From: Escherichia coli
GTDB taxonomy: Bacteria; Pseudomonadota; Gammaproteobacteria; Enterobacterales; Enterobacteriaceae
Assembly (NCBI RefSeq): GCF_011045215.1
Contig: NZ_CP049202.1
Length of the DNA stretch: 64,000 bases
Direction: 5' to 3' (one strand)
In this document: one piece after another, positions 1-64,000 of the stretch
Numbering within the stretch: the first letter of the stretch is position 1
How the letters are laid out: every line of letters starts with the position of its first letter
Program-made: the position numbers and the translations under genes
Notes under the pieces: generated by a model
What the model was told of the DNA's origin: nothing
Database searches by the model: none
What the model saw: the letters and a program-made list of their open reading frames with translations, nothing else

Positions 1-243
1 TTTTTCCTGTCCCCTTTTACCTTTCCCGATACCAGCGGAATTCAGGATAAACGTTACTTTCTGATTATTTTTTATCTCTTTGTGTCAAAAGTCATTTCGG
101 ATATCCAGGATAATACCCCTCATTTAACTTAAGAATAAACATGTGTTACTATATCGCTGCGTAACTTTGTTTGAAGTTCATAATAAAAAATCAGGGGTGA
201 ACAGGATTTCCTCCATCACGCGATGGAGGATTTTTTTACTGCT

Positions 244-804
244 CTATTTTTCTTCAAGTACAGCCCTGAGCTCTGCTTTTATCCGGTTCTGGCAACGGAT
301 TTTCTCCAGACGCGCTGCCGCATACGCTTCCTCCTCCTGAGAAATATGCTCCGTCACATACCCTTCCGTGTCATACCGGCAGGCACCGGCTTTCATCGCG
401 CCAAGATAGCTTTCTGAACGGGTGATGGCCTTCAGCGCCCTGCGCAGTTTTTTATGCGAGAGCGGGATATTCCGCTGCGCCACGTCTTCCAGTAACACGT
501 CCCGGATACCGCAGGCCAGAAGCCGGGGTGTGTCACCGTCAAATAATCCCGGCCACCAGGGCTTCAGGGTGTTCACAGCCTCATCCAGTGTGGGCAGGTT
601 CAGATAAATGGACAGCGCCTGTCTGGCCTGCGCTTTTTTTGCCGCCAGCTCTGCTTCCCGGGCCGCTTTCTCGGCCAGTTTCTGCTTTTTCACCTTCCAT
701 TTTGGTGGCGTGGTGACATTGATGATGGTTTTCCGGCTGCGGACAGGCGTCTCTCCTTCTGTTTTCCGCTTCAGTGTCAGTACCGGTCGTTTCTGCTCTG
801 TCAT
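244..804 (-). CDS. finO: FinO fertility-inhibition RNA chaperone (186 aa from internal [11 protein letters not shown]...)
   Basis: Translation matches remembered F FinO over its length; ATG at 804 gives the canonical 186 aa; last gene of the tra region. Confidence 0.9.
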
Positions 805-858
805 GCTGTGTTCTGCCTCTGACGAATCATCCTGTTGCGGCCAAAGATACCACACCCT

Positions 859-1605
859 TTACAGCGCCAGAACGCCCAGTACAACCAGATGACCAGCGTA
901 GAATACCGGGAAAAAATCCCCGGGCCAGAAACGGGGTAATGATTTCCCTGCACAGGACACCAGACCAACGGTCAGTACCGTCATCACAAGGCCGGCTACA
1001 GCCGCCGCATCACTGGCAGCAAGGTTCAGTGCCGGAATAACAACCAGCAGACATGCGACCAGCGCCAAGCGTTCCGCCCTGTCTTCCGCCCGGTACAATC
1101 GGTGACTGACCGCCAGCATCAGCAGCCCGGTAATACCGTAACTGGTGCCGGACAAAAGCAACCACACTGCCAGCAGCAACATGATTCCCACGGAACGCCA
1201 CCCACTGCGTATTTCACACCATGTCAGCACCTGTGCCGCAACTGCAAAGGCAAACAGGATATTCCCCTCATACCAGGGAAAGCCGGCCAGATAATATGCG
1301 AACTGGGCAATCACCGCCCATCCCCACAGCCGGTTAATGGTCACCTGCCGGATATGCGCATGACGGGACAGATTCAGCCCCCACACCAGGGCAAAAAGCG
1401 GAAAGGCTCCTCGACCGGCCAGAAACATCCACGTCTTATCCAGATGCAGAATGCGGTTTGCATGGTCCAGAACCATCAGCACCAGTGCCACCGTTTTGAT
1501 GATATCCCGCTGTCCGGGTGACCAGACCAGCAACGACTGCAACCAGGTATCGGTCCGGGCAGCCAGTGAATCATTACGTGTTGTGTTCGTGTTATCCGTT
1601 GTCAT
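859..1605 (-). CDS. traX: TraX F-pilin N-acetylase (248 aa, polytopic membrane)
   Basis: 248-aa hydrophobic protein directly downstream of traI; size, position and sequence as F TraX; ATG start. Confidence 0.9.
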   Translation of the reverse strand: MTTDNTNTTRNDSLAARTDTWLQSLLVWSPGQRDIIKTVALVLMVLDHANRILHLDKTWMFLAGRGAFPLFALVWGLNLSRHAHIRQVTINRLWGWAVIAQFAYYLAGFPWYEGNILFAFAVAAQVLTWCEIRSGWRSVGIMLLLAVWLLLSGTSYGITGLLMLAVSHRLYRAEDRAERLALVACLLVVIPALNLAASDAAAVAGLVMTVLTVGLVSCAGKSLPRFWPGDFFPVFYAGHLVVLGVLAL

Positions 1606-1624
1606 CAGCGTTTATCTTCCTGTG

Positions 1625-4600
1625 TCAGTCTCCGCCCAGGGTTTTCTCTTTCTGCAGGTCACGAACCATATCCCGCTCCATCTGCTGCAGTCGCTCCTGC
1701 AGCAGATTTTCCCGGGCAACCTCCCGGACCGCTTCCCGCACCCGTTGTGGTTCACGCAGTACACTCTCCGGCAGCGCGGCTTCCCGTTCAGTTATGGCAG
1801 CCCGGTCACGCTCCTGCCCGGCAATCTCCCTGACAGCCTGCTCTGTTTTGCCATCCGGCAGGTCAGGTTTGTTCTCTGCCATTTTACGGACAATTTCATC
1901 TGCGCGACGTTCCGTTTCACGGCGGATGGCCTCTTCAGCCTGCCGCTGTGCCAGTACCTCTGCCGTGACCGGTTCGCCATTTCCGGCCCCCGGCTGGACG
2001 CTGTTGTCCGGAATATCTCCCCACACGCGACCACCGGTGATGGCACCGGGATTCCACGGGCGACCTTCACCGGCAATTCTCACCACCACACCGCTGTCAG
2101 GATTATCACGAGCAATCCGGACGCCATCCTGCATGTTATCAGCCAGCAGACTCTCTCCGTTACGGCTGCCCTGCAGGGCCACGAACTGCGCATCTCCGCT
2201 GCCTTTCACCCGGCCTTCACCGCTGAATCCCCGCAGCCCGTTTCCGTCATCCGTAGTCAGTGGGTTCAGCCAGATACCGGCGGACTTGCCGTTACGGTCA
2301 AAAGCCGGCAGTGCCACATACGGCTGCGGATATTTGCGCCCCGGTGCAATAAACCGTGCAGGACTGTCTCCCCCGGCAAGTCCCGCCTGACGGAGAACGG
2401 CACGCCCTGCCGCCACGTCCCGCAGTTCCCGTGCCGTACTGAACAGTCGCTCTGCATTCATGACCTCCCGGTCAGCTTTCGGCTCCAGCACATCGTGGGC
2501 AGTCCCTTTCTGTACGGCATTGTTGATGGCATCCGTCCAGCCCTGACGGTCATCAGTGTACACCTGCACATGCTGCTTCATACGCGACAGGGCAACGTAG
2601 GCTGACTCAAAGCCGGCCATCTGTTTCCGGCCACCTTCCGTGCCTTCAAGCGCGATGGCAAAGGTTTCACTCGCCCCCTGTGCACCGTGGGCAGTGATGG
2701 CATAGGCCAGGTCAATATGTTGTTCTGCCTGCTCCTGACCGGGGCGAATCACCCGGGTCTGCAGTCCGTCAGAAAGCGTGACACTGTCACCGGAAACCGC
2801 CGTCACCGTCCAGACGCTGTTGGCCACATAGCCGCGCTCCCGGTCACTCTTCGTGAAGCGCATCCGGTCACCGGTCCCCACCCGGATGGTGTCCGGGGTG
2901 TACAGTGTGACACCTTCAGCCACCGCCTCCCGGGGCGAAATCAGCCGCGTGTTACCTTCCGCATCCTGCAGGGTTATCAGCCCGTCACCCTTACTGATAC
3001 CGGCAATCCGGTGATACACATTATCCACCAGGACAAGTGCGTCCCGATGTGTCTCCCAGGTGGAGAGACGACGCAACTCCCCGTCGCGTATATTCGCTGT
3101 GTTCAGGACAGGCACCATGACCTGCTCTTTTCCCAGCTCACCGGCCTTTTCCCGTGCATCATGAATCATGCTGTTCAGTACGCGCCGGTCCTCATTCAGA
3201 TGCGTGACAATCAGCGTCTGCTCCCGTGCTTCCGGCGTCCTGCCGGTATAATCGCGGACAATGGCTTCATACAGTGTCATGGGAATATCCGGAAAAGCCT
3301 CACCTTTCAGCATCGCCTTCTGCTGCGCTTCTGCCAGTTTCGCTTCCTGGCTGTGACTGAACTCCGTCACGGAGTGCTCCGGTACCCATGCGCCCTCCTG
3401 ACGTGGCACCTGAGACGGTTTCACACTCTCAAGCCCGGACAGTGCCCTTTCCACATCCCGGTTAATCAGGCTGTATACCGCCTCCCGCAGCTCCGGCGTC
3501 TGACGCACAATCTCCTTCATGATGGCCACATCGGCAGCACTGCGCGTCTGCTGGAGACGGAAAGGCTGACCGGGCGCGATGGCCTGCAGCTGGTCCGTGT
3601 CACCACTGGCCACGGCACGACCACCACCGGCCGCAATCAGGGCGTATGCCCGTGCCATGTCGGTATTGCCCACCATTGAGCTCTCATCGAGCAGGAACAG
3701 CGTGTTGCTGAAATCCGGCGTTTCTCCGCTGCGCTGCTGCAGCTGCGTGTCATGCAGAAAGGACGCCAGTGTCTGTGCATCCACGCCAGCGCTGCGCATC
3801 TCCCCGACCGCACGGTGCGTGGGCCCCAGCCCCACGACACGGGGACGCTCACTCTCCGGCAGCATGTTCACGGCTGACATCACCGCCCGGAACTGTGTGG
3901 TCTTACCCACACCGGCATAACCCTGCACCACCGTGAAGCGGTCAGAGGTTTCCAGTATCATGCGGGTGGCGGCACGTTGCCCCGACGTCAGTTTCTCCAT
4001 AAGTTCGCCAGGTACTCTCTCCATCAGCGGCGTGACAGCCTCCTTACCTTCGAGAATATGGCGAATAATGCTTTTTTCAGCCTCATATGACGCACGGGAA
4101 ACCAGCAGGTCTGTGCCATAACCTTTTGCCACATCCACATGCAGTAAATCACCGCGTTTTATCTGTGCATCGATTTCCCGCCCCAGGTCAGCAAAACTGG
4201 TTCCTTCTGCAGCAAACGACTTTGCCTCTGTCAGCAGGTCCACATGGCTGAAGGCCAGGTTTTTACTTTCCACCACCGGAAGGGCCAGATGAATGGCCTG
4301 CTGTGCCGGCGTGTGAAGTGCGGACTTCTGATGACTGATAGCGGTTTCCAGCGATGTCTCACCGGCCCGCGCCTTTATCTGCTCAGAAACCACCGTAAAG
4401 GAGGGATGGCGGGCAAGTTTTTCCGCAGTACGGGTTTCATCCAGTGAGGAATACAGCCGGACATCACGACCGCTGCGGGCCAGACCGTTCAGGGTGGCGT
4501 TGTCCATTGCCATCTGTGTGACGGAGGCAAAAACCTTCGCACTGTCGCTGACGGAATGCCCGGGCGTTTCCACCCAGCCGTTCTCCAGCTTCAGTGCCGT

Positions 4601-6895
4601 GAACGGTGAATCAGCCACAGGCAGGGTGGCCGGTTCAGCCCGCCCCGGCACAACAACCGTCATCGCATCTTCACTGACGGATGCCACCTGCAGGCGGTCA
4701 CCGCCGGAGACGCGGAGTCCGGGGATTTGTCCCGTCACCCTCAGACGCTCGCCGTCTGCCACCGGCATTTTTTCCGGCCGGAACAGCGACCAGCTGCTGT
4801 CCAGAGAAGAAATACGCACCACCTGCGTTTCACCCTGCGCATCCCGCAGGGTCAGGCTGTGACTCTGCGCCGTCACCCGGTCTATCACATAGCGGTCATG
4901 ACTGCGTGTCTCCGGGTTCCACTGCTCCATCACCATCCCCGGGCGGTACATATCCCGCAGATAACGGCTCCGGCTGTCCAGCCAGACCGGTGACAGGGCG
5001 GTCATGGTTACTTCCGGGTGTCCGAGCACGCCCTGTGTTTTCAGCTCACTGCGAATGGCCTGTGTCAGTATGGCCTGTTCCCGTACCCCGCTGACCTGTG
5101 CCACGCTCTCTTCTCCGGCTTTCACGCTGGCCGCAAAATCTCCTGCCAGCCGGGCATAGCGGACATTACGGTCCGGTTCACTGATGATGGTGGCCGGTCG
5201 CTGTTCTCCCCCCAGCCAGCGATATGTGTTCACCCCGGCATCCTTCATGGCCATCAGCGCACTGCCTGTACCGGTTCGCTGCCCGCTGTCGGTTATCAGG
5301 ACCTGTACGTTATGACGTGCGGCACCGTCCAGCAGGGTTAACGTCTCTTTCAGGGAGAGTTTTTCGCCCTGGTCAACGATAACAGTACTGCCCGGCGTGA
5401 AGGCCATGCCTTCCAGCAACTGACGACGTCCGGTTATCAGCTCACCGGACAGCCGTTCATCCTGCTTCAGGTTCATCTGCGAGCGACGGTCAGCAGCGAT
5501 AATCTGCACTTCCCGCCCCTGCTCCCGGGCCATCATGACCAGTTCAGCCACCCGCTCACGCTGCCCGGCTGCACCGCCCTGCCCGGACACAATGGCCAGC
5601 GACGGACGGTCCTGTGCCAGAACACTGACCGCATCGCTGTAACCAGCCGTCCGGGGGACACTTTTCTCCGGATGTACGGTCACCCGGTTCTGTTTCATGA
5701 TGTCACGACTGAGTGCCCGGACGGACAGCTCATCGAGCACATGAATTCCTGATGTGAACAGCCCCTTCTCACGGTCGAGGGGGATGAGTTGCTCACGACT
5801 GATGGCCTCATCGATACCGGCGCGTGCCCGTTCAATCACACCATTTTCCGGCGGCAGTATACCGACCGTTCTGGCCAGCACGTCCGTATACGTGAACTGC
5901 ACTTTTCGTTCACTTAATCCGGCAATGGCCTGTGTCACCGCCTGCTGCACATCCGGCCCCTCCAGTGAAACAGCCCCGGGCGCCTGCGTGCGGGTCTCTG
6001 CCCGTTGCTCCGCCGCGTCACGATACGCCCGGATATCGAACCCGGTTTCCTTCAGTGTCTGCATCCACTCGGTCATTTTGATTTCAGGATCGACGTGCTG
6101 TTTGGATTTTCGCGTATCCAGTGCTGCCACATCCCGGGATTTCAGCGAGGCGTCTTCCCCGACGGCCTCCCTGATAGCCTGCGAACGACTGGAAAAGGCC
6201 TCCACCGGTACGCCCGGCATCTCCCACATCCCGTGCTTACCGACCACTTCGGTTTCATAGCCCAGCGCCTCAACCTGCTCTTTCAGCTTTTCCCGGTAGA
6301 GTCTGCCAAAGGCAATCTGATTAGCGTACACATTCTCAATGAACCCTGTTTTTCCCACTTTGTCACTGCTCAGTGTCTTCCACTCGCCGTTATGCTGTGT
6401 AACATTGGCCACCACCGCATGCGTGTGTAACTGTGGTTCCTGATCGCGACTGGTGTCGTGATTAAAAAGCGCCATCACCAGATTACCGGTCAGCACCGTT
6501 TCTGACTGTCCGTCCGTCATAACCCGTGTGGAGGCCAGCGCCTCCACCTGACGGACAGCAAAATCCACGGCCTGGTTATGTGCATCAATAAGACGTTTAT
6601 CACCGCCTAACATGGCCATCACGGAGACACTTTTGGGGGCGGAGAAGGTCAGGTCGTAGCCGGGACGATGCTTATTACTGCCATCCTGCATGCGGCTTAA
6701 ATCCGCTCCGTCCGGCAGCCTGCCCTCCAGAAGACGGGTAAAAACATCCTTATCGACACTGCCCTGCAGCCCCAGCTGTTCAGCCCCCCTGCCGGCCCAG
6801 CGTTCTCCCATGCTGCCCAGCACATAGTAATTATCCTTGTCGGTATAATAGTTACCGGCACTTCCGGCCGATCTGACCTGCGCGATACTCATCAT
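1625..6895 (-). CDS. traI: TraI relaxase/DNA helicase I (1756 aa)
   Basis: 1756 aa as in F TraI; N-terminal relaxase domain and C-terminal helicase region with Walker A (GYAGVGKT); ATG overlaps traD stop. Confidence 0.97.
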   Translation of the reverse strand: MMSIAQVRSAGSAGNYYTDKDNYYVLGSMGERWAGRGAEQLGLQGSVDKDVFTRLLEGRLPDGADLSRMQDGSNKHRPGYDLTFSAPKSVSVMAMLGGDKRLIDAHNQAVDFAVRQVEALASTRVMTDGQSETVLTGNLVMALFNHDTSRDQEPQLHTHAVVANVTQHNGEWKTLSSDKVGKTGFIENVYANQIAFGRLYREKLKEQVEALGYETEVVGKHGMWEMPGVPVEAFSSRSQAIREAVGEDASLKSRDVAALDTRKSKQHVDPEIKMTEWMQTLKETGFDIRAYRDAAEQRAETRTQAPGAVSLEGPDVQQAVTQAIAGLSERKVQFTYTDVLARTVGILPPENGVIERARAGIDEAISREQLIPLDREKGLFTSGIHVLDELSVRALSRDIMKQNRVTVHPEKSVPRTAGYSDAVSVLAQDRPSLAIVSGQGGAAGQRERVAELVMMAREQGREVQIIAADRRSQMNLKQDERLSGELITGRRQLLEGMAFTPGSTVIVDQGEKLSLKETLTLLDGAARHNVQVLITDSGQRTGTGSALMAMKDAGVNTYRWLGGEQRPATIISEPDRNVRYARLAGDFAASVKAGEESVAQVSGVREQAILTQAIRSELKTQGVLGHPEVTMTALSPVWLDSRSRYLRDMYRPGMVMEQWNPETRSHDRYVIDRVTAQSHSLTLRDAQGETQVVRISSLDSSWSLFRPEKMPVADGERLRVTGQIPGLRVSGGDRLQVASVSEDAMTVVVPGRAEPATLPVADSPFTALKLENGWVETPGHSVSDSAKVFASVTQMAMDNATLNGLARSGRDVRLYSSLDETRTAEKLARHPSFTVVSEQIKARAGETSLETAISHQKSALHTPAQQAIHLALPVVESKNLAFSHVDLLTEAKSFAAEGTSFADLGREIDAQIKRGDLLHVDVAKGYGTDLLVSRASYEAEKSIIRHILEGKEAVTPLMERVPGELMEKLTSGQRAATRMILETSDRFTVVQGYAGVGKTTQFRAVMSAVNMLPESERPRVVGLGPTHRAVGEMRSAGVDAQTLASFLHDTQLQQRSGETPDFSNTLFLLDESSMVGNTDMARAYALIAAGGGRAVASGDTDQLQAIAPGQPFRLQQTRSAADVAIMKEIVRQTPELREAVYSLINRDVERALSGLESVKPSQVPRQEGAWVPEHSVTEFSHSQEAKLAEAQQKAMLKGEAFPDIPMTLYEAIVRDYTGRTPEAREQTLIVTHLNEDRRVLNSMIHDAREKAGELGKEQVMVPVLNTANIRDGELRRLSTWETHRDALVLVDNVYHRIAGISKGDGLITLQDAEGNTRLISPREAVAEGVTLYTPDTIRVGTGDRMRFTKSDRERGYVANSVWTVTAVSGDSVTLSDGLQTRVIRPGQEQAEQHIDLAYAITAHGAQGASETFAIALEGTEGGRKQMAGFESAYVALSRMKQHVQVYTDDRQGWTDAINNAVQKGTAHDVLEPKADREVMNAERLFSTARELRDVAAGRAVLRQAGLAGGDSPARFIAPGRKYPQPYVALPAFDRNGKSAGIWLNPLTTDDGNGLRGFSGEGRVKGSGDAQFVALQGSRNGESLLADNMQDGVRIARDNPDSGVVVRIAGEGRPWNPGAITGGRVWGDIPDNSVQPGAGNGEPVTAEVLAQRQAEEAIRRETERRADEIVRKMAENKPDLPDGKTEQAVREIAGQERDRAAITEREAALPESVLREPQRVREAVREVARENLLQERLQQMERDMVRDLQKEKTLGGD

Positions 6896-9048
6896 CAGAA
6901 ATCATCTCCCGGCTCAACATCCTCCCCGCGCTCCCGGTGCACATTAATGTTCACCTCTTCACGACGCTGCATCTGCTGCTGGATGTCCGGATGATTTTCC
7001 TGTTGCCATGCCTCATAAGCGGCCATATCCACTACTTCACCGGATTCACTGATCCCGGGTGGCAGTTGCTGTTCCATCTCTTCTTCCGGTTTCATTTTCA
7101 GCTCCTGCTCGATCCCCCCTGCCGGAACATTCACACCTGCATCTGACTTCTTATCATTGATGACAGAAGACACTGGCTGTTGTGGCTGTTCAGCCTGAAC
7201 CACGTCTTCTCCGGAAACAACCTCCGGGACATCCGGTTCGAAGAGGCTGGCCATCTGGCGACCTTCTGCTTCTCTTGCGGCAAGCACGGCACTCAGGCGA
7301 TTCTCCATTTCCGGATTGATTTCACGCGGAATAAACTCCGGAGCAACCTTCGGACGTTCCTGATATTTCAGTGAGAGTTTTACTGCCGGATACGGTCCGG
7401 GCAGGGTGACATAACAGGTCAGATCCGGCAGAGACTGAATGTCGGAATAACTGACCAGCGTCTGGCGCTCCATATCCTTACCGGTCGATACCCCGTCACG
7501 CACGGGATCAGCACCGTAGGAATACTGCTCGCTGGCTTTCAGGTGCTCTTTCTCACCAATTTCACCGGCAGCGAACTCTGCAATCTTATGGCTGGGAGAA
7601 CGGAAAAAGGCACGGGTGTTCATGACGTCAAACAGCGTGGCAGCCGCTTTCTCACCGTAGATATCTTCCAGCTGGGCATAGGACTGGATACCAAATACAT
7701 AGCAGCCACCAAACTTACGGGCTTCCGGCAGGATCTCCACCAGGTCCGGCAGTTTGTGTAACGTGGGTAACTCATCACAGAAAAACCACACACGACGGCT
7801 ACGGTTTTCTCCCATTGCCAGCAGACCACGAATGGCAATGGACAGCCACATGGAGATCACCGGCTTCAGGGAGGCATGGGTGTCGGCGTTCGACGAGATA
7901 AACAGCCAGCCGTTTTTCTGATCTTCCCGGACACCACGCATCCAGTCACGGATGGTGAAGGGCTCACCGTTATGCTCAATCCCCTGCAGGTAACGGATGG
8001 CTTTCACGTAGTTGGTCAGCACAGCACGGATGGAAATCGCCGTTTTCTCGATTTTCTCTTCCACCAGGTTGGCCGCCGGTGAATTACGCAGGAAGGTACG
8101 CAGTTTTTCGATTTTGATGGAAAGCAGTGTGTCCACCAGTTTGCTGTAACTGCGGTTGGGGTCATTACGCATCAGGTACGCCGCTTCCGCAAAAATGGTA
8201 CGTCCTGAACCCTGCCAGAACGGGTCCTCTTTTGTGCCCATCGGGATCAGCGTGTTCGCGGTATTATCAAAATCCGGCTGTGTCAGGCACTCCTTCCACA
8301 AATCCCAGGCGGCACAGCGGGCATCCAGCGGATTCAGGATTTTATCGATGGAGGGATCATAGTAACTTTTAACAAATTCCCCTGAACGGTCATAAATCAC
8401 CACCATATCTCCACGCTGACGGGCGTAGTTGGCCAGACGACGGATAACTTCCGACTTACCGGCCCCGACCGTGCCGTGCAGACAGAAGTTCTGGATTTCG
8501 GAATCCCGGATAATCGGCAGGTCGCCAATCCGTATATCGGAGTCCTTGCCGTCTTTTTTCAGCATCCGGGCAACGTCTTTCGGGTTCTCCGTCAGCTGAC
8601 GACCACCTGTGACTTCATTTTCGCTCTGTTGTTTACCCTGACGCCCCAGAATCCAGGAGACAACAAAGAAGGTAATCAGGCAAATAACCAGTGCCACAAC
8701 TGTGGCCAGAACGAATGCGGACCATAGCTGCTCTCCGCACCAGATCATATATTTATCATGCAGTACCTGAGCAGCATTCATCCGGAAGGTTTTGCCGTAA
8801 TACTGGATCTCATATACCGGCTGGGACCTGATTAAATCCCGCATGCCTTCCAGCGTGGTACACCACCAGTAAATACAGCCGTTCACAAACGTCTGCCAGC
8901 TTATTTTTACCCATAAAACCAGACCAACGAGTATCCAGAAAAAAATAAACAGGCAGTAAAGCATGATATTGGCGATCTGGCTGAACATGCGGATACGCAT
9001 GGACGCAATCTGACCGCCCTGGGTCATATCCTTTGCGTTAAAACTCAT
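6895..9048 (-). CDS. traD: TraD type IV coupling protein (717 aa)
   Basis: 717 aa; N-terminal TM segments, Walker A (GTVGAGKS), acidic C-terminal tail ending ...EPGDDF as in F TraD. Confidence 0.95.
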
Positions 9049-9098
9049 GATGAAACTCCGGGAAAATCTGGAACAGAGCAGAAAAGGATGATGTGGGA

Positions 9099-9836
9099 TT
9101 AATTCACAGAAACAGACCAGGTGTACCCTGTATGCCGGTGGTGATAACCGCCTGCAGTCCTGCCGGAAGAGACCTTCTTTGTAACAATGTCAGTCAGGCG
9201 CAATACTTCAGACCAGTCACTCCCATGCGGAAACTGGATCTGAATAAAAAGGCGTACCCGTTCACGATGATCCAGAACTGTGTCCGGTTCATAAAGCAGA
9301 CCACTATCAGGAGAAACACGGGACGTTTTATTGATGAGTTCGTATTTATCGGCATGAGACAGTGATGAAAGCGCCCAGGTAATATTTTCGCCCTGATGAC
9401 CATCAATACGACTGTTCCCCGGCGTCCAGGCAATTTCCTGCGCATTCGCCACGATGATCTGTCTCGATACTTCTGCCAGCTTTTTTGAAGTACAGAATAC
9501 CGGTGCCAGCACACACAGGGACAAAAAATTGCAGCTGACCGCTTCCGGTTTAACCGGACTGCTCCCGGATTTTTCAGGAAAAGATATTTTTGTCAGTATT
9601 TCAGTTAATTCCTTATGCCTGAGAGAGTTAATAAAGTGCATGACAAGCATCATGAGAAACAATATAACAATAAGCCCTCCGATAACCACTAAAAGGTCAG
9701 TATCAATATTATTGTTGTACAGATAGTCTTTAGTGGTCGCTGTATTATCCTGTATCACCGGGGGGTATTCAGTTACAGGCTTCTCAGTAAATTGATTATT
9801 CTCACCAACATATTCAGCGATATTGTCTGATGTCAT
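9099..9836 (-). CDS. Hypothetical single-pass membrane protein (245 aa from ATG with GGAG RBS); not part of the canonical F tra set
   Basis: ORF between traT and traD; start chosen at MTSDNIAEY (GGAG ~8 nt upstream); one strong TM helix ([22 protein letters not shown]); no recognisable domain. Confidence 0.55.
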
Positions 9837-10038
9837 AATGACTTTCTCCGGAAGCTTCCGGCTTCGCCGGCAACACTTCACGGTCGCACAAAGAATTTGC
9901 ACAACCGCTCAGTGTTTTCATATTTATTTCGGAAACGCCGGGGAGAAATAAAATTTATTTTATTTCTTTCCGGGGTTGGACAACGAGCAAAGCGAGGCGT
10001 CAGTCAGGAGGCCGGTCAGACCAGCCTCCTGAAGATAA

Positions 10039-10770
10039 TCAGAGAATATTTGCGATTGATTTGGCCAGCTGGTCTTCGAGAACAGGCTTCGCCTCTTCAA
10101 ATTTCAGGTTAACCTTGTTCGCACTGGAGACCACACGGGTCTGGTATTTATGCTGGTTACCTGTTTCAGTACTGGTCTGAATTTTCGCACCTGATGTGCC
10201 CTGACGCAGGGCGGCAACATTATCCGTTGTCACCGTTGCCTTAGTACGCTCTGCAATCTGCACATCCGTGATCATGGTATAGTTCACATCTTCCACCATC
10301 GCATCTGCAGCCATACCCACCAGACCGGCAGCAAGGCCCACACCGAGTGTGGCACCGGCAGAACTGGAATTATATCCGGTGATACCGGCACCTAACGCTG
10401 CACCAACTGCTGCGCCTTCATAACCACGGTTCAGCCATCCCTGAGACTCCCGCAGATCCATCTTATCGGCCTTCAGCACATTCGCCTGAATCCAGTAGTA
10501 GGCTTTATCCGGAGAAGTCACCACCTGATATCCTTTTGCTTTCACAGCATCAGCAATTTTGCCCTGCAGCCCACTCATGTCTTTATCAGACGTGTTTTTG
10601 ATCTGCAGAAATACCGTGCGTTCGCTGGCGGGTTCAAGCCAGATGGTCTCACTCATCTGAGTCTTCACCTCAAGGTTACGCTTCTTGATTGCTGTGCTCA
10701 TCGCACCACACCCTGAAAGGGCCAGAGTGGAACTGACCAGTGCAACCATCATTAGTTTTTTTGTTTTCAT
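10039..10770 (-). CDS. traT: TraT surface-exclusion outer-membrane lipoprotein (243 aa)
   Basis: Lipoprotein signal with lipobox LSGC; sequence matches remembered TraT; ATG start. Confidence 0.93.
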
Positions 10771-10783
10771 CCAAAATATCCTT

Positions 10784-11293
10784 TTAACTAACAGATTCTT
10801 TTTTGAACAGACCTATTACTGAGACTATTGCAGAGAGATTATAACGATTTATATCTATAGTATAAATAAAGGAAAAAATTACAAACAGAGTTATCGATAA
10901 AAAACCAAATAAGAACGTATGGGCGAAGGAAACTATTGAAAAAACAATCACAAACAACAAGATATAAGTTTTGTTCTTATCATACATAAAAGATATAACT
11001 TTCGACTCATCTCTGAATTTTTTAGGGATAGCAAGATACAACATCATTCCATTAGTAATGGCAACAAAAAGGATAAACCCCATTACGCCACTAAAACATA
11101 TATCAAATCCGGCATCTCGGATATCAACTTTATCTGCCAGCAAACGGAGAAATGTCGGCCATAATAAAATCCATAAAAATACATACCCCCCTGGCTTTAT
11201 GACTTGTAATAATGGCGGAATATTAACACCCTCTACAGAGAGTACATCCTTTAGTTTCTGTGTCTCCGTTTTTATATCATAGTGAGTAATCAT
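10784..11293 (-). CDS. traS: TraS-like entry-exclusion inner-membrane protein (169 aa)
   Basis: Very hydrophobic, AT-rich ORF between traG and traT, the position of the allele-variable traS; start ATG overlaps traG stop. Confidence 0.55.
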
Positions 11294-14136
11294 AATGGTC
11301 CCTTCAGTTGATTCTTTTTCTCATCAATCATTTTTTTCACAGTCTCTTCTGATGGCTCAGGTATTATCTTTTGACTTTCTCGCTCTTCATTATATTTATT
11401 ATTCTGAGATAATGCTTCTGTTTTATGGTGATTTTGTAGTTCAGAATACTGTTTTCTTACAATATTTTCCTCGCCTCGGATGCTGTTCTGAGTATCTCCG
11501 ATATTACCTCGATATTCTGTGACCATATTATCAACCTGATGTTTTACATCATCACGGATATTACTGTCCTGCGTTCTTTGATCAATAATGGCCTGATGCC
11601 CCTGATGGTCAGCAATAATATCCTGGCTGCCACCACCCGAAGGTACGCTCTCCATTCCTTTACCAATATCGCCACGGGATTCACGCCAGGCATTATCAAC
11701 ACCAGGCTGTATCTGTTCCTGCACAAAAGACCAGGCCATCGCCCGACGGCGTTCTGCAATCTCCGGCGAACTGGTATTTGTCAGAATAGCTTCGGCATCC
11801 TGCGGTGCGTGTTTCATCACATACTGTGCAAACTGTTGCGACAAATCTTCACTCATCTGCCCACTCATGCTTTCAGTACGGGATGCCATTTCAGCATATT
11901 CATGGCTGCGGGTCATATTCGTCGTGTACTGGTCGTAACTCTGTTTCGCTGAGTTCAGGGCTGCAGACAGCTGGTCCACACGGGAATCGGCATTATTGTC
12001 AGTATGGCTGCCGGACTCACTGACTTTGCGACTGGTAAAGTAATCGCTGGCCTCTTTAAAGTCCTTACTGGCTTTAGCATCGATATCATGTCGAGCATCA
12101 TGGGTAGCCCTGCTGCCACTACTTGCAGAATGTGAATCATCATCCGTTCGATCAAGACTTCCCTTAAATCCGCCTCTGACACCAACTCCACCACCAACCC
12201 CAAGAATTTTAGGTTTAATCCCCCATTCAGCATGAGCATCTGCATATCCGCCATACGAGAACTTAGAACCTGTTGATGCCAGTTCCTGAGTCGCCTGCTC
12301 ATTACTGATATTATGCGCTTTCGCATAGCTTTCCACTGCACTGCGCATACGGCTGGCCATCATGGAGTCCTGTGCGCTCATCGTGCTGTCAGCGCCACCG
12401 GTGACAGAATCACTGCTCCCCCGGTTAGAACCAAACTGACTGAGCGTATTCCAGGCACTGGCAATACTGCTGCTGAACCCATGCAGGGCGCTTTCTGCTC
12501 TGTTCGATGCCTCCCGGGCCATTTCCTGTTGTGCCGCCGCAATCTGACGCGTTGCATTGATACCGACCGGTAAACGGGACATCGCTCCGCTTGCATCCAT
12601 AACCATATTACCGTCACGGGTCTGTGTGGCGGTTGCGCCACTGCCGGTCTGGTACATCATCTGACCAAACGACGTGGTGCTGTTGGTGCTCCAGCTGAAG
12701 CCGTTCACGTTTTCCGTCTGCATGTTGCCGTAGGAGTAATTACCGTCAACCACACTGCCTGCTGCACTGGCCGTCGGACTGATAGATGAAGAGGCGAAGT
12801 GGCTGTACACACTGGAAAAACCTGCGCCAAGGCCTTTTACCATCATCCATGACAACGGGGGTATCATGACAGATATATATCCGGCAGTGGACGCCAGGTC
12901 GGAGTATTTCAGCTGTATCTGAGAGAGTTCAGAGAGCACGACCGGTGCACCATTCTGCTTTGCATAGAATGTCATGGCACTGTTCAGAATGGCATACAGC
13001 AACGGCCAGGTCTGGAACCACATCAGGGCAAACACATAGCCCTTCAGTACAGACAGCGTTAACCTGTTGAAGACCGCCGCCAGTACCAGGAGCGGGAAGA
13101 TACCAATGGTAATGCCCACCAGAATGGTCTGCACCATCGGCAGGTTTCGCATCAGCACATGACCAATGGAGACATGTGCCAGACGCTGTTTCTCCATCGA
13201 CGAGGTCGTGGCCAGACTGACCAGGCTGGCGGTATCACCGTTACGGGCTGCATTACTGGTGATACCCTCTTTCAGGGCATTCATGGTGACGTTCTGGCGC
13301 ATAATATGGCTGGCAGACTGGCTGGAGCCGTAGAAATAACTGTAACTGTCACTCACCAGTTGCCTGAATAACAGGTCCGGGTCCGGTCTGCCGCCAAATA
13401 TCTGCTGGACATAATAATGCCAGGTCTTGCCTCCGGTATTCGTATCAAAATTCAGCTTATCCTTCAGTCCGACGGATGCGTCCTTACAGGACACAAACGG
13501 CTCTGAACTGTGCAGAAAACTGTAATTATTATTCGGCACCTGACGTAAAGGGCTGGGCTGAGAAAAGATTATGGTGTACGGGTCAGAGGAGGCCATCAGG
13601 TCTTCCAGCGTGTATTTGTGATTCAGGTAAATATCACCCAGCACGCAGTTCTGGACGTAGTCCTGAAACAGATTGATGATTTCCGGATTCCGGGACAGAA
13701 AATCGGTGCTTTTCACAATCAGGTTCGCCCCGAACAGCATGCCTGTCTTGCTGTAGGTGGCGCTGTCAGGCTGAGCGAACACCATCTCATAGCCGGCCAC
13801 CATTGCATGCCCGATACGGGTCGTCAGTGAAAGTGGCATCGCCAGTCCGACCGGCACATTATCCACCCGATGGACTTTGACCAGGTCACTGTTATCAATA
13901 ATCTGCACCGACGTGCGGACATTAACCAGCAGGCTGATAAGCACAAACACGGCCACCCAGCCCAGCAAATCCATCACGTTGTGCCGCTGTACCCATATCA
14001 CGGCCACCGCGAGAACAGACAATGTGAGCGCAATTTTTTCAATGGAATCCCACGTCCTGGTTCCCATAAAGGCGGCAATGGCGTTCAGGTTATTCCGCAA
14101 CCATTCACCACCGGCAATCACATAAACTTCATTCAC
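11290..14136 (-). CDS. traG: TraG mating-pair stabilisation / entry-exclusion partner (948 aa)
   Basis: N-terminus MNEVYVIAGGEWL..., N-terminal membrane domain, large periplasmic C-terminal part; track start codon reads as GTG overlapping traH stop. Confidence 0.9.
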   Translation of the reverse strand: MNEVYVIAGGEWLRNNLNAIAAFMGTRTWDSIEKIALTLSVLAVAVIWVQRHNVMDLLGWVAVFVLISLLVNVRTSVQIIDNSDLVKVHRVDNVPVGLAMPLSLTTRIGHAMVAGYEMVFAQPDSATYSKTGMLFGANLIVKSTDFLSRNPEIINLFQDYVQNCVLGDIYLNHKYTLEDLMASSDPYTIIFSQPSPLRQVPNNNYSFLHSSEPFVSCKDASVGLKDKLNFDTNTGGKTWHYYVQQIFGGRPDPDLLFRQLVSDSYSYFYGSSQSASHIMRQNVTMNALKEGITSNAARNGDTASLVSLATTSSMEKQRLAHVSIGHVLMRNLPMVQTILVGITIGIFPLLVLAAVFNRLTLSVLKGYVFALMWFQTWPLLYAILNSAMTFYAKQNGAPVVLSELSQIQLKYSDLASTAGYISVMIPPLSWMMVKGLGAGFSSVYSHFASSSISPTASAAGSVVDGNYSYGNMQTENVNGFSWSTNSTTSFGQMMYQTGSGATATQTRDGNMVMDASGAMSRLPVGINATRQIAAAQQEMAREASNRAESALHGFSSSIASAWNTLSQFGSNRGSSDSVTGGADSTMSAQDSMMASRMRSAVESYAKAHNISNEQATQELASTGSKFSYGGYADAHAEWGIKPKILGVGGGVGVRGGFKGSLDRTDDDSHSASSGSRATHDARHDIDAKASKDFKEASDYFTSRKVSESGSHTDNNADSRVDQLSAALNSAKQSYDQYTTNMTRSHEYAEMASRTESMSGQMSEDLSQQFAQYVMKHAPQDAEAILTNTSSPEIAERRRAMAWSFVQEQIQPGVDNAWRESRGDIGKGMESVPSGGGSQDIIADHQGHQAIIDQRTQDSNIRDDVKHQVDNMVTEYRGNIGDTQNSIRGEENIVRKQYSELQNHHKTEALSQNNKYNEERESQKIIPEPSEETVKKMIDEKKNQLKGPL

Positions 14137-15509
14137 AGCGTGCTCCCTCCGAAGTGATAGTTGTTCTGGTAACGACTGAGCATGCGGGCGGAAAGCTGCT
14201 GACGCATATAGCTCATCTGACGATCGACAACCAGCAGCGCATCCTGCTGTACCTGCACCTGTGACTGAAACGCCGCAATCTGCCGGGTGGCATCATTCAT
14301 GTTGTCGTTAATATGCTCGATAACCGCTTCGTCATAATTTCCCGTGGCCACCATCGCCCGGGCCTGCTGTATCAGCTCCTGAATGTACTGCAGCAGGATG
14401 TCGTAACCGATATAGTCCGTCAGCTGGTAAATCATGCTGTTGGAAACACCGAGCATCTGCGGGTCAACCAGGTATTTGAAGACGGGGATGGTGGTACTGG
14501 AAATAAAGCCTTTTTCCTTGTCATCCAGAGGTGTGTCACTGACCGCCTTGTTCTGAATGCTGGCCAGAAGTTTAGTAATCTGAGACTTCAGTGCATTATC
14601 CCGGCTGATGGTCACCGGTGTGTCAGCCACCACTTTCAGGCATTTATCAGAATCGTTGCAGTGATAAATTTTTGCTGTGCCGCCTTCCATCATGGCCCGG
14701 ATAATTGAGCGGTCAGTGGTTCTGGCCGACAGCGGTGTGATTTCGCCGTTGGGACCAAACACCAGTGAGCCGGTCAGCGTCATCACAAACTCTTTCAGCT
14801 CTTTGTTGCCGTCAAACATTCTGTTTTTGGAAAGCGCATTCCACATGATGTTGATGTTTTTGGTCACCCGCTCCTTATCCTTGTCGCCGGCTTTATCCCT
14901 GACGCTGTCAGATTTCCCGCCAACGGTACATCCCTGCCGGGAAGCCGCCCAGTCAGCAAAAATATTGCTCTCACCGGCAATGTCCTGACAGACTTTCTGC
15001 TGGGACACCTGCGTCCGGGGGAAAAGCCCGCCGATAATCCCCTGTGCAGCCTGGCAGGAACTGAGGTTCATACTGTTAATGTCGCTTGCCATTTTCTGCA
15101 GGAAGTCTTTTGCAGTTTTGATTTCCGGCACCGTTGTCTGCAGGGCAAGGTCAAAAAAGTAACCGGCAGCATTGCTCATAATCTGCTTAACAAAACGCTG
15201 CAACTGCTCACCATTGATGTAACTGAACGAACCGAGATAGGCGTCAATGCCGCCACATCCGGCATTGATATCCGGCAGCGTCATGGAAATCAGCTGAACA
15301 TTTTTGACCTGAGTACGGGCATACAGGGAGCCACCGTAAGCATAGCCGGCGGCCTGCCCCTGCCAGACGCCCGGCTGTGTGGTATTGGAAGCAAACCCCA
15401 GCTTGTTAAAGAACTGATTCATGTCGCTGTTCACATCCGCTGACGCTGCGGGTGTGACCGTCAGTAAAGCGGCACAAAGAACCAGAAGAGGTTTAATGCG
15501 TGGCATCAT
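14133..15509 (-). CDS. traH: TraH pilus assembly protein (458 aa, signal peptide)
   Basis: 458 aa as in F TraH; N-terminal signal peptide; position upstream of traG. Confidence 0.9.
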   Translation of the reverse strand: MMPRIKPLLVLCAALLTVTPAASADVNSDMNQFFNKLGFASNTTQPGVWQGQAAGYAYGGSLYARTQVKNVQLISMTLPDINAGCGGIDAYLGSFSYINGEQLQRFVKQIMSNAAGYFFDLALQTTVPEIKTAKDFLQKMASDINSMNLSSCQAAQGIIGGLFPRTQVSQQKVCQDIAGESNIFADWAASRQGCTVGGKSDSVRDKAGDKDKERVTKNINIMWNALSKNRMFDGNKELKEFVMTLTGSLVFGPNGEITPLSARTTDRSIIRAMMEGGTAKIYHCNDSDKCLKVVADTPVTISRDNALKSQITKLLASIQNKAVSDTPLDDKEKGFISSTTIPVFKYLVDPQMLGVSNSMIYQLTDYIGYDILLQYIQELIQQARAMVATGNYDEAVIEHINDNMNDATRQIAAFQSQVQVQQDALLVVDRQMSYMRQQLSARMLSRYQNNYHFGGSTL

Positions 15510-15918
15510 TCTCGCCCTCCCTTAATTTGTTCTCCCGGCGCATACGGCGTTTCAGCAGGAATATCCGGACACCCCCGAATATTATTTCGCACAACGGCAA
15601 CAGAGAAGCCGCAGCAAGAAAACCAGCTGCAAGCGCATATAACATAATCGGAATGACATACATCAGGATGTTCCACATATAACGAAAATTATTTAATTCC
15701 GGGTCAGCTTTCCACGAATCAATACCGGCACTGAAAAAATCATGCATAACGTTCCTTACAATCAATCCGGCAACAAAGAAAACCACAAAAAGCCAGAAAT
15801 ATTTTTTTGCATTATCACAGCTGCGCTCAATACCCCGCTTAATTTTTCTGATTTTGAATTCCTGATTCTTTTTGTTTTCTTTCATTATAAGTTTCCTCTG
15901 ATATTTCTGATAATTCAT
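15493..15918 (-). CDS. trbF: TrbF-like small membrane protein (start ambiguous; alternative ATG ~15885 with strong RBS)
   Basis: Small hydrophobic ORF immediately upstream of traH, where trbF sits in F. Confidence 0.5.
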   Translation of the reverse strand: MNYQKYQRKLIMKENKKNQEFKIRKIKRGIERSCDNAKKYFWLFVVFFVAGLIVRNVMHDFFSAGIDSWKADPELNNFRYMWNILMYVIPIMLYALAAGFLAAASLLPLCEIIFGGVRIFLLKRRMRRENKLREGENDATH

Positions 15919-16135
15919 TCAGACCGGTCATGCGGCTGTAATATATTTCAGACACCGAAATCCATCCCACAATTGCCCCCACAAAAAACACAACAGAAAC
16001 AGAAAAGGTAAGACACAGCGAAACGACAATTTCTACAGGGCTGGCGGGATAAAAAAGCCCCTGACGGATAAAGGGGATATTCAGGCTGACGATTATTCCT
16101 GTCGCGATGCCGGATATTCCGGCAATGAGTAACAT
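15839..16135 (-). CDS. trbJ: TrbJ-like small membrane protein (98 aa from internal Met; track ORF begins with TTG)
   Basis: Small hydrophobic ORF between trbB and trbF; start taken at MLLIAGISG directly after the trbB stop. Confidence 0.4.
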   Translation of the reverse strand: MLLIAGISGIATGIIVSLNIPFIRQGLFYPASPVEIVVSLCLTFSVSVVFFVGAIVGWISVSEIYYSRMTGLNELSEISEETYNERKQKESGIQNQKN

Positions 16136-16142
16136 CACCTGC

Positions 16143-16688
16143 TTATTTCGCACCTTTTTTCCCTCCGTACATCTGCAGAACGGTATCCATCCGCGCCATA
16201 AAACCAGCGGCATCCGTTGCCCCCTGTAAAAGCGGTAATGCCTCAAGCGTGTTGACGTTGACCAGGAAGGTGGTCGGTGTGGCCACCGGGATATTCGGGA
16301 AGAAGGTCTGCATTACGTCAGGTGGTGCCGGTAATGCCTCCGGAAAAGCCGAATCCCCCTGACCATCCAGGGTGTAGGGAAAAACGGAAAAACCGTACTG
16401 TTGTGCCAGCTGTTTCAGCACCGGGTCAAACTGGTGACAGTAAGGGCAATGTCCCTGCATAAACAGCACCACCTTCCAGTCGGCCAGGTTAACCTGCCTG
16501 CCGTTGCTGAGGCGGAACCAGCGGGGAGCCGTTTTTTCTGTTCTGGCTGACGTACCTGCTGCTGGTTGTGCTGGCTGCGCGGCCATACCCTGCGGATTCC
16601 AGAGTCGTTCAATTTCATCCCGGGTGGAGGCCCGCACACCTGTGGCCATTATCAACAGAATGACCGGCAGTAATTTAGTGAGAGACAT
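16143..16688 (-). CDS. trbB: TrbB periplasmic thioredoxin-like disulfide isomerase (181 aa)
   Basis: Signal peptide plus CPYC thioredoxin-type active-site motif; size and position as F TrbB. Confidence 0.75.
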   Translation of the reverse strand: MSLTKLLPVILLIMATGVRASTRDEIERLWNPQGMAAQPAQPAAGTSARTEKTAPRWFRLSNGRQVNLADWKVVLFMQGHCPYCHQFDPVLKQLAQQYGFSVFPYTLDGQGDSAFPEALPAPPDVMQTFFPNIPVATPTTFLVNVNTLEALPLLQGATDAAGFMARMDTVLQMYGGKKGAK

Positions 16689-16959
16689 GTCCGCCCTCCT
16701 GCTGCCCTTCCATCATGGCCTGTTGCCTGGCTTCCAGTGCCTCACGCTCTTCCCGGCTGACACGTGCAATCCATGCATCCAGCACCTGGTATGCGCCGAA
16801 CAACACAAGGATGGCCGCAATCAACTCCGCCAGAAAAAAAGCCATCCAGGGTTTGCTGTAAACAAGACGGGCGACGATATGAAACCAGACACCCAGGGAA
16901 AATACCCACATTCCCGTAATATCAAGCCGGGGTAAAGAGAATCTGCGTTTACCTATCAT
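16675..16959 (-). CDS. traQ: TraQ pilin chaperone (94 aa)
   Basis: 94-aa membrane protein matching remembered F TraQ. Confidence 0.75.
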   Translation of the reverse strand: MIGKRRFSLPRLDITGMWVFSLGVWFHIVARLVYSKPWMAFFLAELIAAILVLFGAYQVLDAWIARVSREEREALEARQQAMMEGQQEGGHVSH

Positions 16960-17039
16960 GTTAAACTCCGGTTATTATTTACATGAGAGTATTTATGTCT
17001 GTAATATTCGCGTTTGTGTGATATTAATCAGAGGTACAA

Positions 17040-17354
17040 ATGGAAAAGCGATCTTTTAAAGAAAAACTGGAAATAATCAGAAACATAATAAGAGAGTCGT
17101 TACTGGGAAATGCGGCAATTATTGCGCTGATATATGCAGCATCACATTCATTACCGGTCAATGCCTTCCCTGACTATCTTGTAATAAGTTTATTAAGTAT
17201 CGCAGCAGGCATCGTTGTATTATGGTTATTTTCAATTATCTATATTTATTTTTGTGAGCTATTCAGAAGCCACTGGATTGCGGTATGGTTTATCATATGG
17301 TCTTCAGTAATCAACCTCATTATTTTGTATGGTTTTTATGACCGTTTTATATGA
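17040..17354 (+). CDS. artA: ArtA, anti-tra strand small hydrophobic protein (104 aa)
   Basis: 104-aa ORF on the strand opposite the tra operon between traQ and trbA, as for F artA. Confidence 0.55.
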   Translation: MEKRSFKEKLEIIRNIIRESLLGNAAIIALIYAASHSLPVNAFPDYLVISLLSIAAGIVVLWLFSIIYIYFCELFRSHWIAVWFIIWSSVINLIILYGFYDRFI

Positions 17355-17355
17355 C

Positions 17356-17703
17356 TTAGCCTGTCATAAGCCCCCTTATAAAAAACCACATCACTCCGGA
17401 CCATACCGATGACAACATAATACAGATAAATATTCTTCTGAACCTGTCGAAGCTCGTAACGTCCGGTAATGCGGCCGCAACTATTGAAACAACCATTGCT
17501 GCGCCCTGATTCATAATTGCACCACACAGAAACCAGAGACTGGCGGTAAGCACATATAAACACGCAATATTAATAACAAGGAAAACCAGTGAGCTCAGGA
17601 GAAACATTTTCCTGTCATTACGCTCAGAAAAGAAATAACCGGCAATAATGACAAATATTAACAGAACAACACCTGTAAACATTTTCAAATAATCTTCACT
17701 CAT
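17356..17703 (-). CDS. trbA: TrbA small inner-membrane protein (115 aa)
   Basis: 115-aa hydrophobic ORF between traF and traQ, as F trbA. Confidence 0.55.
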   Translation of the reverse strand: MSEDYLKMFTGVVLLIFVIIAGYFFSERNDRKMFLLSSLVFLVINIACLYVLTASLWFLCGAIMNQGAAMVVSIVAAALPDVTSFDRFRRIFICIMLSSVWSGVMWFFIRGLMTG

Positions 17704-17718
17704 AAATCAAATCCGCGA

Positions 17719-18462
17719 TTAAAAATTGGGTTTAAAATCTTCAGAAACGTTCAGGAACTGTTTTGCCAGGTCGTCCTGCGAAATAAAGCCGTATGATAAC
17801 GGGCGAACACTGCCCTGTTTCGGGTCAACCAGCATCATGGCCGGGAAATATTTCACGCCGAGGCGCTGCGCCTGCCCCTGGTCAGTCCGGGAATCCGGCA
17901 ACAGCGGATTAATCACGCCATCCACGGAAACGGGAATAACACTCAGACCATACGTATCCCGGAAGCCATTAATGACCTGCGCCAGCTGCCCGTCGATAGG
18001 GTCCTGACCCCGGTAAAAAAACATGATGCCGTAATGCTCTGCCAGTCTGGCAATAGCCTGTCGCTGCTGCGCCTGGTCTGCCGCCAGCTGGTTCCGGACC
18101 GTGCCGTTGTAATGGCTGTACTGCAGGTTATAGTCCAGTTCGGGATGCGCCAGCATGGCCTTTCTGGCGCTCATGGTGAAAAGCCCGGCCTGCTGAGTCC
18201 AGTAATTCTGCAGCCGGAAATATTTCACAAAATTATCCACGCCGGGATACAGAATGGCTTCGTACAGCGCCCGCTTTGTTGCCGTCTGCAGCGCGGCCAG
18301 TTTCTGCATAATATCCGGCTCCTGACGGGGGGCTGCAGGTACAGGTTTATTTTCTTTTTCCTTTGGACTTATTTTCTCGTTATACCACTGCCAGCCTGCA
18401 TCTTTCCCTGACGCCGGAAAAATAAAGCAGCAGAGTAACAGTGGCAGTAATGCTTTATTCAT
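17719..18462 (-). CDS. traF: TraF periplasmic thioredoxin-fold pilus assembly protein (247 aa from MNKALLPL)
   Basis: Signal peptide; size and position as F TraF; track ORF has a 10-residue in-frame extension. Confidence 0.8.
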   Translation of the reverse strand: MNKALLPLLLCCFIFPASGKDAGWQWYNEKISPKEKENKPVPAAPRQEPDIMQKLAALQTATKRALYEAILYPGVDNFVKYFRLQNYWTQQAGLFTMSARKAMLAHPELDYNLQYSHYNGTVRNQLAADQAQQRQAIARLAEHYGIMFFYRGQDPIDGQLAQVINGFRDTYGLSVIPVSVDGVINPLLPDSRTDQGQAQRLGVKYFPAMMLVDPKQGSVRPLSYGFISQDDLAKQFLNVSEDFKPNF

Positions 18463-18715
18463 CTTCATTCCTTTCATCATTTTTTCTTTCATCAGCTTTC
18501 TGCAGGCCAGTCAGGGCAGAAAAACAAAAATACAGAATAAACAGGAGCACACCGGAGTAAAGGATAACGAAAGCAGCGGCAAGCATCCCGTCTGCCGTGG
18601 TTTCTTTTACCGTATCCCACGACCAGATAATTACCGGGGAAATGACAATCGCTGTAATCAAAAGCCGGATAAGAAAATCAATAAAACGGTTCGACGTGAA
18701 TATGACTTTCATCAT
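18455..18715 (-). CDS. trbE: TrbE small membrane protein (86 aa)
   Basis: 86-aa hydrophobic ORF between traN and traF, as F trbE. Confidence 0.5.
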   Translation of the reverse strand: MMKVIFTSNRFIDFLIRLLITAIVISPVIIWSWDTVKETTADGMLAAAFVILYSGVLLFILYFCFSALTGLQKADERKNDERNEDE

Positions 18716-18738
18716 TTTCCCCGGTTATTTTCCATACC

Positions 18739-20613
18739 TTACAGTCCTGCCTGTTTCAGCTGGTCAGCAATCTGCTCTTTCACTTTCTGCGTCAGAACAC
18801 CACTGTCCGGGATTTTCTGGTTATTCATCAGGTCTTCGTAGAAGTTAGTGAAATCCAGTCTGTCGAACTGAATTTTCTGCAGCTCATCAACCGTAATCCC
18901 CCGACAGTCAGGATGCTTCGCACTGCCAAAACTGATACGCAACTGACCGTTGCGCCCCTGCTGCTGGACTATCTGCGCCAGCTTCGAATCAAACTGACAG
19001 TAGCTGCGTTTTTTCTCCAGACAGACGCCCAGCACTTTCTTCGAACAGAACTCCCCGACGCTGACGGTCAGTTTGTTTGATTTTTCTTTAGCCAGGGCTT
19101 TTTCATCACTGCTGCATTTGGCCAGCCCGATATCCTGTCCCCAGCCGCTGTCCTTACAGCAGTTGCTGTATCCGGCTGCTGCCTTCTTACAAAATTTCGC
19201 CTGACCGGTGAAAGCACGGACATCCACCCCGTTCAGCGCCGCAATATCCTTACCTGCAGCGGCCAGTGCCGCCAGCTGAGAAACAGCTTCGGCAAAATCA
19301 TTACTCTGCCCGCTCTGAGCCTTATCGCATTCGCCATCGAGACAGAAGACGTCTCCCCCACAGAGCATCACTTTCCCGGATGTTTTTGACTCACAGGAGT
19401 ACGTGGCATATTCATGCAGACAGGCACCTTCTTCGGAGTAAAAGGCGCACTGGTGTGACACCAGGGTACAGGCTGGATTGTCGGTGTAGGTCTGACAGGT
19501 TCCCTTGTCTGCTGACTGTGTGACATACGTGTCCCGGTATGCCCAGCAGCTCTGGTACATGCTGTATGACTGACCGTCTTTCACCAGCGTCCTGTTCCCG
19601 CCAGCCTCCGTACATTCTGTTTTTGTCAGTTTCCCCAGCTCCTTGCTGAACGGGCAGCTTTCAGACCAGACAACATACGGGGTGTACGAGGCTTTTTTTA
19701 CCCTGACAACCAGACGCAGCTTCATTGCCGTATGACGTTTGAATTTTGTATTCCCGACCCGGACGGGGTGAGATGACGTAAAAGCCACACCGGCAGTCAG
19801 TGTTTTCTGTACTGGTGTAAATGAGGCATCTGCTGAGTATTTGGCATTCCAGCTCAGTGGGGTTCCCAGTACTGTAATTGTCATAGGTACACTCTTCTGC
19901 AGGTAAGTACGACTCCAGCTGTAATGCGCATCGACAATTTCACCGGTAACGGGAGAGGTAATGGAGACAACATACTGACCATTCACTTCACGTGCAGGTA
20001 GCTGACTCATTTCATACTCCAGCGTCCGGGTTTCCCATGTGGTACTCCCCTGCAGCTCCATACGGGCAGTTCGTGTGCAGTACTGCTCCACCTGTAAATC
20101 CCTCTCACAGGTATAATTCGTGTATTCACTCCGGCTAATCTCCTGCGCACTGCACTGCTGCCCGGTGTTTCCCACAATGCTGTCAGCCCGGTTCACCACA
20201 TCCCTGTCGGTCTGGATAAACGGTGCATCCGGTGAAAGAATGTCTTTCGGCTTGTTCATGAATGACTCTGTGATGGTTTTTCCGGTTTCACCGGTCGCCC
20301 ATTCCGTGGTGCCGTCATTTTTCAGGCCGCCATCCCCGCCGGCAGTCACGCCACCGTAATATTTTGTCTCGTCCGGATTCGCGTTATAGCCGGGGATACT
20401 CTCCTGTGGCTTAAAGCCCTGAATACTGCTGCTTCCCTGTCCTTTGATCTGGTGAGCAAAATCAGAGCCGGCCCGGTAATCACTGTTGCTGTCAGCAAAC
20501 ACAGAAAAGCTCAGGAAAAAAACAATTGCACAAAGATTGCACGGCTTTACGGAATAATTAAAATTCAGAGATCTGAAAAAGGTATTTATCTTTTCTTTCA
20601 TAACCTGAACCAT
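18739..20613 (-). CDS. traN: TraN outer-membrane mating-pair stabilisation protein (Cys-rich; start ambiguous between ATG 20613 and ATG 20601)
   Basis: Signal peptide then mature N-terminus ADSNSDYRAGSDFAHQIKGQG; many conserved Cys residues typical of TraN. Confidence 0.9.
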   Translation of the reverse strand: MVQVMKEKINTFFRSLNFNYSVKPCNLCAIVFFLSFSVFADSNSDYRAGSDFAHQIKGQGSSSIQGFKPQESIPGYNANPDETKYYGGVTAGGDGGLKNDGTTEWATGETGKTITESFMNKPKDILSPDAPFIQTDRDVVNRADSIVGNTGQQCSAQEISRSEYTNYTCERDLQVEQYCTRTARMELQGSTTWETRTLEYEMSQLPAREVNGQYVVSITSPVTGEIVDAHYSWSRTYLQKSVPMTITVLGTPLSWNAKYSADASFTPVQKTLTAGVAFTSSHPVRVGNTKFKRHTAMKLRLVVRVKKASYTPYVVWSESCPFSKELGKLTKTECTEAGGNRTLVKDGQSYSMYQSCWAYRDTYVTQSADKGTCQTYTDNPACTLVSHQCAFYSEEGACLHEYATYSCESKTSGKVMLCGGDVFCLDGECDKAQSGQSNDFAEAVSQLAALAAAGKDIAALNGVDVRAFTGQAKFCKKAAAGYSNCCKDSGWGQDIGLAKCSSDEKALAKEKSNKLTVSVGEFCSKKVLGVCLEKKRSYCQFDSKLAQIVQQQGRNGQLRISFGSAKHPDCRGITVDELQKIQFDRLDFTNFYEDLMNNQKIPDSGVLTQKVKEQIADQLKQAGL

Positions 20614-20629
20614 ACTGGAGAATGAAGTG

Positions 20630-20848
20630 ATGTCATCTCAACTTCAGAACTGTGTTGATTGTGGTAAAGCATTAAGTCGAACAGCCACAACGTGCGGGAA
20701 TTGCAGCTCAACGGACCCTTTTGGAAAAAAACGGCGCAGTGATCGCTTTTACCAGTGGTTTGTAGGGCTGTTTATTACGGCTATTATTATTGCTGGCGGA
20801 TTATGGTACATGGGGCTTCTTGACGTACCGGGATTACTACTCAGATAA
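20630..20848 (+). CDS. Hypothetical small zinc-ribbon protein with C-terminal TM helix (72 aa), antisense to the tra operon
   Basis: ATG at 20630 with GGAG ~10 nt upstream; CxxC...CxxC motif (CVDCGKAL...CGNCSS) and hydrophobic C-terminus; could be a non-coding antisense frame. Confidence 0.35.
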   Translation: MSSQLQNCVDCGKALSRTATTCGNCSSTDPFGKKRRSDRFYQWFVGLFITAIIIAGGLWYMGLLDVPGLLLR

Positions 20849-21217
20849 CGACTTCAGTAACGATATCAGTGTTCTGAAATCGGCACATAACGAGTGACGA
20901 CAATACCGGTTATACCAGTAATGAGGGGTGTCGGGCTGAAGCCTGAAACAGAGCTGAAACTCACTGTTAAAAGCCCCCTTCACCGACCATCCCCATGCCA
21001 GACGTGGTATTGCTGATTCAGCATCCTGCCGCAGTCGCTGCTCAAGAAGGGCAGCCATTTTTACCGGACAGGCAAAGGCAATATAAGGAGGCAGCTTTGT
21101 AACAGGGAAACCATGTCCCTGACAGGAAGCATATGTGCGGAAGCCGTGAATGTTCATCGCGGCCACCAGGGCACGGATCTCCGGATCAATCTGATAATAC
21201 CCGGCAGGTAAAGTCAT
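20837..21217 (-). CDS. Hypothetical protein (126 aa), translationally coupled to trbC; not in canonical F
   Basis: ATG overlaps the trbC stop (ATGA); no recognisable motif. Confidence 0.55.
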   Translation of the reverse strand: MTLPAGYYQIDPEIRALVAAMNIHGFRTYASCQGHGFPVTKLPPYIAFACPVKMAALLEQRLRQDAESAIPRLAWGWSVKGAFNSEFQLCFRLQPDTPHYWYNRYCRHSLCADFRTLISLLKSLSE

Positions 21218-30911: not shown

Positions 30912-31427
30912 TTAATTAATACGTGGTTTTCCCCACGCAGACGGTTTAATAACAAAAAACACACTGGATGGCTGATGATAAACATCCTGATTATCAATAT
31001 AAGGCGCTATCCATAATGCTGCCGTCTGCTCACCCGTTCTTAGCGGACGGGGAGGCGTTACCGGCACAACTGAACTGACCGGAACAACCGTTTTCACTTC
31101 CCGGGCAGCGGTAAACAGCGGGCGTGGCGCCAGCAGTTTCTGCTCCGGAAGTGCCGTCACCGCAGGTCTGCTGCCGGACGGAGTGGTCGCGGTGACGGTC
31201 TGCACCGGCATTGTCCGGAAGTTCCCTTCAGCCAGGCGCGGCAGTGATGCCGCAACCGGCTTTGCTTCTGAGGACTGCTCCAGTTTTTTGGCCTTATCAT
31301 TGGCCTGCTCCATCGTCATACAGGTATCGGATGTGGTGGCGTTACACTCAAATTCCGTACTGGTTCCGGCACAGCCGGAAAGTAATAAGGTCCCCAGCAG
31401 AGGAATAAATAAAGAAATCTGTTTCAT
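30912..31427 (-). CDS. traV: TraV outer-membrane lipoprotein (171 aa)
   Basis: Lipobox LLSGCAG; size and position as F TraV. Confidence 0.85.
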   Translation of the reverse strand: MKQISLFIPLLGTLLLSGCAGTSTEFECNATTSDTCMTMEQANDKAKKLEQSSEAKPVAASLPRLAEGNFRTMPVQTVTATTPSGSRPAVTALPEQKLLAPRPLFTAAREVKTVVPVSSVVPVTPPRPLRTGEQTAALWIAPYIDNQDVYHQPSSVFFVIKPSAWGKPRIN

Positions 31428-31675
31428 TGTCCCTCACCTTTCTCATCGCAGTTCACAAAATCATTCTTCAAATCCCTGACCGTACAGGTTTTTACAATGT
31501 CAGGATTTTCAAAAACCGTACTCCGTGATGATTTATAAACATATGCCACAATGCGTTTCCCACCCGCATCAGGTTCTGGTGCACTGACTTCACATAACGG
31601 AGGTGTTATTCCGGACTCATACAGCACCGGATAATTTATTTTTTTGACGCTGCCATCAGAAACCAGCTTATTCAT
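31424..31675 (-). CDS. trbG: TrbG-like small protein (83 aa)
   Basis: 83-aa ORF immediately upstream of traV, matching F trbG size and position. Confidence 0.45.
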   Translation of the reverse strand: MNKLVSDGSVKKINYPVLYESGITPPLCEVSAPEPDAGGKRIVAYVYKSSRSTVFENPDIVKTCTVRDLKNDFVNCDEKGEGQ

Positions 31676-32078
31676 CGAAGGGGTCCTTATATTTCTGAAT
31701 AATTCTGTCGATTAGTTCTTTCACCGGAACAGATTTTCCGCCACCGGATTGTCCGGCAACCACAATATGCCCCGGAGAAGAAAATAAACTCATCGACATA
31801 CCCTTCTTCATCACACCGACAGCAGCCATATTAAAATTGTCCGGCAATGACTCAGAACCGAATTTCTCCGGTGCAGGAAGGACGATTCTTGTGGCGCAGT
31901 TACTGAGAACAGCATGAATAAAATCATCTGACACGGTTTTACCCGGCACAGAGAGGGCTGTAATAACATTAATATTACGCATGTTCATTTTTATCTCCGT
32001 TGTTTCTGATTGTTCTGTCATCAGGGAAATAAACATGGCATTCCCTGATTTTTCCCGGCAGGGAAGTGTCTTCTGCAA
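31668..32078 (-). CDS. Hypothetical ORF with a P-loop-like GQSGGGKS motif (true start unclear)
   Basis: Walker A-like string in a small ORF between the traP-like gene and trbG; could be a trbD-region frame. Confidence 0.3.
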   Translation of the reverse strand: MQKTLPCREKSGNAMFISLMTEQSETTEIKMNMRNINVITALSVPGKTVSDDFIHAVLSNCATRIVLPAPEKFGSESLPDNFNMAAVGVMKKGMSMSLFSSPGHIVVAGQSGGGKSVPVKELIDRIIQKYKDPFDE

Positions 32079-32220
32079 GAACTTCCTTCAGACGCTCATC
32101 TGCAGTTGCCACCCGGACACATTTCATTTTTCCGGGTCGCATCGGATATTTTCCGGAGATCACCGCCAGCGAGACATACATCAGTGCCAGCGTTGCCCAT
32201 AATGCGGTGAACAGTTGCAT
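31975..32220 (-). CDS. trbD: TrbD-like small hydrophobic protein (candidate)
   Basis: Small hydrophobic ORF between the traP-like gene and trbG; assignment by position only. Confidence 0.3.
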   Translation of the reverse strand: MQLFTALWATLALMYVSLAVISGKYPMRPGKMKCVRVATADERLKEVLAEDTSLPGKIRECHVYFPDDRTIRNNGDKNEHA

Positions 32221-32226
32221 CAGAGA

Positions 32227-32565
32227 CTAGTCAGTCTCCCTGGCATATTCTGCAGCATCCCCCCGGCGAAAACCGCACGTTACAGACGGAGGCATCGCTA
32301 AATCGGAACCAAAACTGTTCGAGCAGTATCGGACCGGATACAGCCCGGCTGGCGTTCTGCCCCTTACAAACTCGATCTCCTGAACCAGCAATTTCCCCGG
32401 TGTGGTGTTGTCCTTCCATAAAACAAACAGAGCCATCAGGGCCATTGTGGCCAGTGGCAGAATGACGGCGTATTTCAGACACCAGAACAGTCCTCGCAGA
32501 ACCCGGGCGACAACATACCGGGCGGCATGGCCCGCCTGACGGGACGACGTATTATTTGCCATCAT
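32227..32565 (-). CDS. traP: TraP-like inner-membrane protein (112 aa)
   Basis: N-terminal TM; immediately downstream of traB, overlapping its stop; shorter than F TraP. Confidence 0.4.
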   Translation of the reverse strand: MMANNTSSRQAGHAARYVVARVLRGLFWCLKYAVILPLATMALMALFVLWKDNTTPGKLLVQEIEFVRGRTPAGLYPVRYCSNSFGSDLAMPPSVTCGFRRGDAAEYARETD

Positions 32566-33979
32566 TGCCCCCTCCCTGACTGCCGGACATAAACTGCTGC
32601 GGATTCAGGTTGCCCAGTTGCTTCAGCATCTGGTCAGTATTAAAGCCGTTAAGATGACTTTCAGCTGATGGCGGAACAGGAACCGGACTTTCCGGATTGT
32701 CTTCTTCCGCTCTGCTCTGCGTGCGTTCCAGCGCCATCTCTTCCACGGTTTTCAGCTGGAAGCCGTCCTGGAACACCACGGTCACTTCGTTGCCCGCACC
32801 AATCGGTATCACCGGGTGATACTGTTCGGCACGTTTGATGTAGTAGTCACTTAGCGTCTGTGCGGCTTTCGATGCGCCGCCACCGATACCCATTTTAAGG
32901 ACATCGCCGACCCCGTAAGCAGCAGTGGCACCCAGCCCGACAGCCGGCTGGGAGGCGCGCTCCATTCCCTGACCGATACCGTCAACAAATCCCGCGCCCC
33001 ATGCCCAGCCGAGGATTTTGCCGTTACGCATCACCACTTCGCCCTTGATACCGTTTTTACCCCGGAAGCTGACATGCCCCTTAATCGGCATATCAATGGT
33101 TTTGCCGTCCTTCAGGCAGCTGATATTGCGGGTGCGTACAATGGCACGCTCACTGGACACATCCCCCCAGGCTTCCAGACCCACAAAACATCCCGTTGCG
33201 TCATACGTCTTGCTGTTCGGCATTTCCACCAGGCCGGTGATACGCAGCTGCATCGGCACCGTGGATTCATTACCGGTGACAGAGGCATTGGCATCAGCCC
33301 CTTCAATCAGCATGGCTTTCGCAAAACTTCCTGACGGAATGTACGGCAGTGATGGTCCCTGTTTTCCCTCATTACGGGTAAACACCTTACGCTGTATCCG
33401 GTTAGGTACCGGCACAGACTGGTACGTCACCTGTGGTGGTGGCGTGACACCATTCCCGGGATAAAACGCCGTCGGCGGTGGAACAGCAACGCTGCCCTGC
33501 GGCGGGAAGGATACGGGGGTGTTTCCTGGCTGTGGTTCGCCTTCCGGGCCGGGCGGTGAGGCAGGCATCTGCGGTACAGGCTCACCGGTCGCCGTGACGG
33601 GATTAGCACCCAGGGCTTTTACCTGCTCTGCCAGGGCGGCATTGTCCTGTCCCAGCTTTTCAATACGACGCTGGTCATCACCGCGCTGTTTGTTCAGAAC
33701 ATCCAGCTCACGACGGATTTCCTCATACTGCTTCTGCATCTGCGCTGCCGTCACCTGCATCTCGGTGGTGGCATGCTGACGCACCTTGTCATCAAAGGTC
33801 GTATCCACCACACCGGTCATATCCGGCACAGGCTCCTGTTCAGCCACGGTTTCACCGTTACCGGACATGTCCACATCAGACAGATACAGTGCCCCACCAA
33901 TCGCGGAGGCTGTACCGACAACCACAATCCCCAGCCACAGGTACTGCTTGCGTTTCACAATGGTATTGATACTGGCCAT
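32552..33979 (-). CDS. traB: TraB (VirB10-like), 475 aa
   Basis: 475 aa as in F; N-terminal TM, coiled coil, Pro-rich linker, conserved C-terminal domain. Confidence 0.9.
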   Translation of the reverse strand: MASINTIVKRKQYLWLGIVVVGTASAIGGALYLSDVDMSGNGETVAEQEPVPDMTGVVDTTFDDKVRQHATTEMQVTAAQMQKQYEEIRRELDVLNKQRGDDQRRIEKLGQDNAALAEQVKALGANPVTATGEPVPQMPASPPGPEGEPQPGNTPVSFPPQGSVAVPPPTAFYPGNGVTPPPQVTYQSVPVPNRIQRKVFTRNEGKQGPSLPYIPSGSFAKAMLIEGADANASVTGNESTVPMQLRITGLVEMPNSKTYDATGCFVGLEAWGDVSSERAIVRTRNISCLKDGKTIDMPIKGHVSFRGKNGIKGEVVMRNGKILGWAWGAGFVDGIGQGMERASQPAVGLGATAAYGVGDVLKMGIGGGASKAAQTLSDYYIKRAEQYHPVIPIGAGNEVTVVFQDGFQLKTVEEMALERTQSRAEEDNPESPVPVPPSAESHLNGFNTDQMLKQLGNLNPQQFMSGSQGGGNDGK

Positions 33980-34707
33980 CAGTTGCCCTCCCCGTCACGG
34001 ATGACATACACATCCATGCGCGCACCTGCCAGTAACTGGCTGGCAGGCTGGCTGAACATCACGGCACGGGTTCCCGGCTGCCAGAAGTCACTTTCCCGGA
34101 TATTCAGGGCAGACAGCGTTTTATTTTCCACGGCAAAGCGGACCATCTTCAGGTGATTCCCCGTCCATACGGCATCTGCCACTGAAGACAGCCCCGCCGG
34201 GGCCTGCAGGGTTTCCTTTGTCACCGGGACCTGATACCAGCCTGCGGGTAATTTTCCGCCACGGACGGCCTGGCTGATGGTCACAAGCAGGGATTCGTAA
34301 GGCGTGGACGTTTCCCACGCACCGGCTTCTTCTCCGGTTCCGCGCAGGTCACTGACCAGCTGAATGGTACGCCCCGCGCCTTCACGGGGAACGGCCTGAA
34401 TGGAAAGATTCAGACCACGTTCTGTTTCCAGAATGAACGTAAAGGGCTTTTTGTTGACGGTGGCAACCACCACACCGCCGGAGGCGGTCTGCTCATTATT
34501 GGTCAGGGCACCATCCAGACTGTTCACGGCGATAATCCGGTCACCGGGAACGGTAAACAGATTCGGGCTGGTATTGCTGATGGCAATACTGGCCTGACCA
34601 CCGTTCACCATTGGCACCACGGTGGGGGCCAGCGTACCGTTTGCGGCCATCACGCTGCAGGAAAAAAACAGGCTGCCGAATATTATTGCCGTATTATTTT
34701 TTCTCAT
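33979..34707 (-). CDS. traK: TraK (VirB9-like secretin-associated), 242 aa
   Basis: 242 aa with signal peptide; stop overlaps traB start. Confidence 0.85.
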
Positions 34708-35260
34708 CGTCTGTTTCCCCGAAATTATCCAGCCAGGTCACCCCGTTTTCCCGCTTCAGAATAAGGATGTAATGTTTGATATCAGTGAAAGGTTTTGAAT
34801 CACCAATCCAGGTTTTAAGCACACCACGAATTTCCACACGGCCATACTGAGGCCAGACACGAACACTGGTCTGGAAAAAGGCTGAGTTCACGTTATCGTT
34901 TTTAATACGCTTCGCTTCTTCAGCCAGAATAACTTTCATCTGGTTCTGTGCGCCCGGACGGATATATTGCAGAAGCGCCTGATGTGAGGCATCGACGGTT
35001 TCTGATGAAACATTCAGGCGGAGGGCAATAAATGACAGCGCCATCTGCTGTAAATAAGAGGCATCTGCACTATTCTGCGACACGGCAAAGGGGGCATTAA
35101 ATGCCATTGGCGTCACGGCAGTGCGTTGCTCATTCTGAAGACGGTAGTTATTCACCCCCTGAATGACGTTAACAGAGAGGCTGAGAACAATAAGCACTGA
35201 CATAAATATAAAGGCGATGGCCATTACACGACTGGTACTTAAACGGGCACCGTGTTCCAT
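34694..35260 (-). CDS. traE: TraE (VirB5/VirB8-like), 188 aa
   Basis: 188 aa with N-terminal TM; position between traL and traK. Confidence 0.85.
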
Positions 35261-35281
35261 ATAACAATCCTGGTATCAGTT

Positions 35282-35593
35282 CTATTTAATCCACTGCCGG
35301 AAACACGAATCGGGAATATTATGAAAAATACCGCGCAGCAGGGCTGTTGGCATATACCAGTAAATCAGGTCACGTAACCAGGAACTGCCCCGCCCCTTTT
35401 TCAGTTTTTTAATCCCGAAATAAACCAGAACCGCTGCACCAATACCGAACAGATATTTCGATGTTGTGATACCCCAGCCAGTACAGATTGCTGCGGGTAT
35501 CAGTTCATCCAGTGGCAGGCCAAAGTAGCGGCTCTGGTTGGTCAGTGTTTCCGGGAAACGATATTTCTTAAGTTTATTCTCGTCTCCCGACAT
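35282..35593 (-). CDS. traL: TraL (VirB3-like), small membrane protein
   Basis: Small hydrophobic ORF directly after traA. Confidence 0.75.
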
Positions 35594-35607
35594 CGTTTTA
35601 TTTCCTG

Positions 35608-35967
35608 TCAGAGGCCAACGACGGCCATACCCACAGCAATAAATACAGAAATGATGGCAAAACCGGCCAGGAACTTGACGTTTTTGGTCATCATGTACAT
35701 GACCGCACCGACCAGAACTTCAGCCAGAACAACCCATTTAACAACACTGGAGTCCTTACCGAAGGTCGCCTTAACCGTGGTGTTACCGCTTGCCATCAGG
35801 TCCTGGCCCTGTGCTGCCATTGCCAGCTGCGGGAAGAACATCATCAGAACAGCAGCCGGGATCACAGCGCGAACCAGGCGAAGCATATTCAGACGAGTGA
35901 ATTTAGAAAAAAACGACTTCTTTTTGACGGGCGCAGAAGCACCCTGAACACTTAAAACGGCGTCCAT
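35608..35967 (-). CDS. traA: TraA propilin (119 aa); predicted mature N-terminus [10 protein letters not shown]...
   Basis: Leader ...FFPQLAMA followed by a mature pilin nearly identical to F pilin apart from the N-terminal residues. Confidence 0.93.
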
Positions 35968-36009
35968 ATGATTCCTCTGTTTAATATTGATAGTAAAAAA
36001 TAAAACTCT

Positions 36010-36225
36010 TTATATATCGTCTATGTCTTCAGCTTCCTCCTTTACTAAAGATGCATTATAAAAGTCGGGAAAACGATTGAGATGATCTTTTAGTCTAATG
36101 AACACCTCATTAGTTTTTGTTCTTCCGCTACGATCCCTGGCTGCTAAAAGTTTCTGATTAGTTGTCTCATCCAGTATTAATAAGACTTTGTTACCTGGTG
36201 CGGCTCTGGTTCTCCCTCTGCTCAC
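36010..36225 (-). CDS. traY: TraY ribbon-helix-helix oriT-binding / PY activator (short, about 71 aa form)
   Basis: Small basic ORF between traJ and traA; RHH-like segment; short form as in R100-type plasmids. Confidence 0.6.
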   Translation of the reverse strand: MSRGRTRAAPGNKVLLILDETTNQKLLAARDRSGRTKTNEVFIRLKDHLNRFPDFYNASLVKEEAEDIDDI

Positions 36226-36360
36226 GTTCCCTCCGCATAATTACTTGAGATAATAAAATATAATCATATAAATCATCTTTAATGAAAACAAAAATAGAGT
36301 AAATTATATTAACAAAAACGGGAACCAATGGTTCCCGCAAAATAACAAAAAGTTAACAGC

Positions 36361-37008
36361 TTATCTTCCCAATATTTCTTTTACTTTAGCATATAAAGGA
36401 AGTATCTTTTCCGTTCTAATCATTTCATCCAACCAGAGATCTCTAGAACTAAATCCATATCGTTTAAATAATTTCATGGTTTTCTTCTTTGATTTAGACA
36501 CAGTGATGTTCATCTTTGCTGATGAATAATGATGGCTAAACCCTATCAGATATGGCTCAATGCCTACATATTCATCAGAGGGTACAATTAATTCATTGGA
36601 GTATTTAGACACAACAAACGATGACAGATTATCATTTGCTACCCAAATAAACCTCCAGATGAAGAAATAGCCGCATGGTGTTATAACACTTTCTATGATC
36701 ACACTCCATAACGTATTATTAAGTAATATGTCATTATTACAATTTACACCATAAATAGAAGAGCATGATTCAATCTCTGCTCTGGATAACTGTAATTTAC
36801 ATTCCAACGTTAAACTATCAAACCATTCATCACATGAATTAAAGGACGATCTGATAAGTTTTTCAAAGCAGTTATTTTCCTTAATAAAAGAACCATCCTC
36901 GAAGCGGATACATACAGGATATTTTAAAAACGAAATAGCCTCTCCAAGACTATGAGGGAAATGCAATTGACTGATGAGTGCTCTTTCTCTACGATCCATC
37001 GCACACAT
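36361..37008 (-). CDS. traJ: TraJ-type activator of the tra operon (about 215 aa from ATG with GGAGG RBS)
   Basis: AT-rich ORF between traM and traY; strong RBS at the chosen ATG; the upstream in-frame extension contains the FinP-target hairpin; identity by position, sequence is divergent. Confidence 0.6.
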
Positions 37009-37085
37009 AGGAACCTCCGTTAAGGATTCTATGGACAGTCGATGCAGGGAGTGGCTGCTCCCTGCATCGGCGATTTTCAGTTTCA
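37005..37085 (+). ncRNA. finP: FinP antisense RNA (approximate), complementary to the traJ leader
   Basis: Perfect 12-bp stem / 6-nt loop hairpin (~37040..37069) immediately upstream of the traJ RBS, where FinP is encoded in F-like plasmids. Confidence 0.4.
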
Positions 37086-37198
37086 ATTTTTAACGTGGCA
37101 TTAACCACGTAATCAATATACTAATTATTCTGATTATTGTCATCAGTTCGAACCATAAAAAACTCTGATATTTGAACAAAGTCAAAATTTATTTCCCT

Positions 37199-37582
37199 TT
37201 ATTCATCATCATTTTTTGGAAAGAACCTTTCCATCTCAACCGACACCTTCTCTCTGATATCTTCAACCATATTGGCATATTCAAACTTCGGGTTTCCGGA
37301 AACATGAGGGCTAAGAGACTCAATACCTAAAATCTTTGCCACTGTTGACTGCGTTTTTACAACACATTCAAGAAGAAGTTTATTAAACTCTGCCTGATTA
37401 AATGCTGATTCTTTTCGTTCCATCTGCGCTTCATAAACTCGCAATCCTAACTCAAGCAACATAGAGGCAATACTTGAATAACTAACATCTTTCTCTTTTG
37501 CTCCCTCTGCTCGCCTCTGCACAGCAATAGCATTTATTTTTTCAGACACATGGTCATTAACATAAACCTGAATTTTGGCCAT
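37199..37582 (-). CDS. traM: TraM relaxosome accessory protein (127 aa)
   Basis: Translation matches remembered TraM (MAKIQVYVNDHV...), 127 aa. Confidence 0.92.
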   Translation of the reverse strand: MAKIQVYVNDHVSEKINAIAVQRRAEGAKEKDVSYSSIASMLLELGLRVYEAQMERKESAFNQAEFNKLLLECVVKTQSTVAKILGIESLSPHVSGNPKFEYANMVEDIREKVSVEMERFFPKNDDE

Positions 37583-37900
37583 AACACACCTTATTTATCT
37601 TCCTAAACAAACAATATGTTTTCGTGCTCTCTATTCTTCACCTTACGACGAATCGCCATTAGATTCATCATACTAAAATTACGATTCACTATACGAATCA
37701 GCAATCATCAAATGACGAATCTAATATAGATTCACGCGCCAAGTAAATAGATGTTTTCAAAAAAATAGTCATTACTGAATCATTGACAATTCGTGATAGA
37801 TTCACTATCGAATCTATCACGAATCCCTGCAATATAATTCAAAATTATATAATATAAATACACTTCATTAATTACATGATTTAAAACACAAATCAGCAAA
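37583..37900. promoter_or_regulatory. traM promoter region with TraM binding-site-like (sbm) inverted repeats
   Basis: AT-rich region with repeated GATTCACTAT / CGAATC motifs in inverted orientation between traM and the nic site. Confidence 0.5.
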
Positions 37901-38000
37901 AACTTGTTTTTGCGTGGGGTGTGGTGCTTTTGGTGGTGAGAACCACCAACCTGTTGAGCCTTTTTGTGGAGTGGGTTAAATTATTTACGGATAAAGTCAC
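37900..38000 (+). other. oriT core; F-type nic site in GCGTGGGGTGT/GGTGCT (nick at about 37922/37923), plus-strand is the transferred strand
   Basis: Sequence TTTTTGCGTGGGGTGTGGTGCTTTTGGTGGTGAGAACCACCAACCTGTTGAGCC matches the F oriT nic region as remembered, including the GGTGGTGAGAACCACC inverted repeat. Confidence 0.8.
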
Positions 38001-38013
38001 CAGAGGTGGAAAA

Positions 38014-38523
38014 ATGAAAAAATGGATGTTAGCCATCTGCCTGATGTTTATAAATGAGATCTGCCATGCCAATGATTGCTTTGATCTTTCAGGCCGGGAT
38101 TACAAAATAGATCCTGATTTACTGAGAGCAATATCATGGAAAGAATCCCGTTACCGGGTTAATGCCATCGGTATTAATCCGGTAACGGGATATGGCAGCG
38201 GACTGATGCAGGTAGATTCCCAGCATTTTAACGAACTGGCCCGCTATGGAATTAATCCGGAACATCTGACAACAGATCCCTGCATGAACATTTATACCGG
38301 TGCTTATTATCTGGCAATAGCCTTTAAAAAATGGGGCGTCTCCTGGGAGGCCGTTGGTGCATACAATGCCGGATTCAGGAAGACCGAACGCCAGAACCAG
38401 AGACGTCTTGCCTACGCATCAGATGTTTACCGGATTTATACCGGGATAAAAAGCAGTAAAGGTATCCGGATTCCGGCCACGAAGAAATCACTTCCGGAAA
38501 TTAACAGCGTGCAGAACAATTAA
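38014..38523 (+). CDS. orf169 / gene X-type lytic transglycosylase (169 aa, signal peptide)
   Basis: Signal peptide and lytic-transglycosylase-like core; first leading-region gene beside oriT as in F; ATG with GAGGTGG RBS. Confidence 0.85.
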
Positions 38524-38768
38524 TCTTACAGACATTGTCAGATACCGGTTATGCCGCAAAAGCGGCATGGAAGGCCACACACAAAAATATCATATGAGTG
38601 ACAATACTGACTGGCCGAAGCCCCGCGAAGCGGGAACCCATCTTATATATACCCGGTAACTGCGCAGCCTCCTGCCAGACCATTTTTCGCGGGCACAATA
38701 TTTACAGACAACCGGAAAGCCAGTTGATGAAATTGAGGTATATCAGACGACACAGCGATGCCGAAGAA

Positions 38769-38821
38769 TGATAATATAAGTAAAGCCCCGAAAATTTTTC
38801 GGGGCTTTACTTATATTATCA
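38769..38821. terminator. Perfect 26-bp inverted repeat with 1-nt spacer; GC stem flanked by A/T runs, probable bidirectional terminator between convergent genes
   Basis: TGATAATATAAGTAAAGCCCCGAAAA-T-TTTTCGGGGCTTTACTTATATTATCA read directly from the sequence. Confidence 0.6.
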
Positions 38822-38941
38822 TGACTTCCACTTTCTGAACTGTTCGGCAATCACCCATAACGCCTTGTTGATTCTTATATCACCATCAATACCTGTAATG
38901 GCTCTTGTCCTAGTATTTTTCCCGGAGGCACTTTGCCCCGA

Positions 38942-39640
38942 TCATCCACCTTTTATCATATTCTCCTGAACCCGCTGCCAGGTTGTCCAGAGATCGTTCT
39001 GTTTATCCTCCCAACGATGGGGAGTAATTATCTGTTCAGGCGTCACTGGCGTTTTATTTTCATCTTCATACCTGACCATCAGTGCAGCTCTGCTAAATAA
39101 ATGTTGCTCGTCACTGTTAAGATGAATTTCTTTCATCGCCTCCATATTATCAGTGACCTTATCAAAGATACCGAGTACTTCATACGCTCCCTCGATAACC
39201 TGCTCGACAATATCACCTTTATGTGGAACGCGGATTTCGCCAAAATTATTTCCGCACACCAGGCCATTTGTGCAGACAAAACGAAAAATTCCGGGGATCA
39301 TCTGATAACTGGATGAACCATCATGTGAATTAAGCAGGATAATTTCAGGAACTTCCTGCCCGTTAATATGCCCTTCCCTGCGAAGACGTAACATATGTTT
39401 ACTGTATTCGCGACGTCCCAAATCACGAACCCGACTCTGACAGGCAAAGAATGGCTGGAAACCTTCATCACGTAACTTATTGATGATATTGATTGTTGGA
39501 ATATACGTATAACGTTCACTCCGGGACTCATGTTTATCACCGGAAAATACCGAAGGCACGAACTGCATTAATTCATCATCCGTTAAAGGACGTTCACGGC
39601 GGATGGAATTATACCGACCAAAACGGGAAGCTAATCGCAT
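38942..39640 (-). CDS. DUF932-family leading-region protein (orf273-like), possibly C-terminally truncated
   Basis: MRLASRFGRYNSIRRERPLTDDELMQF... resembles the conserved DUF932 protein next to orf169 in F-like leading regions; ATG at 39640 with AGGAG RBS; appears shorter than remembered homologues. Confidence 0.5.
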   Translation of the reverse strand: MRLASRFGRYNSIRRERPLTDDELMQFVPSVFSGDKHESRSERYTYIPTINIINKLRDEGFQPFFACQSRVRDLGRREYSKHMLRLRREGHINGQEVPEIILLNSHDGSSSYQMIPGIFRFVCTNGLVCGNNFGEIRVPHKGDIVEQVIEGAYEVLGIFDKVTDNMEAMKEIHLNSDEQHLFSRAALMVRYEDENKTPVTPEQIITPHRWEDKQNDLWTTWQRVQENMIKGG

Positions 39641-39758
39641 AACAGCTACTCCTTTATGAAAGAATAAATTTAATAAAAAATTTTTCCGCTTAATATCATC
39701 CCTCCTGGTCACCATTAACAAGATTGCAACAATCAGGAGGAATATTCATCACATCCAG

Positions 39759-40045
39759 TCAGCAGATCGCCCGGATATCGAGGCCGGCACGCTTAATCTG
39801 ACGCAGGAACTGTTTGAAGTGATCGGCTTCCGCAATGTTGATATGGCGGAACTGCGTATCCACACCCCGGCTGAGCGCGTAGCTATAGCTGAAGGCCATC
39901 TTTTCCGGGTGGCTTTTGCGATATTTTTTCAGCTCAGTCAGGCTGCTGAATTCTAGGACGTCCCACTCTTCCCCGGTGTTTTTTTCTTCCCGGCAACAAG
40001 AAGCGTGTACGACGCGGTGTTAACGTGGATATTTCGGGTACTCAT
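39759..40045 (-). pseudogene. Hypothetical leading-region gene (about 95 aa) interrupted by a frameshift at an A7 homopolymer
   Basis: ATG at 40045 with AGAGGAG RBS; reading frame breaks at GGGAAGAAAAAAACACC and resumes in another frame through to a stop; span is not a multiple of three. Confidence 0.4.
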
Positions 40046-40057
40046 CCTGCTTTCTCC

Positions 40058-40620
40058 TCTCTCTGGTTTTCAGCCCCCATCATCTTTTGAGTTTCGGGAG
40101 CCGCGGTTTTGACGTTTTGCGGGGACCTGCCTTTTGTTCCCTCCGGTATTCACCATCATCTTTTTGAGAACCTTCGCCGCAAGGGGCATCACTGCCACGG
40201 CCGGAAACGACTGTCCGGGGGCAGACCGCAAAAGTTTTTGCCTGCTTCTGGGCAAAAACTTTTGCGGGATGTGCATTTCACCCCTGGACTGGCGGAGACG
40301 GTTGTGGCTGTATCAGCCCCCGGCGACAGGGGATTAAACAGGTGAATGGCACCGGACAGAACAACGGGCAGGGACCCGCCGCAGCGACGTGAAGCGCGGT
40401 TTGCGAAACGGCGTTGCCCCTTACATCCCGGCGGCCTTTTGCCGGGATGCCGGGAGCGCAGGCCACGGCGCGACAGAGGCGGCGCGACCGGAACGGTCGC
40501 TGCAAGCCCGGGGTTTCGCGTCAGGGATGGAAGCCCGCCAGGGCGGAGACAGCTTCGCTGGCTCCGTTCACGACAGCCCGCCCCGCCAGGGGGACGCCCG
40601 GAAAAGGCATAAGCAGGAGA
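40058..40620. repeat. Frpo/ssi-like GC-rich structured element, copy 1 of a roughly 0.55-kb direct repeat
   Basis: Near-identical sequence recurs at ~45456..46000; contains internal inverted repeats (CCGCAAAAGTTTTTGCC...GGCAAAAACTTTTGCGG); lies upstream of a minus-strand leading gene. Confidence 0.55.
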
Positions 40621-40943
40621 ACAACAAAACAGACAATAATCAGGGCAGCAGTAATCAGAGTCAGAACAGGAGGAAAAAGAGAATAATCAAAGGGAAGGTG
40701 ATGTGATTTCTGACAGGTCATAAACAGAGAAGGCGGGGGAAAAGAACGGGCGCCGCAGGCGCACGTTCATCCCCGTTCCCGGAGGGAAACGGCCTTCCTG
40801 GCAGTCTGGTTGTTCATGCCCGTACAATGCCAGCAAGGAGAAAGGGGCCACCGGCGAACCAGCAGCCCCTTTATAAAGGCGCTTCAGTGCAGTCAGACCA
40901 GCATCAGCCCTGAAAAGGCGGGCCTGCGCCCGCCTCCAGGTTG

Positions 40944-41102
40944 CTACTTACCGGATTCGTAAGCCATGAAAGCCGCCACCTCCCTGTATCCGTCTCTGTA
41001 ACGAATCTCGCACAGCGATTTTCGTGTCAGATAAGTGAATATCAACAGTGTGAGACACACGATCAACACACACCAGACAAGAGAGCTGCGTGGTAGTTTC
41101 AT
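40944..41102 (-). CDS. hok: Hok-family membrane toxin (52 aa), flmA/hok type
   Basis: [52 protein letters not shown] is near-identical to Hok. Confidence 0.9.
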
Positions 41103-41160
41103 GGCCTTCTTCTCCTTGCGCAAAGCGCGGTAAGAGGCTATCCTGATGTTGTCTAAGCAT
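40948..41160 (-). CDS. mok: Mok-type overlapping reading frame (modulator of killing)
   Basis: 70-aa ORF overlapping hok in a different frame, as in hok/mok/sok loci. Confidence 0.5.
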
Positions 41161-41210
41161 GCAGGGGCCTCGTGGGTTAATGAAAAATTAACTACGGGGC
41201 TTTTGTCCTT
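41130..41210 (+). ncRNA. sok: Sok-type antisense RNA (approximate placement only)
   Basis: Inferred from the conserved hok/sok architecture; not resolved directly from sequence. Confidence 0.3.
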
Positions 41211-41376
41211 CTGCCACACAACACGGCAACAAACCACCTTCACGTCATGAGGCAGAAAGCCTCAAGCGCCGGGCACATCATAGCCCATATCCCTGCACGC
41301 TGACCACACTCACTTTTCCTGAAAATAATCCGCTCATTCAGGCTGTTTACGGGTAATCTGTGTGATTGTTGCCGCA

Positions 41377-42096
41377 TCACGCTGCCTCCCGGAGTTTGTT
41401 CGGCACCATCCACCGCTCCATCTCACGGACAGCGTGACCGGCCTCTCTTGCTGCAAGACTGGCTTCCGCAATAACCTGCCAGAACGGCATATCCTGCCAC
41501 TGCCAGCGTTCCATTCCGGACAGTGACGGAAAACGCTCGCCCCACTGCCAGAACAGGGTTTCCAGGTCATGCTCTGCCACCCGGTCACTCCAGCGTGCAT
41601 GCCAGCTTCCGACTGTTTCCGGCGAATGGAATGCCAGTTCGATTTCAGCCTGAGCGACCAGCTCCTGGTACGCACGGGCTTTCTGCTCTGCCTCCCGTGC
41701 CTGCTGGCGGCTGTACTTCTGCATGACCAGCGCGGATTTATGGCGACTGCGCTCCCTGACACGAAACCGCACCGACGGAAACAACCGCTCTGCTGCATCA
41801 CCGGGAAGGGGAAGGAGGCAGACCTCGCCCTGTATTTCAATCAGCACATCGATGACATACAGCCACTGAAGACGGTTGCCGTGCAGTTCTTCTGCGGTCA
41901 GGGACGGCATGAAAAATCGCAGGTCAGACAGCGATATCCTGCGGCTTCCGTTCAGACAGCGGAAAAACGCCCCCGCATACGGATATTCCGCCAGCGTGTT
42001 ACCCTGATGGCGGCGTTTTTCTGTCTCCGCCACCGCCCGCCATGCGGCCTGTTGCTCTGTGCTGAGCGGAACCAGTGCCTGTGAACGTACGCTCAT
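41377..42096 (-). CDS. psiA: PsiA (239 aa)
   Basis: 239 aa directly downstream of psiB; sequence as remembered for F PsiA. Confidence 0.9.
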
Positions 42097-42530
42097 ACCT
42101 GACCTCCTTCCGCCATCAGGATATGGATGATGTCGTTAACGCTGTACCCTTGCGTATCCAGTGACGCCGCCAGTGCCAGTGAATGGCTGACGGCTTCCGG
42201 TGCAAACCGCCGCTGTACCTGAACCACCGCAAACGGCTCACCACCGGCATTCACCAGAACCAGCACCCAGACCTGAGAGACATCGCCCGGTGAACATAAC
42301 GCCAGGTGAAAACGTTCGTGGGCAGGCGTGAAACGGACCTGGACGGGGAAAAAGCCGCCAAACTCGCTGCCGTACTCGCCGTTCATCGTCCAGTTATCCG
42401 GCGCATCCAGCTCCCGCATCACGGCGTGAGTCAGCTCACGGCGTTCATCACTTCCGGCAGCCCGGATATCTTCATATTCCTGTGCGTTCATGGTCTGTAA
42501 TACATTCAGGGTCAGTTCAGTTTTCATCAC
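42093..42530 (-). CDS. psiB: PsiB, plasmid SOS inhibition protein (145 aa)
   Basis: [33 protein letters not shown]... matches PsiB. Confidence 0.9.
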
Positions 42531-42581
42531 GGTATCTCCCTTGCTGCCGCCCCGTCTCCGGCGGGGCGGTGTGGTTGTTCA

Positions 42582-44540
42582 TCAGGCGGCATCAGCCAGG
42601 TTATCGGTGCGTTCAGTGGCATCCGTCTGTGGGCGTGGTGCACACATCCAGCCAGGCACCCAGCGGTTGTCTTTCATGTGGAACTCTGCATGTTCAGCCG
42701 CATCGCCTTTCTTCATCTTCTCCGCGTCCCGTGCAGCACCGGACAGTCCTGCCTCATTCAGGGCTGCGATAATCTGCGGCTTTTTCAGGTGTCCGAAGAA
42801 GTTTGCTTTTGTCGGCTGCCACCAGTCGCGCATGTGAAAGCCGATGGCGCTTTCCAGCGAATCCAGCGGACTGCGTGACGTGTGACCATACTCACGGGTC
42901 TGAACACCGTGGATGCTGCACGCAGTGCAGAAACTGAGCAGGGACAACAGCACCTCCTGACTGAGTGACAGGAACGTCGCCATGTCCCGTGACCATCCCT
43001 CCGGTAACAGGGCCGCAAGACGGGCTTTTTCTGCCATCATCGCCATGAACGCGGCACCTTCCTTCCCTGACGGCGCATCGCTGGTCAGCGAATAATGTTT
43101 ACATTCCAGGCTGATTTGTGCTGGTTTACTGTACGCTCCGCTGCCAAACACATTCAGGCAGAGCGTCCATGCCAGCAGTGCCAGAGATTTGTCCGGTTGC
43201 TGCATGAGTGCTGTCTGGACTGCCAGCGTGCGTTCGGAAGACATTTTCGTCAGCAGTGGCAGACTGATTTCCTCCACTGATGCTTTCTCCTGCACCTGTT
43301 CCGTGCGGTCAGCGTCATCAGTCGCGTCATCTTCACTGCGCAACTGCACACCACGCTGGACACATACGTTTCCATAACGCCAGGACACCACCACGCCACT
43401 TCCGGCACGCATCTCCGGCGTCCACGCCCTGACCTTCGCCATGCAGTCAATCAGCTTCATTTCTGCTTCCAGCAGGTCGGATTCCTCACACTGATTTTCC
43501 AGCGCGTCGTAACGTGCCATCAGTTCGTTCAGGCGTTCTTCTTCCGCCTCCGTCAGCACAGCTTCCGGCTCCGGCAGACTGCGGTATGTTCCGGCATCCT
43601 CACGGCAGAAACCGACAGGCTCCATACGTCCAGCACACCATTCCCAGCCTTCGGCTTCCCGAAGGTGTTCAGCAACAGCCTGGAGTTTTTCCAGCAGGGC
43701 GGCATCGAGCGCCACGCAGTCCACATAGCCACCCTCGTTGTCGCTGAACAAATCGGTGCGCAGTTCATCTGGCGAGAAGGCATCAGCCCCCACGAAGCGG
43801 AATTTACTGTTCCCCGCCACCACCACTTCACTTTCGGTCACCAGACGACGAATGGTCTGTACTTCCGGTTTTCCGCCCCATCCCGACTGACAGGCAGCTT
43901 CAAACACCTGTACCTGACGTGCGGTGTCGTTCTCCAGCGCCAGCGCCTGACAGTGCTCTGTGGTGATGCGGTCTTCTGCCAGCGCATCGAGGATGACAGG
44001 CGCAAGGTCAGCCAGTTTCAGCATTCGCTGAACGTGGCGGGGTGAATAGCCCAGCAAATCACCGATTTGTGCAGGTGTTTTGCCTTCCTGCGCCATTGCG
44101 CGGAATCCGGCAATCTGTTCGGCAGGGTGCATATCCCGACGATGACCGTTTTCAGTCATTGATGCGGCAGTCGCCAGTTCCTGCGGAATGACCTTCACAC
44201 GGACAGGCCAGTCAGCCGGAATGATGCCACGCTCTGCCAGCATGTTGAGTGCTGCCAGTCGGCGACCACCTGCGGCGACACCGTGGCGGTCACCTGGCAG
44301 GGCATGAACAACCAGATTCTGTAACAGGCCGACACCTTTAATGGAGTCCGCCAGTTCGCTGACGGACTCCGCAGAATACGGCACCGTGCGCACATTCAGC
44401 GGTGACTTAATCAGTGAGGACAGCGGCACGCTCACTTCCTCCGTCTGCGCCAGCAGGGCAGACAGGGCAGTCTCCTGCTCTTTTGACGGTTTACGGCTGG
44501 ATTTACGCTCCGTTTTTGTCTTAGACTCTGTAACTGACAT
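42582..44540 (-). CDS. ParB/Srx-like nuclease-domain protein (652 aa), conserved leading-region protein
   Basis: N-terminal ParB-like motif region (LNVRTVPYSAESVSELADSIKGVGLLQNLVV...GGRRLAAL); large C-terminal domain. Confidence 0.8.
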   Translation of the reverse strand: MSVTESKTKTERKSSRKPSKEQETALSALLAQTEEVSVPLSSLIKSPLNVRTVPYSAESVSELADSIKGVGLLQNLVVHALPGDRHGVAAGGRRLAALNMLAERGIIPADWPVRVKVIPQELATAASMTENGHRRDMHPAEQIAGFRAMAQEGKTPAQIGDLLGYSPRHVQRMLKLADLAPVILDALAEDRITTEHCQALALENDTARQVQVFEAACQSGWGGKPEVQTIRRLVTESEVVVAGNSKFRFVGADAFSPDELRTDLFSDNEGGYVDCVALDAALLEKLQAVAEHLREAEGWEWCAGRMEPVGFCREDAGTYRSLPEPEAVLTEAEEERLNELMARYDALENQCEESDLLEAEMKLIDCMAKVRAWTPEMRAGSGVVVSWRYGNVCVQRGVQLRSEDDATDDADRTEQVQEKASVEEISLPLLTKMSSERTLAVQTALMQQPDKSLALLAWTLCLNVFGSGAYSKPAQISLECKHYSLTSDAPSGKEGAAFMAMMAEKARLAALLPEGWSRDMATFLSLSQEVLLSLLSFCTACSIHGVQTREYGHTSRSPLDSLESAIGFHMRDWWQPTKANFFGHLKKPQIIAALNEAGLSGAARDAEKMKKGDAAEHAEFHMKDNRWVPGWMCAPRPQTDATERTDNLADAA

Positions 44541-44603
44541 ATATTTCTCCTTTGACCGGGATGGTTGTATGTCTGCCGGACGCGTTCCCGTCCGGCACCT
44601 CTC

Positions 44604-45439
<836 letters not shown>

Positions 45440-45455
45440 GATGTGTCTCCTTCTG

Positions 45456-46000
45456 TTGATGTTTTCAGCCCCCATCATCTTTTGAGTTTCAGGAGCCGCG
45501 GTTTGACGTTTTGCGGGGACCTGCCTTTTGTTCCCTCCGGTATTCACCATCACCTTTTTGAGAACCTTCGCCGCAAGGGGCATCACTGCCACGGCCGGAA
45601 ACGACTGTCCGGGGGCAGACCGCAAAAGTTTTTGCCTGCTTCTGGGCAAAAACTTTTGCGGGATGTGCATTTCACCCCTGGACTGGCGGAGACGGTTGTG
45701 GCTGTATCAGCCCCCGGCGACAGGGGATTAAACAGGTGAATGGCACCGGACAGAACAACGGGCAGGGCCCCGCCGCAACGACGGAGAGCGCGTGCGCGAA
45801 ACGGCGTTGCCCCTTACATCCCGGCGGCCTTTTGTCGGGATGCCGGGAGCGCAGGCCACGGCGCGACAGAGGCGGCGCGACCGGAACGGTCGCTGCAAGC
45901 CAGGGTTTCGCGTCAGGGATAGAAGCCCGCCAGGGCGGAGACAGCTCCGCTGGCTCCGTTCACGACAGCCCGCCCCGCCCCGCCAGGGGGACGCCCGGAA
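45456..46000. repeat. Frpo/ssi-like GC-rich structured element, copy 2 (direct repeat of ~40058..40620), immediately upstream of ssb
   Basis: Near-identical to copy 1 by eye with scattered substitutions and small indels. Confidence 0.55.
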
Positions 46001-46019
46001 AAGCCATAAACAGGAGAGG

Positions 46020-46075
46020 AACGGAAAGAAGAGGAAGAGGAAAAAGAAAAAGAAGAAGAAGAAGAAGAAGAAGAA
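46020..46075. repeat. Purine-rich microsatellite (GAA/AGA)n adjoining repeat copy 2
   Basis: GGAAGAGGAAAAAGAAAAAGAAGAAGAAGAAGAAGAAGAACAA read directly; absent from copy 1. Confidence 0.7.
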
Positions 46076-46252
46076 CAATAACAAGCACGGTAACCACAGA
46101 AAAATAACATCAGAAAAAAACATTCCGGACACATCACAAACAGGAAGGGTAACGGGCGACGCGTCAGCGTGGCCCGCTTCCCTTCCGGCAGGCGTCAGCC
46201 TGCCAGGGGTTTTCGCGCGGGCTGACAGGCGGCCTCCACCGCCTGCCCTGTA

Positions 46253-46444
46253 TCACCTGTTTCTGCTGCCCTGAAGGATGTACTGACCGCCGAGGAATAC
46301 AGCCTGCTGATTCGCCACAAAATCGCAGATTTCATCAACAATCTGCGCCGTGGTGAGCGGTTTCTGCCCCATTTCACGACGTCGTGCATTAATCACAGCT
46401 TTGTAATTACGCAGAATTTCGCGGGTTTCCGTGCTGATATTCAT
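46253..46444 (-). CDS. Hypothetical small leading-region protein (63 aa)
   Basis: ATG with GGGGAG RBS; start overlaps the stop of the upstream 139-aa ORF. Confidence 0.4.
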   Translation of the reverse strand: MNISTETREILRNYKAVINARRREMGQKPLTTAQIVDEICDFVANQQAVFLGGQYILQGSRNR

Positions 46445-46863
46445 TACCCGTTCTCCCCGTCCAGCGCCTGACGCATCACCCGCATAATCTCACGTTCTTC
46501 CCTGACAAATGCGTCACCGTCGCCCCCGTTCTCGCTCCCGACAGCATGGAGGCGATAAATTTCACTACCAGCCATCACCATCACTTTTTCCAGCAGCACC
46601 GCAGGGACTGTTACAAGACGGTTTACGCGCTTTTCCTCCATCAGTTCATTGACAATATCGGAAACAACTCTGTCACATGCGCCATATACAAAAGCATCGT
46701 CCAGCCGCTGCATGACGGTTTCCAGCTCATCGTCTGTCAGACTCCAGTCCTGGGCTATGTGACGCACATCCCCACGGGTCAGCACCACGGCAAAAACGCA
46801 TTCACTGTCCGGCACGTCTGTATCCAGTACATCGCGAATGATTTCTTTAACAGTACAGTACAT
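46444..46863 (-). CDS. Hypothetical leading-region protein (139 aa), apparent paralogue of the ORF at 48567..49034
   Basis: Acidic protein; shares a ...RxVTVPAxLLxxV... segment with the 155-aa ORF. Confidence 0.5.
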   Translation of the reverse strand: MYCTVKEIIRDVLDTDVPDSECVFAVVLTRGDVRHIAQDWSLTDDELETVMQRLDDAFVYGACDRVVSDIVNELMEEKRVNRLVTVPAVLLEKVMVMAGSEIYRLHAVGSENGGDGDAFVREEREIMRVMRQALDGENG

Positions 46864-46909
46864 GTTCTCGTCTCCTTTACAGGGGCGGCATTGCCGCCCC
46901 GTCCGTTAA

Positions 46910-47335
46910 TCAGTCCAGTGCCGCGTAAATCGCGTTGCATTCAGGGTGAAATTCGATGTGACGCCACAACTGCGCATCACGCATCCGGTAAAGCTGAGTC
47001 AGCCCCGCATCACCGCTGTCGTGGTACAGCCACAACTGACGGTTAATCACAAGGGAAGTCAGAATGACACCTGCGGCATCAGCACTCACAGTACGGTCAA
47101 ACCAGTTTGCACCGTTCACCATGTGGAAACGGTCGCCATCCGGCATCATGTAACCGCCACCGTCCGGCAGGCGGATGAAGTGCCAGAATCCGCCTTCATA
47201 TTCCGGCATCATTTTTTTCGCCAGCGCGTATACAGACGCTTCGGCATACAGAAAATCCTGGCCAAACAGGTAAGGCAGAAAAGACAGACGGTCGCACTCT
47301 TCAACGTTCAGAGTGACAGATTTCGCATATTGCAT
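46910..47335 (-). CDS. klcA: KlcA/ArdB-family antirestriction protein (141 aa)
   Basis: Size and conserved-looking segments ([13 protein letters not shown]...[20 protein letters not shown]...[15 protein letters not shown]) recalled from ArdB/KlcA-type proteins. Confidence 0.65.
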
Positions 47336-47751
47336 GATGTTTTCCTCCGTTGTTCACATATTCCGCGACACCGGGCGGTGCCGTGCCTCCATAAAAGCCG
47401 GGCGATAAGGCGGGGATGCAGGGGCGCAAGGGAAGCCGCAGCCTGACGCACACGGCTGACGGGAGTTGGAGGGTGAGACCGCGAAATCTGAGCGGGTGAA
47501 CGACCGGAAAATCACGGCAGACGGGAAGAAAGGACCGGGTGACCGCAGCGGCAAAGCGTACCCTTGCATCCCTGCCAGCCCGGCTAAGATGGAGGCACGG
47601 CACAGCCCGCACACGACGCTGAGGCCACATAACTGAAAAACCACAAGGCCATGCCCTGCATGGCCGGGTAAAGCGGAGCCGGCGGCGACTTCCTTTGTGC
47701 TCTGTCCGGGGACCGGCAGGAAAAAGGCGGGGATTTACCCCGCCAACGTCA

Positions 47752-48522
47752 TCATTTCCGGATTTTTGCCAGGGCATCCGCCATGCTGCGGATTTCGGCC
47801 CGGGCTTCCCGGACCACCTCCCGCAGAACACCACGGTCAAACCAGCGGCGGGGCGGTTCATCCGGTATACGCAGCACATCGCAGGCCAGCCCACTGGACA
47901 GGATATGCTCAATACAATCGCTGACCAGGTACATTTCCACCGACGAAAAACGTGCTCCCCGGTTCACGATGGCATCGAGCACCACGGGCAGGTTTTCGTC
48001 ATCTTCATCGAGCCAGCAGGGGTGATCGCTTTCCTTCACAACCAGACGAAAGCGGCGCGTCTGGCGGGTCAGCAACGTCTGACCGGTGGTGGTCAGCGCC
48101 GCCCGGATACGCCGCGCATCGTCTGCCACCTGGTAACAGATGCTTCGTATTGCATCGCGCACCGCCGCAAGTACAGCCCTGATTTCGTCTTCTGCCAGCC
48201 ACTCACCGGCATACGGGAAAGACACCTGCGTTCCGTCTGCCGGAAGTACCGGCAGCGACTGCCACTGACTGCCGGACAGAACAAGTTCCGCCCCGGTTCC
48301 GGTCAGTTTCTGAATGGCAGAGGCCAGGTGCGGCGGCAGTACGCCGCCGTGACGGTTGATAAGTAACGTCGCCAGCCGGGGCGTATCCAGCCGCACGTAA
48401 ATGCTGATCCAGCCCGGATGGTTCGGATTTCGCTGGTCAACATCCGTCTCTTCCGGCCAGCCCTGCGCCAGCAGCAGGTTACGGGCGTGGCGACAAATCA
48501 GTGCATTCAGCGTTTCGTTCAT
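47752..48522 (-). CDS. Hypothetical leading-region protein (256 aa)
   Basis: Long ORF with plausible coding character; no recognised motif. Confidence 0.5.
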
Positions 48523-48566
48523 GATTCATGGTCTCCCTGAATCGCCGCCCGCAGGCGGCGATAACA

Positions 48567-49034
48567 TCAGTCGTTTTCGCGTGTGTTGTTTTTCAGCAGG
48601 GCGCGGGCCTGATTAACCACCGCCAGTCGGCGGGTGACGCATTCCGGGACGACGAGGCCGTTATCACGGGCGGCCCACTCACGTTTCCACAGTGCCTGTT
48701 CAGCGGTCTGAATCAGGGACGCCAGCAGTTCAGCAGGGACGGTCACCTGGCGGTTTTCGCTCACGTTGCTGATAATCTCCATCACCGCGGCGGAAGAAAT
48801 ACCGGATTCAGTCCTCTGGTCTTCCGGGATGTCCTCCATGCGCGCCAGGACGGTCCTGATTTCATGATCGGTCAGAGAAATTTCCATACCGTCAGCCAGT
48901 GCCTGAATCTCTTCCGGAGACCAGATAACCAGCATCAGCGGCGTGTCTCCCGGATACTTTGCTGCCAGCTCCCGGCAGAGCGTTTCGCATGTTCCGTACA
49001 TTCTCGTCTCCTTCTCAATCTTTAAAGCACGCAT
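48567..49034 (-). CDS. Hypothetical leading-region protein (155 aa), paralogue-like to 46444..46863
   Basis: See the 139-aa ORF; acidic. Confidence 0.5.
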   Translation of the reverse strand: MRALKIEKETRMYGTCETLCRELAAKYPGDTPLMLVIWSPEEIQALADGMEISLTDHEIRTVLARMEDIPEDQRTESGISSAAVMEIISNVSENRQVTVPAELLASLIQTAEQALWKREWAARDNGLVVPECVTRRLAVVNQARALLKNNTREND

Positions 49035-49236
49035 CCAGTTCCAGAATTTCGGTATATGCCTCCATCAGGAGGCGGTTTGCGCGAAACAACGTCTGACGCA
49101 CCAGACGTTCCGGCAGGGTGTCAGCATTAAAGCTGTACCGCCGCTCCATCTCATTCATGGTTGTACGCAGGTCGCACATGGCATTGGCCACCTCCGCCAC
49201 TTCGGCGCGAAGTTTTTCGTGTCCGGCATAGTTCAT
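49015..49236 (-). CDS. Hypothetical small protein (73 aa)
   Basis: ORF directly downstream of the methyltransferase gene. Confidence 0.4.
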   Translation of the reverse strand: MNYAGHEKLRAEVAEVANAMCDLRTTMNEMERRYSFNADTLPERLVRQTLFRANRLLMEAYTEILELDACFKD

Positions 49237-49920
49237 TTACGCAGCCTCCGGCATAAACCAGTCATCATTCGCGGCCCCCTGCTGCATGGCCCGTTGCACG
49301 GCGGCAAGGCGTTGCTGCCCGGCACGGTGATACTGCTCAAGCAGCTCGATACCGATATACCGGCGTCCGGACTGGAGGGCGGCGACGCAGGTTGAGCCGC
49401 TGCCTGCAAACGGGTCCAGCACAATTGCGTTCGGGTGTGTGAAGCTCTCAATCAGCGGTTGCAGGCTGGTAACGGGCTTTTCCGTCGGGTGATGGCGATT
49501 GCCCGAATATTTCCAGCCCAGCACGTCCGGCGGCGGGTTTTGTGGCAGACGTGGACGGCCTTTTGCCAGGATGTAGGCGCATTCGTGGCGATAGCCCACA
49601 TATGCGGCCTTCGATGTGTAGTTTTTGGTGAAGACCAGGTGACCAACAACGCTGAATCCCGCATTTTTCCAGGCGGCAATAAAGCGATCGACGCGGTTCC
49701 AGCCATAGAAGCTCACCATTAACGCGTCTTTTTTCAGCACGCGGTACATCTCATTACAGGCCGGTTGCAGCCATTCATCGGTTTTATCTCCGGCGATGGT
49801 GCGCCCGGAACGGTCACGAAAACCGACGAGATATGGCGGGTCAGTTAATATGAAATCAATGGCGTTATCAGGGATACGCGTCATAACATCGATGCAGTTA
49901 CCAAGAACAAAACGGGACAT
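49237..49920 (-). CDS. Orphan N6-adenine (DPPY-motif) DNA methyltransferase (227 aa)
   Basis: DPPY motif (ILTDPPYLVGF), ParB-N/MTase-like layout; no adjacent restriction endonuclease gene recognised. Confidence 0.85.
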   Translation of the reverse strand: MSRFVLGNCIDVMTRIPDNAIDFILTDPPYLVGFRDRSGRTIAGDKTDEWLQPACNEMYRVLKKDALMVSFYGWNRVDRFIAAWKNAGFSVVGHLVFTKNYTSKAAYVGYRHECAYILAKGRPRLPQNPPPDVLGWKYSGNRHHPTEKPVTSLQPLIESFTHPNAIVLDPFAGSGSTCVAALQSGRRYIGIELLEQYHRAGQQRLAAVQRAMQQGAANDDWFMPEAA

Positions 49921-50267
49921 AATAACGCTCCTTCTCTTACAGAGGGCACCGGGAGGGCACCCCTGTGGTGCCCGTTCCCCGCTGCCTGTGGGCTGTTCAC
50001 CGCGTCCGGTAACGGGTCAGGCCGACCGTGGAATATCGCAGCCGTCGTCTTTTTGACGGCGAGAATATGCCGCGAAAGCGGCTTGAAGGGCGTTCATCAG
50101 AAAAGGGCGACAGGCTGGCGTACACTGTCACCGGTACCAGCCGGGAGCAGTAAAAGCGCCCGTCCCGTGCCCGCCGGACGCGGGACACTGACCACAGGCA
50201 GCGTTCCTGCCGCGCCGCGTCAGCCGGCGCAGTAAAAAGAGGAGCACGGCGACATCCTTTGTCGGAA

Positions 50268-50300
50268 AAGAAACGGGCGGTTGCCCGCCCGTCTCCGTCA
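50268..50300 (-). terminator. Rho-independent terminator-like hairpin after the 308-aa gene
   Basis: On the minus strand, GGGCGGGCAACCGCCCG stem-loop followed by a T-rich run. Confidence 0.5.
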
Positions 50301-50304
50301 TACT

Positions 50305-51231
50305 TCATCCGCCATAATGCGCCACATTGTCGACTATCCACGCAGGTCCGGTGACTTCCGGCAGCTCATCGTCATCTGTCGGGGAAGAGCATTCCAGTTC
50401 CCCCCACAGCACATCAACGAGCTCTCCGCGCTCATACAACTGCCAGCCACAGAAATTGCAGCCCTGTTCGGCGTACCAGTGCTCCAGCGTGCAGCCGAAA
50501 CGGCGGCTTAATTCTGCAACAACGTTGCTTTCCGGCTGACACCACGGCGTGTCGAAATCCACCTGAATGAAGTTGTCTCCCTGACGGCTGATATTCACCT
50601 CATACCTCACAGGCCACTTCACGCCATACTGTTCCGTATACCAGTGATACGCAGAAGGAACACCGTTCAGAACACCACCGTTAAAGCCATTCACTTCAAC
50701 ATCCAGGCGGGTGGGCAGAACCGTCAGCAGGTCAAACGGCATGGTTTTTTCCGGCAGTACATTGTCACACAGACGGTTCCACCACACCGATACATCCTCG
50801 TTACTCCAGAAGCCACACCAGTCACCTCTTTTGGCGGTGAAATGCACGGTGATGGTTTCTCTGACCTCATCCGGTAATCCTTCCCAGCGACGCTGGCCAG
50901 TACCACTCTGCAGCCAGAGTTCATGCAGCATCAGGCAGTTTTGCTCATCCAGCAGTACACCGTCCTGCAGGTATGTCAGCCAGCGGGTGAACGCGATATT
51001 CTCCGGCGATACAACACCACGTCCGGCAGCCGTCAGTCCGGGGCACGGTTCAAACTGCACATCTTCAGTGGTCTGCAGAAGTCCGGCACTTCCGGCCAGA
51101 AATAGCTGAATACCTTCATTTGTGGCGCGGCGATAAAGCGGTATGACTGCACCGCTGGCCAGTCGTTTAATCTCAGCGATCTGTGCCGGTTCACCAGAAA
51201 AATACATACGATTCGAGCACCAGTTTAGCAT
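50305..51231 (-). CDS. Hypothetical conserved leading-region protein (308 aa from ATG with AGGAG RBS)
   Basis: Long ORF; the track start is GTG but the internal ATG at 51231 has a strong RBS. Confidence 0.55.
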   Translation of the reverse strand: MLNWCSNRMYFSGEPAQIAEIKRLASGAVIPLYRRATNEGIQLFLAGSAGLLQTTEDVQFEPCPGLTAAGRGVVSPENIAFTRWLTYLQDGVLLDEQNCLMLHELWLQSGTGQRRWEGLPDEVRETITVHFTAKRGDWCGFWSNEDVSVWWNRLCDNVLPEKTMPFDLLTVLPTRLDVEVNGFNGGVLNGVPSAYHWYTEQYGVKWPVRYEVNISRQGDNFIQVDFDTPWCQPESNVVAELSRRFGCTLEHWYAEQGCNFCGWQLYERGELVDVLWGELECSSPTDDDELPEVTGPAWIVDNVAHYGG

Positions 51232-51583
51232 GGGAATTCTCCTCTCACATGCGGCCTCCATCAGGCCGTGCCGCACCTGTAACCGGGCGACCGCATACGA
51301 ATGCAGGTGCGGCCCCGAAGCCGCAGCGCGTGGAGGAGGAACGACGAAACGTGACCGGGTGAGGAGGCCTGCGACAGCGACACACTTGCATCGGATGCAG
51401 CCCGGTTAACGTGCCGGCACGGCCTGGGTAACCAGGTATTTTGTCCACAGAACCGTGCACAAAATGCTGTGGATAAGCTGGACACAACAGTCCACAGCAG
51501 GCATACAGCCACACTCTCAGAGAATTGAGCGTTTTTTAGTCACAATAATGACATTTGACTGTGTGTGGATTCAGTTATTAGAA

Positions 51584-51603
51584 TACTGTATATACATACA
51601 GCA
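51584..51603. promoter_or_regulatory. LexA (SOS) box upstream of impC
   Basis: TACTGTATATACATACAGCA fits the CTGT-N8-ACAG LexA consensus; about 20 nt upstream of the impC start. Confidence 0.65.
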
Positions 51604-51624
51604 AAAGAAAAGGGAGATGAGAAC

Positions 51625-51873
51625 ATGATCCGCATTGAAATTCTTTTCGACCACCAGAGCACAAAAAACCTCAAATCAGGCACACTTCAGGCGCTACAGA
51701 ATGAAATCGAACAACGTCTGAAACCACACTACCCGGAAATCTGGCTACGTATAGACCAGGGCAGCGCCCCGTCTGTATCTGTCACTGGAGCCCGCAACGA
51801 CAAGGATAAAGAACGTATCCAGTCTCTGCTGGAAGAAATCTGGCAGGACGACAGCTGGCTGCCCGCAGCATGA
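51625..51873 (+). CDS. impC: ImpC-like small protein (82 aa), first gene of an impCAB-type operon
   Basis: 82-aa ORF with GGGAG RBS preceding a umuD-like gene, as in plasmid impCAB operons. Confidence 0.65.
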   Translation: MIRIEILFDHQSTKNLKSGTLQALQNEIEQRLKPHYPEIWLRIDQGSAPSVSVTGARNDKDKERIQSLLEEIWQDDSWLPAA

Positions 51874-52307
51874 GTACCGTTTATCACCGTCCGGCTGACC
51901 CTTCAGGCGATGACAGTTACGTGCGACCGTTGTTTGCCGATCGTTGCCAGGCCGGTTTTCCTTCGCCTGCCACTGATTATGCTGAGCAGGAACTGGATCT
52001 GAACAGCTATTGCATCAGCAGACCTGCAGCCACCTTCTTTCTGCGCGCCAGCGGTGAATCGATGAACCAGTCTGGCGTGCAGAATGGTGATCTGCTGGTA
52101 GTGGACAGGGCCGAAAAACCACAACACGGGGACATCGTTATCGCTGAGATCGACGGTGAGTTCACCGTCAAACGACTGCTGTTGCGCCCACGCCCGGCAC
52201 TGGAGCCGGTTTCAGACAGCCCGGAGTTCCGCACACTGTATCCGGAAAACATCTGTATTTTTGGTATTGTCACTCACGTGATACACAGGACGCGGGAGTT
52301 ACGCTGA
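51870..52307 (+). CDS. impA: ImpA/UmuD/MucA-like LexA-type S24 peptidase (145 aa)
   Basis: Ser/Lys dyad context (SGESM...KRLLL), 145 aa; start overlaps the impC stop. Confidence 0.85.
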   Translation: MSTVYHRPADPSGDDSYVRPLFADRCQAGFPSPATDYAEQELDLNSYCISRPAATFFLRASGESMNQSGVQNGDLLVVDRAEKPQHGDIVIAEIDGEFTVKRLLLRPRPALEPVSDSPEFRTLYPENICIFGIVTHVIHRTRELR

Positions 52308-53577
52308 TGTTTGCACTGGCTGATATCAACAGTTTCTACGCCTCATGTGAAAAAGTTTTCCGCCCGAACCTTCGCAACGAACCGGTCATCGTACTCAGCA
52401 ATAACGATGGCTGTGTGATCGCGCGCAGCCCGGAGGCAAAAGCCCTTGGCATCAGAATGGGGCAGCTCTGGTTTCAGGTGAGACAAATGCGCCTGGAGAA
52501 GAAAATACATGTATTTTCCAGCAATTATGCGCTGTACCACAGCATGAGCCAACGGGTTATGGCTGTTCTGGAGTCGCTTTCTCCCGCAGTTGAGCCCTAC
52601 TCAATTGATGAAATGTTCATTGATTTGCGGGGGATAAATCATTGCATCTCTCCGGAGGTTTTTGGTCATCAGCTCAGGGAACAGGTAAAGAGCTGGACAG
52701 GACTCACCATGGGGGTGGGCATTGCGCCTACAAAAACGCTGGCTAAAAGTGCACAGTGGGCAACAAAGCAATGGCCACAGTTTTCCGGTGTGGTCGCGCT
52801 GACGGCAGAAAACCGTAATCGGAGCTTGAAGCTACTGGGGCTGCAGCCAGTTGGTGAGGTCTGGGGAGTAGGACGCAAACTGACGGAAAAGCTGAATGCG
52901 CTGGGTATTAACACAGCACTGCAACTGGCGCAGGCTAACACGGCATTCATCCGGAAAAACTTCAGCGTCATTCTTGAGCGTACGGTACGCGAACTCAACG
53001 GCGAGTCCAGCATATCCCTGGAAGAAGCACCACCGGCAAAACAGCAGATTGTCTGTAGTCGCAGTTTTGGTGAACGAATCACAGACAAAGATGCCATGCA
53101 CCAGGCTGTTGTTCAGTATGCAGAGCGGGCCGCAGAGAAACTACGTGGGGAGCGTCAGTATTGTCGGCAGGTGACGACATTTGTACGGACATCCCCCTTT
53201 GCAGTAAAAGAACCCTGTTACAGCAATGCCGCTGTGGAAAAGCTTTCATTGCCACACAGGACAGCCGGGACATTATTGCCGCCGCATGCAGAGCCTTAAA
53301 CCATGTCTGGCGTGAAGGGTACCGCTATATGAAGGCAGGAGTCATGCTGGCTGATTTCACACCATCGGGTATAGCGCAGCCGGGATTATTTGATGAAATC
53401 CAGCCCCGTAAAAACAGTGAAAAGTTAATGAAAACACTCGATGAACTGAACCAGTCGGGAAAAGGGAAAGTGTGGTTTGCGGGGCGAGGAACCGCCCCTG
53501 AATGGCAAATGAAACGGGAAATGCTATCGCCTTCGTATACAACACAATGGACTGAGATCCCCATTGCTTCATTCTGA
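52307..53577 (+). pseudogene. impB: ImpB/UmuC/MucB-like Y-family polymerase, disrupted by an apparent 1-nt frameshift near 53253..53257
   Basis: N-terminal part (MFALADINSFYASCEKVFRP...) is in one frame to 53299; the conserved C-terminal part (...TQDSRDIIAAA...YTTQWTEIP) is in another frame to 53577; together about 423 codons. Confidence 0.8.
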
Positions 53578-53581
53578 TATA

Positions 53582-54010
53582 TCAGAATAATTTTTTCATT
53601 TTAAGACGCACATCATTCATTGCCTCCTGCACCGAATCAGTAGCAGAAGGAGGCATTTTTTCAACAGATTGCGAAGCACCGAGTTCAGTCAACACAGCTC
53701 TGATATCGGCCTGAGAAGGCTTCCATCCAGTCGTCTGACTGAGTAAGGTTACAACCTGATCTGCTGAAAACTCCTCGCTCAAAATGGCTGTCAGCAATAC
53801 AGGCAGGCGAGGATCAAGTTGGTGTAACGCCATTCCAGAAATAAATGCATTCCGGAACAGCTCACCACGCTCAGAACGCGGAACGGACTCTATCGCTTCC
53901 AAAGTTTGAAAGTCTGCAGCTTTTTCCGGATGCAGATAAAGTGTGTATTTTTTCCTTTTCCGTTCATCGTCCACAATATTACTCCTCTTTGAAAGCCGCG
54001 ATAGCTTCAA
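53582..54010 (-). CDS. parR: ParR/StbB-like centromere-binding protein (start codon reads as TTG in the track; true start uncertain)
   Basis: Small protein downstream of the parM-like gene with similarity to R1 ParR (...LDSIPRSERGELFRNAFISGMALHQ...). Confidence 0.65.
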   Translation of the reverse strand: MKLSRLSKRSNIVDDERKRKKYTLYLHPEKAADFQTLEAIESVPRSERGELFRNAFISGMALHQLDPRLPVLLTAILSEEFSADQVVTLLSQTTGWKPSQADIRAVLTELGASQSVEKMPPSATDSVQEAMNDVRLKMKKLF

Positions 54011-54950
54011 CCAGTGCTGTCTGTGGCGACTCCATCATCACTACTTTTTGCCCAAGATGGTGCCATGCCGTTTTTATCGAATCATAGATCAACGGGGCCC
54101 CACCACCGACAACATAAACACGATTCACATGATGGAAATCACCGAGCTCATTGACTACTTGCTCCCCCAAACTGGCAATAGCCCCCTCAATGGTATTAAG
54201 GACCAGATCAGTTTTTGTTTCGTCATTTATAACCTGCCGAACAAAGTCCGGGTCATTACGACGTTTAATCAATTCATCTGCAACGAGGAAACTGGTATCA
54301 CTGGATGCCATGCGCAATGCACTCATTGCAGCTTTCGTAACTGAAGACACACCAATGCCAGAATTACCATGAATGGCACTTACAGAGTCAAATTGACCAA
54401 CGATAACACCAACATCAAGCGTAGTGCCGCCAATATCAACTACCAGCGATTTTTCGAACTGACCAACTTTATCCACGACCAGACGAGAAAACACAGCTGG
54501 CAATGATTCAGGCATCACATCAACGTGTTCAATGGTGAAAACATCGCCTTTATTAAGACGAATCGGCCTCATTAAATTCTCAATTTTACGCTGAATGTTG
54601 AGTTCATTTTTTTGACACTCTTTCGTATAGAACTCACTGATAGGCAAAGTCACAGTCAATGATACAGGCTGAGGCGCTAATCCACTATTCAGTAAAGCGT
54701 GATGCACAGCTAACAGGTTAACATCCGTATATTGATACTCAATATGAGTCGTAAGAATAGATTGGTTGCTAACTTCATCATACGTGTATTTTTTACCATC
54801 CAGTTCATAGTTAAATGTCTGGCGAATTCCTAACCCGTCAACCTTCCATCCATGACGAAATGAGTTTTGCGACAACGACTTACAGATTTTTCCATTATCA
54901 TTCCATGCCAACTTGATTGTTGTTGAACCATCATCGCAGTATACGTTCAT
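53979..54950 (-). CDS. parM: ParM/StbA actin-like segregation ATPase (323 aa)
   Basis: Actin-fold phosphate motifs (DDGSTTIKL ... VDIGGTTLD ... VVGGGA) and R1 ParM-like sequence. Confidence 0.85.
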   Translation of the reverse strand: MNVYCDDGSTTIKLAWNDNGKICKSLSQNSFRHGWKVDGLGIRQTFNYELDGKKYTYDEVSNQSILTTHIEYQYTDVNLLAVHHALLNSGLAPQPVSLTVTLPISEFYTKECQKNELNIQRKIENLMRPIRLNKGDVFTIEHVDVMPESLPAVFSRLVVDKVGQFEKSLVVDIGGTTLDVGVIVGQFDSVSAIHGNSGIGVSSVTKAAMSALRMASSDTSFLVADELIKRRNDPDFVRQVINDETKTDLVLNTIEGAIASLGEQVVNELGDFHHVNRVYVVGGGAPLIYDSIKTAWHHLGQKVVMMESPQTALVEAIAAFKEE

Positions 54951-55178
54951 CTATAGCCCCTTAAATACTCAATCTGAGTAAATCATTGTTTCTAGTTGCA
55001 AGGTAATACTCAATTTGAGCACTATCATAGTTATGAAATCACAAAACACAAGTATTATTTATTACATCACATAACGCACTTCATATTTCACACTTCATAA
55101 ATATGAACACATATTGACACCTCAGGTTACCGTGTCAAAATATCATCATACTTCACATATCACATTTATGAGGTTGCA
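54951..55178. promoter_or_regulatory. parC-like centromere/promoter region with short iterated repeats between divergent partition operons
   Basis: AT-rich; repeated ATACTCAAT(C/T)TGAG and TTCACA(C/T)TTCATA-like motifs. Confidence 0.45.
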
Positions 55179-55823
55179 ATGATTACTGTAGTTGGTGGGA
55201 ACAAAGGTGGTTCAGGGAAAACTACCATTGCATCAAACCTGGCTATTGCTCTCGCAAATAAAGGAAGGGAAGTCTGCCTGTTAAACGGAGATCTACAACG
55301 AACAGCCGCAAAACATCATGCGGAACGAGAAGCTGCAGGACTGTTACCAGCAATAACCCTTGTTGAGAAATTTGATAACCTGACACAAACACTACAGGCT
55401 CTGAATGAAAAGTTCGATGATGTAATAGTGGATGTCGCAGGAAGAAACTCAAAGGAATTCATAACGAGTGGAGTTGTCGCACATCAAATAATTGCGCCAC
55501 TACAGTGTTCTCAACCAGATCTGGATACTCTTACAGAACTAGAACAACAGATAGACGCAATGCGTAACCTTAACCCGGAACTTAAGGTTTATTGTTTACA
55601 AAGTATGGCAACAACCAATCCGGTTTTGAGGGGAAATGAGAGAAAAGAATTCCTTGAATATCTTGAAGAATTCCCAACAATTCAAGTCCTTGATTCAGTT
55701 ATTTGTTTCAGAAAAGTCTATCGCGATTGCATGAGCAACGGCACCGGTGTAGTAGAAACGAACAATACAGCAGCCAAAGCAGAAATTGAACATTTAATGA
55801 ATGAGGTATTTGGCCCATGGTGA
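55179..55823 (+). CDS. parA: Small ParA/ParF-type Walker ATPase (214 aa)
   Basis: Deviant Walker A GGNKGGSGKTT at the N-terminus; 214 aa. Confidence 0.85.
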   Translation: MITVVGGNKGGSGKTTIASNLAIALANKGREVCLLNGDLQRTAAKHHAEREAAGLLPAITLVEKFDNLTQTLQALNEKFDDVIVDVAGRNSKEFITSGVVAHQIIAPLQCSQPDLDTLTELEQQIDAMRNLNPELKVYCLQSMATTNPVLRGNERKEFLEYLEEFPTIQVLDSVICFRKVYRDCMSNGTGVVETNNTAAKAEIEHLMNEVFGPW

Positions 55824-56092
55824 AGAAACCCAGCCAGCAAGCATTAAACAGAGCTGCAGTTACGGTAGAACAAGCAGAGGCTCTGGCTCAGCGCCTTGCG
55901 GATAAACCATACGGCGCGCCGGAAAAACCCGAACCAGAAAAACAATGTCGGACGACAATCTCTCTTGGTGAAAGCATGCTTGTCACAATAGAAGATCTGG
56001 CATTGAGGAATAAACGCAATGGTAAAGATCCAAAAAATGTAAGTGCCATCGTCAGAGTAGCCCTTGAGCAATACTTAAAAACACTAACGTAA
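55817..56092 (+). CDS. Small ParG/ParB-like RHH centromere-binding partner (91 aa)
   Basis: Small protein overlapping the parA stop; C-terminal RHH-like segment. Confidence 0.55.
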   Translation: MVKKPSQQALNRAAVTVEQAEALAQRLADKPYGAPEKPEPEKQCRTTISLGESMLVTIEDLALRNKRNGKDPKNVSAIVRVALEQYLKTLT

Positions 56093-56229
56093 TAATCAAT
56101 AAGTTATTACTTATGAAATCACACTTGTGAATTCATACTTTTTAAGCACCCTTGCATACAAGAGATCACATATTGCAGTGGTCTCTTTTTTTACAGAATA
56201 AATCACAATTCATAATTATGATTTATGAA

Positions 56230-57039
56230 TTATGCGTGTCTGTTTTTCAGCATTGTGACCGCATCGGACTCAGGCATCGAAAACTGCACCCGGTGCCGTG
56301 CAGCCACATCCAGCGCAAACACCTTCGTGTAGACCTCCGTTGAGCTGATGGACTTATGCCCCATCAGGCTCTGCAGGACCTTCAGTGGTATACCGGCATA
56401 CAGCATGTGCATCGCATGGGAATGGCGGAACGTATGTGGCGTGACCGGGACAGAGAACGTCACACCGTCAGTAGCAGCGGCGGCAACCGCCTCCCCAATC
56501 CAGGTCCTGACCGTTCTGTCCGTCACTTCCCAGATCCGCACTTTCTCTGTCCTGCCTGTTCGTTTATTACGCCGTTCCAGAGGAATTTTCAGTGTTGCCA
56601 CCATCGTCTGCAGCTGACTGACGTACCAGGAGTCGGAGAGCGGAACCAGCCGGTGAGTCTGCTGTCCGGCAGGCGTTCTTCCTGCCGTCCTGGCGGCTTT
56701 TTCGGTCCGCTGCTTCAGAGTGGCCAGCTGCACAAACGGATACGGAGGCGCAAGCGAAAAATCCCCCCGCGTCAGCGCCAGTGCTTCATTAATGCGCGCA
56801 CCGGTGTTCCACAGTGTGGCCAGCAGCATCTTGCGGCGCAGATCCGGGACGTAATGGAGCAGGGCACTCACTTCCGGAGCCAGCAGATATTTCGGCAGTT
56901 CATCATGAACCATCGACATCTGGCGAAGTGCCAGAGCTGCCGGATAATCAATGACAACAGGAAGTTGTGGAGACTGTCCGGCAGAATACACTGCCGGTAC
57001 CCTGGCTGCAGACTGGCTGTGTATAACGGAGCCTGACAT
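56230..57039 (-). CDS. resD: ResD-type tyrosine site-specific recombinase (269 aa)
   Basis: C-terminal tyrosine-recombinase motifs (HTFRHSHA...LMGHKSISSTEVYT); directly downstream of ccdB as in F. Confidence 0.85.
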   Translation of the reverse strand: MSGSVIHSQSAARVPAVYSAGQSPQLPVVIDYPAALALRQMSMVHDELPKYLLAPEVSALLHYVPDLRRKMLLATLWNTGARINEALALTRGDFSLAPPYPFVQLATLKQRTEKAARTAGRTPAGQQTHRLVPLSDSWYVSQLQTMVATLKIPLERRNKRTGRTEKVRIWEVTDRTVRTWIGEAVAAAATDGVTFSVPVTPHTFRHSHAMHMLYAGIPLKVLQSLMGHKSISSTEVYTKVFALDVAARHRVQFSMPESDAVTMLKNRHA

Positions 57040-57565
<526 letters not shown>

Positions 57566-58118
57566 AGCACACCTCTTTTTGACATACTTCGGGTATGCAT
57601 ATAAGTATATATTATTATGATGCAAAAATCAGCGCGTAAATACACATACTGTTATCTTATTTTTAGTAAACCTTATTTATTTTACCTTGCGTTATGTTAA
57701 CCAATAAAAATCAAAATCTGACTTATAAAAACAAACCGTAATTATCGCATTCCCGTTTCTGTCAGATCCGACTTTCATGAATATCACAACTTTCCGGAAG
57801 TGTACCACGCTGAGAAAATCATCATATCACTGTTTTCCGCCCCTGCGCGGCGCATCACAGGTCAGGGAGATGACACAACATATAGTGTCATTAGCAGCTG
57901 AATTCAGAACTACATGTTGTGCTGATGGGAAGATGGCGCTGTGCGGCGGGAGAGGAAGATCCGTGACCAGGAGTTTTCGGATCTTCCTGAAGAAAAAGAA
58001 AGATTAATGCCTCTATGTCATCAATTAAAATAGATTACTGTCCAAAATGCATTAATGCTTTTTTTTGATTACAATATCTTGGCACTGTTGCATAAAAGAC
58101 AGAAATCACTCACGGCAC

Positions 58119-61100
58119 TCAGACGTGATTAAACATAGCTATGACAGGATCTGTCATCTCTGCATCCAGCTCCCAGAGATGGGTCATAATACTTTTAAGC
58201 GGATCATCTGCATCTTCCCGGCAGAACGTGCAGAACATCGTATCATCAGGATAACGGAACAGACGTAAACGGCCAAAAGATGAATTCCGTACCAGTAATG
58301 AGTAATTATCCTGACAGTCCGGAACGAAATATATTGTACAGTTGCCAATCATATATTGAAGAACATGTGGCTGATATCCCTTTTCTGGTTTACTTACTCT
58401 TTTTATGCCAAGTTCATTATGTTTATCAGTGCAATATTCAAGTTCGTATAATTTCCTGGAAAAACAATCACCATACACAATGAGAGTGCAATCTTCTTCT
58501 TTTTTCATAAAAATTTTTACTTTATGAAAAAGTTCATCCAGATTGCCTATATCCTCACTCAACTGACCGCGATTAATAAAGAGTTTCCGGTGAACTGTAT
58601 TAAGTATGTTGTCTGCAATTGTTGTTGAGGGAAAAAATGTCGGATCAATTGTGCGTCCAAGTTTCTTTGCCACACTTTCCTTATCAATGCCAATATTAAT
58701 CCATTGTTTTTCCCAGCGTTCTGAAATTCCAGTATCAGGTGTAAACTCAAACAGAGAAAGAAGATGATCTTTCTTAATATCATCAACAACATTCTGAGAG
58801 ATGTTCATATCAATTCTTCTGAAAAGATCGATGTCTGCTTCTGCCTTTATAATATCTGACTTAATACTTTCTTCAAAAGCGGATATGTACATGTCCAGCG
58901 TTCTGTTAAAGAATACAACTCGCGTAGCATACTCCTCCGATGTCTTCAGAAAGTTTTCTGCTACTTCTGTTGTGCTTTTTGTCAGAGATTTCAGCGTATA
59001 AACAATATTTTTTTTATCAGAAAATGAAAAAATCCCTTCACCGATTGCAGTAACCACTTTCTGGCTGATACGTTGTTCAGATACAGACAGCATTACCGCT
59101 ATATCAGCAAATGCAGGGTATAGTGTGTTTAAATCATCAACACTACTCATATAAATCCGCCCGGAAATAACCGGGCCTTTGTTGTTTCTGGTGAGCCTCT
59201 CCACCATATGAGACAAACGTGAAAACCAGTTACTGTGCTCGTCTGCATGGCAGAAAGTGAGACGTAATATAACATCAATAATATCAGTCTGACCTACTAT
59301 TGCCGAAGGTAGTGTATTATATGCACCAGTTGGGGCGACCAGTGAAGGAGACAGTAACCGTTTGATGACAGTGAGCAAATTGACATTTTTTTGTTGTCCC
59401 AGATACCTCACCATATAAGCTGACAGGAACAGGCGGAGATCAGTCATCACATTACGCATTGTCAGGGATAATGCGGCTTTTTCGTTATACGATGCCCCCC
59501 TCAATATGCAGGACTGACAGTTGTCTGAAACAGAGTGCAATAAAAAATCTGGCGTAAGAAAAAGGCTGTGCCACAGATATTCTTCGTGATAATGATTATG
59601 AAACTGCCCCTGATTAAGCCACAGCATAAACATATCAGTACTCAGATCAGTGGCATCAATATCATCAGATGTTATTGCCGTAATAAGCATTTCCATAGAG
59701 CGAAACAAATGTGATACAAGGGCCTCAGTATAGCCAGCAGTATCAACATTATTCTTAAACGTCAGACGCAACCACATATGCCAGCTTTCCCACTCGCCGA
59801 TAAAATGTTGCAGCATTGCAACATAACGTTGCTTCTGGTTCACTGATAACGCCTTGTTTCCAACATTCCAGTCAATCAGTATCTGCCAGATATCACACTG
59901 GGACTGAAGAGCCTGTTGCAACTCTCCGGTTCTGTCTTCTCCCCGATACCGGTAAAAAGACTGAGGAAGATGTATGATCTTTCGAAAATACGTAGATGTG
60001 GTATCCAGTGTTTTCACCACTTCTTCTGCAAGACGGTAGAAATCATTATGAAAAGACTGGCTTAAACTTTGTGGAAAAAATGAAATGGATACATCATCAA
60101 TATAATTTTTATCACCATACTGGAAACATCTTTTCAGTGTAATAAAGGTCGAAACAAGTCTGTCTGCAGCTTCCTCAAACGCCCCCAGATTTCGTTCATC
60201 CAGAGCATCATAAATTTCCCCATAAAAACCTCTGGTGAAATTTAAAAAATTTGTTTTTTCCCATTTGCTTCCACGGATAAAACAGAGCTTAAACAGCTTC
60301 TCCCAGATAGCATTATATCTGATACCGGTTGTAGCCAGAATAACCACTTCGCTGTTATGTATCCCCCACCCAGGTAAGACTCTGATTCTTGCAGGTCCCG
60401 TTCCGACAGGTTTTAATCTCCTGAGGAGAAACAATAATGGAAGTGTATAGATATCTCTCACACATTCATCCATTTTAAGTTTTAACTTCAGAAGATCAGA
60501 CTTTTCCTTCTCCGGAGAATCATAAACATCAACAGAGACATTCAGCCGTCCCATTTGGTTAATATATCTCCCAGGAAGAGCCAACCAGTTTTTTACCATT
60601 GCTGTTCTGATATGTTGCGCCACGACTTTTGAAATAAAATACTTAAGCATAATTCGATCACGCCGGCGATCATCCAGAACATTCAGGCTCTGAATAAAAA
60701 ACCAGATAGACAAACCAATATTCATGATCATCCAGATTATTGCCACTACAACAAGGCAAATATCAAGGTATTTATCCCCCCGGGCAGACAAAAGTTCACT
60801 CACCAGAATAAATGCAGCAAGGGAAAGACCGCTCAGACCTGCAAACATGTATCCTGAGTAAAGCTGATAGGCCGACTGGATATGCTCACGTGTCGATTTT
60901 TTCTGAAAAAGGACGCTGATCAGACCGACAACTAATGGAAATACAATACCAATGATGGTTAATTGTCCACCCAGCAGATCTGAGAGTCCATCTGGAAGCT
61001 TTTCAATCCCCTTAAAATACTGCCTGCCAAATGGAGCCAAGACCGGCCTCAGATACAAACCAGCAAGTACAATCATTATTGCACCAACCCAGAGAATCAA

Positions 61101-61250
61101 CATAGCCCGCCCATAGTATGTCGAGCACCAGGCCAGCAGGCGCTCAAAAACATTCCAGCGGTATTTTCGATATTCAGAATTCATACGTAAATTATGTCTG
61201 AGCTCACGATCAACAAGACTGTTCACGCTTTTAAACAGTTTACTCAACAT
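58119..61250 (-). CDS. Hypothetical large protein (1043 aa): four N-terminal TM helices plus a ~850-aa soluble region with Cys-rich C-terminus; function unknown
   Basis: Single long ORF, AT-rich by eye; hydrophobic helices at about residues 50-190; no Walker A or other motif I recognise. Confidence 0.7.
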   Translation of the reverse strand: MLSKLFKSVNSLVDRELRHNLRMNSEYRKYRWNVFERLLAWCSTYYGRAMLILWVGAIMIVLAGLYLRPVLAPFGRQYFKGIEKLPDGLSDLLGGQLTIIGIVFPLVVGLISVLFQKKSTREHIQSAYQLYSGYMFAGLSGLSLAAFILVSELLSARGDKYLDICLVVVAIIWMIMNIGLSIWFFIQSLNVLDDRRRDRIMLKYFISKVVAQHIRTAMVKNWLALPGRYINQMGRLNVSVDVYDSPEKEKSDLLKLKLKMDECVRDIYTLPLLFLLRRLKPVGTGPARIRVLPGWGIHNSEVVILATTGIRYNAIWEKLFKLCFIRGSKWEKTNFLNFTRGFYGEIYDALDERNLGAFEEAADRLVSTFITLKRCFQYGDKNYIDDVSISFFPQSLSQSFHNDFYRLAEEVVKTLDTTSTYFRKIIHLPQSFYRYRGEDRTGELQQALQSQCDIWQILIDWNVGNKALSVNQKQRYVAMLQHFIGEWESWHMWLRLTFKNNVDTAGYTEALVSHLFRSMEMLITAITSDDIDATDLSTDMFMLWLNQGQFHNHYHEEYLWHSLFLTPDFLLHSVSDNCQSCILRGASYNEKAALSLTMRNVMTDLRLFLSAYMVRYLGQQKNVNLLTVIKRLLSPSLVAPTGAYNTLPSAIVGQTDIIDVILRLTFCHADEHSNWFSRLSHMVERLTRNNKGPVISGRIYMSSVDDLNTLYPAFADIAVMLSVSEQRISQKVVTAIGEGIFSFSDKKNIVYTLKSLTKSTTEVAENFLKTSEEYATRVVFFNRTLDMYISAFEESIKSDIIKAEADIDLFRRIDMNISQNVVDDIKKDHLLSLFEFTPDTGISERWEKQWINIGIDKESVAKKLGRTIDPTFFPSTTIADNILNTVHRKLFINRGQLSEDIGNLDELFHKVKIFMKKEEDCTLIVYGDCFSRKLYELEYCTDKHNELGIKRVSKPEKGYQPHVLQYMIGNCTIYFVPDCQDNYSLLVRNSSFGRLRLFRYPDDTMFCTFCREDADDPLKSIMTHLWELDAEMTDPVIAMFNHV

Positions 61251-61929
61251 AAGTAACCTTCATAACCGGATTTATCCTCTGATTTCACTGCCAGAATGAT
61301 ACGTTGATTTACCTATTTTTATAACTGTGAATCAAGCTCAGCTCAGTTCCAGACTCCGACAAGCCAGACAGATATTGATTCCAGACTTTGTTATAAGATA
61401 TTGACTAGCTCACTCTTAAGAACTAATTTTAAAATTTTGTTGATAACATCTTTCAGCCTCTCTGGTTTTCTAGGCCCAAGCCAGCAACGTCAGCCCCCAC
61501 AGCTCCTAAGCTCCTATAGTTGGATTAATATGAGCGAAGCTGTCGAACTAGCGTTACCGGACGAAGAAGTTCTTCTGTTCAGGACCGCAAAGACATGGAA
61601 ACGATGTTAGGCTCTTATTGTGTTAACCACGAAATTAATCCAGCATCGTTGTCCGGCAACCTCTGTTCCAACTTTTCCCTGTCATGCTGGATCAGGTGTC
61701 TTAGCTGAGCCACTGTTACTGGTACTGTCCACCTCCACCGCATAACAGGCCGAAGCCACAACATTCATAGAAAATGTTGTTTTTTATCTCCCTTCTCGCC
61801 GCCTCTGTCAAAGCCAAGGGTCATGTACAGGCAATAAAGAACCTTTAGGGGAATGTCACGAACGGTGCAAAAATGGTTCTTCCGCAACTTGGGGGAAGGA
61901 AAGAAAAAGGATCTAAGCTGTTTTAAGTT

Positions 61930-63050
61930 ATGGGTAACGCAATGCACTCTCTTAAGACACTTCTACAGTTACCTTGCAGATGGCAATGCAGTCGACAAAT
62001 AATTAGCTCTGACGGTATAACCCTCCATCTCCGCGGAAAACGCAAAACAGCACAATGCCCTGAATGCTTTAAGCGTAGCGATTCTGTTCATAGTTGTCGC
62101 CGGCTGGATACAGCATCTACCCTGTGCAGGCCAGACGCTATGGCTTGTATTTTCCGTCCGCCACTAGTACTGCCGTAACCCAGCTTGTTCACGTAAAATT
62201 TTTGCCGAGTCGCTTGCTCCCTTCGCCGGTTCACACCAGCAGTCTTCACTGGCATTACAAAATTTGCAACGTCAACTGGGATTAATAGCCGGAGGTGAGG
62301 CCGGAAAACGAGCAGCAACGGCAGTGGGTCTCCGTTGCAGTGCAGATACTCTTCTTCGCAGGGTTATCAATACCCCGGAGACGAGACTGTCAGGCGCGCT
62401 CCATGTCAGTATTAATGAGTGGAGGTGGCCATCGGGGCCACCGTTACGGTACGTTAATTGTCAATCTTGATACTCACCGTCCCCTCGCCCTGCTTCCCGG
62501 CCGTGAGCAGTGTACACTGGCCACCAGGTTCAGAAAATATCCGGAAATACAGGTTGTCTCGCGTGATCGTAGTGGAGTCTATGCGACAGCAGCATGTGAG
62601 GGTGCACCTCAGGCCAGGCAGGTGGCTGATCGATGGCATCTGCTAAATAATATTGACGATGCGCCTGAACGAATGATGTACAGACATATACCTCTGATAC
62701 TCTTGTTGCCCCAAAGAAATCACCTGAGCCATAACTGCCTGTGCCTGCAGCATCGCTCCGTTGTCCGGAATGCCTTAAACAGCAAACCAGCAAAAAACGG
62801 CATCAGCGTTGGACAAAGGTTATGGCCCTGCATAACAAGGGATGTAGTTTCAGGGAAATATCCCGTATTACAAGCCTGCCGCGTGTGACAGTCAGTCGCT
62901 GGGTGCGTTCAGGAACATTCCCTGAAATGTCAACCATGCCTCCAAAGCGAGGGCTTCTGGCCTCATTTAGAGAGTGGTTAAAAGAGCAACGAGAAAGTGG
63001 TAATTATAACGCCAGCCGGATATGGCGGCCCGGGGTTTACAGGCAGTGAA
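61930..63050 (+). mobile_element. Decayed ISL3-family-like transposase gene (multiple frameshifts), IS remnant
   Basis: Fragments in three frames: N-terminal zinc-finger-like CPECFKRSDSVHSCRRLD, central ...VSINEW... and DRWHLL (cf. ISL3 DRFH motif), then an HTH-like segment. Confidence 0.45.

Positions 63051-64000: not shown

Follow-up and report, generated by a model that had tools for sequence, protein, structure and literature searches.

The 64-kilobase (kb) stretch of DNA analysed here, hereafter the window, carries a tra operon on the minus strand, as read from the list of open reading frames (ORFs) and their translations; the features discussed below are collected in Table 1. TraD exceeds the curated cutoffs of two NCBIfam models, TIGR02759 (TraD_Ftype; 833.9 bits, cutoff 521) and NF010254 (1639 bits, cutoff 1221, covering residues 1-717), and contains the Pfam domains TraD_N, TrwB_AAD_bind and TraG-D_C, which identifies it as a full-length F-type coupling protein. 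Its amino acid identity to F TraD is 98.0%. The protein ends in a conserved acidic tail with a C-terminal Phe, a feature known from work on F TraD and TraM as the TraM-binding tail and recognised here by sequence. The final 25 residues are the same in the window, F, R100, pSFO157 and NZ_CP010123.1 in a protein alignment, so that the ...GDDF end is not distinctive. Tandem Repeats Finder reported no repeat in the Q/P region of the window TraD; length differences between TraD proteins in the (QQP)n stretch are visible in the protein alignment only.

TraI is 97.4% identical to F TraI and matches NCBIfam NF010263 over its full length (3321 bits, cutoff 2212). Its Pfam matches include TrwC (residues 10-283), TraI_2B, AAA_30 and TraI_C. 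Together with the model match, the TrwC domain and the Tyr16/Tyr17 pair place the protein among the MOBF12 relaxases/helicases. Tyr16 is the catalytic residue of F TraI (PMC3074121).

Table 1. Positions of the features discussed, in the window and in the F locus (L001)
Feature	Position	Strand	Remarks and basis
traI, relaxase/helicase, 1756 aa, Tyr16/17	1625..6895	-	ORF list, translation, NCBIfam/Pfam
Empty site of the vapBC/trbH cassette (TGATGATG)	6890..6897	-	Junction alignments
Stop/start overlap TGATG (traD TGA 6897-6895, traI ATG 6895-6893)	6893..6897	-	Read from sequence
traD, type IV coupling protein, 717 aa, C-terminus ...EPGDDF	6895..9048	-	ORF list, translation, NCBIfam
Shine-Dalgarno-like GGGAGA within the final traD codons	6905..6910	-	Read from sequence; putative function
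traA, propilin, 119 aa	35608..35967	-	95.9% identical to F TraA, 88.2% to R100 TraA
traY, short form, 71 aa, GTG start preceded by GGAGGG	36010..36225	-	69% identical to R100 TraY (75 aa)
F trbH, 239-codon ORF on the tra strand	L001:5958..6677
F vapC	L001:5967-6365	-
F vapB	L001:6365-6592	-

The traD-traI junction in the window

The minus-strand text at the junction reads GAT GAT TTC TGA TGA TGA GTA. Base 6895 is common to the traD stop and the traI start, leaving an intergenic gap of 0, and a second in-frame ATG of traI (6892-6890) comes right after the first. The original prediction, made from the letters alone, had held that TraD ends in ...GDDF, that the traI ATG overlaps its stop codon and that trbH is absent; reading the sequence confirmed the first two points, and searches for the missing interval confirmed the third. 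F VapB and VapC, used as tblastn queries, had no match anywhere in the 64-kb window, which has only two 13-mers in common with the cassette that encodes them and contains no trbH or vapBC remnant. The window thus lacks what defines the F-type junction, an opposite-strand vapBC insert of about 716 bp with a bridging antisense ORF, and has the cassette-free, R100-type junction with its TGATG overlap and zero intervening DNA.

As judged from this arrangement, traI is most likely translationally coupled to traD. Ribosomes ending TraD synthesis, or recruited by the internal Shine-Dalgarno-like element, would initiate traI on the long tra transcript, and relaxase synthesis would thereby be tied to coupling-protein synthesis. 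The GGAG core of the element ends 10 nt 5′ of the traI ATG; this spacing is at the long end of the workable range and counts against coupling. A promoter and terminator scan found no promoter-like or terminator-like sites on the minus strand between 6600 and 7500, and the predicted RNA fold at the junction is not more structured than shuffled sequences (z = +1.64). A literature search on traD-traI translational coupling returned nothing relevant.

The vapBC cassette of F and the trbH frame

F holds 716 additional bases between traD and traI. The gene order that had been given for F, with trbH at this place, proved right, since a 239-codon ORF lies there, and the case that would have undone the prediction, the same junction in F, does not occur. 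The opposite strand of this interval encodes VapC, which reaches 286.9 bits with NF010285 (cutoff 143), and VapB, which reaches 112 bits with NF040493 (cutoff 60). The F insert is a vapB/vapC toxin-antitoxin cassette whose transcription runs opposite to that of the tra operon. “trbH” is the historical name of the frame that lies entirely antisense to vapBC and for which neither Pfam nor NCBIfam yields a match. That vapBC is encoded within trbH is already in the literature (PMC5065971; bioRxiv 10.1101/2025.06.29.662172), including the position of vapBC2ST within the trbH of pSLT (PMC5065971), and trbH has been described as less conserved than any other tra gene, with a detection rate of 8% among MOBF12 plasmids (PMC5102898). 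In alignments of F, pSLT and pINV, the 716-bp segment follows the first ATG of the junction. The cassette is flanked by a direct repeat of 3-4 bp, ATG at both ends (ATGA in F), and in cassette-bearing plasmids the BLAST pieces overlap by 4 bases on the junction query.

The frequency of the two states was assessed in PLSDB, whose counts are of records rather than independent lineages and are skewed to clinical isolates. With a 201-bp junction query, the direct junction was contiguous in 3004 of 3985 matching records (about 75%), R100 included, while the 915-bp vapBC interval of F, scored as present when at least 80% covered, was found in 1166 of 4199. The direct junction is thus the majority state and F the minority form. 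The annotations of R100, NZ_CP010123.1 and pAVS0935-B show the same one-base overlap. Recurrence of the contiguous junction in the 3004 records, and its annotation in R100 and NZ_CP010123.1, indicates that the overlap is no one-off of a single sequence. Nothing specific speaks for a junction collapsed during sequencing or assembly, and such an artefact is extremely improbable, as traD and traI are both uninterrupted and about 3000 records share this junction.

The cassette is found at this position in plasmids of Escherichia, Shigella, Salmonella, Serratia and Pantoea, a distribution which argues for an old filled state; an ancient loss could therefore be the origin of the empty site in the window. 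Nine vapBC loci were compared, from F, pSFO157, Shigella pINV, pSLT, two Pantoea plasmids and three Serratia plasmids. The DNA identity of the cassette drops to about 70% among them. The ORF antisense to vapBC spans the cassette without a stop in all nine, and the traD-traI gaps (716, 752, 779 and 1571 nt) all equal 2 modulo 3. In eight loci the start codon of the antisense ORF is an ATG that overlaps the stop of traD; the exception is S. proteamaculans, where the ORF starts 1 nt past the stop of a mobF-fragment ORF. At the other end, its stop overlaps the traI ATG in every locus.

An open frame with stop/start overlaps at both ends, wherever vapBC is in the slot, suggests that trbH is a translational relay and not a lost tra gene. 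It is quite possible, if somewhat short of probable, that translation of traI always has to be passed on from a frame translated 5′ of it, trbH being an ORF kept open for this purpose rather than for a protein function. The relay may serve stop/start coupling or protect from Rho-dependent polarity across the antisense cassette, and the direct UGAUG of the window would be this rule reduced to its bare form. Plain chance could account for the open frame, since upon synonymous recoding of the F and pSLT vapBC genes the trbH frame was still open in about 15-17% of trials; against it stands the conservation of the frame and of both overlaps in Serratia and Pantoea. Conditional nulls ranged from 0.08 to 0.60 per lineage. 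As these values are not extreme, the relay is put forward as a working hypothesis only. If true, it would explain the survival of a 239-codon antisense frame in plasmids of four bacterial families, and would provide a simple example of cargo inserted in a long operon with downstream expression unbroken.

Allele sets and inheritance of the empty site

Several tra genes of the window diverge from F. TraJ is 25% identical to the F protein and 23% to that of R100, and TraS is 27% identical to F. The F traY coding sequence, as annotated in RefSeq, has 133 aa versus 71 in the window. The predicted mature pilin begins with AQGQDL in the window and with AGSSGQDL in F. From the work of Frost and coworkers (Frost et al. 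1985), ColB2-type (group II) F-like pilin reportedly has the mature N-terminus Ala-Gln-Gly-Gln-Asp-Leu. Five pilin types are distinguished, ColB2 among them (PMC3245843, PMC2836999). The core tra genes of the window are 95-100% identical to F. Thus, the proposal of a non-F allele set within an F-like backbone holds for TraJ, TraS, TraY and the pilin. Its inclusion of trbH absence in that set fails on two plasmids: pSFO157 has window-type traM, traJ and traY alleles (99.1% DNA identity over traM-traY) yet carries vapBC, and pAVS0935-B has F-type traJ and traY (99.1%) yet shows the direct overlap.

All four possible pairings of traJ/traY allele with junction state occur (in F, pSFO157, pAPEC-O1-ColBM and pAVS0935-B). 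There is no linkage between the junction and the regulatory alleles; the two assort independently, so the junction is no marker of an F versus a non-F set. These findings bear on the alternative that trbH is a genuine tra gene whose lack helps to mark a coherent, ColB2-like allele set. While traJ, traY, traS and traA of the window are indeed non-F, and trbH figures as a named F ORF in the reference list of PMC5102898, the frame belongs to no family and is entirely antisense to vapBC, the four combinations and the two plasmids just named contradict linkage, and R100, with yet another allele set, has the same junction. We regard this alternative as very unlikely.

The closest relatives of the window differ from one segment to the next. 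pRHB40-C21_2, which carries vapBC, is 99.6% identical to window positions 39001-64000 and only about 95% identical in the traD/traI flanks, whereas NZ_CP010123.1, which has the empty site, is 99.6% identical over traD. With a 1001-bp junction query, NZ_CP010123.1 gave two aligned pieces, both 100% identical, and the record contains 36 additional bases. A search of PLSDB and complete E. coli genomes found no exact match to the window, the best hit over traI-traD-traT being 96-97%. This value, set against the 99.6% identity of 39001-64000 to pRHB40-type plasmids, indicates that the tra region is mosaic.

The window most probably received the empty allele when F-like plasmids exchanged their traD-traI segments by homologous recombination. 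The alternative, a recent precise excision in which the lineage had vapBC and lost it by deletion between the short flanking ATG/ATGA repeats, would fit the 3-4 bp repeat that bounds the cassette and the fact that the nearest relatives elsewhere in the window, pRHB40-C21_2 and pSFO157, are both vapBC-positive. However, the flanks of these two plasmids are about 95-98% identical to the window against the 99.6% traD match of the empty-site plasmid, the window contains no cassette remnant, and the empty allele is so common that exchange is the simpler explanation. Recent excision is therefore improbable. Our overall reading, held with high confidence, is that an F-like (MOBF12/MPF_F) plasmid here shows the ordinary R100-type junction without a cassette, with traI probably coupled to traD and the empty allele probably obtained by exchange.

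With the common cassette-free junction, the window plasmid is without a vapBC post-segregational killing module at that position; for this plasmid alone, the junction state is of little consequence. For annotation, “trbH absent” is better read as “vapBC cassette absent”, and the junction state is unfit as a marker to tell F from non-F allele sets.

Comparison with known F-like plasmids

The cassette-free traD-traI junction is an already known arrangement. Two of the plasmids most similar to the window in other regions differ from it at this point: pSFO157 (NC_009602), which matches it at 99.1% over traM-traJ-traY, and pRHB40-C21_2 (CP057013), which shares its rare traC-trbI island (an ORF of which was assigned to no family by Pfam or PADLOC), both have vapBC between traD and traI. 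The same cassette fills the same 716-bp slot as vapBC2ST in pSLT and as mvpAT (vapBC) in Shigella pINV, the pSLT copy being about 86% identical to that of F; in these plasmids vapBC has been described as within, or antisense to, trbH (PMC5065971; bioRxiv 10.1101/2025.06.29.662172). F itself (NC_002483) has the C-terminal tail of TraD and the traI start of the window, but also the 716-bp opposite-strand vapC and vapB insert and the 239-codon trbH bridging traD to traI, all of which the window lacks. R100 (NC_002134) differs from the window in its traJ, traY and traS alleles, in a TraD of 738 aa with a longer (QQP)n repeat (717 aa in the window), and in a TraI N-terminus (MLSFSVVKSAG) unlike the F-type start found here. 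Yet R100 resembles the window in the 245-aa ORF between traT and traD (90.6% amino acid identity) and in the junction itself, with the one-base TGATG overlap and neither intergenic DNA nor vapBC.

The traD/traI junction and its counterpart in F

According to the ORF list the tra operon of the window lies on the minus strand, where the junction reads GAT GAT TTC TGA TGA TGA GTA. Base 6895 is common to the traD stop codon (6897-6895) and the traI ATG (6895-6893), bearing out the predicted overlap of the two genes. Both products are full-length family members, TraD scoring 833.9 bits against TIGR02759 (cutoff 521) and TraI 3321 bits against NF010263 (cutoff 2212). The junction contains zero intergenic DNA; a scan of the tra strand found no promoter-like or terminator-like sites there, and the junction RNA has no unusual structure (z = +1.64). 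Such an anatomy would couple traI translation to that of traD.

Features of the window and of related loci (window coordinates unless a locus is named)
Feature	Position	Strand	Remarks
traD	6895..9048	-	717 aa (ORF list)
traI	1625..6895	-	1756 aa (ORF list)
GGGAGA	6905-6910		GGAG core ends 10 nt before traI ATG
TraD (QQP)n repeat	~7174..7190		residues ~610-620
TraY	36010..36225		GTG start; 71 aa; 69% identical to R100 short TraY
TraA			119 aa; ...AMA/AQGQDL (AGSSGQDL in F)
TraJ			25% identity to F, 23% to R100
TraS			27% identity to F
TraM			~82% identity to F
Core genes			95-100% identity to F
traT-traD gap	9049..10038		
ORF in traT-traD gap	9102..9836	-	245 aa
ORFs, traR-traC	29033..30605		absent from F
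ORFs, traU-trbC	21880..22675		absent from F
ORF after trbC	20837..21217		absent from F
traC-trbI island	24593..26297		~1.7 kb; GC 33-41%
Split island gene	24771..25046 and 24940..25878		frameshift
Leading/maintenance-region ORF	58119..61250	-	1043 aa
Historical trbH	L001:5958..6677 (F locus)	tra strand	239-codon ORF
Interval with truncated duplicate traI 5′ end and MobF fragment	L012:660..1440 (Serratia proteamaculans NZ_MT039190.1)		MMSIGLVGPAG...
vapC, altered stop	L016:1444..1896 (Pantoea agglomerans NZ_CP143405.1)		annotated length 453 nt

In F (NC_002483), 716 bases separate the end of traD from the start of traI. RefSeq annotates vapC and vapB in this gap, both on the strand opposite to tra; VapC matches NF010285, tRNA(fMet)-specific endonuclease VapC (286.9 bits, cutoff 143), with a PIN domain present, and VapB matches NF040493 (112 bits, cutoff 60). 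The start ATG of the historical trbH overlaps the traD stop and its terminal TGA overlaps the traI ATG. The frame, which has no matching Pfam or NCBIfam model, is antisense to vapBC along its whole length. This agrees with the description of pSLT vapBC2ST as "encoded within the trbH gene" (PMC5065971) and of Shigella trbH as an antisense transcript of vapBC, function unknown (bioRxiv 10.1101/2025.06.29.662172). The predicted absence of trbH is therefore to be read as absence of the vapBC cassette, and no cassette-like sequence occurs elsewhere in the window.

Age of the cassette and origin of the empty site

The empty site reads TTC TGATGATGAGT and the filled sites TTC TGATG[A]...713 bases...TTT ATGATGAGT, with ATG (ATGA in F) at both ends. 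An identical 716-bp slot holds the cassette in F, pSFO157, Shigella pINV and pSLT. Between pSLT and F the cassette is 86% identical, close to the 84% of the adjoining traI 5′ end, and Serratia and Pantoea plasmids likewise carry diverged vapBC cassettes between traD and traI. The filled state is thus an old one.

In the S. proteamaculans locus the truncated traI duplicate overlaps the traD stop and is followed by a 226-aa MobF relaxase fragment, the cassette and a full traI; this looks like a recombination scar, the cassette having been brought in together with a traI 5′ end. In P. agglomerans the annotated vapC runs into traD because its stop codon has changed (tra-strand CTA to CTG). Related cassettes, always antisense to tra, occupy other tra-region slots in E. 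albertii NZ_CP030785.2, E. coli CP099214.1 and Salmonella p14-120, either between traT and traD beside a DUF2726 gene or immediately following traX, with 2, 1 and 0 antisense-frame stops, respectively.

The empty allele could have arisen by recent excision or by allelic exchange. Plasmid pRHB40-C21_2 carries vapBC, is 99.6% identical to window 39001-64000 and has the rare traC/trbI island in common with it; its traD and traI, however, are only ~95% identical to those of the window. In traD the window is 99.6% identical to NZ_CP010123.1, an empty-site plasmid. Against a 1001-bp junction query the latter aligns in two pieces, both 100% identical, and its record holds 36 additional bases, which protein alignment placed in the (QQP)n repeat. 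The pattern is more in keeping with allelic exchange through homologous recombination in the conserved flanks than with recent excision.

The TraD repeat varies in length among plasmids, QPQQP in the window and F and 4 to 8 more units in NZ_CP010123.1, pSFO157 and R100, and junction BLAST matches split in two because of it. The window is a mosaic: 39001-64000 belongs with pRHB40-type cattle E. coli plasmids (99.6%), the traM-traY segment is 99.1% identical to pSFO157, and traI-traT has no match above ~97% in PLSDB or complete E. coli genomes. In F, R100, pSFO157 and NZ_CP010123.1 traC and trbI overlap; in the window the low-GC island separates them. Only 24 of 72,556 PLSDB records have this island, mostly livestock and farm-environment E. 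coli plasmids. Its opposite-strand gene, 368 aa with hydrophobic N- and C-termini in pRHB40-C21_2 and split by a frameshift in the window, has no significant Pfam match and no PADLOC match. The traT-traD ORF, missing from F and NZ_CP010123.1, shares 90.6% identity with the R100 hypothetical protein WP_000199905; like the 1043-aa ORF, it has no Pfam or PADLOC match. R100 encodes homologues of the small traR-traC and traU-trbC ORFs (57-97% amino acid identity), and NZ_CP010123.1 has the ORFs between traU and traN annotated as hypothetical proteins. None of four ORFs scanned (the traU-trbC pair, the post-trbC and traT-traD ORFs) matched Pfam.

The trbH frame as a candidate relay

When VapBC was synonymously recoded with tra codon usage, the trbH frame stayed open in ~15-17% of trials. 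Plain chance was the first judgement on the open frame, reopened once a tra-strand ORF was found to cross vapBC without a stop in all nine loci examined with the cassette between traD and traI (F, pSFO157, pINV, pSLT, Pantoea ananatis, P. agglomerans, two Serratia marcescens plasmids and S. proteamaculans). Its start ATG overlaps the traD stop in eight (in S. proteamaculans it lies 1 nt past the stop of the mobF-fragment ORF), and its stop overlaps the traI ATG in 9/9. The traD-traI gaps (716, 752, 779 and 1571 nt) all equal 2 mod 3, and spacers outside vapBC differ in length by multiples of three. In cassettes located elsewhere, stops in the corresponding frame number 2, 1, 0, 8, 3, 5 and 7. 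Conditional on F, the null probability of an open frame is moderate (pSLT, 0.37; Serratia, 0.23 and 0.08-0.24; Pantoea, 0.60), and our own lineage-level Fisher estimate is ~0.02. Taken together, these sequence comparisons suggest that the frame may be maintained without stops to serve as a translational relay into traI. If so, the direct overlap in the window would follow the same rule without a cassette. The relay ORF is the only part of this analysis that might repay experiment.

Allele sets and frequency of the junction states

The junction had originally been assigned to a non-F allele set, an inference that is only partly right. Non-F TraJ, TraS, TraY and TraA are indeed present within a core close to F; the AQGQDL N-terminus of TraA would be of the ColB2 pilin type. 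The junction state is not a member of this set, as all four combinations exist: F-type traJ/traY with vapBC (F, pAPEC-O1-ColBM) or with direct overlap (pAVS0935-B, 99.1% to F), and window-type traJ/traY with vapBC (pSFO157, 99.1% to the window) or with direct overlap (the window).

In PLSDB, a clinically biased collection in which figures count records rather than independent lineages, 3985 records match a 201-bp query centred on the window junction, 3004 of them contiguously, and 1166 of 4199 records cover at least 80% of the vapBC-containing F interval (915 bp). Among the matches listed, non-contiguous records align to the 201-bp query as two separate halves. A published survey found trbH, its least conserved tra gene, in 8% of MOBF12 plasmids (PMC5102898). 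Given the contiguous records and the same one-base overlap in NZ_CP010123.1 and R100, the direct junction is the majority form, in roughly three quarters of the matching PLSDB records, and F the minority form. The window has an ordinary, already known cassette-free junction, its overlap identical to that of R100.

Follow-up and report, generated by a model that had tools for sequence, protein, structure and literature searches.

The interval between traT and traD in this F-like transfer region of Escherichia coli raises the question of which gene it holds, how this gene came to lie there and what its product might contribute to the plasmid. The window (the whole stretch of 64 000 nt that was analyzed) contains a complete F-like transfer region with traI, traD, traT, traS and traG all on the minus strand, and the traT–traD gap in it spans exactly 990 bp (9049-10038). 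A sequence-only reading of this DNA had described an extra ORF of 245 aa in a gap of ~1 kb, which proved to be correct: the ORF is located on the minus strand and is absent from F. The gene and its immediate surroundings are composed as follows:

10039-10770, minus strand: traT, the upstream neighbour (ORF list; 99.6% identity with the annotated TraT of the F-type plasmid L003)
9846-9849, minus strand: Shine–Dalgarno GGAG of yhfA, 9 nt upstream of the ATG (read from the sequence)
9099-9836, minus strand: coding sequence of yhfA, 245 aa from the ATG at 9836, TAA stop at 9099-9101 (ORF list and translation)
6895-9048, minus strand: traD, the downstream neighbour, 50 nt past the yhfA stop (96.6% identity with the annotated TraD of L003)

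The GGAG had been described as a strong ribosome-binding site with a spacing of 8 nt; the motif is present, but the spacing is 9 nt. A GTG start, which would lengthen the protein to 267 aa (to 9902), is unlikely because F-type plasmids have non-coding sequence where the additional codons would lie, and RefSeq takes the ATG.

The ORF could be identified by comparison with R100 (NC_002134.1), which encodes WP_000199905.1 on the tra strand, flanked by traT and traD. The window product shows 91% identity to this protein (the same accession is found in plasmid L001), and both are 245 aa long. In a published comparison of pEntH10407, R100 and F an ORF named YhfA was found in R100, with no similar ORF in F (PMC2762410). 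UniProt/AFDB entries use the same name, and it is borne by the best AFDB50 match (90% identity) for our model of the C-terminal domain (C-domain, see below). All examined records that annotate a gene at this position label it ‘hypothetical protein’. The extra ORF is yhfA, an already named gene of R100-type F-like plasmids, and we regard our observation as a rediscovery and not as a new element; the sequence-only reading had missed this identity. By searching the literature by accession, by traT–traD phrases and by the name yhfA we found no functional study, and the literature on ST131 plasmids yielded one mention of yhfA, as co-varying with traC. Within the window, tblastn and HMM search found no paralogue of yhfA elsewhere.

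For the analysis of selection we codon-aligned eight yhfA alleles and calculated dN/dS by the Nei–Gojobori method. Over the C-terminal 145 codons dN/dS ranged from 0.12 to 0.29 (about 0.2) in every informative pair, even where dS exceeded 1; L004, the allele that diverges most, reaches a C-domain dS of about 1.2-1.4. For traT in those same plasmids we observed values of 0.02-0.31. The first 100 codons of yhfA gave 0.5 to above 1 among close alleles, and in two clusters, P0027 (244 aa, 59 members) and P0074 (225 aa), these codons are swapped for unrelated sequence with saturated dS. Both clusters retain the C-domain, the replaced N-terminal tail is still acidic, and the gene is found between traT and traD. 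Judged by this substitution pattern yhfA is a real protein-coding gene under purifying selection, and it is more than a chance ORF because the dN/dS of the C-domain stays at about 0.2 even at dS above 1.

Next, we determined the distribution of the gene. A DNA search found yhfA in 1209 of 5426 complete E. coli genomes (about 22%), where 1398 of the 1402 sites are on plasmids and four on chromosomes. At the protein level 1929 PLSDB plasmids carry yhfA, and megablast with the gap sequence matched 4033 PLSDB plasmids, 1770 of which cover at least 80% of the gap; the others, F-type plasmids among them, have only 9856-10038 of it. No match to yhfA was obtained in phage records by tblastn. Among 1.84 billion representative proteins, a profile search recovered close relatives, fragments and frameshifted calls and, beyond these, only one weak match (P0139) to what we refer to as subfamily B, and a search of 5.8 billion proteins with a profile of subfamilies A and B together gave no further subfamilies. 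Scanning 100 044 species genomes with a degenerate DNA motif resulted in eight matches, of which two were true and nothing was new. These two are subfamily A sequences at full HMM score, one in a Lachnospiraceae MAG (HGM12199, L021) and one on a 411-bp contig of Acinetobacter idrijaensis MII (L027); most likely the former is a mis-binned IncF plasmid contig and the latter a contamination in public assemblies. Taken together, yhfA is restricted to F-like (MPF_F) plasmids from Enterobacteriaceae.

Subfamily A comprises the variants A1, A2 and A3, and yhfA was found between traT and traD at every examined locus of these variants. In the A2 plasmid L005 the traG–traT slot has no traS, and at 4661-4984 (minus strand) we noticed a reverse-strand ORF of 102–107 aa that appears YbjQ-like by eye. 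The window allele of yhfA is rare: five PLSDB records show at least 95% protein identity in the C-domain, and at the DNA level two plasmids are close (99.6%) among the matches listed, the next best reaching 95.2%. The TraT of the window and the N-terminus of its TraD share more than 99% identity with common F-type alleles, and the dS of the window C-domain against other alleles is about 0.23, compared to 0.01-0.07 for traT. We therefore consider the region a recombination mosaic.

The limits of the variable segment were defined by pairwise alignment with the L003 spacer, by the coverage classes of the megablast search and by blastn of the gap:

9053-9855, minus strand: haplotype-specific cassette, present in R100-type plasmids; F-type plasmids have about 63 unrelated nt instead

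In F-type plasmids the traT–traD gap measures 251 bp and only window positions 9856-10038 are common to both, while pSLT-type plasmids have a gap of 376 bp. We found no remnants of yhfA in the F and pSLT spacers. The gap also differs in size among plasmids of subfamily B, which is represented by the 230-aa pSE11-2-type protein WP_000235174.1 (P0140, 675 members), of which P0139 is a frameshifted copy. WP_000235174.1 shares 34% identity with the window protein across 141 aa (E = 6e-24). Like YhfA of subfamily A, it has an acidic tail, one helix, a basic flank and the C-domain, whereas its N-terminal sequence is unrelated to that of the window protein. In pSE11-2 the gene is immediately downstream of traT; where traT is missing, it follows a traS-like gene and precedes other cargo and traD. 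Between yhfA-B and traD we observed a DUF2726 gene and in some plasmids also vapBC, giving gap sizes of about 1.4 kb and about 2.1 kb, respectively, and adjacency to traD is therefore not conserved. Examples of such pSE11-2-type gap contents, a small DUF2726-domain gene and in some plasmids a reverse-strand vapBC toxin–antitoxin pair, are found in L011 (5976-6344), L012 (5975-6985) and L016 (5976-6996). The traT–traD gap behaves like a cargo slot within the tra operon. Subfamily B copies are often frameshifted or truncated, and in L016 (CP099214.1, 4069-5739), a plasmid typed conjugative, traT is absent between the traS-like gene and a truncated yhfA-B.

Five motifs are invariant across both subfamilies (W-x-PG-x-SR-x-D, Q-x-x-N-x-x-W, RL-x-x-x-IQ, AGG and GYTW), and the invariant polar residues are S142, R143, D145, Q148, N151, R173, R195, Q201, Y238 and T239 in full-length numbering (residue numbers in alignment A3, which spans both subfamilies, are 95 lower). 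Between plasmids of the A and B lineages TraD is 46% identical overall and 34% identical in its N-terminal 140 residues, and TraT is 81% identical. As the 34% identity between the YhfA C-domains of A and B matches the value for the TraD N-terminus and is near that for whole TraD, these comparisons suggest that yhfA is probably an ancestral gene, which the F and pSLT lineages have lost, rather than a recent insertion.

In order to describe the protein we divided it into the following segments:

9696-9836, minus strand: residues 1-47, acidic tail, predicted to be disordered and probably periplasmic (2 K/R versus 9 D/E; pLDDT about 31 in the full-length model)
9630-9695, minus strand: residues 48-69, predicted single transmembrane helix (Kyte–Doolittle mean of 3.2 over 19 residues; AlphaFold helix 46-85)
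9102-9533, minus strand: residues 102-245, conserved alpha/beta domain, probably cytoplasmic (AlphaFold2 pLDDT 86.8, pTM 0.86; dN/dS about 0.2)

The only strong hydrophobic segment covers residues 48-66/69 (mean hydropathy 3.2). It starts at residue 48, after the acidic tail, and we found neither a signal peptide nor a lipobox. The sequence-only reading had proposed one transmembrane helix followed by a C-terminal domain of ~170 aa; the single helix and the folded domain were recovered, but the domain comprises about 145 aa. It had further assumed a short cytoplasmic N-terminus, and here the charges point the other way. Across the four divergent N-terminal types the tail of 45–52 aa holds one or two K/R versus six to nine D/E, and the 15 residues flanking the helix contain 1, 0, 0 and 1 K/R on the N side versus 2, 4, 3 and 2 on the C side, which are modest margins. 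Because of the acidic tails and the clustering of K/R after the helix, the positive-inside rule, used here by itself, favours a bitopic inner-membrane protein with the N-terminus outside and the C-domain in the cytoplasm. The opposite arrangement, in which the folded domain would be periplasmic, either with the N-terminus inside or with residues 99-117 as a second helix, and YhfA would be an envelope protein, could draw on the borderline hydropathy of that stretch (mean 1.71) and on the cysteines 102, 108 and 115, which are invariant among the subfamily A sequences aligned. However, the charge bias is the same in all four N-terminal types, the stretch 99-117 forms strand b1 of the C-domain model in a block with a pLDDT of about 95, and subfamily B has Asp and Pro in its counterpart and does not keep the cysteines. 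The lack of any cysteine conserved between the subfamilies fits a cytoplasmic domain, and a periplasmic one appears distinctly unlikely to us.

As the full-length AlphaFold model was poor (pLDDT 41.5), it was left out of the fold searches, and the C-domain was modelled with AlphaFold2 on alignment A3. The predicted topology is b1-a1-b2-b3-long loop-b4-a2-b5-b6, which would correspond to two beta-alpha-beta-beta units. With this model the AFDB50 fold search returned YhfA itself and otherwise only unannotated proteins; these include A0AAW8HD37, A0AAP9QIY0 and A0A8T8CB46 and others from Enterobacterales and Pseudomonas (Foldseek E of 1e-6 to 1e-5, probability 1.00, query TM-score 0.6-0.73). These relatives are 188–447 aa long and share only 10–15% identity with YhfA. 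No hit at an E-value of 0.001 or better was obtained among the BFVD viral structures, and a PDB sequence search gave no match to solved structures. In Pfam the best match was SpoIIM (E = 0.13), over the transmembrane segment only; NCBIfam and PHROG gave no families, and PADLOC-DB 2.0 none at E up to 1.

We further analyzed the signals that may govern expression of yhfA and traD. The 183 bp directly 3' of traT are common to F and pSLT, and in the RNA fold the part of the spacer next to traT forms three strong hairpins and a small one (-87 kcal/mol, z = -8.1), a stability reached by none of 200 shuffled sequences. The elements considered are:

10004-10032, minus strand: hairpin 1, a 13-bp G+C-rich stem directly after the traT stop (RNA fold; conserved in F-type and pSLT-type spacers)
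9934-9977, minus strand: hairpin 2, an A/U-rich stem capped by CCGG/CCCC (RNA fold)
9872-9916, minus strand: hairpin 3, with a 13-bp inner stem (RNA fold)
9056-9059, minus strand: Shine–Dalgarno GGAG of traD, 7 nt before the traD ATG and inside the cassette; the F-type equivalent is GGAA

The RNA fold thus agrees with the earlier statement that the ORF is downstream of a hairpin after traT, although several hairpins are present. No U-run follows any of the spacer hairpins, and none of them was flagged as a terminator in the scan. The same reading had considered a promoter of its own for the ORF, which we could not substantiate, as a consensus scan detected no sigma-70 promoter between traT and the yhfA start; the best candidate by eye, TTGTCC-N15-TAAAAT inside hairpin 2, is weak. 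The simplest assumption is that yhfA would be read through from the tra transcript together with traD. Since the cassette carries GGAG where F-type plasmids have GGAA, translation initiation of TraD may differ between the haplotypes. In a 259-aa allele of yhfA (L007/L008, NZ_OX030729.1/LC521846.1, 1497-2276) the stop is lost and the frame reads through the 50-nt spacer until it meets the traD start codon in an overlapping ATGA, which would couple translation of both genes. Elsewhere in the window, Rfam reported above the gathering score the AS-traG antisense RNA (13311-13396, plus strand), FinP with the traJ 5' UTR (37002-37110) and sok (41100-41271, minus strand), RNAs expected in an F-like plasmid.

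Several observations bear on whether transfer depends on the gene. yhfA is missing from F-type plasmids whose TraD is 99% identical at the N-terminus. IS66-family elements split yhfA at different positions in pEntH10407 (PMC2762410), in L014/L015 and in L019; in the latter, a plasmid typed conjugative, ISEc23 (3537-5953) interrupts yhfA, with traD and traI intact. As F does without the gene and some plasmids with otherwise intact tra regions have it interrupted by IS elements, yhfA is dispensable for transfer. Overall we noted insertions of ISEc8-like, IS66 and ISEc23 elements in independent plasmids (e.g. L014, 295-2910), and their varied positions suggest that yhfA is a preferred or tolerated target. 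At its N-terminus TraD remains 98–99% identical among plasmids with yhfA, without it or with a yhfA that has another N-terminal module, and this missing covariation argues against a specific partnership with TraD.

Our preferred reading, which we put forward tentatively, is that yhfA is an accessory gene of the R100-type transfer operon and that its product is a bitopic protein whose cytoplasmic domain may act on a conjugation-linked process. The protein would expose its acidic tail of 45–50 aa to the periplasm, cross the membrane with one helix and continue through a basic juxtamembrane stretch and a Pro/Ser-rich linker into the cytoplasmic alpha/beta domain of ~145 aa. Because dN/dS in the N-terminal part is 0.5 to above 1 and this module is replaced while the C-domain is conserved, the N-terminal part may be mainly an exchangeable anchor and the cytoplasmic domain the working part. 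With no consensus promoter, the gene would probably be read within the tra transcript, through the structured 3' region of traT and along with traD, and the cassette would supply the traD ribosome-binding site and set the translation context of traD. The cytoplasmic domain might act at the inner membrane face; with low confidence we would name TraD as its most plausible target, or else DNA processing or entry, and, likewise with low confidence, any such role would be modulatory and not essential.

In the main rival explanation yhfA is cargo that occupies a variable slot of the tra operon and serves in competition or defence, perhaps directed against pilus-specific phages or rival plasmids; the membrane anchor would then place the domain where foreign nucleic acid enters. 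This would agree with a gap that varies from 251 bp in F to about 2.1 kb with yhfA-B, DUF2726 and vapBC, with the clean presence/absence boundaries of the cassette, with the exchange of an N-terminal module that has a dN/dS near 1 and with a low G+C content of 36–42% in the 5' half of the ORF compared to about 53% in traD. However, PADLOC, PHROG and the phage records gave no matches, and we found no copy beyond an F-like tra context, leaving aside the four chromosomal sites among the 1402 of E. coli. Known defence genes usually move among islands, prophages and plasmids. The divergence of yhfA moreover matches that of TraD, suggesting vertical descent with the operon, and on balance we consider the cargo explanation somewhat doubtful. 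For a gene without present function, a decaying relic kept only by its operon position, one could cite that F and pSLT lack it without loss of transfer, that many copies are truncated or IS-disrupted and make up large clusters (P0021, n = 921; P0011, n = 230) and that ISEc8, IS66 and ISEc23 have inserted into it. Against this, the C-domain is constrained out to dS above 1, the intact forms of 243–246 aa dominate the clusters (P0003, n = 2474; P0001, n = 1341), the motifs are kept across the A/B split and several of the truncated-copy clusters adjoin IS elements or contig ends, so that we regard a relic as very improbable.

The sequence-only reading had suggested an exclusion-related or envelope-targeting role, in which YhfA would work with TraS and TraT. 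Its position directly after the exclusion genes (in subfamily B just after traT, where traT is present) is in line with this proposal, and so is a membrane protein with a variable N-terminal module, reminiscent of exclusion specificity determinants. YhfA also resembles TraS of F-like plasmids in being a small inner-membrane protein with allelic diversity encoded in the same part of the operon. Unlike YhfA, TraS lacks a soluble domain, being hydrophobic along its whole length; the two share no sequence similarity, and the traG–traT slot of the window is held by a separate traS (10784-11293), so that YhfA does not qualify as a TraS-type entry exclusion protein. Moreover, yhfA is found together with three unrelated types of traS and is missing next to one that is 76% identical to the traS of the window, the type of N-terminal module does not follow the type of traS (L004, an A3 variant, and L006, an A1 variant, both have R100-type traS), and one plasmid without traT keeps a truncated yhfA-B. 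F shows complete surface and entry exclusion without yhfA. An exclusion role was thus not borne out and appears highly unlikely. Among other inner-membrane proteins encoded beside a coupling-protein gene, TraJ of the IncHI1 plasmid R27 (beside TraG) is polytopic and required for transfer; YhfA shares the position, but it is predicted to be bitopic, it is dispensable, it has no similarity to TraJ and TraD does not covary with it. We also considered whether yhfA is tir, the R100 inhibitor of RP4 transfer, and rejected this, as tir lies next to pemI/pemK and the R100 gene beside pemI encodes a different protein. Just upstream of pemI/pemK, R100 encodes a CPBP-family membrane protein (90608-91261; L028 20609-21262), and a second DUF2726-domain gene of this plasmid is located near repA (L028 17424-18014).

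Coming back to the accessory gene reading, a more far-reaching version, which we consider unlikely at present, is that YhfA is a membrane-tethered domain of a new fold that tunes the coupling protein or the entry and exit of DNA, or that guards against pilus phages and rival plasmids. If this were true, yhfA would account for some of the differences in behaviour that separate F from the clinically dominant IncFII plasmids. The gene lies within the transfer operon of the IncF plasmids on which much of the antibiotic resistance of E. coli, Klebsiella, Shigella and Salmonella resides. Should yhfA have no measurable effect, it would be an example of an operon-embedded gene that is kept for other reasons; an influence on transfer, TraD expression, phage sensitivity or plasmid competition would make yhfA an inexpensive target for work on why F and R100/R1-type plasmids differ.

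Follow-up and report, generated by a model that had tools for sequence, protein, structure and literature searches.

Next to the 3' end of traH on this E. coli plasmid stands a GTG that could open the following gene, and it raises two questions: does traG really start on a non-ATG codon, and do such codons mark coupled gene junctions? The original prediction, read from the 64,000-nt stretch of DNA analysed here (the window), held that traG begins with a GTG overlapping the traH stop, that a parR-like frame begins with TTG, that several other six-frame ORFs likewise begin with non-ATG codons, and that this may reflect translational coupling. Initiation of TraG at the GUG at 14136-14134 within a normal junction, together with initiation of the parR-like protein (StbB) at GUG 53974, is the best explanation overall, to which we give a probability of about 90%. 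The traH-traG junction is a normal, long-known feature of F-type plasmids and is already annotated. The result matters for correct annotation only and leaves the understanding of conjugation and translation unchanged: a first-ATG rule would cut 23 conserved N-terminal residues from TraG, and a longest-ORF rule would lengthen the parR-like protein by 12 spurious residues.

Plasmid context and placement of gene starts

The window derives from an F-like (IncF, MPF_F) plasmid whose tra operon lies on the minus strand, with traG between traH and traS/traT in the order traH-traG-traS-traT. Because the first 40 kb matched no single record (best 90% coverage, 96% identity), annotated starts for this part were projected protein by protein from four records. 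All annotations compared stem from one pipeline (PGAP) and are not mutually independent. The extra ORFs and a 1043-aa ORF gave no match in Pfam, NCBIfam or PADLOC; searches of subsets of these against PHROGs and PDB sequences returned only one weak PHROGs match, of unknown function. Coordinates of the features discussed are collected in Table 1.

Table 1. Coordinates of genes, start and stop codons and ribosome-binding sites considered in the window
Feature	Position	Strand	Remarks
traG stop/traS start overlap (ATGA)	11290..11293	-	next junction; geometry as traH-traG, but with ATG
traG CDS	11290..14136	-	948 aa; acts in mating-pair stabilisation, pilus assembly and entry exclusion
traH CDS	14133..15506	-	457 aa from annotated ATG; Pfam TraH PF06122, E=1.5e-112
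traH stop TGA	14135-14133	-	overlaps the traG GTG
traG initiation codon GTG	14136-14134	-	5'-most canonical start in frame
traG Shine-Dalgarno GGAGGG	14145..14150	-	within the traH codons for C-terminal Phe-Gly-Gly
traR GTG start	30775..30777	-	134 nt after traV; not a coupled junction
traY GTG start	36223..36225	-	135 nt after traJ; projection rests on only 52% identity
orf169 (SLT transglycosylase) GTG start	37921..37923	+	projected from F annotation
parR-like (StbB, Plasmid_stab_B) CDS	53582..53974	-	130 aa; GTG start 53974-53972
parM (actin-like plasmid segregation ATPase)	53979..54950	-	stop TAA 53981-53979
TTG of mechanical longest ORF (53582..54010)	54008..54010	-	within parM; not a real start

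The traH-traG junction

On the minus strand, traH ends in TTC GGA GGG AGC ACG CTG TGA and the traG frame opens with GTG AAT GAA GTT TAT. The two co-directional genes thus share the four nucleotides GTGA (14136-14133), exactly the overlap that had been predicted. Upstream of this GTG the traG frame contains no ATG, GTG or TTG. The GGAGGG motif is placed 8 nt before the initiation codon, and its predicted duplex with the 16S rRNA 3' end amounts to -10.0 kcal/mol. As to traH itself, a second in-frame ATG stands one codon upstream, at 15509 (mechanical ORF 14133..15509); the window protein is 99% identical to F TraH and the projected start is 15506.

The product is clearly an F-type TraG: it scored 1266 bits against the NCBIfam equivalog NF010295 (cut-off 600), residues 3-914 aligning on profile positions 1-921 of 922, and matched Pfam TraG_N (PF07916) with E=6.7e-110. 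Both profiles open at residue 3 of the GTG-initiated protein. It is 94% identical to the TraG of NZ_CP010123, which also has 948 aa. In an incomplete literature search, nothing specific was found on the TraG start, the TraG N-terminus or coupling in the tra operon.

Conservation of the traG start in related plasmids

We then compared the junction with that of other plasmids. In F (NC_002483; traH 84055-85428, traG 85425-88241) the RefSeq traG start is the homologous GTG, the 40 nt upstream of it are identical to those in the window, the GTGA overlap and the Shine-Dalgarno site are common to both, and the first 20 traG codons encode the same protein sequence. The homologous GTG is also annotated as traG start in pLD39-1 (NZ_CP047660), CP057013, NZ_CP010123 and the Salmonella plasmid NZ_CP149381. 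Hence the comparison with curated F annotation that had been proposed as a check, and that could have placed the start on an ATG, came out in favour of the GTG in F and in four other records. The same junction occurs in 2,621 of the 5,426 complete E. coli genomes, where the GTG start is already annotated. F TraG has 938 aa and the window TraG 948, with 89% identity overall; the TraS-recognising C-terminal part accounts for the difference (as in NZ_CP010123), the junction showing none.

A search for TraH/TraG pairs among plasmids yielded more than 5,000 records (PLSDB), the 5,000 listed having at least 66% identity. Four Klebsiella F-like plasmids, whose TraG proteins are 66-70% identical, were informative: in contrast to the window, traG starts there with ATG, which overlaps the end of traH as TGATG. 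In these IncFII/FIB(K) plasmids (e.g. NZ_CP023914, NZ_CP082361), gene order and overlapping stop and start are shared with the window, and the traG start occupies the same position relative to the HFGG motif at the TraH C-terminus and to its Shine-Dalgarno site, whereas the ATG lies in a -1 overlap and TraH is shorter by one codon. Two of the four TraG N-termini correspond codon for codon (MQEIY... versus VNEVY...) and the other two are two residues longer (MTPLEIY...). The ATG at the homologous Klebsiella codon thus fixes the traG initiation site independently of any annotation. The Shine-Dalgarno site itself is kept as GGAGGG, GGCGGAGG or GGGGGGG in F and in the Salmonella and Klebsiella relatives.

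If traG truly began further downstream, at GTG 14121 (codon 6) or at ATG 14067 (codon 24), GTGA would be a coincidence. ATG is the commoner start codon and gene callers tend towards the longest ORF, but both codons lack a Shine-Dalgarno site and codon 6 reads GTC or ACC in Klebsiella. Moreover, TraG residues 3-23 are conserved across the 66-70% identical homologues, with synonymous changes, and are covered by both family profiles. Finally, a review puts F TraG at 938 aa (PMC7555446), a length that is obtained from, and requires, the GTG. A downstream start is thus very improbable and is already contradicted by the comparison with relatives.

Plausible translational coupling of traH and traG

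Initiation at the overlapping GTG brings up the relation between the two genes. In E. coli, -4 and -1 overlaps are geometries experimentally shown to couple translation (Huber et al. 2019, PMC6728339). The traH-traG pair resembles the coupled pairs described there in being co-directional, in its 4-nt stop/start overlap and in having the Shine-Dalgarno site within the upstream gene; it differs from their ATGA and TGATG in using GTGA, and coupling here is inferred from sequence. All nine traH-traG junctions that we read overlap, by -4 in the five from E. coli and Salmonella and by -1 in the four from Klebsiella. The traH stop has shifted by one codon between the lineages and the overlap has nonetheless been retained, including in these diverged relatives.

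Coupling is therefore plausible, as it would fit both the geometry and the conservation of the overlap. Most probably, a ribosome ending traH would be released on top of the traG start codon and its Shine-Dalgarno site, and TraG synthesis would then start either through termination-reinitiation or through facilitated local initiation. Such coupling would link the output of two components, membrane and periplasmic, of the conjugation machinery. GUG would stand in place of AUG owing to the constraint that the overlapping traH stop places on the bases.

Less probably, traG would use the same GUG independently of traH, its Shine-Dalgarno site recruiting free 30S subunits and the 4-nt overlap being mere genome compaction. 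The strong (-10.0 kcal/mol) and well-spaced Shine-Dalgarno site would indeed also allow traH-independent initiation. RNA folding at the traH-traG and parM-parR-like junctions was no better than that of shuffled sequences (z-scores +1.01 and -0.40, respectively), so an upstream ribosome should not be needed to expose the traG site and, with no structure occluding the start, RNA folding gives no reason to regard coupling as obligatory. However, the overlap persisted in both lineages despite the shift of the traH stop, and most of the -4 and -1 pairs of E. coli assayed with reporters were coupled (PMC6728339).

Quite speculatively, GUGA (-4) in E. coli and Salmonella and UGAUG (-1) in Klebsiella could, rather than being neutral variants, represent different TraH:TraG ratios tuned in each lineage, with the AUG at 14132 maybe dampening TraG; we regard this as improbable. 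This out-of-frame AUG, 4 nt after the traG GUG, opens a 4-codon mini-ORF (MKFM*) and shares the traG Shine-Dalgarno site. As a competing start it was rejected, the codon being AAC in the Salmonella relative.

The parR-like start downstream of parM

The second non-ATG start that had been singled out belongs to the parR-like gene. ParM was recognised by Pfam StbA_N (E=1.7e-64) and by the ParM C-terminal domain (E=4.3e-44). The protein encoded directly downstream matched PF10784 (Plasmid_stab_B; E=7.2e-30, 103.1 bits for a gathering cut-off of 25), which together with this location assigns it to ParR/StbB. The original prediction was right that its start is non-ATG and wrong about the codon: annotation (CP057013) places it at GTG 53974, 36 nt downstream of TTG 54010. 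Between the parM stop and this GTG there is a 4-nt gap and no overlap. A Shine-Dalgarno site, GAGGAG (53987-53982), is located 7 nt upstream of it, with a duplex of -8.6 kcal/mol. StbB makes a second ordinary case, with a GUG 4 nt past the parM stop and its own Shine-Dalgarno site.

A start at TTG 54010, 32 nt inside parM, has in its favour that no other ATG, GTG or TTG lies between this codon and the in-frame stop upstream of it. Yet no Shine-Dalgarno site precedes it (the strongest duplex, at 18 nt, reaches -2.2 kcal/mol) and it is not conserved, being TCC in two homologues (L010 and L011). Homologues start, with ATG or GTG, just past the parM stop: in those with 45-46% identity an ATG occupies the equivalent position, 3 nt past that stop, and the N-terminus is one codon longer; the Enterobacter homologue starts with GTG. 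Furthermore, position 1 of PF10784 falls on residue 8 of the GTG-initiated protein. Initiation at this TTG has hardly any likelihood; the codon is a longest-ORF artefact inside parM.

The arrangement resembles the type II partition operons parM-parR and stbA-stbB of R1 and NR1, in which an actin-like ParM is directly followed by a small Plasmid_stab_B protein. A parC-like centromere of iterated repeats would be expected upstream of parM; there the window has an AT-rich region of 228 nt (54951-55178) with short, imperfect iterations of motifs such as ATGTGA/ATGAAGTG, in only two-copy families with 75-93% identity. In contrast, NR1 StbB is only ~34% identical to the parR-like protein over 73 residues and has 116 aa with an ATG start, versus 130 aa and GTG here.

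Non-ATG starts across the window

Does non-ATG initiation then constitute a systematic signature of coupled junctions in this plasmid? Both traG (-4 overlap) and stbB (4-nt gap) start with GTG close behind the upstream gene, as would be expected. We therefore examined start codons throughout the window. Among 63 genes, the projected annotated starts were ATG in 57, GTG in six and TTG in none, and seven further small tra-region genes all start with ATG. The longest-ORF rule applied to the same 63 genes gave 12 GTG and 7 TTG starts. The observation that several ORFs of the six-frame reading open on codons other than ATG holds only mechanically, since projection leaves the six GTG starts, a number not above chance; most of the other non-ATG starts in the six-frame reading are longest-ORF artefacts. 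Non-ATG starts represent 9.5% of window genes, below the ~18% of the published background (about 14% GUG and 4% UUG; PMC9841429), and the probability of at least 6 in 63 at p = 0.18 is 0.98.

The supposed link with coupling is not supported at the junctions themselves: of 15 overlapping tra junctions only one has a non-ATG start, the other 14 opening with ATG, which means no enrichment at coupled junctions. Conversely, traR, traY and orf169 carry GTG after long gaps. A signature of this kind is contradicted by the window census, and we attach almost no credence to it. The start codon also varies at a fixed site, traC beginning with GTG in F and with ATG in the window. At orf169, an ATG also stands further upstream, at 37876, but in the window its frame runs into a stop at codon 3.

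The traG start at the traH-traG junction

The window (64 kb) is an F-like conjugative plasmid. The records closest to it are typed as IncFIA/FIB/FIC, MOBF and MPF_F; its tra operon, which runs from traM (start 37582) to traX (end 859) and finO, lies entirely on the minus strand, and the 38-64 kb part holds the leading region, the parM/stbB partition module, ccdAB and further maintenance genes.

On the minus strand, traH ends with ...CAC TTC GGA GGG AGC ACG CTG TGA (TraH C-terminus ...HFGGSTL*) and the traG frame opens one base before the TGA, reading GTG AAT GAA GTT TAT GTG ATT GCC GGT GGT GAA TGG (V/M-NEVYVIAGGEW). The GTGA overlap is real, because GTG occupies 14136-14134 and TGA 14135-14133. 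This GTG is also the earliest ATG, GTG or TTG in the traG frame: the 40 in-frame codons scanned 5′ to it contain no stop and no canonical start. Its Shine-Dalgarno site, GGAGGG, is predicted to form a duplex of -10.0 kcal/mol with the 16S rRNA 3′ end, and both downstream in-frame candidates, codon 6 (GTG) and codon 24 (ATG), lack such a site. An out-of-frame ATG 4 nt past the GTG opens a 4-codon mini-ORF (ATG AAG TTT ATG TGA; 14118-14132, minus strand); this ATG is also present in F, and a Salmonella relative has AAC there.

Start and stop codons, Shine-Dalgarno site and reading frame at the junctions analyzed
Feature	Position	Strand	Remark
traG start GTG	14136-14134	minus	sequence
traH stop TGA	14135-14133	minus	sequence
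traG Shine-Dalgarno GGAGGG	14150-14145	minus	8 nt upstream of GTG
traC start	28904-28906	minus	ATG (MSKNPLE); F (L002, the F sequence in the traC comparison, 13742) GTG (V/M-NNPLE)
Mechanical ORF of the parR-like frame	53582..54010	minus	opens with TTG
parM stop TAA	53981-53979	minus	4-nt gap, then stbB GTG
stbB start GTG	53974	minus	GAGGAG 7 nt upstream

The F plasmid (NC_002483) is identical to the window over the 40 nt 5′ of the GTG, and the first 20 codons of its traG give the same protein sequence. RefSeq places F traH at 84055-85428 and traG at 85425-88241; here too the two genes overlap by 4 nt and traG starts at GTG. These traG coordinates imply a 938 aa product, the length that a review (PMC7555446) gives for F TraG; starts at codons 6 and 24 would yield 933 and 915 aa. 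The same GTG is annotated in pLD39-1 (NZ_CP047660), CP057013, NZ_CP010123 (TraG of 948 aa, as in the window) and one Salmonella plasmid, all by PGAP and thus not independently of one another. The comparison with four Klebsiella F-like plasmids (66-70% protein identity) is free of any annotation. In all four, traG starts with an ATG that overlaps the traH stop as cTGATG. For two of them the codon alignment pairs this ATG with the GTG of the window (MQEIY[VT]IAGGDW versus VNEVYVIAGGEW), and the other two have a TraG N-terminus with two additional residues (MTPLEIYTIAGGDW). Residues 3-20 are conserved relative to these plasmids, with synonymous differences, and residue 3 is profile position 1 in both Pfam TraG_N and the NCBIfam TraG equivalog.

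Four lines of evidence (F itself, the other annotated records, the diverged relatives and the family profiles) thus agree that the GTG is the true start of traG, and the original prediction of a GTGA overlap with the traH stop is confirmed. F and the four other annotated records have their start at this GTG rather than at other ATG codons; the assignment is correct, consistent with F annotation and already known. When a 120-nt query with the junction in its middle was run against 5,426 complete E. coli genomes, 2,621 matched (1,186 matching records at least 99% identical). The GTG start is an ordinary feature of low interest.

Possible translational coupling

Reporter assays in E. coli have shown coupled translation for the geometry seen at traH-traG, a -4 overlap whose Shine-Dalgarno site falls within the upstream gene (PMC6728339); coupling at this junction is plausible from the sequence. 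The overlap was -4 or -1 in 9/9 junctions read, suggesting selection for it; the traH stop lies one codon later in the E. coli/Salmonella lineage than in Klebsiella, with the traG start unmoved. Against obligatory coupling, the traG Shine-Dalgarno site has the strength to support independent initiation, and the junction RNA does not exceed shuffled controls in structure (z = +1.01). RNA of the parM-stbB junction gave the same result (z = -0.40). A literature search for experimental data on coupling found none.

The parR-like gene stbB

Only one gene is a candidate for the parR-like frame, the Plasmid_stab_B (StbB) gene that follows parM; the second small partition-type gene belongs to the CopG family, lies after a ParA-like ATPase and has an ATG start. 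The frame had been predicted to start with TTG. It does have a non-ATG start, the codon being GTG; the TTG, a longest-ORF artefact, lies 32 nt inside parM, lacks a Shine-Dalgarno site and is TCC in homologues. Sequence 3′ of parM reads AAA GAG GAG TAA TATT GTG GAC GAT GAA, with a GAGGAG duplex of -8.6 kcal/mol, and CP057013, 100% identical at stbB, has a 130-aa protein annotated from this GTG. In StbB homologues of 45-46% identity the start is an ATG located 3 nt past the parM stop (M[YH]DGEERKK versus VDDERKRKK in the window), NR1 StbB also has ATG, and an Enterobacter homologue has GTG as in the window. Between parM and a divergent parA-like ATPase gene lies an AT-rich intergenic region (54951-55178); its several short, imperfect repeats (ATGTGA, ATGAAGTG) could represent a parC-like centromere or operator.

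Start codon census

Annotated proteins of F, CP057013 and NZ_CP010123 were projected onto the window. The 63 genes start with ATG (57) or GTG (6: traG, traR, traY, orf169/SLT, a 105-aa hypothetical gene and stbB), none with TTG; seven more small tra-region genes, all hypothetical, each start with ATG. Under the longest-ORF rule, the same 63 genes give 12 GTG and 7 TTG, and 14 of these 19 calls disagree with the annotated start (13 become ATG, and stbB changes from TTG to GTG). Such artefacts account for the several non-ATG six-frame ORFs noted earlier, a claim that holds only mechanically (19/63). The non-ATG share, 9.5%, is below the background of ~18% (PMC9841429), with P(6 or fewer) = 0.049 and P(6 or more) = 0.98. 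Among 15 overlapping tra junctions (1 to 80 nt), traH-traG alone has a non-ATG start; contrary to what had been suggested, there is no link between non-ATG starts and coupled junctions.

The start codon can vary at a fixed site. traC has ATG in the window and NZ_CP010123 and GTG in F; in window and F it lies 3′ of the same TAAGGAA Shine-Dalgarno site, the window being one codon longer. This is a natural start-codon polymorphism. For the orf169/SLT transglycosylase (37876-37923, plus strand), the CP057013-type ATG runs into a stop at codon 3 (MI*), so the only usable start in the window is GTG 37921, as annotated in F.

Unassigned and probably disrupted genes

In F, traC and trbI overlap; in the window an insert of ~1.57 kb (24688-26260) separates them. 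Within the insert, a 312-aa ORF runs on the opposite strand (24940-25878, plus) and had no match in a family search. CP057013 encodes a hypothetical protein of 368 aa at the corresponding location, and the C-terminal 287 residues of that protein share 92.7% identity with this ORF. The traT-traD spacer (9049-10038) measures 990 nt versus 252 nt in F and NZ_CP010123 and holds a 267-aa ORF (9099-9902, minus; GTG by mechanical call) for which Pfam, NCBIfam, PADLOC and PHROGs gave no match. Near ccdAB and an integrase gene lies an ORF of 1043 aa that starts with ATG (58119-61250, minus) and is annotated as hypothetical in CP057013; it matched nothing in Pfam, NCBIfam, PADLOC or PDB-sequence and gave a weak PHROGs hit of unknown function.

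A DUF932 leading-region gene (38822-39640, minus) has an in-frame stop at codon 233/273, and the CP057013 gene table skips the matching locus tag. Also absent from that table is the umuC-like gene after umuD (52307-53577, plus), which is open for 330 aa only (IMS domains), with the remainder in another frame (ORF 53161-53577), suggesting a frameshifted pseudogene. Finally, traP (32562-31975, minus) is probably a pseudogene, because an in-frame TAG at codon 112 (32227-32229; Arg in F), changing ETDRSLMQL to ETD*SLMQL, shortens the predicted product to 111 aa versus 196 aa.

Follow-up and report, generated by a model that had tools for sequence, protein, structure and literature searches.

A convergent two-gene cassette of conjugative elements encoding a predicted zinc-ribbon membrane protein and a remote relative of the TYW3 fold

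Introduction

In Escherichia coli, Shigella and Klebsiella, resistance and virulence genes are carried mainly by F-like plasmids. The tra operons of these plasmids are thought to be fully catalogued; the small gene reported here is widespread and selected, and it is absent from most annotations. The classical gene running against the tra strand of these operons is artA, and prgQ/prgX of pCF10 is a convergent-transcription switch of the excludon type, in which opposed and overlapping units reside in a conjugation locus. A further point of reference is the TYW3/Taw3 family, described from eukaryotes and archaea, whose tRNA substrate is not expected in proteobacterial hosts. The TYW3/Taw3 fold represents a class of SAM-dependent methyltransferases marked by the signature (S/T)xSSCxGR, with an Arg that is required for function, an N-terminal Asp and a His; the invariant Asp of the N-terminal extension serves SAM binding, and the His at the end of RAGNYA strand 3 corresponds to His73 of SsTaw3 (PMC5311493).

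Here we analysed a 64,000-nucleotide stretch of E. coli DNA (from contig NZ_CP049202.1; hereafter the window), in which an F-type tra operon occupies the minus strand. Between trbC and traN it carries two small open reading frames, here called X and mini, which belong to a widely distributed and previously undescribed two-gene accessory unit of conjugative elements. This cassette is not among the features described in a comparative study of F-like transfer regions (PMC5102898), and a literature search for the gene pair and for the protein accessions returned nothing, be it transcript, protein or phenotype data. We checked plasmids F and R100, both of which lack X and mini, and this may explain why the cassette is absent from the classical literature.

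Results

The positions of all features are compiled in Table 1. An ATGA motif couples trbC to X (trbC stop TGA at 21216-21214, X start ATG at 21217-21215), as had been noted in a first-pass annotation of this DNA, and the genes trbC and traN, correctly taken there to be adjacent in F, overlap directly in that plasmid. The second open reading frame, mini, lies on the opposite strand, and all that had been ascribed to it is present, i.e. 72 codons, a GGAG element, a CxxC...CxxC motif, a transmembrane (TM) helix and an overlap with the 3′ end of X. Its start had been placed 17 nt from that of traN; the closeness holds, with a measured distance of 16 nt to the most upstream ATG (20613) or 28 nt to the RefSeq start (20601). 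The two genes are divergent, without overlap of their coding sequences. An in-frame GTG at 20627 would extend mini to 73 amino acids, and this codon is not kept in relatives according to a four-way DNA alignment. Plasmid A of E. coli strain C5 (NZ_CP010123.1) is 100% identical to the window across the region. In its RefSeq annotation X is a hypothetical protein and the 235-bp gap between traN and X is empty, leaving mini unannotated.

Two other hypothetical open reading frames are located nearby, between traU and trbC, which are adjacent in F. They encode proteins of 150 and 116 amino acids (RefSeq WP_057698276.1 and WP_057698277.1) without any family match save a weak PADLOC hit of the 150-aa protein to 'E1-E2' (E 7e-4). 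In addition, the annotation of the plasmid identical to the window marks trbJ as a pseudogene disrupted by a frameshift.

Table 1 Features of the window (without locus label) and of related loci (L numbers)
Feature	Position	Strand	Description
trbC	21214..21870	-	NCBIfam TrbC, E 7.5e-131; upstream tra gene
X	20837..21217	-	126-aa ORF, predicted cytoplasmic protein
mini	20630..20848	+	72-aa ORF
traN	18739..20613 (most upstream ATG); 18739..20601 (RefSeq start)	-	downstream tra gene
mini/X convergent 3′ overlap	20837-20848	both	12 nt; mini stop inside X 3′ end
Cassette	20550..21217	both	DNA homology to traH|traG copies; ~80 nt upstream of mini, mini and X
Shine-Dalgarno GGAG of mini	20617-20620	+	9 nt before ATG 20630
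AT-rich region upstream of mini	20537..20592	+	32% GC; within traN 5′ end
Candidate sigma-70 promoter	20537-20564	+	TTGCAC-16-TAAAAT; predicted, looser scan
Candidate sigma-70 promoter	20564-20592	+	TTCAGA-17-TATCTT; predicted, looser scan
Terminator-like hairpin, rejected	21037-21055	+	3′ of mini
traN signal peptide	20494..20601	-	36 aa, atypical
artA	17040..17354	+	protein identical to F ArtA WP_000415566.1
trbA	17356..17703	-	convergent with artA, 1-nt gap
150-aa ORF	21880..22332	-	hypothetical, between traU and trbC
116-aa ORF	22325..22675	-	hypothetical, between traU and trbC
trbJ	about 15838..16153		pseudogene; L030 1339..1654
mini/X overlap, window and L006			12 nt; trbC|traN
mini/X overlap, L026 and L027			15 nt; traH|traG; mini 76-80% identical to window copy
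mini/X overlap, L003 (pENTE01)			32 nt; traH|traG
mini/X overlap, L028 and L044			33 nt; after traR/traV
mini/X overlap, L011			36 nt; trbC|traN
mini/X overlap, L013 and L014			42 nt; Bordetella sp. FB-8 chromosome, element with VirB8-11, TrwB and TrwC
mini/X overlap, L021			60 nt; K. michiganensis MOBH plasmid, near ArdC and N6-methylase
mini/X overlap, L025			78 nt; beside exonuclease and phosphatase genes
mini/X overlap, L012			84 nt; element with TopoIII, PLD and OmpA genes
mini/X overlap, L004			86 nt; Providencia, upstream of traH
mini/X overlap, L029			144 nt; between TraF-family (PF13728) gene and short unannotated ORF, adjoins PIN-domain gene pair
X homologue, L021 (NZ_CP048109.1)	3663..4121	-	intact, unannotated in RefSeq
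HNH endonuclease gene, L007 (pHNFP460-1)	1898..2320	tra strand	between X and traN
Stand-alone mini, L005	2998..3249		
Stand-alone mini, L015	6001..6240		
Stand-alone mini, L023	2126..2377		
Decayed pair, L022 (NZ_OU659132.1)	3552..4141		X in three frames, mini truncated

Homology on the DNA level between the window and copies located between traH and traG begins near 20550 and ends at the ATG of X, with unrelated flanks, which delimits a cassette of ~0.7 kb. For copies that occupy different slots, the homologous DNA comprises exactly the mini upstream region, mini and X. When HMMs of mini and X were run on the six-frame open reading frames of every fetched locus, 11 diverged lineages showed mini and an X homologue in convergent orientation with their stops overlapping; the overlap measures 12 to 144 nt (Table 1). 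The carriers are proteobacterial conjugative elements, from gamma- as well as betaproteobacteria, and the pair occupies no fewer than four slots of F-type tra operons and also a VirB-type Bordetella element and other elements, which amounts to at least three kinds of transfer system, at protein identities between the paired lineages of 30-66%. Across the same plasmid pairs, the dS values of mini and X track each other. The overlap of mini with the 126-aa gene had been treated as incidental at first; it is the convergent 3′ overlap with X that turned out to be the feature conserved everywhere. We are highly confident that mini and X are a real gene pair forming a conserved module.

In the two non-F contexts L021 and L025 the pair sits where two opposed transcription units meet, so that the aspect of an antisense gene within an operon is not universal. 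The intact X homologue of L021, which is unannotated in RefSeq, overlaps a mini that is annotated.

Mini and X need not occur together. X is present in 935 plasmids and mini in 129, and X is usually alone, as in the arrangement trbC-X-traN of Raoultella and Klebsiella, in trbC-X-HNH-traN of pHNFP460-1 and in traW-X-traU. Unpaired X genes fall inside clades of paired ones, their identity to the nearest X that has a mini being 88% and 71%. In pHNFP460-1 the place of mini is taken by a tra-strand gene for an HNH endonuclease; this plasmid represents a common variant, with an X protein 86% identical to the window X and 565 records in the band of 80-90%. Conversely, mini without X was found in two clades, in Burkholderia plasmids and in metagenomic contigs adjoining a PAAR gene. 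Of these stand-alone minis (L005, L015 and L023), those of Burkholderia follow PAAR, VRR-NUC and TsiV genes, which are of type VI effector and immunity kinds, and those of the metagenomic contigs adjoin PAAR and DUF4145 genes. In L005, a second, unrelated zinc-ribbon-TM open reading frame (93 aa) is located just upstream of the mini relative.

That each gene is found without the other, that X-only genes are close in sequence to paired ones and that the stand-alone minis (PAAR, VRR-NUC, TsiV, DUF4145) have conflict-type neighbourhoods would all suit two functionally independent genes with a merely historical linkage, captured once and spread together. In such a scenario mini would be a stand-alone membrane protein, e.g. 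an exclusion, immunity or fertility-inhibition factor, and X an unrelated accessory enzyme. Yet neutral hitch-hiking is not expected to outlast a divergence over which the convergent overlap geometry has been held in 11 lineages, and we regard independence of the two genes as possible but rather unlikely.

Upstream of mini, GGAGAATG and the mini ATG are invariant in the four-way DNA alignment, and a purine-rich stretch resembling a Shine-Dalgarno sequence precedes the start in most mini relatives inspected. A stricter consensus promoter scan gave no plus-strand promoter for mini; the looser scan returned two candidate sigma-70 promoters in the AT-rich region at the 5′ end of traN (Table 1). 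The blocks ATTAAAAT and TTAT.TTTT.TTTCATA (−10-like) are kept between copies in different tra slots. On the tra strand no terminator-like site was detected between X and traN, so that transcription of the operon must cross mini in antisense. Rfam gave no match on the region at E<=1. A terminator-like hairpin located 3′ of mini was treated as a chance structure and is not kept in L026 and L027. Since this hairpin is not conserved, the mini transcript would extend in antisense over the X 3′ end at the least. We also rejected as a conserved gene a third, tra-strand open reading frame upstream of mini (MKEKINTFF...): the similarity between copies extends over only ~14 codons, which coincide with the mini promoter/UTR region, and the frame is absent from L011.

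It is important to note that the window traN has an atypical signal peptide of 36 amino acids (MKEKINTFFRSLNFNYSVKPCNLCAIVFFLSFSVFA|DSNSDY), and that TraN of other F-like plasmids has one of 18 amino acids (MKRLLPLLLGLAVSVAQA|DSNSDY). The first ~15 traN codons derive from cassette sequence upstream of mini, which indicates that the insertion replaced the traN 5′ end.

In a model built on the first-pass annotation, the mini locus would mainly exert antisense control over traN translation in the manner of artA. In the window this is geometrically possible, because the promoter of mini must lie within the first ~100 nt of traN and the mini transcript would thus have a 5′ UTR complementary to the traN start and able to pair with it; moreover, artA demonstrates that F-type operons tolerate genes on the anti-tra strand. 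However, the proximity to the traN start is specific to the plasmid lineage of the window. Elsewhere the gene upstream of mini is traG, traH, a PLD nuclease gene or another one, with spacers of 30-260 nt and often of 100-260 nt, and plasmids with the order trbC-X-traN that lack mini are far commoner. Selection also acts on the mini protein and not just on its RNA. As to artA, the parallel in orientation holds, but BLASTP of mini against ArtA (WP_000415566.1) gave no alignment at E<=100 and the protein architectures differ. Taken together, a locus devoted mainly to traN antisense control appears improbable.

The mini protein (MSSQLQNCVDCGKALSRTATTCGNCSSTDPFGKKRRSDRFYQWFVGLFITAIIIAGGLWYMGLLDVPGLLLR) has an N-terminal C4 zinc ribbon (C8/C11 and C22/C25) of the pattern CxxC-x3-LSxTAxxCxxCxSxDPFG, which a basic linker joins to a single hydrophobic helix; a short tail ends the protein. 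As the basic stretch KKRRSDR precedes the helix and a single basic residue follows it, the positive-inside rule assigns the N terminus to the inside. Mini is thus predicted to be a single-pass inner-membrane protein with a zinc ribbon facing the cytoplasm. Its best-conserved part is the soluble zinc ribbon, not the helix: among 20 homologues with identities down to ~31%, 13 residues are invariant (C8, C11, L15, S16, T18, A19, C22, C25, S27, D29, P30, F31 and G32), and the TM segment then follows.

A small membrane-protein gene that resides on mobile elements, is overlapped by an opposing transcript and often loses its partner may also bring to mind an addiction module. Under this reading mini would be the toxin, acting at the membrane and neutralised by X or by tra RNA in antisense; the reverse assignment could also apply. 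The conservation pattern of mini, with its (predicted cytoplasmic) ribbon rather than its helix under the strongest constraint, argues against this idea, as do the lack of any match to PADLOC or to known toxin/antitoxin families and the lack of an Rfam antisense RNA. Furthermore, both genes survive alone in many elements, which would be unexpected for a toxin and its antidote. We deem an addiction module very unlikely.

By tblastn, mini matches were obtained in 129 of 72,556 plasmids (119 with a coverage of >=80%), most of them F-like plasmids of Escherichia and Shigella, with relatives at 46-51% identity in pENTE01 of Enterobacter sp. 638 and in Providencia and at ~40% in Burkholderia. A profile search of 5.8 billion proteins added further distant members. 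Mini is carried by 126 of 5,426 complete E. coli genomes, including Shigella plasmids from human faeces, and a metagenome scan returned mostly copies of the E. coli type plus four distant loci. No relatives were detected in viral contigs scanned with the mini profile. Some records contain a mini annotated by PGAP (WP_135276000.1, WP_041689766.1 and WP_162122470.1). The dN/dS values (NG86) of mini are 0.13 versus L006 (12 synonymous and 6 non-synonymous changes), 0.15 versus L026 and 0.105 versus L027, and the range is also given as 0.10-0.19; values for X, from the same plasmid pairs, are comparable (0.11-0.18). A lack of protein-level conservation among relatives had been named beforehand as the finding that would speak against an anti-tra-strand gene. 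Conservation reaches down to ~31% identity, and judging from its substitution pattern mini is a genuine gene under purifying selection. The notion of a chance open reading frame in a non-coding spacer, which could draw on the shortness of mini and on its missing annotation in the RefSeq record identical to the window, is refuted by this conservation as a protein at a dN/dS of ~0.1-0.2, by the 13 invariant residues, by the SD-like stretch in most relatives inspected and by the presence in 129 plasmids with few natural copies truncated or frameshifted, and deserves practically no credence.

Among the damaged copies, CP055749.1 and CP057965.1 (hits H3, H4 and H83) are near-identical to the query and 1 nt shorter over its 1001 nt. 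Their mini matches fall into two pieces, which points to a natural frameshift mutant of mini with X intact. In NZ_OU659132.1 of Providencia alcalifaciens, a degraded, non-mobilizable F-type plasmid, the pair has decayed.

Neither mini nor X has a match above threshold in NCBIfam, PHROGs, PADLOC or Pfam. For mini, the best independent Pfam E values of 0.004-0.02, to DZR, Zn_ribbon_3 and DUF2116, are below family thresholds; of its relatives, up to 15 of 20 match Pfam DZR at E<=0.1 and none at E<=0.001. There is also a weak match to ribosomal protein L40e (E 0.04).

The X family comprises at least 781 clusters at 50% identity (exhaustive profile search, E<=1e-3) and shares the near-invariant motif T-x-A-S-C-Q-G-H, which reads T28-Y-A-S31-C32-Q-G34-H35 in the window X. 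A genome-contig scan with the X profile returned five loci, the pattern being too narrow. Tandem duplications are found among the X relatives, and one relative carries a fused PLD-like nuclease domain. The AlphaFold2 model of X, based on an alignment of 91 sequences, has a pLDDT of 92 and a pTM of 0.84 and the topology helix, two strands, helix, two strands, helix. A fold search against AFDB50 retrieved uncharacterised relatives only, and one against BFVD gave weak matches to uncharacterised jumbo-phage proteins and no others.

The X profile matches 2qg3 (E 0.008) and 2drv (E 0.014), which are TYW3/Taw3 structures (PF02676) like 1tlj and 2dvk. The matched segment D..I..L...N....T.SSC.G contains the TYW3 Asp and the T.SSC.G motif, and the near-invariant D11 of X aligns with the first Asp of VDxDI in 2qg3/2drv, where the choice between the two Asp residues is that of the profile alignment alone. 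In the reverse direction, Pfam TYW3 matches one of 39 long X relatives at E<=0.001 and eight at E<=0.1; X itself has no match to PF02676 even at E<=10. Compared with the TYW3 signature, X keeps T, S, C and G, but the first Ser is replaced by Ala and the Arg by a near-invariant His, so that X departs from the signature. Moreover, X has 126 residues versus ~200 (190-210) in TYW3, i.e. it is ~75 residues shorter, and probably lacks part of the three-domain architecture of TYW3/Taw3 (N-terminal extension, SHS2 and RAGNYA). On the basis of profile and model we classify X as a remote and truncated relative of the TYW3 fold and not as a TYW3 enzyme. Binding of a ligand (SAM or a nucleotide) by X is plausible. 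Catalytic activity is doubtful, because X is shorter than TYW3 and a His takes the place of the essential Arg. In the literature searched, we found no TYW3 in conjugative plasmids.

Discussion

Beyond the existence of the module, we propose a functional partnership of mini and X with reciprocal, convergent expression, a proposal that we would give an even chance. Beside the type IV secretion machinery, at the inner membrane, the zinc ribbon of mini would bind X or regulate it. X is read as part of the transfer operon and would probably bind SAM or a related nucleotide, whereas mini is, in F-type operons, read against it, and the convergent 3′ overlap would make the expression of the two genes reciprocal. 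Strong tra transcription would run head-on through mini and silence it. Conversely, when tra is repressed, mini would be made, from a transcript antisense to the X 3′ end and, in the plasmid lineage of the window only, with a 5′ UTR also antisense to the traN ribosome-binding site. A model of X fused to mini through a linker of 30 residues gave a pTM of 0.60, from an output in which the interface is not readable; the mini part (block-mean pLDDT 80-96) shows two beta hairpins and a long helix.

In a more specific version of this partnership, X would be a TYW3-type methyltransferase that binds SAM, modifies a target in conjugation or in the recipient and is gated by mini, with the gene overlap acting as a toggle between tra-ON and tra-OFF. 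This version is unlikely in our estimation. If true, X-mini would be a module of a new kind, for accessory control or for establishment, common to F-type and VirB-type elements.

Mini pairs with an uncharacterised family embedded in type IV secretion loci, and the rare TYW3 methyltransferase-like fold has not previously been linked to conjugative plasmids in the literature searched. The pair represents a target for an accessory conjugation function that can be tested by knock-out, and a natural case of convergent transcription inside a 30-kb operon.

Among described zinc ribbons, the generic C4 type shares the spacing CxxC-x10-CxxC with mini, with weak matches, but its LSxTA and SxDPFG signature, together with the TM helix fused to the ribbon, sets the mini family apart from DZR, Zn_ribbon_3, DUF2116 and L40e. 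By these sequence traits mini constitutes a separate, uncurated zinc-ribbon family. With regard to type I toxin-antitoxin systems of the hok/sok type, neither protein matches a toxin in PADLOC or NCBIfam, which sets the pair outside that class.

As both artA and mini are present, the tra operon of the window carries two antisense genes. They are alike in that each encodes a small membrane protein, is read in opposition to the tra operon and converges on a small gene of the tra strand. In other respects they differ: ArtA is a multi-TM protein of 104 amino acids without cysteine pairs or zinc ribbon, whereas mini combines a single TM helix with a zinc ribbon; the partner of artA, TrbA, is a membrane protein unrelated to X; artA abuts trbA without overlap, whereas mini overlaps X; and the position of artA is fixed, whereas the mini-X cassette occurs in several slots and in non-F elements. 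The likeness is hence one of orientation and layout only. With prgQ/prgX the pair has in common two opposed, overlapping units within a conjugation locus that could give mutually exclusive expression; unlike in prgQ/prgX, the overlap of mini and X involves the 3′ ends of two protein genes, and the promoters are here predicted ones.

Follow-up and report, generated by a model that had tools for sequence, protein, structure and literature searches.

The open reading frame described here, which comprises 136 codons, starts with TTG and encodes GHIVVAGQSGGGKSVPV, is located on the minus strand of an F-like tra operon in the window, i.e., the stretch of 64,000 nucleotides of an Escherichia coli contig (NZ_CP049202.1) that was analyzed as a whole. 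The genes of this operon are arranged in the order traB, traP and trbD, followed by trbG, traV, traR, traC and, further on, traD and traI, and the frame occupies the position of trbD, directly after traP and before trbG and traV, on the same strand. The protein encoded from the ATG at position 31988 matches the NCBIfam TrbD equivalog model NF010282 over the full length of both (230.7 bits against a cutoff of 194; protein 1-106 aligned with model 1-106) as well as the Pfam family PF10894 (DUF2689; 34.5-38.7 bits against a cutoff of 25), and is identical to the RefSeq protein WP_250318794.1. Moreover, pBCE049-1, the closest plasmid in PLSDB (99.5% identity over 1.2 kb), has a 321-nt gene annotated as "conjugal transfer protein TrbD" at exactly the matching place. 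The first-pass annotation described the frame as overlapping a trbD-like frame; with these matches, the frame is trbD itself, a small accessory gene of IncF/F-like tra operons that is already known and annotated. The trbD of that annotation was probably the TrbD of the prototype plasmid F, a truncated allele of about 65 amino acids. Compared with the TrbD proteins of other IncF plasmids (NF010282/PRK13724; PF10894, DUF2689), the window protein is the same protein in the same position, with D103 where most have E. The coordinates of the features of this locus are given in Table 1.

Table 1. Features of the trbD locus and its surroundings (positions in the window).
Feature	Position	Strand	Basis or remark
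traC	26261-28906	-	ATPase gene of the tra operon
traV	30912-31427	-	Lipoprotein gene, next after trbG; NF010293, 291 bits
trbG	31424-31675	-	Downstream neighbor of trbD; NF010307 equivalog, 198.7 bits, cutoff 161
ORF of 136 codons, TTG start	31668-32078	-	ORF list; trbD plus 30 upstream in-frame codons over the traP 3' end
trbD coding sequence, 106 codons and TAA	31668-31988	-	NF010282 equivalog; pBCE049-1 annotation; WP_250318794.1
Segment of 104 bp with the whole P-loop region	31700-31803	-	Missing, with a shift of frame, from F and many relatives; alignment with NC_002483
TrbD residues 72-96 (strand, P-loop, helix)	31701-31775	-	Resembles the Walker A regions of VirB4 (TrwK 444-468) and TraC (482-507)
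Walker A GQSGGGKS, TrbD residues 79-86	31731-31754	-	Pattern scan; 35-sequence alignment; 120 cluster representatives
TrbD residues 9-41, ITALSVPGKTVSDDFIHAVLSNCATRIVLPAPE	31866-31964	-	Resembles the part of VirB4 behind Walker B (TrwK 684-716, ...FATQ...CATYIFLANPK)
traP	31975-32565	-	Upstream neighbor of trbD; two ORFs matching TraP profile positions 1-113 and 117-197; in-frame TAG at 32227-32229
Shine-Dalgarno-like GGAG	31995-31998	-	6 nt 5' of the trbD ATG; direct sequence reading
traB	32552-33979	-	tra operon

The TrbD model starts at residue 31 of the 136-residue frame (model 1-106 corresponds to frame residues 31-136), and a Shine-Dalgarno-like sequence is found at the expected side of the ATG (ACGGAGATAAAAATGAACATG); the translated gene is likely the 106-codon version rather than the whole open reading frame. 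The annotated starts of TrbD vary among database records, with products of 106, 117 or 122 amino acids. The orientation of trbD is that of traB, traP, trbG, traV and traC, as had been noted in the first-pass annotation, and both its position and the gene order are the same in 15 other plasmids. The gene overlaps the stop of traP by 14 nt and the start of trbG by 8 nt. Given these overlaps of a few bases with both neighbors, coupled translation on the long tra transcript is probable for trbD.

Both neighborhoods of trbD show variation of their own. In the window plasmid, traP is interrupted by an amber codon after codon 112, where pBCE049-1 has CAG, and traP is intact in 15 of the 15 other sampled plasmids; judging from this difference, the window plasmid probably makes a truncated form of the pilus-stabilizing protein TraP. 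On the other side, the trbD-traV junction (window 31424-31700; L002, L003, L012, L013 and L014 among the sampled plasmids) is a variable slot. It contains trbG in the window and in F and a gene for a hypothetical protein of 170 amino acids in pMccB17-type plasmids (L014), and it is empty in R100-type plasmids. The ~37 nt at the 3' end of R100-type trbD align with the terminal ~37 nt of trbG, and both genes end with ...KGEGQ* over the ribosome-binding site of traV, as if an insertion into, or a deletion from, an ancestral 3' end of trbD had involved trbG together with a new tail for trbD.

The P-loop-like motif reported for this frame in the first-pass annotation is real: TrbD contains a GxxxxGK[ST] match within the stretch SPGHIVVAGQSGGGKSVPVKELIDRIIQ. 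Taken alone, the pattern is not beyond chance in the window. A scan of the six frames yields 8 matches against 2.3 +/- 1.7 in shuffled sequences; three of these are in genuine ATPases (TraI, TraD and TraC), and another four seem to be accidental. Among the latter, GCTVGGKS at 14910-14933 (minus strand) is located in a large open reading frame of the tra region (458 amino acids, 14133-15509) and is not preceded by a hydrophobic strand, whereas the other three are found in short frames of 26-71 codons, at 16371, 32685 and 53020. The trbD match differs from the accidental ones in its context: the loop is preceded by a hydrophobic strand (HIVVAG) and followed by the helix-like VKELIDRII, i.e., the succession of strand, Walker A and helix that is typical of P-loop NTPases (HIVVAGQSGGGKSVPVKELIDRII); none of the accidental matches has such flanks.

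The motif is conserved among TrbD proteins. A word-indexed search retrieved 210 homologs, all of them TrbD/DUF2689 proteins of Enterobacteriaceae. Of the cluster representatives listed (120), 100 retain GxxxxGK[ST], and two divergent forms of the motif, GHIVVAGQSGGGKS and GNTVVSGQPCAGKT, can be recognized among them. The C-terminal form GHIVVAGQSGGGKSVPVKELIDRIIQKYKEPFDE is characteristic of plasmids in which trbG follows trbD, as in the window, and the form GNTVVSGQPCAGKTNLTAELISAVVGNNKKGEGQ of R100-type plasmids in which trbD abuts traV. The alignment of 35 family members shows no variation at G84 and K85 and almost none at G73, V76, G79 and Q80. The two allele classes are separated by a synonymous divergence (dS) of 0.16 in codons 1-72 and ~1.5 in codons 73-106, with a recombination or mosaic breakpoint at ~31775 (codon ~72). 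In the diverged portion, 11 of the 34 residues are identical between the classes (counted from the sequences), and the residues that survive are those that define the strand, the P-loop and the helix; both classes keep an open frame of 106 codons. Because the motif is kept across alleles that have diverged to such an extent, the chance match envisaged in the first-pass annotation is unlikely. Together with the VirB4 comparisons described below, this indicates that the Walker A motif of TrbD is inherited rather than accidental; inheritance from an ATPase would account for its textbook context.

The likely source of the motif is suggested by profile comparisons with VirB4-type ATPases. An alignment of the VirB4 ATPase domain was constructed from 106 sequences with 44-80% identity to TrwK of R388 and compared with TrbD using hhalign. 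The top match aligns TrbD 72-96 with TrwK 444-468, i.e., the Walker A region (E-value 3e-8 to 2e-7, Prob 94-95%), and none of 60 column shuffles reached its score. The N-terminal half of TrbD also finds a counterpart: the top match of residues 9-41 is TrwK 684-716, the segment with the FATQ...CAT.IFLPNP signature that follows Walker B (FMYVFDEFW, located just ahead of it at 649-657). This similarity is modest (E-value 4e-4 to 9e-4, Prob 24-36%, 24% identity), and 0 of 1000 column shuffles attained the score. The two segments come in the order opposite to that in VirB4, so that the collinear arrangement of Walker A, Walker B and FATQ/T.IFLPNP is not found in TrbD. When the family profile was compared with the TraC sequence of the window plasmid, TrbD 54-99 aligned with TraC 466-507 (E-value 6.9e-5, probability 63%), whereas the match to TraD of the same plasmid was far weaker (E-value 0.033). 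The best local alignment of the N-terminal half with the resident F-type TraC falls at the homologous place (TraC 748-765) and is not significant (E-value 0.44).

The reciprocal search leads to the same gene. When hidden Markov models of the two VirB4 segments were run against the 1244 stop-to-stop open reading frames of at least 30 amino acids in the six frames of the window, the trbD frame ranked first with the model of the segment after Walker B (E-value 0.028; the next frame, 2.3) and second with the Walker A model, behind TraC and ahead of TraD and TraI. Thus, hhalign, the shuffles and the reciprocal HMM search all support local homology, that is, descent of the two TrbD segments from the corresponding segments of the VirB4/TraC core. 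Searches of curated libraries are compatible with this picture, with the reservation that all matches outside the TrbD family are below the thresholds of the respective models. The Pfam profile FtsK_SpoIIIE matches at an E-value of 3e-4, below its gathering score, with TrbD 56-98 aligned to profile positions 24-65 and 27 of 35 family members giving the match; A32, HerA/DUF87 and TrwB come next, so that the best matches outside the family all belong to the FtsK/HerA/A32/TrwB group. It is from this group that type IV secretion draws its ATPases. The NCBIfam model TIGR00929 (VirB4_CagE) matches with an E-value of 1e-3 through the other half of the protein (TrbD 7-42 to positions 669-704 of 792; 26 of 35 members), and the Walker A of F-type TraC, TraD of SXT and TrbE of RP4 are among the further matches.

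BLASTP of TrbD against TraC and TraD of the window plasmid yielded nothing significant, and searches of PDB sequences with the single sequence and with the family profile returned only generic, non-significant P-loop matches (ATP synthase beta, EccC and FtsK). Two candidate extensions of the homology were rejected. The linker 43-71 (LPDNFNM...) was compared with the "P.YFNFH" stretch upstream of Walker A in VirB4, and the resulting score (12.0) was equalled by 113 of 400 shuffles. An internal duplication, with SVPGKT in the N-terminal half as a second, degenerate Walker A, did not hold up either, since the pairwise comparison with TraC 475-526 was at chance level and the alternative hhalign alignment had E-values of 0.25-0.45. 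HMMER, run exhaustively against 1.84 billion representatives, retrieved 42 proteins, mostly truncated TrbD variants, and no rearrangement intermediate. The single long protein among them (P0155, 1024 amino acids) is a repeat-rich surface protein that was matched through low-complexity "GTITVSGGG" repeats and is spurious. The single distant full-length homolog (P0149, 112 amino acids), encoded by gene 269-607 of a contig of 1108 bp (L018, Logan SRR33321306), is 22% identical to R100-type TrbD and keeps the strand and helix pattern, with KGS in place of GKS.

The VirB4/TraC ATPases (TIGR00929; TrwK of R388 and TraC of F) consist of ~800-880 residues compared with the 106 of TrbD, in which the two segments are swapped and Walker B, the N-terminal domain and the rest of the core are missing. 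As a whole protein, TrbD falls far short of membership in these families (17.3 bits against 643 for TIGR00929 and 9.9 against 567 for TIGR02746). In the case of the VirD4/TraD coupling proteins and FtsK/SpoIIIE (PF01580, PF10412), the likeness is limited to the region just before and at Walker A (TrwB 114-143, 43% identity over 30 columns, E-value ~1e-4); the N-terminal half of TrbD has no counterpart in TrwB (E-value 0.31), and all other parts of the VirD4/FtsK-type proteins are absent from TrbD.

No Walker B motif (hhhhD[DE]) is present in TrbD, even with relaxed hydrophobic classes, nor is there a predicted membrane segment (the maximum hydropathy over 19 residues is 0.93). A complete five-stranded core requires at least ~150 residues; with two matched VirB4 segments, TrbD is about one-third shorter than the smallest complete P-loop domains. 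The remark of the first-pass annotation that the product is far too small for a canonical ATPase is borne out by its length. As far as can be judged from the sequence, TrbD cannot be an autonomous ATPase because Walker B, the catalytic glutamate and most of the ATPase core are missing, and catalysis appears to have been lost. Two AlphaFold runs, with alignments of 35 and 54 sequences and either allele placed first, gave no confident fold (pLDDT 38 and 43); both low-confidence models have helices at ~21-30 and ~88-99, where the VirB4 comparison puts them.

The gene is under weak purifying selection. Pairwise Nei-Gojobori estimates for intact alleles in a small sample of eight plasmids give a median dN/dS of 0.46 for trbD, 0.45 for traP and 0.07 for the 3' end of traB; traP is a non-essential gene and traB is an essential one. 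For the first-pass annotation, a lack of amino-acid conservation of the frame in related plasmids would refute the observation; the outcome is mixed. Intact alleles show such conservation, whereas in other plasmids the motif is not preserved at all, with the segment that contains it deleted in F and about one-third of the relatives and an amber stop located upstream of it in other sampled alleles. The deletion in F (NC_002483) removes TrbD residues ~62-97 relative to the window and leaves a product of 63 amino acids as annotated (65 from an upstream ATG) that ends with ...VGVMKNSEI. Thus, F encodes a truncated, P-loop-less TrbD, in contrast to the intact protein of the trbG-linked type in the window. 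The 104-bp deletion is present at L004, L010, L011 and L015; besides F, three sampled plasmids (L010, L011 and L015) have this allele, one of which comes from Klebsiella. In three further plasmids, trbD contains an amber stop, at codon 46 (GAG to TAG; L006 and L017) or codon 62 (AAG to TAG; L007). These point knock-outs and the traP mutation in the window are all amber codons. On a larger scale, a megablast coverage estimate indicates that among 3091 plasmids with the 5' part of trbD, ~885 have the window-type P-loop segment, ~1138 the R100-type segment and ~35% neither. Over the five best PLSDB matches that are 100% identical to the P-loop segment, there is no protein-coding annotation of the segment.

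Repeated, independent knock-outs of trbD have therefore occurred among other IncF plasmids that are conjugative. F is the prototype of efficient self-transmissible conjugative plasmids; it is typed as conjugative, as are 3445 of the 3607 plasmids that match the region (>95%). Because F conjugates efficiently with the segment deleted, the P-loop of TrbD is not needed for conjugation.

In our assessment, these observations are probably explained by trbD being a real, translated accessory gene that encodes what is left of a VirB4-type ATPase core after rearrangement, weakly selected and dispensable, with an inherited, non-catalytic P-loop. Among the three origins proposed in the first-pass annotation, this amounts to favoring the remnant of an ATPase gene, on the strength of the VirB4 profile comparisons, the shuffles and the reciprocal search. 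TrbD would be built of two short pieces of a VirB4-type core joined in the order opposite to that of the parent, residues 9-41 corresponding to the strand-helix-strand unit after Walker B and residues 72-96 to the Walker A unit of strand, P-loop and helix. Such a protein might have originated from a VirB4-like gene that was rearranged or partially duplicated; the swapped order would be that found where two copies of the ATPase core meet in an internal tandem duplication, the flanks on both sides of this junction being subsequently lost. Any remaining role of TrbD would be structural or docking at most. There are, however, difficulties with this scenario. The swapped order requires a multi-step rearrangement, no intermediate of which turned up among the 1.84 billion representatives; the similarity of the N-terminal half is modest and does not reach significance against the resident TraC; and, given the lack of a confident AlphaFold fold, the structural reading stays a prediction. 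Furthermore, the persistence of GK[ST], together with a dN/dS below 1, suggests that some function is left, so that "relic" may understate the case; the loss of GK[ST] in the distant homolog fits non-catalysis, yet this is a single sequence.

Those same signs of constraint could be read as evidence that TrbD is a working mini P-loop protein that binds nucleotide or phosphate, or docks on the TraC/TraD hexamer via its VirB4-derived strands, and conditionally tunes pilus assembly or DNA transfer. In this connection, no part of the diverged C-terminal region is better conserved than GK[ST] with the flanking strand and helix, dN/dS is ~0.45 rather than 1, both strongly diverged allele classes keep the frame open, and the overlaps with the neighboring genes suggest that trbD is translated. 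The absence of the segment from F and about one-third of the trbD-bearing plasmids, the additional knock-outs by amber alleles in a population that is almost entirely typed as conjugative, the missing Walker B, the lack of a confident fold, the loss of GK[ST] in the distant homolog and the silence of the searched literature on any function weigh against this possibility, which we regard as unlikely on the available sequences. A more specific version, which would make TrbD a natural permuted "half ATPase" captured at the internal-tandem-duplication junction of an ancestral VirB4 gene and domesticated to bind nucleotide or to plug into the TraC/TraD hexamer as a modulator of F-type conjugation, is speculative and seems rather improbable. 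The strands of the ASCE ATPase sheet are ordered 5-1-4-3-2, and the TrbD pieces would correspond to three neighboring strands, 5, 1 and 4. Chance or convergence, with a Walker A and a VirB4-like stretch in an unrelated small protein, appears very unlikely. The bare pattern is expected ~2-4 times per window, the curated-library matches are all sub-threshold, BLASTP against TraC and TraD and the PDB searches are not significant, and the linker shows no similarity, all of which would suit such an explanation; against it, two separate segments each have the corresponding VirB4 motif as the top match at scores that no shuffle reaches, the reciprocal search singles out the trbD frame, and the best Pfam matches fall in the one group of ATPases that type IV secretion employs, with trbD located in a type IV secretion operon. 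Finally, the first-pass annotation allowed for a mis-framed region. The start of the 136-residue version at a TTG inside traP and the differing lengths of the annotated products might suggest an artefact of a mis-framed or non-coding region; with a curated equivalog matched over its full length, over 200 homologous proteins, dN/dS well below 1, the Shine-Dalgarno sequence and the operon-style overlaps, the odds of this are negligible, and mis-framing is excluded.

In the literature searched, trbD appears in gene lists only and DUF2689 is not mentioned, with no experiments on TrbD and no account of a function, the motif or an origin; the older literature on the F transfer region lies outside this scope. 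The origin of TrbD from an ATPase fragment thus seems to be undocumented in the literature covered. Laboratory-made minimal strand-P-loop-helix "prototype" proteins are reportedly very small polypeptides with a single Walker A element; TrbD resembles these prototypes in size and in the single Walker A but is natural, would be derived by reduction and has no confident predicted fold.

With regard to annotation, the "P-loop ORF" is settled as trbD rather than a hidden ATPase or an overlapping gene, and the Walker A of TrbD is unfit as a predictor of ATPase activity. The gene itself was already known, and the added insight is modest and evolutionary. Altogether, the comparisons suggest that TrbD, listed as a protein of unknown function (DUF2689), is a piece of a VirB4-type motor that was rearranged, persists under weak selection and is being lost repeatedly, as in the F deletion and the amber alleles. 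Should the intact protein bind nucleotide or TraC, it would be a natural example of a minimal P-loop element that was retained when a motor protein broke up, and it might modulate F-type conjugation in the many resistance plasmids that have kept TrbD.

What the first reader, a model, noticed from the sequence alone, without database searches (positions are those of the whole stretch)
35608..35967. Pilin N-terminus of the AQGQDL type rather than F-type AGSSGQDL
The predicted mature pilin differs from F pilin essentially only at its N-terminus. This region determines pilus serology and sensitivity to some pilus-specific phages, and from memory the AQGQDL form corresponds to a ColB2-like pilin group.
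Basis: established knowledge. Interest (0 to 1): 0.2.

Follow-up and report, generated by a model that had tools for sequence, protein, structure and literature searches.

The report
Common AQGQDL-type F-like pilin gene
This is an intact gene for the sex-pilus subunit of an F-like conjugative plasmid, carrying a well-known and very common natural variant of the exposed N-terminal tip (AQGQDL instead of F's AGSSGQDL); it is ordinary.

Summary
Window 35608-35967 (minus strand) is an intact 119-codon traA gene (Pfam TraA, E=1e-65). It sits in a complete traM-to-traX/finO F-like transfer operon.

Compared with F propilin:
- The 51-residue leader has two substitutions (N2D, A32V).
- The mature pilin starts AQGQDL instead of AGSSGQDL.
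- The other 64 mature residues are identical.

At DNA level the change is a tight patch: 5 mismatches plus a 6-nt indel in 18 columns. The following 192 nt have only 2 synonymous differences.

The variant is not rare. The exact protein occurs on 393 public contigs. Its F-leader twin is Swiss-Prot PIL6_ECOLX, on at least 1000 contigs. At least 819 PLSDB plasmids encode residues 33-119 exactly.

The changed residues fall in the flexible, surface-exposed N-terminal tail. That tail is unresolved in F-pilus cryo-EM and was proposed to reach into the phage MS2 maturation protein. It is also the most variable segment of the family.

The pilin is not F-type or R100-type. The "ColB2-like (group II)" label agrees with my recollection, but the primary papers are not in the library, so I could not check it. 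The IIa/IIb subgroup (a common variant adds a C-terminal Lys) stays unresolved.

Already known; low interest.

The parts
35608..35967 (-). traA CDS, a 119-codon propilin plus TGA stop
   Evidence: ORF list; Pfam TraA E=1.3e-65; 97% identity to F TraA in the alignment (95.9% by tblastn); full-length alignment
35815..35967 (-). 51-residue leader peptide (M1-A51), ending Ala-Met-Ala before the signal-peptidase site; N2D and A32V relative to F
   Evidence: Alignment to F propilin. F is cleaved between Ala51 and Ala52 (PMC7555446). The cleavage site here is inferred by homology.
35611..35814 (-). Mature pilin, 68 aa ([10 protein letters not shown]...AVVGL), with no C-terminal Lys
   Evidence: mature part identical to Swiss-Prot PIL6_ECOLX
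35803..35814 (-). Variable N-terminal patch, codons 52-55 (GCA CAG GGC CAG = A-Q-G-Q), replacing F's GCC GGC AGC AGT GGT CAG (A-G-S-S-G-Q)
   Evidence: DNA alignment A1. Five mismatches plus a 6-nt gap in 18 columns, against 2/192 downstream. This is the highest-entropy, length-variable segment of the family.
35973..35978 (-). Shine-Dalgarno-like AGAGGA, with the GAGG core 6 nt upstream of the traA ATG
   Evidence: Read from the sequence...AACAGAGGAATCAT ATG
36010..36225 (-). traY (short 71-aa form, GTG start), immediately upstream of traA
   Evidence: Pfam TraY E=1.8e-22; 69% identity to R100 TraY, 53% to F; exact protein on >=1000 contigs
35282..35593 (-). traL, immediately downstream of traA
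   Evidence: Pfam TraL; 97% identity to F TraL
16675..16959 (-). traQ, the pilin chaperone needed for propilin membrane insertion
   Evidence: tblastn with F TraQ: 98.9% over 94/94 aa at 16959-16678; role from PMC7555446
859..1605 (-). traX, the acetylase that N-acetylates the mature pilin's Ala1
   Evidence: Intact 248-aa ORF; 87% identity to F and R100 TraX over 228 aa; role from PMC7555446
37002..37110 (.). FinP antisense RNA (37002-37077, + strand) and traJ 5' UTR (37003-37110, - strand). Together with finO (247-804, - strand) this is the fertility-inhibition control that gates traA expression.
   Evidence: Rfam RF00107 at 93.9 bits and RF00243 at 112.5 bits; FinO 94% identical to R100 FinO over 186/186 aa

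Best explanation
This is a functional traA gene of an F-like (MOBF12 group A / MPF-F) conjugative plasmid. It encodes the AQGQDL allele of the F-family pilin.

The likely pathway is inferred by homology to F. The 119-aa propilin is inserted into the inner membrane with the help of TraQ. Host leader peptidase cleaves it after Ala-Met-Ala51. TraX acetylates the new Ala1. The 68-aa pilin is then polymerised with phospholipid by the TraL/E/K/B/V/C/W/U/F/H/G machinery encoded in the same operon.

The helical body that builds the pilus wall and lumen is identical to F pilin. Only the short, flexible, surface-exposed N-terminal tail differs: Ac-A-Q-G in place of Ac-A-G-S-S-G before Q-D-L. The expected consequence is therefore a change of surface epitope (serotype). 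At most there would be a modulation of attachment by pilus-side-binding RNA phages. Pilus assembly and DNA transfer should not change.

The allele is one of the two commonest in sequenced Enterobacteriaceae plasmids. From recollection, it corresponds to the classical ColB2-like group II.
For: Shown by tools:
- Intact ORF with a full-length Pfam TraA match.
- Canonical position traY-traA-traL-traE-traK-traB.
- Complete tra operon including traQ (98.9% to F) and an intact traX.
- FinP, traJ 5' UTR and finO are present.
- The mature sequence is identical to F from Q-D-L onward.
- F-pilus PDB chains 5ler/6nm5 start at QDL, so the differing residues lie in the unmodelled tail.
- PMC6635492 states that AGSSG is flexible and may insert into a hydrophobic pocket of MS2 Mat. 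The Mat-contact residues it names (F Asp7, Asp23, Ala18) are conserved here.
- The N- and C-termini lie on the pilus exterior (PMC7555446).

Frequency:
- The exact protein is on 393 contigs.
- The F-leader version is Swiss-Prot PIL6_ECOLX, on >=1000 contigs.
- 819 PLSDB plasmids match residues 33-119 exactly.

The N-terminal patch is the family's hypervariable, length-variable segment.
Against: - Nothing contradicts the gene call.
- The ColB2 label could not be checked against the prototype sequence.
- The window's traM/traJ/traY/traS alleles are not Swiss-Prot prototype sequences. TraJ is only 25% identical to F TraJ. So the plasmid is not simply ColB2, or at least cannot be shown to be.
- With finO intact and FinP present, pili are probably made only transiently (inference).
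- Any phenotypic effect on phage sensitivity is inferred, not shown.
Confidence: 0.9

Rival explanations
1. The pilin belongs to the second historical subgroup (IIb, R124-like, or the type deposited as PIL6_ECOLX), not to ColB2 proper (IIa). Under this reading the ColB2 prototype would be the AQGQDL form with an extra C-terminal lysine, or the AQGQDLMQSGNS form.
For: AQGQDL pilins come in at least three common natural forms. The first ends ...VVGL, like this window (P0001 on >=1000 contigs, P0002 on 393). The second ends ...VVGLK (P0004 on 701 contigs, P0149 on 112, P0038 on 119). The third has A8Q/T12S (P0179 on 567 contigs). The literature separates IIa (ColB2) from IIb (R124) (PMC2836999). 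R100 is PIL5_ECOLX and F is PIL1_ECOLI, so PIL6_ECOLX may be a later deposit than ColB2 (weak inference).
Against: I have no sequence for ColB2 or R124. None of the +Lys variants I looked up is a Swiss-Prot representative.
Confidence: 0.35
2. The N-terminal difference is functionally neutral for phages. It changes only antigenicity, and MS2/R17, Q-beta and f1 sensitivity equal those of F pili.
For: All residues named as MS2 Mat contacts or as phage-resistance sites (F Asp7, Asp23, Ala18) and the whole C-terminus are identical to F. The N-terminal density assignment in PMC6635492 is tentative ('may correspond').
Against: PMC6635492 suggests that the absence of the five-residue tail contributes to weak MS2 binding to pED208 pili. 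PMC3245843 says natural TraA types alter phage sensitivity. The concentration of non-synonymous change and indels in this patch suggests selection on it.
Confidence: 0.5
3. The gene is a decaying or silent remnant and no pilus is made.
For: finO is intact and FinP is present, which predicts repression. A ~1.55 kb foreign insert lies inside the operon between traC and trbI.
Against: traA and all 30-plus tra/trb genes compared are present, mostly at 87-100% identity to F or R100 (the lower ones being known allele-specific genes), and all ORFs examined are intact. trbI is an intact 126-aa ORF beside the insert. The RBS is good. Repression by FinOP is the normal state of wild F-like plasmids (PMC7690428).
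Confidence: 0.04

Closest known systems
F plasmid pilin TraA (PIL1_ECOLI; group I; PDB 5LER, 6NM5, 9MOQ)
   Same: Same gene position, same leader length (51 aa) and the same Ala-Met-Ala cleavage motif. The mature residues D-L-M-A-S-G to V-V-G-L are identical (64 aa). The downstream DNA is 99% identical.
   Different: The mature N-terminus is AQGQ versus AGSSGQ, two residues shorter. The leader has N2D and A32V. The upstream traY/traJ/traM cassette is strongly divergent.
Swiss-Prot PIL6_ECOLX (119-aa TraA, AQGQDL type)
   Same: The mature pilin is 100% identical (68 aa), with the same length and the same C-terminus without Lys.
   Different: Two leader residues differ (N2/A32 there, D2/V32 here). 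I could not establish from the tools which plasmid that entry comes from.
ColB2 pilin (traA subtype IIa; Finlay et al. 1984, Frost et al. 1985)
   Same: By recollection only: an F-like pilin whose acetylated N-terminus reads Ala-Gln-Gly-Gln-Asp-Leu. The subtype's existence is confirmed in PMC2836999 and PMC3245843.
   Different: ColB2 may carry a C-terminal Lys or other differences (the IIa versus IIb question). The window's regulatory alleles do not show that the plasmid is ColB2.
R100 / R100-1 pilin (PIL5_ECOLX; group IV)
   Same: Same family, same 119-aa length and same leader architecture.
   Different: 90% identity in the alignment (88% by tblastn). The N-terminus is AGKGDLMAKGND, with further substitutions (V75I, A101V, A115S and several leader changes).
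AQGQDL pilins with a C-terminal Lys (e.g. A0A1D6XU55_ECOLX, 120 aa)
   Same: Identical mature sequence through ...VVGL.
   Different: One extra C-terminal lysine, on the exposed C-terminus. The window lacks it.

Membership tests
F-type conjugative pilin TraA (Pfam PF05513) | Full-length match to the TraA profile above the curated cut-off | tested here: met
   E=1.3e-65, 219.2 bits against a cut-off of 22.6; residues 1-117 match profile positions 1-118 of 118
F-type conjugative pilin TraA (Pfam PF05513) | Long (~51 aa) leader ending in an Ala-X-Ala signal-peptidase site, followed by a ~68-70 aa hydrophobic mature pilin | tested here: met
   Column-for-column alignment with F propilin...[12 protein letters not shown]. 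The F cleavage site Ala51/Ala52 is given in PMC7555446.
F-type conjugative pilin TraA (Pfam PF05513) | Located between traY and traL at the head of an MPF-F transfer operon that also encodes TraQ and TraX | tested here: met
   the gene order traM-traJ-traY-traA-traL-traE-traK-traB...traQ...traX-finO is complete
F-type conjugative pilin TraA (Pfam PF05513) | Processed, N-acetylated and polymerised into a pilus | not testable with these tools
   Needs expression, mass spectrometry and electron microscopy
Group I (F-type) pilin | Mature N-terminus AGSSGQDL | tested here: not met
   The window has AQGQDL, two residues shorter
Group IV (R100-1-type) pilin | Sequence identity with R100 TraA (AGKGDLMAKGND...MSVVGL) | tested here: not met
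   90% identity in the alignment (88% by tblastn), with a different N-terminus and internal substitutions
Group III (R1-type) pilin | Sequence identity with R1/R1-19 TraA | not tested
   R1 (KY749247) is not in the collections. The common AGKGTDL...VAGF type (P0129), possibly R1-like, is 86% identical, but its identity with R1 was not verified.
Group II (ColB2-like) pilin | Mature N-terminus Ala-Gln-Gly-Gln-Asp-Leu on an otherwise F-like pilin (definition recalled from Finlay 1984 and Frost 1985) | tested here: met
   The motif and the F-identical remainder are present. The link between the motif and ColB2 is from memory only, because the primary papers are not held.
Group II (ColB2-like) pilin | Identity with the ColB2 prototype TraA, including the C-terminus (subgroup IIa versus IIb/R124) | not testable with these tools
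   No ColB2 or R124 sequence is reachable. Natural AQGQDL forms with and without the C-terminal Lys both exist.
Group II (ColB2-like) pilin | Reacts with anti-ColB2 pilus serum and not with the antibody specific for the N-terminus of F pilin | not testable with these tools
   Serological experiment

The most novel reading that the evidence does not exclude
The short N-terminal tail of F-family pilins may be a diversifying-selection hotspot driven by pilus-binding RNA phages and/or host antibodies. Under this reading the AQG tail, two residues shorter than AGSSG, measurably weakens docking into the hydrophobic pocket of the MS2/R17 maturation protein. Plasmids carrying it, including this one, would gain partial protection at no cost to conjugation.
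Probability: 0.2. Interest if true: 0.35.

Novelty: already known. Interest (0 to 1): 0.08.

Why it matters
It matters little beyond annotation. The allele tells which pilus serotype the plasmid would display. It flags that antibodies or phage-based tools raised against the N-terminus of F pilin may not recognise these pili. Because the pilus body is identical to F, conjugation mechanics should be unchanged. The only mildly useful general point is that the exposed N-terminal tail is the family's hypervariable spot. That makes natural alleles such as this one convenient material for testing the proposed contact between the MS2 maturation protein and the pilin N-terminus.

Tried and rejected
- **Primary papers.** I tried to read Finlay 1984 (PMC214732), Frost 1985 (PMC219321), Frost 1994 (PMC372961) and Anthony 1999 (PMC94017). 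None is held.
- **Sequence strings in full text.** A search for AQGQDL, AGSSGQDL and Ala-Gln-Gly-Gln gave no relevant paper. Searches for 'ColB2 pilin', R124 and JEL92/93 gave nothing with sequence or serology detail.
- **Swiss-Prot names.** I tried to identify the ColB2 entry through UniRef and Swiss-Prot names. F is PIL1_ECOLI, R100 is PIL5_ECOLX, and AQGQDL with the F leader is PIL6_ECOLX. The tools do not say which plasmid PIL6 comes from, and none of the +Lys variants is a Swiss-Prot representative. In one search the output rows were in a different order from my input. I first attributed PIL6_ECOLX to the window's exact protein and corrected this after reading the sequences.
- **ColB2 attribution through neighbouring genes.** The window's TraJ, TraY, TraM and TraS all carry only generic E. 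coli names.
- **R1.** Accession KY749247 is not in the collections.
- **Exact source record.** There is no 100% DNA match in PLSDB or in complete E. coli genomes. The best match is 99.4% for traA and 98.5% for the 6-kb neighbourhood.
- **Antisense ORF.** The 98-aa ORF at 35651-35947 (+ strand) overlaps a strongly supported gene and has no support of its own, so I rejected it as spurious.
- **Pseudogene reading.** Rejected.

Full report
**1. What is at the coordinates**

Window 35608-35967 is an ORF on the minus strand. Its ATG is at 35965-35967 and its TGA at 35608-35610, and it encodes 119 aa. An AGAGGA Shine-Dalgarno-like site precedes it, with the GAGG core six bases upstream of the ATG.

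The product matches Pfam TraA (PF05513) end to end, with E=1.3e-65. Its neighbours are:
- traY (36010-36225) and traL (35282-35593);
- traE, traK and traB downstream;
- traJ and traM upstream;
- an SLT transglycosylase gene on the other strand.

A tblastn of all F and R100 Tra proteins against the window shows the entire transfer operon on the minus strand. It runs from traM (37582) to traX (about 889) and finO (804-247). It includes traQ (98.9% identical to F), which encodes the pilin chaperone, and an intact 248-aa traX, which encodes the pilin acetylase. Rfam finds FinP and the traJ 5' UTR at 37002-37110. By the criteria of PMC5102898 this is a classical group A F-like system, with TraM, TraJ, FinO and TraC all present.

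**2. The observation**

I aligned the product to full-length F propilin from two sources: PDB 9moq_A, and traA of NC_002483. The propilin differs at N2D and A32V in the 51-residue leader. After the Ala-Met-Ala cleavage motif the window reads A-Q-G-Q-D-L where F reads A-G-S-S-G-Q-D-L. Every later residue, 64 in all, is identical. The cleavage site itself is inferred from F, where it lies between Ala51 and Ala52 (PMC7555446).

At DNA level the difference is sharply local:

| Segment | Difference from F |
|---|---|
| Leader (153 nt) | 8 mismatches |
| N-terminal patch (18 columns) | 5 mismatches plus a 6-nt gap |
| Remaining 192 nt | 2 mismatches, both synonymous |

The two alleles are not related by a simple in-frame deletion. 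The codons are GCA CAG GGC CAG here and GCC GGC AGC AGT GGT CAG in F.

A sliding identity profile shows the wider context. The oriT-proximal cassette traM-finP-traJ-traY (about 38000-35980) is strongly divergent from both F and R100. TraJ is 25% identical to F TraJ, and TraY is 53% identical to F and 69% to R100. From traA onward the DNA is 97-100% F-like. So traA sits at the edge of a typical mosaic junction.

**3. How common it is**

- The window's exact protein (D2/V32 leader) is in the public protein collection as A0A0Q3EMS5_ECOLX, on 393 contigs.
- The same pilin with the F leader is the Swiss-Prot entry PIL6_ECOLX, on at least 1000 contigs (sequence assignment checked).
- A tblastn of residues 33-119 against PLSDB finds 819 plasmids with an exact match among at least 5000 TraA-bearing plasmids. 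The hosts are E. coli, Klebsiella, Salmonella and Shigella.
- The DNA itself has no 100% match in PLSDB or in complete E. coli genomes. The best is 99.4% for traA and 98.5% for the surrounding 6 kb. The source plasmid is therefore not in those collections, but it is an ordinary member of a large family.

**4. The variable segment in family context**

Among database relatives the residues between the cleavage site and the invariant D-L-M take many forms. Examples are AQGQ, AGSSGQ, ASSSGQ, SGSQ, SGGQ, AGKG (R100), AGKGT, SVGQGT and SGGAQ (Salmonella).

In an alignment of 106 distinct near-full-length variants, these columns carry the indels of the mature part (apart from the optional C-terminal Lys). 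Together with mature residue 12, they also carry its highest entropy. The hydrophobic body is almost invariant.

AQGQDL pilins themselves occur in three frequent forms:
- ending ...VVGL, as here;
- ending ...VVGLK;
- with A8Q/T12S.

**5. How it most likely works**

This section is inferred by homology to F, with the supporting steps cited.
- TraQ-assisted membrane insertion, leader-peptidase cleavage after Ala51 and TraX acetylation of Ala52 give the mature pilin (PMC7555446).
- Both termini lie on the outside of the assembled pilus.
- The solved F-pilus chains (5ler, 6nm5) begin at Q-D-L, so the residues that differ here are exactly those that are not modelled.
- PMC6635492 states that AGSSG is flexible in the free pilus. 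In the MS2-bound pilus, extra density from one pilin N-terminus reaches a hydrophobic pocket of the maturation protein. The authors suggest that the lack of these residues in pED208 pilin contributes to weak MS2 binding.
- The contact or resistance residues they name (F Asp7, Asp23, Ala18) are all conserved in the window's pilin.

I therefore expect a pilus mechanically identical to the F pilus, with a different surface epitope. MS2/R17 attachment would be changed modestly at most.

Expression is probably repressed most of the time, because finO is intact and FinP is present. FinOP repression is the norm for wild F-like plasmids (PMC7690428).

**6. Comparison with the known groups**

The held literature confirms traA subtypes I (F, ColVBtrp), IIa (ColB2), IIb (R124), III (R1) and IV (R100) (PMC2836999). 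It also confirms that five pilin types with different phage sensitivity are recognised (PMC3245843).

Tested here:
- The window is not group I. The N-terminus differs.
- The window is not group IV. R100 TraA is 90% identical in the alignment (88% by tblastn) and starts AGKGDL.
- R1 could not be fetched.

That AQGQDL is the ColB2 N-terminus agrees with my own recollection of Finlay et al. 1984 and Frost et al. 1985. Those papers and later reviews are not in the library, and no held paper prints the sequence. The label therefore remains a well-founded recollection and has not been tested here.

The IIa/IIb subgroup, possibly tied to the C-terminal Lys variant, is unresolved. The window's TraJ, TraY, TraM and TraS alleles are common E. 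coli proteins with generic names and give no link to ColB2 itself.

**7. Verdict**

The feature is a known, very common pilin allele in an ordinary F-like transfer operon. It is already known and of low interest.

Noticed in passing
window 24690-26260: A ~1.55 kb insert lies inside the tra operon between traC (26261-28906) and an intact trbI (24307-24687). F and R100 have these two genes overlapping. The insert carries a 312-aa ORF on the opposite strand (24940-25878; a 91-aa ORF starts at 24771) and a 159-aa, hydrophobic-looking ORF (25822-26301, overlapping the traC end). Neither has a Pfam or PADLOC match. Only 24 of 3685 PLSDB plasmids matching this region cover at least 80% of it.
   Followed up: partly
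window 58119-61250 (- strand): A 1043-aa ORF has no Pfam or PADLOC family. It is 99.9% identical in DNA in 44 PLSDB plasmids, mostly ~86-90 kb E. coli plasmids from cattle faeces such as CP057013, and is annotated there only as a hypothetical protein.
   Followed up: partly
window 35980-38000: The oriT-proximal regulatory cassette (traM, finP, traJ, traY) is a distinct allele set. TraJ (215 aa, starting MCAMDRRE at 37008) is only 25% identical to F TraJ and 23% to R100 TraJ, and has no Pfam hit. TraM is ~82% identical to both, and TraY is the short 71-aa form. DNA identity to F jumps from ~40% to over 90% at the start of traA. TraS (10784-11293) is likewise a distinct allele, 27% identical to F.
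   Followed up: partly
window 247-804 and 37002-37077: finO is intact (94% identical to R100 FinO over 186 aa) and FinP is detected by Rfam. Unlike F itself, this plasmid should therefore be transfer-repressed.
   Followed up: no
database relatives of TraA (P0004, P0149, P0038; P0044, P0097, P0102): A frequent AQGQDL pilin variant carries one extra C-terminal Lys (120 aa; 701, 112 and 119 contigs for three leader versions). Other relatives have 11-13-residue insertions or duplications in the leader (130-132 aa, for example [10 protein letters not shown] repeated).
   Followed up: partly
window 41100-41271; 42582-44540; 52307-57039; 62295-62888: The rest of the window is ordinary IncF leading-region and maintenance content: sok antisense RNA (Rfam), a 652-aa ParB-domain protein, an IMS/UmuC-family ORF of 330 aa (possibly truncated), ParM, a ParA-like ATPase, a tyrosine recombinase and an ISL3 transposase fragment.
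   Followed up: no

Follow-up and report, generated by a model that had tools for sequence, protein, structure and literature searches.

A perfect palindrome of 55 bp lies between two convergent genes close to the origin of transfer of an Escherichia coli F-like plasmid, and we consider it probable that the palindrome forms a bidirectional, terminator-type hairpin at the 3' ends of both genes and that the gene ending within it, ygeB, is present as an ordinary nonsense pseudogene allele. Both features are ordinary: the hairpin belongs to the long-known sequence of the F leading region, and the truncation is a rare allele (L233*) amounting to a routine nonsense pseudogene. There is little new biology in either, and their modest value lies in the context, ygeA and ygeB having recently been reported to be critical for the conjugation of F (Couturier et al. 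2023; PMC9849209).

Setting and gene identities

The window, by which we mean the whole 64-kb stretch of DNA that was analysed, comes from an E. coli F-like (MOBF/MPF_F) conjugative plasmid. The minus strand carries the tra operon, which reads leftwards, and the leading region extends rightwards of oriT, with the following features (window positions).

37002-37110: FinP and the traJ 5' untranslated region (UTR)
37199-37582: traM, within the leftward tra operon
37914-37927, plus strand: GTGGGGTGT/GGTGC, which we take to be the F nick sequence of the F TraI literature, with the nick at about 37922/37923
38014-38523, plus strand: orf169 (ygfA; gene X, P19-type lytic transglycosylase), 169 aa
38524-38767: non-coding spacer of 244 nt, presumed to be the orf169 3' UTR
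38768-38822: perfect palindrome of 55 bp, with arms of 27 nt each (38768-38794 and 38796-38822) and a 1-nt centre
38819-38821, minus strand: ancestral ygeB/yubP stop codon (TGA)
38822-38941, minus strand: untranslated ygeB codons 234-273, intact and in frame
38942-38944, minus strand: premature stop TGA at codon 233
38945-39640, minus strand: translated remnant of ygeB (F orf273, yubP; DUF932), 232 aa from the ATG at 39640
39759-40045, minus strand: ygeA homologue (95 aa in F), frameshifted
about 40090-40410, plus strand: Frpo1-type stem-loop of single-stranded DNA (ssDNA), upstream of ygeA-ygeB
about 41100-41271: hok/sok, followed by psiA, psiB, a ParB-like gene, and ssb

Since the nick sequence is on the plus strand, the plus strand is the transferred strand (T-strand), an assignment that agrees with the orientation argument of Couturier et al. 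(PMC9849209). Database searching with the segment returned 4573 plasmids of PLSDB, mainly at 90-99% identity; the best reached 99.7%, and no identical copy was found among them.

In the protein collection, the DUF932 gene goes under the source name 'UPF0380 protein YubP'. The modern gene names were fixed by mapping the supplementary primers of Couturier et al. (PMC9849209) onto the window. The homology arm of OL514 (delta-Frpo-ygeA-ygeB) is the palindrome itself, that of OL508 (delta-ygeA) is window 39718-39757, at the downstream boundary of ygeA, and that of OL621 (ygfA-sfgfp) equals orf169 at its 3' end. From these positions it follows that ygfA is orf169, ygeB is the DUF932 gene, and ygeA is the 95-aa open reading frame (ORF) upstream of it. 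The orf169 product contains an SLT domain (Pfam PF01464, E = 1.6e-21) and every relative examined has it annotated as an SLT-domain protein. Within this gene there is also a second long hairpin (38145-38191, -37.1 kcal/mol). The sequence-only reading had described orf169 and the DUF932 gene as convergent, and this is so: they are plus- and minus-strand ORFs that face each other, with the palindrome between them.

Frpo1 is placed by Couturier et al. upstream of ygeA and ygeB, and it drives both from ssDNA; ygfA is opposite in orientation to the other leading genes and is expressed only after conversion to double-stranded DNA (PMC9849209). At the position corresponding to Frpo1, the ssDNA of 40046-40420 folds at -102.6 kcal/mol (z = -10.4), and position and fold together suggest that the stem-loop at about 40090-40410 is Frpo1-like. 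In F, the efficiency of conjugation was 3.9% for delta-ygeA and 32.7% for delta-Frpo1-ygeAB, as against 92.6% for the wild type, and a single delta-ygeB deletion could not be constructed (PMC9849209). The ygeA homologue of the window is frameshifted by a run of seven T (T7, 39979-39985) where F has T8; PGAP marks ygeA as 'frameshifted' in relatives as well, and a blastn-mode count gave the T7 allele in 159 of 2569 matching plasmids. Judged by its sequence, the plasmid of the window therefore has neither gene intact, as a naturally occurring ygeA- ygeB- plasmid.

The palindrome and its conservation

The sequence-only reading had drawn attention to a perfect inverted repeat at 38769..38821, longer than a typical terminator. 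The repeat is real and, with 27-bp arms, does exceed a typical terminator stem, but its extent had been taken one pair short on each side, the true limits being 38768-38822. The arms are 100% complementary, with a GC core (GCCCCG/CGGGGC) between A/T-rich parts of each arm, and in an inverted-repeat scan of all 64 kb (arms of at least 16 nt, spacing of at most 12 nt) the palindrome was the longest match and the sole perfect one. Folding as RNA gives -48.2 kcal/mol (z = -11.9) and folding as ssDNA -29.2 kcal/mol (z = -11.3), with none of 200 shuffled sequences as stable in either case; the opposite strand gives the same hairpin.

The ancestral stop codon of ygeB lies within the right arm at its outer edge, in the base of the stem. 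Directly after the GC core, the transcripts of both strands carry CUUUACUUAUAUUAU, a run with 9 U in 15 positions that is interrupted by A and C. This U-rich run 3' of the core pairs with the A-rich run upstream of it, which accounts for the hairpin being so long and so perfectly symmetric; once the full 27-bp stem has formed, the sequence that trails it is weakly U-rich. A consensus terminator scan flagged the minus strand in three registers and did not flag the plus strand.

Several other identities for the palindrome were considered and set aside. It is not a dispersed repeat of the REP or MITE kind, as there is one copy in the window and the relatives examined carry it solely at the orf169/ygeB junction (an apparent '2 places per record' is one palindrome read on both strands). 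Searching Rfam with the hairpin gave only sub-threshold chance matches (mir-1302, His_leader, RsmY, and PyrG_leader). Promoter hexamers near the palindrome do not exceed chance (6 sites found, 5.9 expected), and the sole nearby promoter-like match, at 38747-38775, agrees at 9 of 12 positions, which is within chance expectation. We have therefore rejected an ssDNA promoter of the Frpo/ssi type, given also that the palindrome is 55 bp long, perfect, and located at the 3' end of an operon. It does share with the Frpo/ssi promoters an inverted-repeat structure, strong folding, and a place in the leading region on the strand that is transferred; unlike them (about 300 nt, imperfect, and 5' of their genes), it has no -35/-10 pair in its stem.

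The palindrome is identical in all eight of the closest relatives, in some of which ygeB is intact and in others broken, and it is consequently unrelated to the truncation. Beyond these, it is found in plasmid F and in thousands of F-like plasmids, and it has been kept in F, pHN3A11, and plasmids of Klebsiella and Salmonella. The differences among these copies are small: F has a single A-to-T change at the centre, the pHN3A11 group and one Klebsiella plasmid have an extra A at the centre (28+28, perfect), and the centre is A5T4 or A4T6 in other E. coli plasmids. In three diverged loci (Salmonella and others), a perfect stem of 26-27 bp has been kept through compensatory double substitutions, for example ATGAT/ATCAT to ATAAT/ATTAT, ATAAG/CTTAT to ACCAG/CTGGT, CCCCG/CGGGG to CCCGG/CCGGG, and GCC/GGC to GGC/GCC.

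Changes on both sides were counted at 7 of the 27 stem pairs, and 98.4% of the alignment cells are paired, although the count rests on only nine related sequences and the template-switch correction of palindromes could mimic selection. None of 500 shuffles reached 98.4%, and slid registers gave 43-49% paired. Template-switch palindrome correction is an established process, and part of the perfection and of the covariation could have come from it and not from selection. A G-U pair occurs in one cell only of the alignment. A G-U pair in one transcript becomes A-C in the transcript of the opposite strand, so that pairing restricted to Watson-Crick pairs is to be expected if the hairpin must form in the transcripts of both strands; it is equally to be expected of a DNA hairpin. 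The more distant F-like plasmids have unrelated hairpins directly after the stop codon of the DUF932 gene. One of these (L025) has a canonical GC stem followed by T8, and two others (L019 and L026) have shorter stems followed by a DUF5983 gene.

The 244-nt spacer between orf169 and the palindrome behaves differently from the palindrome itself. In one Salmonella locus (L021), unrelated sequence takes the place of the spacer and homology stops exactly at 38768, the outer edge of the palindrome; this indicates that the palindrome travels with ygeB and that the spacer is a separate, variable module. No coding sequence (CDS) is annotated in the spacer in any relative examined, and no Rfam family matches it above threshold. 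A candidate small ORF of 57 aa (38598-38771) that ends at the left edge of the palindrome was rejected as a conserved gene, being broken by indels in the Salmonella homologue; 12- and 8-nt indels in the Salmonella pSLT-like plasmid disrupt all candidate small ORFs of the spacer. Serratia and Klebsiella plasmids have a DUF5983 gene between the DUF932 and SLT genes. The spacer is not a decayed copy of that gene, to which tblastn shows no similarity. With the orf169 stop codon 244 nt 5' of the hairpin, a long orf169 3' UTR is implied.

The premature stop in ygeB and its natural alleles

As the sequence-only reading had remarked, the DUF932 ORF ends at ...QENMIKGG and is shorter than its homologues, with 232 aa as against 272-277 aa for nearly all of the best 120 homologues. 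The product matches Pfam PF06067 (E = 1.3e-50) over model positions 1-210 of 227, whereas an intact relative of 273 aa covers positions 1-227. That reading had put the shortening down to a deletion or rearrangement, and here it did not hold. Eight near-identical plasmids are colinear with the window, seven of them differing at 4-13 positions in 1351 nt and the eighth having a 1-bp insertion relative to the window, and the sole inactivating difference in ygeB from the intact relatives is at 38943. At this position, the plus strand has C here and A in the relatives with Leu233, that is, a T-to-G substitution on the coding strand that turns TTA (Leu233) into TGA. Reading through the stop gives ...GG*SGQSASGKNTRTRAITGIDGDIRINKALWVIAEQFRKWKS*, in which 40 more sense codons lead to a second stop at 38821-38819; in intact relatives, the annotated CDS (822 nt) finishes at exactly this second stop (window 38819, position 1920 of the locus). 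As the colinearity holds base by base, one single-nucleotide polymorphism (SNP) is inactivating, and the frame downstream is preserved, the truncation is a nonsense point mutation, and deletion or rearrangement is ruled out. A further substitution, R236Q at 38934, is private to the window.

What homologues share with the window is the palindrome as a conserved 3'-end element and not the length of the protein; the sequence-only reading had named the two together as what would speak against its interpretation. In other respects the gene is a typical F orf273/yubP/ygeB (UPF0380), about 97% identical to intact alleles of E. coli plasmids and situated, as in F, between ygeA and the palindrome, in the same orientation, beside orf169 and oriT. 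It differs from F ygeB in having TGA at codon 233, and thus 232 of 273 aa, and in the company of a frameshifted ygeA.

The lost tail contains 7 invariant columns (T245, R246, D254, N258, A260, L261, and W262) and 8 nearly invariant ones in an alignment of 39 homologues. In the AlphaFold (AF2) model of YubP (mean pLDDT 74), it comprises strands 234-236 and 242-244, which form a beta-hairpin (234-244), and a C-terminal helix (251-272) in a block with pLDDT of 84-89. Given the loss of invariant residues and of the modelled helix, the truncated YgeB is probably inactive; it might have kept partial function, or leaky readthrough of TGA might supply some full-length protein. The incomplete DUF932 domain, the short length, and the loss of T245-W262 lead us to class this ygeB copy as a pseudogene allele within the DUF932 family, in line with PGAP, which flags an 'internal stop' pseudogene in two complete RefSeq plasmids with the same L233* allele. 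As to the fold of the protein and what is published on it, Foldseek of the YubP model against the PDB gave no match at E <= 0.001, phmmer against the PDB gave weak epimerase matches only, NCBIfam gave only a sub-threshold match to TIGR03299, and a literature search on yubP, orf273/orf169, and leading-region DUF932 yielded nothing usable.

Allele frequencies in PLSDB were obtained with short queries designed so that only records with the allele in question yield a megablast seed. L233* was found in 3 of the 4573 matching plasmids, W221* in 22, and Q225* in 9; among 5426 complete E. coli genomes, L233* occurs in 2. All five database plasmids with L233* also have W221*, whereas the window has L233* without W221* and with R236Q, a haplotype absent from PLSDB and from the complete E. 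coli genomes of RefSeq. An ORF with exactly this 232-aa product occurs on two independent Logan contigs only, and the 220-aa ORF produced by W221* is on 275. Its presence in three PLSDB plasmids, two RefSeq plasmids, and two Logan contigs shows that L233* is real and not a sequencing error, and the existence of all four combinations of W221* and L233* implies recombination or recurrence.

Decay of ygeB is frequent and spread along the gene. Other independent lesions are Q204*, L74*, Q68*, and a frameshift near codon 34, and the copy on the Salmonella pSLT-like plasmid is heavily decayed, so that at least seven distinct lesion positions are present in the loci examined. Among 36 full-length matches in an evenly spread sample, 5 have no annotated CDS, and all 5 are pseudogenes. 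An impression that nonsense mutations cluster in the C-terminal quarter, gained from four events, disappeared after Q68*, L74*, and the codon-34 frameshift were added.

It is improbable that the truncation is adaptive, whether because certain hosts favour the loss of intact YgeB or because that loss makes up for the frameshift in ygeA. One may point to W221*, Q225*, and L233* in near-identical backbones, all with the ygeA frameshift; to the occurrence of W221* and L233* in all four combinations; to the frequency of ygeB pseudogenes (5 of 36); and to the poorer transfer of F delta-ygeA than of F delta-Frpo1-ygeAB (3.9% and 32.7%; PMC9849209). Against these stand the spread of lesions over the whole gene on wider sampling (Q68*, L74*, the codon-34 frameshift, Q204*, and decay of the pSLT type), several of them alongside an intact ygeA, and the clonal farm isolates that make up many of the records. 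Compensation in particular was rejected for want of a clear enrichment: nonsense alleles of ygeB reach at most about 31 of 159 in the ygeA-frameshift background and about 5 of 36 in the spread sample, rates that are similar. Seen as an ordinary pseudogene allele, the window copy, together with the relatives bearing Q68*, L74*, Q204*, W221*, Q225*, L233*, or a frameshift, shows that natural plasmids tolerate the loss of intact YgeB. This natural loss occurs with or without YgeA, which is useful for dissecting the operon.

Candidate functions of the hairpin

The palindrome would be a 3'-end hairpin common to orf169/ygfA on the plus strand and ygeB on the minus strand. On this reading, ygeB is the last gene of an early leading-region operon, Frpo1-ygeA-ygeB, that the palindrome closes, and the GC core followed in either direction by U-rich CUUUACUUAUAUUAU would cause RNA polymerase to stop or pause when arriving from both sides. 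Bidirectional terminators that encode a hairpin between convergent genes of E. coli are a described class (bioRxiv 10.1101/2022.10.23.513370, which cites Ju et al. 2019). The palindrome resembles that class (e.g., ynaJ-uspE) in its place between convergent genes, in having one symmetric hairpin on both strands, in its GC core, with an A-rich 5' flank and a candidate U-rich tract on the 3' side both ways, and in an adjoining stop codon. It departs from the class in its unusually long and perfect stem (27 bp), its interrupted U-tract, the end of one of the two genes (orf169) 244 nt away, and a ygeA-ygeB transcript that is made on an ssDNA template early in conjugation. Points that count against termination are the A and C within the U-tract, the weak U-richness beyond the full stem, the minus-strand-only result of the simple scan, and the distance of the orf169 stop codon (244 nt). 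In the leading-region literature that was searched, no terminator is mentioned at the palindrome. The sequence-only reading had called the palindrome longer than a typical terminator and potentially cruciform-forming; the evidence favours a conserved 3'-end hairpin, for which we infer the function from sequence.

It is unlikely, in our estimation, that the palindrome acts mainly as DNA during conjugation, its 27-bp hairpin on the T-strand either ending transcription from Frpo1 or pausing or priming synthesis of the complementary strand. The setting lends itself to such a role: the palindrome is about 0.85 kb from the nick, the plus strand is by the nick sequence the T-strand, in keeping with the published orientation argument, ygeA-ygeB is transcribed from ssDNA (PMC9849209), and the ssDNA fold is strong (-29.2 kcal/mol, z = -11.3). 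According to bioRxiv 10.64898/2026.01.09.698686, synthesis of the complementary strand can stall at stem-loops in the F leading strand and can start from Frpo transcripts used as primers, and conversion is seen early at ygeB. Covariation by Watson-Crick pairs only would also suit a DNA element, but it fits a bidirectional RNA hairpin equally. Further points against a DNA-level role are that the palindrome always adjoins a stop codon, that other plasmids have ordinary terminators in its place, among them a GC stem with T8 after it, and that promoter hexamers in it are at chance level. Doubtful to much the same degree is the notion that the perfect, Watson-Crick-only palindrome is tuned for the ssDNA phase and folds both in the T-strand that serves as template and in the RNA emerging from it, so ending ygeA-ygeB transcription from Frpo1; in that event it might also set the 3' end of the priming RNA towards oriT or provide a pause point for synthesis.

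A chief role in the stability or processing of RNA is likewise quite unlikely. RNase III needs roughly two helical turns of double-stranded RNA (dsRNA), which a 27-bp stem exceeds, and the hairpin could be such a substrate or else a protective 3' hairpin for the ygeB and orf169 mRNAs. Consistent with this are the compensatory changes that keep the whole stem paired beyond the GC core, the other long hairpin in orf169 (38145-38191), and the control by RNase III that has been reported for R1 gene 19, the homologue of orf169. As terminator hairpins protect 3' ends too, these roles are not exclusive, and where a plasmid has a short hairpin at this site, it manages without a long dsRNA stem.

Whichever of these roles it has, the palindrome marks the end of the early Frpo1-ygeA-ygeB operon and has served as a homology arm in recombineering (PMC9849209). 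Termination does not require its outer 17 bp, which are A/T-rich, to be so perfect.

Lesions in ygeA and ygeB

The ygeA-ygeB operon is critical for F conjugation according to PMC9849209, and both of its genes are damaged in this plasmid. The homologue of ygeA, which encodes 95 aa in F, has lost its frame by the shortening of a homopolymer by one base, with T7 (39979-39985) in the window versus T8 in F:

39759-40045, minus strand, ygeA homologue, frameshifted

The T7 allele is shared by all of the closest relatives and, among the 2569 PLSDB plasmids that matched, by 159. Because ygeA is frameshifted in addition to the premature stop in ygeB, the plasmid is a natural ygeA- ygeB- double mutant.

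The stop codons of ygeB are themselves variably distributed. When the window was compared with five other loci (L001, L005, L007, L014, and L015) on near-identical backbones, all four combinations of L233* (38943) and W221* (38979) were present, that is, neither stop, W221* only, L233* only, and both. This distribution implies either that the two sites, 36 bp apart, have been separated by recombination or that mutation has arisen repeatedly. Three codons past the premature stop lies R236Q (38934), a substitution that is specific to the window (none of the 10 near-identical relatives aligned here possesses it) and that is consistent with drift in an untranslated ygeB tail.

Other natural plasmids combine an intact ygeA with early ygeB lesions, namely L74*, Q68*, and a frameshift near codon 34:

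Plasmids with an early ygeB lesion and an intact ygeA
NZ_AP027403.1 (locus L028)
NZ_CP031707.1 (locus L029)
NZ_CP107016.1 (locus L013)

These stand in contrast to F, in which the construction of a ygeB deletion alone was unsuccessful (PMC9849209).

The palindrome and the spacer

Comparison of the window with F and with three further plasmid loci (L010, L027, and L028) revealed that the A/T run at the palindrome centre (38787-38803) differs by plasmid, being A3T6, A4T5, A5T4, A5T5, or A4T6, while the stem is unbroken; this pattern points to slippage or flipping restricted to the loop. Homology to a Salmonella F-like lineage (locus L021, positions 2874-3137) stops exactly at 38768, the palindrome's outer edge, beyond which unrelated sequence takes the place of the orf169-proximal spacer. 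By this alignment, the palindrome marks a module boundary.

In more distant F-like plasmids, a DUF5983 gene (approximately 100 aa) is found between the DUF932 and SLT genes (L019 and L020 from Serratia, and L026 from Klebsiella variicola); E. coli and Salmonella plasmids of the F/pSLT group lack it.

Start of orf169 and nucleic acid structures

Some RefSeq models of the transglycosylase (37921-38523, plus strand, 200 aa) begin at a GTG within the oriT nick sequence, and this is probably an over-extended annotation; the ATG at 38014 gives 169 aa, in agreement with the historical orf169. Within the coding region lies a 22-bp hairpin whose arms are 91% complementary (38145-38191, plus strand; -37.1 kcal/mol for the RNA); it may be the counterpart of the RNase III site that gene 19 of R1 reportedly carries.

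Upstream of ygeA, the T-strand (plus) can form a very stable ssDNA stem-loop at approximately 40090-40410 (-102.6 kcal/mol, z = -10.4), which matches Frpo1 of F in location. Frpo1 has been described upstream of ygeA and ygeB (PMC9849209).

Elsewhere in the window, two RNA elements exceeded the Rfam gathering score:

13311-13396, plus strand, AS-traG (antisense-to-traG RNA)
41100-41271, minus strand, sok antitoxin RNA of the hok/sok (flm) module
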